Under the pieces are notes generated by a model that searched no databases, had not been told where the DNA came from, and saw only the letters and a list, made by a program, of their open reading frames with translations. The position numbers and the translations under genes were made by a program. A DNA stretch of 13,728 nucleotides from Bacteroidia bacterium (GTDB lineage: Bacteria; Bacteroidota; Bacteroidia; Bacteroidales; VadinHA17). Shown here piece by piece: positions 1-13,728 of the stretch. Within the stretch, counting starts at the first letter, position 1. Every line of letters begins with the position of its first letter. The DNA lies in contig JAPLDX010000028.1 in the NCBI GenBank assembly GCA_026391215.1, positions 1-13,728 of the forward strand. The letters are read 5' to 3'.

Positions 1-38
1 TCCTGCGGCAGGTTATACCTGAATTGAGATAATTTCAT
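1..38 (-). CDS. queA: S-adenosylmethionine:tRNA ribosyltransferase-isomerase QueA, 5' end only (runs off the window)
   Basis: The reverse complement from the ATG at 38 reads MKLSQFRYNLPQ, matching the Bacteroidales QueA N-terminus as I recall it (MKLSQFxxxLP). It lies directly downstream of truB, as in the ftsX-uppP-truB-queA order. Only 12 codons are visible. Confidence 0.75.
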   Translation of the reverse strand, partial: MKLSQFRYNLPQ

Positions 39-71
39 AACGAGACTAATATTTTGTAATGAAGAATTCCT

Positions 72-737
72 TTATACGTAAAAATTTCCGTTTTGTTTCG
101 TTTGCTCAAGGAATTGTTCAAATTTTTCAATGGTCCAGGCACCTTCAAGCTTAAATGAACCTATCCTGCTTCTTTCAAGTGCAGAAAGATAACAGCCGCT
201 GTTTAGCGCTATTCCAAGATCTCTGGCAAATGACCTTACATAAGTTCCCTTGCTGCAAAGTATCCGGATCCTTGATTCCGGAATATCGAAAGATATCAGC
301 TCCAGCTCCCTGAAAACTATATTGACAGGTTCCAGCTTTCCCGGCTTTCCTTTCCTTGCAAGCTCATAAGCCCTTTCCCCGTCAATGAGCTTTGCTGAAT
401 AAAGAGGGGGTACCTGTTTTTGTTCACCTAAAAAACCAGGTAAGGTCCTTTGAACCAGCTCCTGTGTAATATGATCTGTCGGGTAACTGCCGTCAGTTTC
501 CGTTTCGAGGTCAAAAGAGGGTGTGGTCTCACCAAAATGAATGGTTGCAAGGTATTCCTTATCAAGATCACTGAACTCATTTATCCTTTTTGTGGCCTTC
601 CCGGTGCATAGTATCATAAGTCCGCTTGCAAGAGGATCAAGCGTGCCGGCGTGGCCGACTTTTATCTTCCTGATCCCAAAAGTGCTTCTGATCATTATCC
701 TGACCTTGTTTACCAGGTCAAAGGATGTCCAGTATAA
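72..737 (-). CDS. truB: tRNA pseudouridine(55) synthase TruB, apparently 5'-truncated (first ATG at 695, homology extends to about 737)
   Basis: Contains KVGHAGTLDPLASG (catalytic Asp), QVPPLYSA and CSKGTYVRSFARDLG. In-frame sequence upstream of ATG 695 reads LYWTSFDLVNKVRI, the second half of TruB motif I. The preceding DKP-type residues and a start codon are absent. Confidence 0.93.
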   Translation of the reverse strand, partial: LYWTSFDLVNKVRIMIRSTFGIRKIKVGHAGTLDPLASGLMILCTGKATKRINEFSDLDKEYLATIHFGETTPSFDLETETDGSYPTDHITQELVQRTLPGFLGEQKQVPPLYSAKLIDGERAYELARKGKPGKLEPVNIVFRELELISFDIPESRIRILCSKGTYVRSFARDLGIALNSGCYLSALERSRIGSFKLEGAWTIEKFEQFLEQTKQNGNFYV

Positions 738-1411
738 CCTGATATAAATGCAGTGATGAATCCTATTATTATTATTCCAATCCCTGTACTGTCTGCGTTA
801 AACTCTCCGGAAAAGATCTCCATCAGATTTGCACCTATCACTGGTACCAGTACCATCAGAAATGAGAATTTCGCTATTTCATTTTTCCTGTTCCCAATCA
901 TAAGCCCTGTGGCTATTGTAGCCCCTGAACGTGATATACCCGGAATAACTGCAATAGCCTGAGCAATACCGATTATCAGGGCATCCATATATGTAATATT
1001 TCTTTCCTTCTTTTTAATAAAATGAGCTAAAGCCAGCAAAGAAGCAGTAATAAGAAGCATGAATCCGACAAACAATATATTGCCATTGAACAACTTTTCA
1101 ATCGGGTCCTTCAGAAGAAGTCCTGCAAATCCGACAGGTACCATTGAAACAATAAGCTTCAAAACATAAGAGGTCTCTTCATTCATTTTGAACTTCAGCG
1201 TGCCTCTGAAAAGTGTTACAAGTTCTTTCAGGAATACAACTATGGTACTTAATACCGTTGCACCATGAACAGCAATCGTGAAATAAAAGCTTGCTTCTGG
1301 ATTTACATCAAACAGTGATTTCGCAATCTCAAGATGACCTGAACTGCTGACGGGCAAAAACTCTGTCAATCCCTGGATAAGACCAAGGACCATCGCTTCA
1401 AACCAATTCAT
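710..1411 (-). CDS. uppP: Undecaprenyl-diphosphate phosphatase UppP (BacA), apparently 3'-truncated
   Basis: Contains GLIQGLTEFLPVSSSGHL and PGISRSGATI motifs plus multiple hydrophobic helices. It ends FISGY-TGHPLTW* at 233 aa and lacks the usual last transmembrane segment. Confidence 0.93.
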   Translation of the reverse strand: MNWFEAMVLGLIQGLTEFLPVSSSGHLEIAKSLFDVNPEASFYFTIAVHGATVLSTIVVFLKELVTLFRGTLKFKMNEETSYVLKLIVSMVPVGFAGLLLKDPIEKLFNGNILFVGFMLLITASLLALAHFIKKKERNITYMDALIIGIAQAIAVIPGISRSGATIATGLMIGNRKNEIAKFSFLMVLVPVIGANLMEIFSGEFNADSTGIGIIIIGFITAFISGYTGHPLTW

Positions 1412-1656
1412 TCCCTGGGTTTCTTCATTATAGCCCAGATCTCAAAAATAAATCCGGCCAGAACAACAATTGGAGCAAGCGTTATCCTTCTGAAGCTGAA
1501 AATATCTTTACTGAATTGATCCGGACTTTCCGACCTTCCTCCCAGCATCAGCAGAAAACCGATAACAATTATGCCAAAACCAATAGCCAGCAGCTTATAA
1601 TTTTCGCGTCCAAGTGCAAAATTCAACTTTTCCTTTTTTTCATTTTTTGTGCCCAT
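1408..1656 (-). CDS. DUF3098-family small two-TM membrane protein
   Basis: 82 aa with NYKLLAIG..IIVIGFLLMLGG and IFSFRRITLAPIVVLAGF..EIWAIM, typical of the family found between ftsX and uppP in Bacteroidota. Its stop overlaps the uppP start (ATGA). Confidence 0.85.
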   Translation of the reverse strand: MGTKNEKKEKLNFALGRENYKLLAIGFGIIVIGFLLMLGGRSESPDQFSKDIFSFRRITLAPIVVLAGFIFEIWAIMKKPRE

Positions 1657-1663
1657 AATATTA

Positions 1664-2542
1664 TCAATAATATAGTTTGTCCTCAGAAATGCTCAGATAC
1701 CTGTTAACCGAAAAAAATGTTGATATTATATTGATCATTATCCCGACAATGATTATTGCCCCGCCAAGAAGAGCTAAAAGACCTGGATTCTGAAAGGTAA
1801 GCATAAGAAAGAATTCCTTTTCAATTAAATACAGAAGTCCCATCAGAAGCGTCATTGCTATTAAAGCTGCCAGGAATCCATGAAATGCACTCTGCATAAT
1901 GAATGGCCTCCGTATAAATGATCTTGTCGCTCCTACAAGCTGCATCGTCCTGATGATGAACCTTCTGGAATATATCGCCAGCCGTATTGTATTATTGATA
2001 ATCGTCAGTGCAATCAGAAACAGGAAAGCACTTATCACCAGGAGGAACAGGCTTATCTTCTTTACATTCTCATTGATAAGGAATAGCAGCGACTCCTGGT
2101 AAAAAACTTCTTTAACAAACGGATATTGAAGAATGTACTTTTCAATTTTCGCCACGCTGTCGGGACTGGTATATGTTGAAATAAGATAAACGTCAATTGA
2201 TGGAGGTAATGGATTATCTCCAAGAAAGCTGATAAAATCTTCCCCCAGCTCTTCCTTCATTTTAGCTGCAGCCTCATCCTTCGAGATGTATTCAGTCGAT
2301 TTTACATAATGCTTCGCATCAAGATCTTTCTGCAGCATCCTTATATCTGCCTCTTTTGCATCATCATCGAGCATCACTGAAAATGAAAGGCTCTCCCGGA
2401 AATAATCAGATAATTCCTTCGCATTGATCAAAACAAGACCAAGAATACCAAGTAAAAAGAGAACTAACGAAACACTCACAACAAGCGTTGCATAAGAGCT
2501 CCTCAGCCTTGTTTTTGAAGTTCCGTTCTCTTTATTCTTCAC
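1664..2542 (-). CDS. ftsX: Cell division permease FtsX
   Basis: N-terminal TM, extracellular domain (LGDNPLPPSIDV), the NNTIRLAIYSRRFIIRTMQLVGATRSFIRRPF motif and three C-terminal TMs. GTG start. Confidence 0.92.
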   Translation of the reverse strand: MKNKENGTSKTRLRSSYATLVVSVSLVLFLLGILGLVLINAKELSDYFRESLSFSVMLDDDAKEADIRMLQKDLDAKHYVKSTEYISKDEAAAKMKEELGEDFISFLGDNPLPPSIDVYLISTYTSPDSVAKIEKYILQYPFVKEVFYQESLLFLINENVKKISLFLLVISAFLFLIALTIINNTIRLAIYSRRFIIRTMQLVGATRSFIRRPFIMQSAFHGFLAALIAMTLLMGLLYLIEKEFFLMLTFQNPGLLALLGGAIIIVGIMINIISTFFSVNRYLSISEDKLYY

Positions 2543-2557
2543 AATTTATTATTTTGT

Positions 2558-3577
2558 TTACTCTACCACGGTCATCCATCCAAACTCATCCTCAGCATCA
2601 CCATTCTGGATTGCTACAAGCTTATTATAAAGCTTCATAGTTACCGGTCCGGGCTTGCCATCTTTGCAATACTCATAAATCATATTCTTCTCCGGATCGA
2701 CGATTTTGCCAATAGGGCTGATCACTGCTGCTGTACCGCATGCGCCTGCTTCACTGAATGTTGAAAGCTCTTCAACCGGTACAGGGCGCCGTTCCGTCTT
2801 AATGCCGAGGCTTCCTGCTATATCTATCAGGCTCTTGTTTGTTATGGAGTTTAATATTGAAACCGATTTCGGGGTTATATAGGTGTTTTCCTTTATGCCA
2901 AAGAAATTTGCCGGACCGCATTCATCAATATATTTTTTCTCCCTGGCATCGAGGAAAATTGTGCTTGCATAACCGCTTGCTTTTGCAGTGACAAGGGCAC
3001 GAAGGCTCGCGGCATAATTGCCACCTACTTTAAAGATCCCTGTACCAAGAGGCGCTGCCCTGTCCACATCCCTGCATATCATCATGTTAACCGGCTTTAT
3101 GCCTTCCCTGAAATACGGACCGACGGGAGTTACAAAAACAATGAAAGTATATTCTGAAGCAGGTTTTACTCCTACTTCTGCCCCGCTTCCATACAGGAGC
3201 GGTCTTATGTACAATGAAGCTCCCGAACCATATGGCGGCACAAATTTTCTGTTCAGATTTATTACCTGAAAAAGAGCTTCCCGGAACAGTTCAGCAGGGA
3301 CAGGTGCCATCTTTATTCCCCCTGCTGACAAGATGAGCCTGTTTGCATTTTCATCCCATCTGAAGAGTCTTATTTTTCCGTCTTTCCCCATATAGGCTTT
3401 AAGCCCTTCGAAAGCTTCCTGCCCGTAATGAAGTCCTGTTGCAGCTATATGAATATCAATATATTCTGAAGATGATACTTCGGGTTTTCCCCAATTGCCA
3501 TCTTTATATTTACACCTTATATTGTAATCGGTTTTAATATAACCAAATGGCAGATTTTTCCAGTCAAGCAATTCCAT
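2558..3577 (-). CDS. ilvE: Branched-chain amino acid aminotransferase (PLP class IV)
   Basis: Contains LHYGQEAFEGLKAY, LYIRPL, FKVGGNYAAS (PLP lysine) and EAGACGTAAVISPIG. Confidence 0.95.
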   Translation of the reverse strand: MELLDWKNLPFGYIKTDYNIRCKYKDGNWGKPEVSSSEYIDIHIAATGLHYGQEAFEGLKAYMGKDGKIRLFRWDENANRLILSAGGIKMAPVPAELFREALFQVINLNRKFVPPYGSGASLYIRPLLYGSGAEVGVKPASEYTFIVFVTPVGPYFREGIKPVNMMICRDVDRAAPLGTGIFKVGGNYAASLRALVTAKASGYASTIFLDAREKKYIDECGPANFFGIKENTYITPKSVSILNSITNKSLIDIAGSLGIKTERRPVPVEELSTFSEAGACGTAAVISPIGKIVDPEKNMIYEYCKDGKPGPVTMKLYNKLVAIQNGDAEDEFGWMTVVE

Positions 3578-3600
3578 TATTAAGCTGTTATTTTACGCCG

Positions 3601-3608
3601 CAAAAGTA
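3601..3608 (-). promoter_or_regulatory. Bacteroidota primary-sigma -7 element (TACTTTTG) upstream of ilvE
   Basis: Plus-strand caaaagta is TACTTTTG on the minus strand. It matches TAnnTTTG and lies 23 bp upstream of the ilvE ATG. Confidence 0.6.
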
Positions 3609-3651
3609 CATTTTTAAAGTATAACCTCAAATTCCCCGGCCAGAATCATGA

Positions 3652-5484
3652 TCAGTTAACATCCATCTGGAGGTTGGAGATCTGATCTTCAATCGATATG
3701 CCCCTCAGCAGTTTTGCCGTGTTCGTTATGAACTCATTATGTGAGAGAAGCTTCCTCTGGAAATCGATCCATTCTTTCTTGTCATGCGGTTTTCCGTATT
3801 CCGATTCCTCCCTCAGCAATTTATCAGATAACTTAATATAATCAACGCGTCCCAGGTAATCATATTTTGCATCATGAAGGATATTATCAGAAGCGGATTC
3901 CTGTTTATCATTAAATGAATTGCTGATGATCTTTTTCACCTCATCGATATCAGCCTGTTCAAAAGCATACTTTGGAAGTATCTCCTCAACCAATTGTAAT
4001 GAGGCTTCAAGAGGTTTTTCATAATCAGAAATATAGCCTGTAAAAAGGAATAATGAAGCCAGCTTAAGATGGATAAATTCCTCTTCAGGGAGACTTTCGG
4101 CTGTTGAAAGAAGCTCGGTCTGGTTTGTGACACTTTTGACTAAAGATGCGTTGTGAAAATAAAGATCAGGCGGAGCTTCGTCATCAAACATTTTTATTAC
4201 CAGCTCTTCAATATCCTGAAGCTTTATCATCTGCATCTTCATGATGAATTTCCGGTTTGGCTTTCCATCCTCGCCACTAAGCTCAGGTATAATACCATTG
4301 ACAAAATACATATCGAGCTCGCCTTTGTATTTTACAGGCATTTTCCCCCTGTGCTCACAAACGAAAAAGTCTTTTACAAATTCATAAGTCGTTCCTGAAA
4401 TATTTATTTTTCCTGCTTCTCCGGATGATTCCATCCTGCTTGCAGTATTTACTGTATCACCCCAGATATCATACGAGAGTTTTTTATGCCCGACCACTCC
4501 GGCTACTACTGTACCGGTGTGGATCCCTATCCTGATATCCCAGTATTTCATCCCCTGGAGCTGTGATGCCGCCTTCAGATTGCTCATATAAACCTGCATC
4601 TCAAGAGCTGCGAGAATAACTTCAACAGGATTCGTCCTGTTTTTCTCAGGGATTCCTCCCGCACACATATAGGCATCACCAATGGTTTTTATCTTTTCTA
4701 TGCCAAGACCCTCGACAACAGAATCAAAATGAAAAAAGAACTTATCCAGCTCATCTATAAGAACCTCAGGATTCATCTCCTCGGCAATCTTTGTAAATCC
4801 CTGTATATCTGAAAACAGCACTGTAACAAAATTATATTTTATCTTGGTTGCCTTTCCCTTCTCCATGATCTCGCTGGCAGTATTCTTTGGCAGTACGTTT
4901 GCAAGAAGATTTTCTGTCTTTTCTTTTTCAATTATCAGGTCCTCGGTCCTCTTGTTGATGATCTGCTCAAGCATATACTGGGTCCTTGCAAAGCGCAGGC
5001 TTAAATGTGCATAAAGTGCCCAGAAGATCAGTGCGGCAAATGCCAGATACATAGCTATGGCAAAGCGTGAAAAATACCACAGAGGAAGCACTCTGAACTT
5101 CAGCAATAACAATTCCCCTCCCATGTGCTTCAGATCAGTATACCTCACACGTAATTCGTATTTCCCCGCAGGCAGATTTGTATACTCCTTATAATTTCCT
5201 GATCTCCATTCCCCCCACCCCTCATCATAGCCTTTGAGAAAAAAACAGTAATCCATGGTATCACGGTATTCCATTTCAAACAGCAGGTTGTTATGCCTGT
5301 AGTTAAAAACCATCGTTTCATTCAAAGGGAAATATCCTGTTGCAGTATCAGGGGTTATTAAAGAATCGCTATTTATTATTATGCGGGCAAGGTAAGGAAA
5401 CTCTTCATCGTTAATGACCGTTCCCCCGGAAACCACTCCGGTAAATAATATAAGAAAGAGGCCAAGGTTCCTGAAAAAAACCAT
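3652..5484 (-). CDS. Membrane-anchored class III adenylate cyclase: signal peptide, Y_Y_Y domain, TM, coiled coil, cyclase and degenerate HD domain
   Basis: Preferred start is ATG 5484 (MVFFRNLGLFLILFTGVVSG, signal-like) because a promoter motif lies inside the longer ORF. Y_Y_Y-like segment YCFFLKGYDEGW..EYTNLPAGKYELRVR, then TM after PLWYFS. Cyclase motifs VLFSDIQGFT, EKIKTIGDAYM, IGIHTG and YDIWGDTVNTASRMES; the Lys/Asp pair indicates ATP specificity. The C-terminus aligns with the paralogue's HD domain, but HD is replaced by LF. Confidence 0.88.
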   Translation of the reverse strand: MVFFRNLGLFLILFTGVVSGGTVINDEEFPYLARIIINSDSLITPDTATGYFPLNETMVFNYRHNNLLFEMEYRDTMDYCFFLKGYDEGWGEWRSGNYKEYTNLPAGKYELRVRYTDLKHMGGELLLLKFRVLPLWYFSRFAIAMYLAFAALIFWALYAHLSLRFARTQYMLEQIINKRTEDLIIEKEKTENLLANVLPKNTASEIMEKGKATKIKYNFVTVLFSDIQGFTKIAEEMNPEVLIDELDKFFFHFDSVVEGLGIEKIKTIGDAYMCAGGIPEKNRTNPVEVILAALEMQVYMSNLKAASQLQGMKYWDIRIGIHTGTVVAGVVGHKKLSYDIWGDTVNTASRMESSGEAGKINISGTTYEFVKDFFVCEHRGKMPVKYKGELDMYFVNGIIPELSGEDGKPNRKFIMKMQMIKLQDIEELVIKMFDDEAPPDLYFHNASLVKSVTNQTELLSTAESLPEEEFIHLKLASLFLFTGYISDYEKPLEASLQLVEEILPKYAFEQADIDEVKKIISNSFNDKQESASDNILHDAKYDYLGRVDYIKLSDKLLREESEYGKPHDKKEWIDFQRKLLSHNEFITNTAKLLRGISIEDQISNLQMDVN

Positions 5485-5507
5485 ATCAACCGGTGAAATT
5501 ATTCTTC

Positions 5508-5538
5508 CAAATGTAGCACATAATAAAGACTGGTCAAA
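5508..5538 (-). promoter_or_regulatory. Bacteroidota -33/-7 promoter for the membrane cyclase gene
   Basis: Minus strand TTTG (5538-5535), 19 nt spacer, TACATTTG (5515-5508). Fits TTTG-N19-21-TAnnTTTG and lies 23 bp upstream of ATG 5484. Confidence 0.6.
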
Positions 5539-5557
5539 AGGAAAGGTCAATTTTAAG

Positions 5558-5565
5558 TATTTTTG
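5558..5565 (+). promoter_or_regulatory. Bacteroidota -7 element (TATTTTTG) upstream of rdgB-porZ
   Basis: Matches TAnnTTTG, is followed by CA, and lies 20 bp upstream of ATG 5586. Confidence 0.55.
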
Positions 5566-5566
5566 C

Positions 5567-5585
5567 ACACAAAAGGATTTTGTGT
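5567..5585. repeat. Perfect 8-bp inverted repeat ACACAAAA-GGA-TTTTGTGT
   Basis: Read directly from the sequence. It fills nearly all of the space between the -7 element and the rdgB ATG. Confidence 0.6.
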
Positions 5586-6191
5586 ATGATTGAAATCGTC
5601 TTTGCCACCAATAATGAAAATAAATTAACGGAGATCAGGAATATCCTTGGAACCACCTTTAGCCTGCTGTGCCTGGGCGATCTTAAGATATATGATGACA
5701 TTCCTGAAAACGAACCTACTCTTGAAGGAAACGCAATGCAGAAGGCCCGGTATATTTATAAAATGGTGAATATACCTGTTTTTGCTGATGATACCGGACT
5801 GGAAATTGAATCCCTGAACGGATTGCCCGGAGTTAATTCTGCCCGCTTTGCCGGTGAGGATAAAAATTCCGATTCAAATATTGACAAAGTCCTTAAAATG
5901 ATGGGGACATCTGTAAACAGGGGGGCAAGGTTCAGAACAGTAATTGCCCTTATCCTGGATGGCAGTGAGTTCACCTTCGAAGGAACCGTGAAAGGCCGGA
6001 TAATTACTGAGAGAAGGGGAAGAGAAGGATTCGGGTATGATCCGGTGTTTGTTCCGGACGGCGGTGACCTGACTTTTGCAGAAATGCCGTTAAATGAAAA
6101 GAACATGATCTCTCACCGTGCAAAAGCTTTTGAAAAACTCAGGGAGTTCCTTCTTCATTATAATCATAAGGACAATAAAGGAGCTATATAA
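5586..6191 (+). CDS. rdgB: Non-canonical purine NTP pyrophosphatase (RdgB/HAM1)
   Basis: Contains IVFATNNENKLTE, FADDTGLEI, PGVNSARFAG, GFGYDPVF and KNMISHRAKA. ATG 5586 is preferred over TTG 5580. Confidence 0.95.
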   Translation: MIEIVFATNNENKLTEIRNILGTTFSLLCLGDLKIYDDIPENEPTLEGNAMQKARYIYKMVNIPVFADDTGLEIESLNGLPGVNSARFAGEDKNSDSNIDKVLKMMGTSVNRGARFRTVIALILDGSEFTFEGTVKGRIITERRGREGFGYDPVFVPDGGDLTFAEMPLNEKNMISHRAKAFEKLREFLLHYNHKDNKGAI

Positions 6192-6206
6192 CTGTTTAAT
6201 TCTCTG

Positions 6207-8495
6207 ATGAGGAAACTGCTTATTTTTATCTGCCTGTTTTTTGTCTTTTCCCATTCCCGGGGTCAGACTCCGGTCGGTACATGGACCGATCATCTGGTTT
6301 ATAGTACAGCTAAAAATCTTGCAGTAGGATCCGGAGAGATCTACGCCAACACAGGCTCATCCCTGATCATTTATAATAAGGAATATGCAGAGCTCAGGAA
6401 ATTTTCACGTGTCAATGGCCTCACTGAAACAGCCATAAGCACCATTGCATGGTCAGAAGAAAACAAAGCTCTTTTAATAGCATATTCAAGCGCAAATATC
6501 GATATCCTGAAAGACAATTTAATTTATAATATTCCCGATATCAGCAGAAAATATTTTCCTGGAAAAAAAGAAATAAACAGAATAAGGTTCAGCGGTAAAT
6601 ATGAATATCTGGCCTGCAGCTTCGGAATTGTGGTAATCGATATCATCAAGCAAGAGATATATGATACGTGGAAGCCAGGCAATGGCATTGAGAATCCGGA
6701 GATATGGGACATTGCCTTTGGAAACGGGAAAGTATATGCCGCGACAGGTATCGGAGTATATTCAGCGGATCTTAATGATCCCGGACTTGCATATTTTGGC
6801 AACTGGTCGATTCTCAATTCTCTTCCGGAACCAACAGGGAAATATACAGCGGCAGTGTTTTCCGGTGACATGCTTTACGTCAACCAGACTGGAAAAAACT
6901 TCCCCGGTGATAATATTTATATGATCGGGAATGTAACTTCATTATTTTCATACTCAGCAGGAGTATATAACATTGCTTTTGACAAGTCATCTGATGGATT
7001 TTCTGTCGCATCCGGAAAATCTGTCAGATTATTTCATGATGACGGTACTCTCCGGAAAACCATTTCCTCATACACCTGGGGTGCCCTTAATGCTTCACAG
7101 GCAATTGAAGATCAGGGTGATATCTGGATTGCAGATATCAATTCCGGACTTATTAAAGGAGAAAATATGTCAGATTTTTCTGTTCTGACATTACCCGGAC
7201 CAATTTCAAACAATGCCATCAGTGTTACTTCTTATAACGGGAAAGCCATTATTTGTGGCGGCGGGGTTGACAATGCCTGGAATAACCTTATGAGATCATT
7301 TCAGATTTCAATTTATGAGAACCATACCTGGACAAATATAGAATACACAGATGTTTTTGATGCCATGAGGGCTTTTATTGATCCGGCAGATGAAAGTCAT
7401 TTTTTCATTTCATCCTGGGGGGGAGGATTGTTTGAATACAAGAATAATGACCTGATAAACAGGTATAAAGATGACAACTCCCCTCTGCAGACAATTGTAC
7501 CAGGAGGCCCATACGTAAGGATTTGCGGACTGGCTATGGACAGCAATAGGAATCTTTGGATAGCAGGAAGCAATGTTCCGGGAACACTAAAAGCGCTGAA
7601 GCCTGACAATGACGGTTGGATTGTCAATCCTGCAACATGGGATATAAACGTCGTAGGCGATCTGATAATGACCCGTAACGGGACAAAATGGGCTATCCTC
7701 CCCAGGGGCAACGGCCTTTTTATTTTGGATGATAACGATACTCCCGAATATTTCGACGATGACATGTATAAACAGATGTTTGTTACCGATCCTGATGGAA
7801 AAATGATTGGGTTTGTTTACTGCCTTGCAGAGGATCTTGAAGGAAATATCTGGGTCGGAACCGACCAGGGTCCGCTGGTATATTACAATCCTGACAAAGT
7901 ATTTGAGGAGGAAATCAAGGCATTCCGGATAAAGATCCCCCGTAATGACGGTAGCGGACTTGCCGACCTGGTGCTGTTCACCGAATCAATCGCCTCCATT
8001 GCCATTGATGGCGCCAACAGGAAATGGCTTGGTACAGCAAGTTCAGGCGCATACCTGCTCTCCTCTGACGGAACAAGACGATTAAGAAACTATAATGAAC
8101 AGAATAGCCCTATCCTTTCAAATAACATTGCCAGTGTTGCAGTTGATAATGAAACAGGTGATGTTTGGTTTGTAACCTCTCAGGGTATCATCTCAGTGAG
8201 AGGAGATGCCACAGAAGGCAAGGAAGAATTCTCAGGCATCTACTCCTTCCCTAATCCCGTTAGAGAAGATTATGAAGGAAACGTTATTATAACCGGACTC
8301 ATGAAAGACACCCAGATAAAGATAACAGATATCAGCGGAAATCTTGTCTATCAAACTTTCTCTGACGGGGGACAGGCTTCGTGGGATCTTAAAACCTACA
8401 ACGGTCTCCGTGTTGCAACCGGAGTATACCTGGTATTCTGCGCCAGCAGTGATGGATCTCAGACTGCAGTGACGAAAATATTGGTGATTAACTAG
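6207..8495 (+). CDS. porZ: Type IX secretion system PorZ-like protein (two beta-propellers plus T9SS C-terminal domain)
   Basis: Signal peptide, N-terminal VGTWTDHL, propeller repeats (DLEGNIWVGTDQG, IAIDGANRKWLGT) and CTD FPNPVR..IKITDISGNLVY..SWDL..GVYLV..KILVIN. 762 aa. Confidence 0.85.
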   Translation: MRKLLIFICLFFVFSHSRGQTPVGTWTDHLVYSTAKNLAVGSGEIYANTGSSLIIYNKEYAELRKFSRVNGLTETAISTIAWSEENKALLIAYSSANIDILKDNLIYNIPDISRKYFPGKKEINRIRFSGKYEYLACSFGIVVIDIIKQEIYDTWKPGNGIENPEIWDIAFGNGKVYAATGIGVYSADLNDPGLAYFGNWSILNSLPEPTGKYTAAVFSGDMLYVNQTGKNFPGDNIYMIGNVTSLFSYSAGVYNIAFDKSSDGFSVASGKSVRLFHDDGTLRKTISSYTWGALNASQAIEDQGDIWIADINSGLIKGENMSDFSVLTLPGPISNNAISVTSYNGKAIICGGGVDNAWNNLMRSFQISIYENHTWTNIEYTDVFDAMRAFIDPADESHFFISSWGGGLFEYKNNDLINRYKDDNSPLQTIVPGGPYVRICGLAMDSNRNLWIAGSNVPGTLKALKPDNDGWIVNPATWDINVVGDLIMTRNGTKWAILPRGNGLFILDDNDTPEYFDDDMYKQMFVTDPDGKMIGFVYCLAEDLEGNIWVGTDQGPLVYYNPDKVFEEEIKAFRIKIPRNDGSGLADLVLFTESIASIAIDGANRKWLGTASSGAYLLSSDGTRRLRNYNEQNSPILSNNIASVAVDNETGDVWFVTSQGIISVRGDATEGKEEFSGIYSFPNPVREDYEGNVIITGLMKDTQIKITDISGNLVYQTFSDGGQASWDLKTYNGLRVATGVYLVFCASSDGSQTAVTKILVIN

Positions 8496-8515
8496 TTACT
8501 GTTTATTTGTTGAAT

Positions 8516-8596
8516 CATTTTCGCCAACTGCCTTTAGCACAGTGAATAACGTAATTAAGCACTTGCTTCGTTAATACGTTTATTTATTGCCGGCAA
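8516..8596. repeat. Imperfect hairpin and palindrome cluster between the convergent porZ and AT-rich gene
   Basis: aataacgtaattaa (8545-8558) pairs imperfectly with ttaatacgtttatt (8571-8584). There is a perfect palindrome ttgccggcaa (8587-8596) and minus-strand GTTGGCGAAAATG at 8528-8516. Terminator or recombination-site function is not established. Confidence 0.35.
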
Positions 8597-9712
8597 AAGT
8601 ATTTTATAATCTAATATTATAACCATCAGTAAGAAAGGCATTATAATATTAAAATAACTAATGTCAAAAGATGAGTTGAAAATACTTGAAAAAATACCAT
8701 TTTCGTTAACATTAATTAAGAAAGAAATTAAAATTGGCAATAATAATAAAAGTACATTTAATTTCATTAATGATGTTAAATCATTAACCTTGAATGAGTA
8801 CATAATTGACATTAAAATAGTTATGAAGCTTATTAAAGCGGGTAAATATCTATTTTGAAGTTCAAAAGGGTTATATCGCATAAAATGCTCCAAATTTCCA
8901 ACCCTCTGAAAACATATATAGAAGAAAACAATTGATGTTAATAATGCAATTACTAAAAATTTGGTTTTCTCTTTCAAAGAAAGATTATAGAATTGTTTAA
9001 ACAATAATAAGGCAATAGGAATGATTGCTGTTAATCTTGTTAAGATTAAAGCTGTTGCTCCAAAAGACGTTATTATAGTGTTCAACTCTTTGTTTTTATT
9101 TATTCTATTTTGAATAATTATTAAAAAAAGTAGTACTAAAATAAAATTTGAAATCAAATCACTTTTTACATAAATTTCCCAAATATAGGAAGGGGATAAA
9201 ACTAATAGAAGTAAGCCAAACAGCCTGTCTCTATATTCTTTAAAACTTATAAGAATTATTAAGAAAAACGCGAGGAAGCTAAAAGATTGCAAGTACCCTG
9301 CACTACCCATTAAATAAAATGGAATACCAATAAAAAACAGAGTTGGCAAATTAGAGGTTCTGCCTCCCAGGTGGTCAATAGCAGAATATGGATATTCGCC
9401 TTTTAACAAGGCATTTATACCAGCTTCCATTGCAGACCATCTATCAACATTTAAAGTTTGCCCGTCAACAGAAACATTTAGGTAAATTGTGAACGCAAAA
9501 AATATAAATGAAATAACCCAAAAAACATATTTGTAATAATATTCCCTTATACTAATCTTAAGGTATAAGAATATAATAAGGAACATCAATATAAAATATA
9601 TCAATGTAAAGACGTACTCATTGTTATTATTTAACCTTGAAGTATATTTTAGTACAAATAGACCATTTATAAATAAATAAAGTATATAATTTAATATCAG
9701 TTTTAGTTTCAT
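8555..9712 (-). CDS. AT-rich polytopic membrane protein, possibly a GT-C-fold glycosyltransferase-like protein
   Basis: 385 aa with about 10 hydrophobic segments. The loop NVDRWSAMEAGINALLKGEYPY..HLGGRTSNLP follows the early TMs, a layout reminiscent of GT-C enzymes. The function is inference only. Confidence 0.7.
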   Translation of the reverse strand: MKLKLILNYILYLFINGLFVLKYTSRLNNNNEYVFTLIYFILMFLIIFLYLKISIREYYYKYVFWVISFIFFAFTIYLNVSVDGQTLNVDRWSAMEAGINALLKGEYPYSAIDHLGGRTSNLPTLFFIGIPFYLMGSAGYLQSFSFLAFFLIILISFKEYRDRLFGLLLLVLSPSYIWEIYVKSDLISNFILVLLFLIIIQNRINKNKELNTIITSFGATALILTRLTAIIPIALLLFKQFYNLSLKEKTKFLVIALLTSIVFFYICFQRVGNLEHFMRYNPFELQNRYLPALISFITILMSIMYSFKVNDLTSLMKLNVLLLLLPILISFLINVNENGIFSSIFNSSFDISYFNIIMPFLLMVIILDYKILLPAINKRINEASA

Positions 9713-9777
9713 TGCCGACTTGTAAGGAATACTCTTTTTTCTTCAGATTTTTAAAAGCGACAAGCTCCTGACAACTT

Positions 9778-11181
9778 CTAATCCGTTATCAAACTCTGTA
9801 TCCTCTCAATCTGCAGCTGCTTATTCACCTCTCTCAGGCTTCTTGCAGTTTTGGTAAAATACTGGTGCCCTGAAATGAATTTAACCTGGATCTTGTTCCA
9901 GTCATTAAGTGATCCCATCTTATTCTGGGCTTTCAGCTCCTCAAATAGAGTATTTGAAACCGGGATGAAATCACTTCTTCCAAGATAGTCCAGGTCAGAA
10001 TCACATATTATATCCTCAAGAAGGTTGGTAGGTTTTGGCGGCAGCTTGGTCGACATGATTATGGCGCAGATCTTTTCTATCTGCTCAGGAGAATAGTTAT
10101 ACTTTGGAAGCATCTCCCTGGCAATTATTGTCCCTTCGTATTCATGACCGTCATAGGTTACGGTATGTCCTACATCATGAAATAACCCTGCTGTTTTAAG
10201 CACGAGGATCTCCTCGTCCGAGCATCCCTCTCCCCAGCCAATAAGCTCCACTTCGGTCACAACATCAACCGTGTGCTTTACATTATGATAAAAAAGGTAA
10301 TCAGGCAGCTCTCTTTCCAGTTTGTCAAGGATTATCTCCTGTATATCAGTAAACTGTATCAATCCGAATTTAATCCTGAATGCCTCATTGGGGGTAACTC
10401 CTTTACCATCAACTGAAAATTCAGGTTTGAGTCCTGTAACCGTGTACATCTGCAGATCGCCCTTATATTTTACAGGAAGCTTGCCAAAGTATTCACAATC
10501 AAAGAACTCTTTTACAAGCTCGTAGGTCATCACCGAAATAATGACCCCGCCTTTTTCCGATACTGCCTCAACACGGCTGGCAGTATTTACTGTATCACCT
10601 TTTATATCATAGTTGACTTTCTTTTTACCGGATATTGTTGCAGTTACCGGTCCTGTATGAATGCCGATCTTGAGATCCCATATCCTGTTGTCTGCTCCTC
10701 TTTTATTCTTCTCATAATTCTCAAGATAATTCTTCATCTCGAGTGCAGCCATTACAACATCAATCGGGTTGGTGATATTCTTTACAGGTATCCCGCCTGC
10801 ACACATGAATGTATCACCGATGGTCTTTATCTTTTCAATCTTGAACCTGACAACTATCGCATCAAACTCGTAAAGGATCTCATCCAGCTCATCCATGACG
10901 GCTGTTGAATCCATTCCTTCAACAAGCTTTGAAAAACCATGTATGTCTGAGAAGAGAACGGTCGCCATATTGAATTTCAGCGACTTCTCCTTCTTTTCCT
11001 CAGCCATTTCCTTCAGACCCTCGGGAGAGGCTTTTTCATATAAAGCTTTGACCTTTTCATTATCCCTTGCAAGCTTCTCATTCTGCTTTACAAGCTTTTT
11101 GATCTGATCCTCAAGCTCCTGGTTCTGCTTGGCAAGCTTTGCGATCCTTTTTACAAGCTCATCAATATTGGTTGCAACCAT
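9778..11181 (-). CDS. Soluble class III adenylate cyclase fused to an intact HD phosphohydrolase domain, with an N-terminal coiled coil
   Basis: Heptad-rich N-terminus (LAKQNQELEDQIKKLVKQNEKLARDNEKV). Cyclase motifs VLFSDIHGFS, EKIKTIGDTFM, IGIHTG and YDIKGDTVNTASRVE. HD motifs YHNVKHTVDV, LFHDVGH, GHE and ICDSDLDYLGR. No TM or signal peptide. Confidence 0.9.
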   Translation of the reverse strand: MVATNIDELVKRIAKLAKQNQELEDQIKKLVKQNEKLARDNEKVKALYEKASPEGLKEMAEEKKEKSLKFNMATVLFSDIHGFSKLVEGMDSTAVMDELDEILYEFDAIVVRFKIEKIKTIGDTFMCAGGIPVKNITNPIDVVMAALEMKNYLENYEKNKRGADNRIWDLKIGIHTGPVTATISGKKKVNYDIKGDTVNTASRVEAVSEKGGVIISVMTYELVKEFFDCEYFGKLPVKYKGDLQMYTVTGLKPEFSVDGKGVTPNEAFRIKFGLIQFTDIQEIILDKLERELPDYLFYHNVKHTVDVVTEVELIGWGEGCSDEEILVLKTAGLFHDVGHTVTYDGHEYEGTIIAREMLPKYNYSPEQIEKICAIIMSTKLPPKPTNLLEDIICDSDLDYLGRSDFIPVSNTLFEELKAQNKMGSLNDWNKIQVKFISGHQYFTKTARSLREVNKQLQIERIQSLITD

Positions 11182-11234
11182 GTCAAATATGTTGGAGAGT
11201 AAATATAATAATTCCAGTTACACTTATCAACAAA

Positions 11235-11267
11235 CAAAATTATCAAATTGTTGTATTTTTGAACAAA
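11235..11267. promoter_or_regulatory. Overlapping divergent Bacteroidota promoter motifs (cyclase-HD gene and recO)
   Basis: Minus strand: TTTG (11267-11264), N21, TAATTTTG (11242-11235). Plus strand: TATTTTTG (11254-11261), 17 bp before the recO ATG. The AT-rich context makes chance matches possible. Confidence 0.45.
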
Positions 11268-11278
11268 ACCGGGCATTG

Positions 11279-12004
11279 ATGATTGAAAAAACAAGGGGAA
11301 TAGTTCTTCACCAGCTGAAATATACCGATACGGGAATCGTTGCTCAACTTTATACTCTGAAATACGGAAGGCAGTCTTTCCTTATCAAGGGGATGAGAAA
11401 TAAAAAATCGGGGAAACATAGTGTTTTCTTTCAGCCCATGTCCATCCTCGACCTGGTAATGTACTATAAGGAGTCCCGGGAGATGCAGGTCCTGAAAGAA
11501 TTCTCTGTTTCATATTCACCTGCCGATATCTTTACAAATATCAAAAAAACCAGTGTGGCGCTTTTCCTTGGTGAGGTTCTGACATCCGTCCTGAGGGAAG
11601 AATCTCCTAATGAGGAGATGTTCGGATTTATAGAGGATTCAGTAATTTATTTTGACAGATGCAAAGAGAATTTTGCCAACTTCCATATTGCATTCCTGGC
11701 AGGGCTTAGCAGCTATCTGGGGTTTGAACCGGGTCCCCGGACAGCAAATGATGACAAATACTTCGATATGATTAACGGAGTTTTTGTACCGGTCCCTCCT
11801 CTCCATGGCAGCTATGCAAGCCGGGAGATTTCAGATATCCTGGCAGATTTTTTTTCAGCATCATATGAAACCAGCAAGAATATAGTACTATCCGGAGCGC
11901 TCAGAAATGAAGTTCTTGAAGTGCTGGTAAGCTATTATTCACTTCATCTTCCGGGGCTGAAAAAGGTCAGGTCGCTTGAAGTGCTTAAAGAGGTCTTTGG
12001 ATAG
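11279..12004 (+). CDS. recO: DNA repair protein RecO
   Basis: MIEKTRGIVLHQLKYTD..LYTLKYGRQSFLIKG..FQPMSILDLV OB-fold N-terminus, LGFEP, and C-terminal YYSLHLPGLKKVRSLEVLKEVF. True start is ATG 11279 (241 aa). Confidence 0.93.
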   Translation: MIEKTRGIVLHQLKYTDTGIVAQLYTLKYGRQSFLIKGMRNKKSGKHSVFFQPMSILDLVMYYKESREMQVLKEFSVSYSPADIFTNIKKTSVALFLGEVLTSVLREESPNEEMFGFIEDSVIYFDRCKENFANFHIAFLAGLSSYLGFEPGPRTANDDKYFDMINGVFVPVPPLHGSYASREISDILADFFSASYETSKNIVLSGALRNEVLEVLVSYYSLHLPGLKKVRSLEVLKEVFG

Positions 12005-12046
12005 TTCCCTGCGAAATTTTATATTTAAAGCCAAATTGATTCTTAA

Positions 12047-13570
12047 ATGCCTGCAATCACAAACATTATTAACCGCTTTTATTCCAGGCGTATAAACCAG
12101 ATTGAGCATTTTAAGAAATTTCCTGTTGAGATCCAGAATGAGACACTTGAATGGTTAATTAAGAAAGCATCCTTAACTGAATGGGGCAAAAAATACGGTT
12201 ATTCATCAATCTCTTCTTATAAGGAATACCAGATCCGAGTGCCTGTCCAGACCTATGAAGAGCTTATTCCTTTTGTTGACAGGCTGGGAAATGGAGAATC
12301 AGATCTTTTATGGCCGGGCCGGATAAAAAGGTTTGCAAAATCATCAGGGACGACTTCATCAAAAAGCAAGTTTATTCCGATAAGCAATGATGCACTTCAA
12401 AATTGTCATTACAGGGCAGCAAAAGATGTTCTTGCCATTTATGTCTTCAATAATCCCTCTACCCGGATATTCTCTGGCAAGGCGCTTACACTTGGCGGTA
12501 GCCACAGGATCGACCAGTTCAGCAGTAAAGCTCTGTCCGGAGATCTTTCAGCCTTACTTATTGAGAACGCTCCTTCCTGGGTTGAGCTGGTAAGGATACC
12601 AAAACCTGAAATCGCCCTTATTGAGGATTTTGAAAAAAAATTAGACCTTATTACCAAAGCTACTGTTAAGAAAAATGTAACAAACTTCTCGGGTGTTCCG
12701 TCATGGTATCTTACGCTGATAAAATATATTCTTGCATATACCGGGAAATCAAATCTTCTGGAGATCTGGCCAAATCTCGAGGTTTTCTTTCACGGAGGAA
12801 TATGCTTTACACCATATCGTGAGCTGTATAAAAAGCTGATCCCTGGTGATCAGATGCATTACATGGAAACATATAATGCATCTGAAGGTTTTTTTGGCAT
12901 CCAGGATGATCCATCAGATCCCGATATGCTGCTGATGCTCGATTATGGAATTTTCTACGAGTTTATTCCCGCAAATAAAACAGGTACTGATTTTCCTCTA
13001 TCATATACAATTGGTGAAGTAGAGAAAGGAGTAAACTATGCTATTGTTATATCAACAAACGGCGGCCTCTGGCGATATTTGATAGGTGATACGATTGTAT
13101 TCACCAGCCTGGATCCGTACAGGTTCCATATTTCAGGCAGAACAAAACATTTCATAAATGCCTTCGGGGAGGAGGTGATTATGGATAATGCGGAGAAAGC
13201 GCTTGAAGCTGCGTGCCTGGCAACCAATGCTATAATATCGGAATATACTGCCGGGCCTGTTTTTATGGATGCCTCTTCAAGGGGTTCACATGAATGGATA
13301 ATTGAATTTGAAAAAAGTCCTGATGACCTTAACCATTTTACCGACATCCTTGACAGAACACTTCAGTCTGTTAACTCCGATTATGAAGCTAAGCGTTTTA
13401 AAGATATTAATCTCGTGAAGCCGGTAATTAGGACCGTTCCAAAGGGGACATTCCATAACTGGCTGAAATCAATAAATAAACTGGGAGGTCAAAACAAAGT
13501 GCCAAGGCTTTCCAACAACAGGGAATATATTGAGGATATTTATAAAATAGCAGGAATAAGAAGTGCATAA
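12047..13570 (+). CDS. GH3-family (acyl-acid amido synthetase-like) protein
   Basis: Contains FAKSSGTTSSKSKFIP (adenylating P-loop-like), YNASEGFFG, GLWRYLIGD, GRTKHFINAFGEE and GGQNKVPRL. Confidence 0.92.
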   Translation: MPAITNIINRFYSRRINQIEHFKKFPVEIQNETLEWLIKKASLTEWGKKYGYSSISSYKEYQIRVPVQTYEELIPFVDRLGNGESDLLWPGRIKRFAKSSGTTSSKSKFIPISNDALQNCHYRAAKDVLAIYVFNNPSTRIFSGKALTLGGSHRIDQFSSKALSGDLSALLIENAPSWVELVRIPKPEIALIEDFEKKLDLITKATVKKNVTNFSGVPSWYLTLIKYILAYTGKSNLLEIWPNLEVFFHGGICFTPYRELYKKLIPGDQMHYMETYNASEGFFGIQDDPSDPDMLLMLDYGIFYEFIPANKTGTDFPLSYTIGEVEKGVNYAIVISTNGGLWRYLIGDTIVFTSLDPYRFHISGRTKHFINAFGEEVIMDNAEKALEAACLATNAIISEYTAGPVFMDASSRGSHEWIIEFEKSPDDLNHFTDILDRTLQSVNSDYEAKRFKDINLVKPVIRTVPKGTFHNWLKSINKLGGQNKVPRLSNNREYIEDIYKIAGIRSA

Positions 13571-13624
13571 TGTAAATTCATGTCTCAAATTTTAATATTT
13601 TTATAGGTTGAAATACTTTTAATC

Positions 13625-13728
13625 ATGCATATCGCCATAGCAGGAAATATTGGATCGGGAAAGACCACGCTGGCAGGGCTTCTTGCCAAACATTACGGTT
13701 GGACACCTCATTATGAGGACGTTGACGA
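13625..13728 (+). CDS. Deoxynucleoside kinase, 5' end only (runs off the window)
   Basis: Reads MHIAIAGNIGSGKTTLAGLLAKHYGWTPHYEDVD, with an N-terminal GNIGxGKTT P-loop typical of the dNK family. Confidence 0.85.
   Translation, partial: MHIAIAGNIGSGKTTLAGLLAKHYGWTPHYEDVD

Follow-up and report, generated by a model that had tools for sequence, protein, structure and literature searches.

The window, by which we mean the whole stretch of 13,728 nucleotides that was analysed, carries two genes of the same build, here called A and B, which lie on the minus strand with 4294 bases between them:

3652..5484, minus strand: gene A, 610 aa from ATG, a membrane-anchored class III cyclase with a dead HD-like C-terminal domain
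5413..5484, minus strand: residues 1-24 of A, hydrophobic N-terminal segment (Kyte-Doolittle 19-residue window, peak 1.85)
5134..5250, minus strand: residues 79-117 of A, Y_Y_Y domain (Pfam PF07495, 29.5 bits, cut-off 26.6)
5008..5076, minus strand: residues ~137-159 of A, membrane helix ahead of the cytoplasmic part (hydropathy peak 2.09)
4294..4839, minus strand: cyclase homology domain of A (PF00211; six canonical residues, DKDDNR)
3664..4236, minus strand: pseudo-HD domain of A, homologue of the B HD domain with three of four metal ligands gone
9778..11181, minus strand: gene B, 467 aa, soluble, with a probable coiled coil, a cyclase homology domain and an intact HD domain
11029..11178, minus strand: residues 2-51 of B, long N-terminal helix (DSSP on the AlphaFold2 model, H2-51)
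10435..10977, minus strand: cyclase homology domain of B (PF00211; six canonical residues here, relaxed across the clade)
9784..10365, minus strand: HD domain of B (ligands H303, H335, D336 and D394, together with H299; HD profile match 5.3e-100)

The open frame of A extends past the ATG, up to a GTG at 5568. Genes for PorZ and Ham1 lie between A and B on the opposite strand, and A and B are not co-transcribed. They are the only two PF00211 (class III cyclase) genes in the whole genome, which is 98.9% complete, and a profile search identified the same two genes as its sole members of this HD family. The genome also codes for three cNMP-binding proteins of 230-243 aa, which are candidate receptors. 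As the preliminary description had proposed, A and B are a same-strand pair about 4.3 kb apart with a common coiled coil-cyclase-HD architecture: a BLASTP alignment (40% identity over 449 aa, E 3e-107) runs from the helix before the cyclase domain to the C-terminus, and the peptide strings quoted in that description are present in the two translations.

The N-terminal part of A contains a stretch of ~110 aa with the Y_Y_Y match, flanked by two hydrophobic segments, the first of which is either a signal peptide or a first membrane helix. The Y_Y_Y domain is a remnant of the propeller/Y_Y_Y sensor found in long members of the family. Behind the membrane helix, residues 216-397 match Guanylate_cyc with 183.5 bits (cut-off 21.9; E 4.3e-55 to 3.7e-54). 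The C-terminal domain matches HD profile A1 (E 4.1e-41) and retains H299 and D394, but carries L, L and F at the positions of B H303, H335 and D336. As this domain is homologous to the HD family by profile A1, yet A has no Pfam HD match (the H...HD...D metal motif is absent) and the ligands are gone, we classify it as a pseudo-HD domain. These features were consistent across A orthologues from 80 further species-level genomes, all of which combine a canonical cyclase (80/80) with absence of the HD dyad (80/80), while a candidate base-binding Trp of the pseudo-HD domain is retained in 78/80 and a Gln in 74/80. In 12 of the 80 the open frame is 535 aa or less, which is too short for the Y_Y_Y part.

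A hydropathy scan of B found no hydrophobic segment. In its AlphaFold2 model (pLDDT 91.3) the long N-terminal helix is a probable coiled coil, and the cyclase domain matches solved cyclase domains with a Foldseek E of 3e-18. Residues 69-249 match Guanylate_cyc (141.4 bits, cut-off 21.9; E 7.6e-42 to 3.1e-41), and residues 302-395 match Pfam HD (PF01966, 32 bits, cut-off 22), with the H...HD...D motif present. Thus, the earlier picture of A as a protein with a membrane segment, a canonical cyclase and an HD domain stripped of metal ligands, and of B as a soluble protein with an intact HD domain, was borne out.

The catalytic residues of class III cyclases comprise two metal-binding Asp residues, a Lys and an Asp that contact the substrate, and an Asn and an Arg that act in the transition state. 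Both A and B read DKDDNR at these six positions, and in both the Lys and Asp pair points to ATP as substrate, from which we infer cAMP as the product. The preliminary description had attributed substitutions to the B cyclase; there are none at the six canonical positions. The differences lie near the site (a Trp to Lys change after the specificity Asp, and an altered AGVVG strand) and both are hallmarks of the clade to which B belongs. Since B has all six residues, it may still produce cAMP in this genome and be bifunctional. The idea of complementary degenerate parts therefore holds for the HD domain of A but not, as judged by catalytic residues in the window, for the cyclase of B; the complementarity is visible instead in sequence conservation and across relatives.

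We compared this conservation domain by domain in 18 genomes of the genus. Mean pairwise identity in A was 0.893 for the cyclase versus 0.575 for the pseudo-HD domain, and in B 0.767 for the cyclase versus 0.847 for the HD domain. Estimates of dN/dS, based on four pairs with dS < 1.5, three of which come from among three related genomes, were 0.020 and 0.100 for the cyclase and pseudo-HD domain of A and 0.056 and 0.030 for the cyclase and HD domain of B, and place all four domains under purifying selection (dN/dS 0.02-0.10). The two genes are thus paralogues of equal architecture under reciprocal constraint, as previously suggested, with a tight cyclase and dead HD domain in A and a tight HD domain and relaxed cyclase in B. 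Purifying selection still acts on the two 'spare' domains, implying that each retains some non-catalytic role.

Of 401 genomes sampled from the order, 148 gave a match to the cyclase-HD family. Its commonest form is a protein of ~1250 aa, in which a propeller/Y_Y_Y sensor precedes two intact catalytic domains (Reg_prop, Y_Y_Y, cyclase, HD), and the genes for these long forms, like A, adjoin Ham1 or a class IV aminotransferase. A survey of catalytic residues in 89 sampled relatives showed how the states seen in the window are distributed. In the A-clade the cyclase is canonical in 12/12, and H303, H335 and D336 are missing in 11/12; the twelfth member, from a sister genus, reads HHYDD. In the B-clade the HD domain is intact in 42/42 and the cyclase canonical in only 9/42. 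There the first metal Asp is replaced in 21/42, whereas no member has lost the second Asp or the Arg (42/42 each) and 36/42 have the Asn; 8 of the 21 members without the first Asp also lack the Lys, and one member from the genus reads EKDDHR. Long and related forms have a canonical cyclase in 26/28 and an intact HD domain in 27/28. In a phylogenetic tree, the 42 B-type rows fall into a single clade (SH-aLRT 100), and the 12 A-type rows into another (SH-aLRT 96) that is nested among the long forms on a branch of 0.47. A is therefore a shortened descendant of the long sensor form, while B belongs to an old soluble clade, and the duplication separating them is old. Because the root was placed at the midpoint, the ancestral status of the long form is an inference, albeit a probable one.

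Whether A and B occur independently of each other, a pattern that the preliminary description itself would count against its model, depends on the taxonomic level. At the level of the order, where strict co-occurrence was not seen, either type is found alone, and 85 of the 148 matching genomes have a single match (counted by hand). Outside the window's family the two types are unlinked, being found on separate contigs or, as in two single-contig genomes, at a distance of megabases (1.14 versus 3.52 Mb and 4.02 versus 2.30 Mb). By contrast, in the family with the dead HD domain the two go together: of 22 genomes from the window's genus with a match, 21 have both genes on the same contig, and a conserved neighbourhood shared by A and B was found in 21/21 related loci examined. 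A search with B, which also finds A, drew a blank in two members of the genus, whose genomes are 79% and 97% complete.

The HD domain of B was compared with solved structures and with known phosphodiesterases. Its fold is closest to 2pq7 (VIA Z 17.4) and YpgQ (16.9), with YedJ at 13.4, and it superimposes on sixteen class I phosphodiesterase entries, including PDE1, 2, 3, 4, 5, 7, 8 and 9, RhoPDE and trypanosomatid enzymes, with Z 14.6-16.5 (183-194 of 198 residues, rmsd 2.7-3.3), the next, unrelated fold tier being at Z 10.6. By fold, the domain is about as close to class I phosphodiesterases as to YpgQ-like hydrolases, and fold similarity by itself does not establish function. This leaves room for a reading, which we consider rather unlikely, in which cAMP is not the substrate of the HD domain. 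The domain could instead have the nucleotide pyrophosphohydrolase activity of YpgQ, or cleave a different phosphoester, for instance in 2',3'-cyclic nucleotides or in a second messenger other than cAMP. The fusion would then link cyclase activity to some other reaction, and A and B would not be a make/break system. In keeping with this, 2pq7 and YpgQ lead the Foldseek ranking, and by sequence the highest-scoring solved structures are 2pq7 (E 1.3e-06) and YedJ (1.7e-04), followed by YpgQ (0.0093). The alignment shows that B has the H-x-x-x-H and HD motifs in common with these hydrolases, whose identity to B is 17-21%. Class I phosphodiesterases match the HD profile at positions 16-69 only. The PDEase_I threshold (PF00233, 24.8 bits) was not reached by full-length B (18.0) or by its HD part alone (19.7); the sub-threshold match of B covers positions 1-49 of 238 only, and such matches recur in 64 of 75 family members. 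Furthermore, the HD family is common as stand-alone proteins of ~200 aa and ~400 aa (matched in 143/401 genomes of the phylum), and 15/20 ~400-aa genes sampled from other Bacteroidota had no cyclase-domain ORF within 4 kb. The protein atlas annotates the family simply as 'HD domain-containing protein'.

Against this stands the fusion of the domain to a cyclase with adenine-specifying residues (148/401 genomes of the order), together with class I Z scores that are within 1-3 units of the top and far above the unrelated tier. The other 5/20 sampled ~400-aa genes do have a cyclase-domain ORF within 4 kb, a link between HD domain and cyclase by neighbourhood. In addition, a Gln-x-x-Phe pair near the HD C-terminus (in alignment A1, Q163 never varies and F166 hardly does) may be a counterpart of the purine-binding Gln/Phe clamp of class I phosphodiesterases. 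YpgQ/YedJ-like small HD hydrolases (2pq7, 5dqv, 3gw7), the nearest solved folds and sequences to the B HD domain, differ from B in being stand-alone proteins. PMC8431786 reports in vitro hydrolysis of cAMP or cGMP by plant YpgQ-like proteins, AtCN-PDE1 and BdPDE1 being members of the YpgQ/YedJ-like group with reported cyclic nucleotide hydrolysis; PMC6692503 likewise reports plant YpgQ-like proteins as cNMP phosphodiesterases, and a title cited in PMC8431786 names YpgQ itself as a nucleotide pyrophosphohydrolase. A role of the pair in making and breaking cAMP is plausible.

Taken together, we favour, at about an even chance, a scenario in which A and B are old paralogues that have divided the labour of an ancestral protein. 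The ancestor would have been an envelope sensor, with Reg_prop propellers, Y_Y_Y domain and membrane helix, whose cyclase and HD domains were both intact. A would have descended from this sensor form by losing the propellers and the HD metal site; since its cyclase has stayed invariant, we propose that A makes cAMP at the membrane. B, the soluble form with the invariant HD site, would most likely convert cAMP to 5'-AMP, and its cyclase domain, under weaker constraint, would probably serve mainly in dimerisation or regulation. Each most likely acts as its own homodimer, in which case the link between A and B would be a shared messenger and not contact.

The preliminary description had gone further, proposing a membrane-tethered A:B heterodimer, joined through coiled coils and cyclase domains, in which a signal from the envelope would tip cAMP turnover towards synthesis or towards hydrolysis. 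Cyclase domains of class III work only as dimers, and those of A and B are 54% identical. However, the helices ahead of them are only 25% identical, and the genes, despite their single conserved neighbourhood in all 21 related loci, are not co-transcribed, with PorZ and Ham1 on the other strand between them. In soluble guanylate cyclase alpha/beta and mammalian adenylate cyclase C1/C2, which likewise have helix-preceded class III domains and are Foldseek matches of the B cyclase domain (3uvj, 4ni2, 1cjk), the half-sites are complementary, each subunit lacking one residue set. The preferential loss of the first metal Asp in the B-clade, with retention of the second Asp, the Arg and mostly the Asn, is as expected of a subunit that gives one half-site to a mixed dimer. 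The losses are not limited to one half-site, though, as some B-types have lost residues of both (EKDDHR, and those also without Lys), and in the window neither cyclase lacks a half-site; A and B differ from both known systems in having the full residue set in each protein and in being separable across genomes. The wider context also speaks against an obligate pair. The paralogues are old and unlinked in other families, and most matching genomes have a single match. Five genomes with a single PF00211 gene were checked, and in each (5/5) this gene encodes a cyclase-HD fusion, both domains reading as intact by eye in the three whose sequences were inspected, implying that a member of this family can function with no paralogue to pair with. 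Where a genome has a B-type but no long form, it carries canonical receiver-domain cyclases instead, and A holds the position of the long sensor form. The reciprocal constraint on two paralogues thus stands, and the heterodimer itself appears very doubtful. Nevertheless, the two genes are constantly linked in the dead-HD family and were jointly missed in two members of the genus, which would suit a tighter connection than a metabolite in common.

In this respect, the significance of the pair is not that of a heterodimeric machine of a new kind. Bacteroidota cAMP turnover is poorly charted. Should the HD domain prove to hydrolyse cAMP, it would constitute a bacterial phosphodiesterase of a new type, akin to the class I core of eukaryotes, and A and B would represent a natural case of duplication and complementary loss with the dead halves still selected, giving a testable handle on the conversion of catalytic into regulatory domains. 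Reg_prop and Y_Y_Y domains are the periplasmic sensors of Bacteroides hybrid two-component systems. The long forms have this same module, of which A retains Y_Y_Y only, without propellers, but in the cyclase-HD family the output is not a kinase/receiver/DNA-binding chain. The closest fusion of similar logic is CAPE (combined adenylyl cyclase with phosphodiesterase), known from Marchantia and other streptophytes that have motile sperm, in which, according to PMC5159850, PMC8115329 and PMC11032487, a class III cyclase and an HD-superfamily cAMP phosphodiesterase share one polypeptide. CAPE is eukaryotic and has an N-terminal phosphodiesterase with a full class I domain, whereas the family described here places the cyclase first, has a compact ~190-aa YpgQ-like HD domain below the Pfam PDEase_I threshold, and includes specialised paralogues with one dead domain. 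No description of a bacterial cyclase-HD fusion family was found in published full texts, and public records label its proteins only 'adenylate cyclase' or 'HD domain-containing protein'.

GGDEF-EAL composites, which make and break c-di-GMP, also fuse maker and breaker, and often one domain is degenerate and kept for regulation or binding. The reciprocal pattern of A and B follows the same logic, although messenger and folds differ and a regulatory role here is putative. A further reading, again unlikely in our estimation, would extend this parallel: the spare domains could be pseudo-enzyme sensors, the dead HD domain of A binding cAMP and feeding back on the A cyclase, and the cyclase domain of B binding ATP or cAMP and gating its HD domain. 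Were this the case, A and B would be the cAMP counterpart of degenerate GGDEF-EAL proteins, and Bacteroidales would make and break cAMP chiefly through the cyclase-HD family, a machinery as yet undescribed. Such sensing might be achieved, among other ways, by a mixed A:B dimer. The relaxed cyclase of B-types, for its part, keeps the second Asp and the Arg in every one of the 42 clade members.

Two reverse-strand genes of the window, here called A and B, encode fusions of a class III cyclase domain with an HD or HD-like domain, and BLASTP aligned their products over 449 residues at 40% identity (E 3e-107), from the helix preceding the cyclase to the C-terminus. The sequence strings quoted in the preliminary description are present, the paralogy proposed there is solid, and we regard the finding as real. 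The two genes and their neighbours are:

3652..5484, reverse strand: A, 610 aa counted from ATG; the open frame extends to a GTG at 5568
5580-6191, forward strand: Ham1, between A and B
6207-8495, forward strand: PorZ, a type IX secretion protein (NCBIfam 614 bits), between A and B
8555-9712, reverse strand: polytopic membrane protein of 385 aa, between A and B
9778..11181, reverse strand: B, 467 aa
11129-12004, forward strand: RecO, open frame from the first TTG
12047-13570, forward strand: GH3-family protein, complete with its N, middle and C domains (E 6.6e-54), adjoining RecO

The N-terminus of A consists of a hydrophobic segment and an outside part of ~110 aa with a Y_Y_Y match; a membrane helix at about residues 137-159, a cyclase domain at 216-397 (E 3.7e-54) and a C-terminal domain of ~190 aa, without a Pfam HD match, follow. 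B possesses no hydrophobic segment; a helix is predicted at residues 2-51, ahead of a cyclase domain at 69-249 and an HD domain at 302-395 (32 bits against a cut-off of 22). The six canonical class III positions read DKDDNR in A and B alike, whereas the HD ligand positions (H299, H303, H335, D336 and D394 of B) read H, H, H, D, D in B and H, L, L, F, D in A. Thus A does combine a canonical cyclase with an HD domain that lacks metal ligands (three of the four), as first described, while the substitutions attributed to the cyclase of B exist but fall outside the catalytic set. An NCBIfam search returned no informative family for either protein, and the protein atlas gave generic HD clusters only. 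Within the window's genome (98.9% complete), which also encodes three cNMP-binding proteins of 230-243 aa, A and B are the sole PF00211 genes and the sole members of their HD family.

A and B lie 4294 bases apart, and the intervening genes (Ham1 and PorZ on the forward strand, the membrane protein on the reverse) imply that they are not co-transcribed. The membrane protein gene has a G+C content of 0.31-0.35, against ~0.41 in its flanks, and its product matched no Pfam family and, in NCBIfam, only a putative glycosyltransferase, weakly and below threshold. Since this gene was found in none of 21 syntenic loci of relatives, it represents an insertion, specific to the strain, that separates B from PorZ. 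The RecO frame runs 53 bases into the start of B; because Pfam RecO_N is matched only from residue 51 onwards, the real RecO start is probably a Met near 11279, which leaves a divergent intergenic region of ~97 bases in common with B. The GH3-RecO gene order is also kept in the sister genus. The possibility of an anti-phage cyclase system was set aside in view of the conserved gene order and the housekeeping nature of the neighbours (PorZ, Ham1, RecO, a class IV aminotransferase and an FtsX-like gene). No RNA data sets containing the window were listed; the DNA data sets with a high share of it are freshwater sediment metagenomes, which may include the source sample.

With B as query, matches were found in 36 of 41 relatives, and in an order-level survey with a threshold of E 1e-75, 148 of the 401 genomes sampled gave a match; counted by hand from the table, 63 of these have two matches and 85 a single one. 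Catalytic residues were tabulated for 89 relatives, and four groups emerged. The first consists of long forms (~1200-1290 aa) in which Reg_prop and Y_Y_Y modules are combined with cyclase and HD domains; together with related forms, these have a canonical cyclase in 26/28 and an intact HD site in 27/28. Soluble B-types (~455-505 aa) have an intact HD site throughout (42/42) and a canonical cyclase in only 9/42, the first metal Asp being replaced in 21/42. The HD site is likewise intact in all seven members of a mid-size group (581-634 aa). The A-clade, seen among these 89 relatives only in the window's family, has a canonical cyclase in 12/12 and has lost the metal ligands in 11/12, with the sister genus intermediate (HHYDD). 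When species genomes were scanned, 173 relatives of A were detected and 80 of them kept; all 80 have a canonical cyclase and lack the HD dyad, and all but one come from uncultured Bacteroidales or 'Rikenellaceae' genomes. The exception, at 65% identity on an 8.4-kb contig (JBLNAO010000341.1), sits in a bin labelled Chloroflexota, the other 79 being labelled Bacteroidota, Bacteroidales, Rikenellaceae or unnamed; this label is probably a binning error. Searches of the main text of openly accessible papers turned up no description of this bacterial cyclase-HD family.

Two further arrangements were observed. At three loci (L064, G026:C68, about 186.4-187.7 kb; L067, G011:C106; L068, G004:C4) a cyclase-domain gene directly adjoins a separate HD gene of the same family, 228 to about 400 aa long, which gives the two domains a second arrangement without fusion. 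In three genomes of 2.1-2.5 Mb (G083, G326 and G216; loci L135, L136 and L137) the sole class III cyclase is a cyclase-HD protein of ~500 aa that has a single membrane helix and in which the cyclase is canonical and the HD site intact; it represents a minimal form of the family.

Maximum-likelihood analysis of 87 rows, rooted at the midpoint (L057, truncated at a contig end, and L085, with masked bases, were left out), placed the B-types in one clade (support 100) and the A-types in another (support 96) nested among the long forms, with a branch of 0.47 leading to the genus. This topology rules out a recent tandem duplication: the clades of A and B are distinct and well supported, and both include relatives from many families. 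In other families long forms, like A, adjoin Ham1, PorZ or a class IV aminotransferase; A is therefore a positional descendant of the long sensor form in which neither the propellers nor the HD site remain. The order RecO-B-PorZ-Ham1-A-aminotransferase-FtsX is kept in 21 related loci, sister genus included, although in 5/21 PorZ was hidden by the overlap filter, leaving a gap of ~2.4 kb. At one locus (L029, G040:C313) a soluble B-like protein of 486 aa lies between Ham1 and the class IV aminotransferase, the position of the long form or A elsewhere, which is a hint of repeated origin, or of relocation, of soluble forms.

Constraint on the four domains is reciprocal between A and B, and none drifts freely. 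Across 18 genomes of the genus, mean pairwise identity was 0.893 for the A cyclase and 0.575 for its pseudo-HD domain, and 0.767 for the B cyclase and 0.847 for its HD domain; the corresponding dN/dS values, estimated from four pairs at dS < 1.5 of which three are not independent, were 0.020, 0.100, 0.056 and 0.030. Pseudogene decay is ruled out for both spare domains by their dN/dS (0.10 and 0.056) and by frames open in 80/80 A orthologs. Close to the C-terminus of the pseudo-HD domain, a Trp and a Gln are among the invariant columns, and these two are kept in 78/80 and 74/80 A orthologs, respectively. In GGDEF-EAL proteins one domain may be degenerate and regulatory, and such proteins come, to our knowledge, nearest to the logic of A and B.

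The preliminary description had A and B form a heterodimer that makes and breaks cAMP. The survey of co-occurrence and synteny bears on this in two ways: within the window's family the A-B neighbourhood is always shared, and two genomes of the genus lack A as well as B, which points to closer coupling; across the order, however, the two types occur alone and unlinked, either on separate contigs or at a great distance (1.14 vs 3.52 Mb and 4.02 vs 2.30 Mb in two single-contig genomes). Coupling would also fit the pattern of loss in B-types, in which the first Asp is most often lost while the second Asp and Arg are invariant. Against an obligate pair, A and B in the window each have full half-sites, some B-types lack residues of both half-sites, and the pre-cyclase helices of A and B share only 25% identity. 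Moreover, the sole cyclase gene was a cyclase-HD fusion in 5/5 genomes checked (with both domains intact in the three fusions whose sequence was read), and B-type genomes without a long form have canonical receiver-cyclases. We therefore consider an A:B heterodimer improbable. There is an even chance, in our judgement, that A and B have instead subfunctionalised within a large, uncharacterised family of cyclase-HD proteins, A acting as a cyclase and B probably as a phosphodiesterase, each as its own dimer.

Searched as a single sequence, the HD domain of B had no significant match among solved structures (best E 1.1). A profile built from 75 intact HD domains, which left out all dead-HD A-types, L057 and L085, matched the small HD hydrolases 2pq7 (E 1.3e-06), YedJ (1.7e-04) and YpgQ (0.0093), and PDE9A (4.8e-04) over positions 27-68 only. 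As a fold search with the whole B model retrieved cyclase domains only, the HD part was modelled separately (pLDDT 95.4) and searched by itself. Foldseek ranked 2pq7 and YpgQ at the top, followed by PDE5 and PDE4, and a structural aligner scoring all representatives gave Z 17.4 for 2pq7, 16.9 for YpgQ and 13.4 for YedJ. Sixteen class I phosphodiesterase entries scored Z 14.6-16.5, with 183-194 of 198 residues aligned, before the next tier fell to Z 10.6. Pfam PDEase_I placed the domain below its cut-off. Together, these matches indicate a compact HD hydrolase with a class I phosphodiesterase core, outside that family by the profile test. Stand-alone HD relatives of ~400 aa have a cyclase ORF within 4 kb in 5/20 cases. 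The cyclase-HD fusion, the gene neighbourhood and reports of cyclic nucleotide hydrolysis by plant YpgQ-like proteins (PMC8431786) suggest cAMP as the substrate. The nearest known fusion of a cAMP maker and breaker is the plant protein CAPE (PMC5159850, PMC8115329, PMC11032487), which differs from the cyclase-HD family in its opposite domain order and in having a full class I phosphodiesterase domain.
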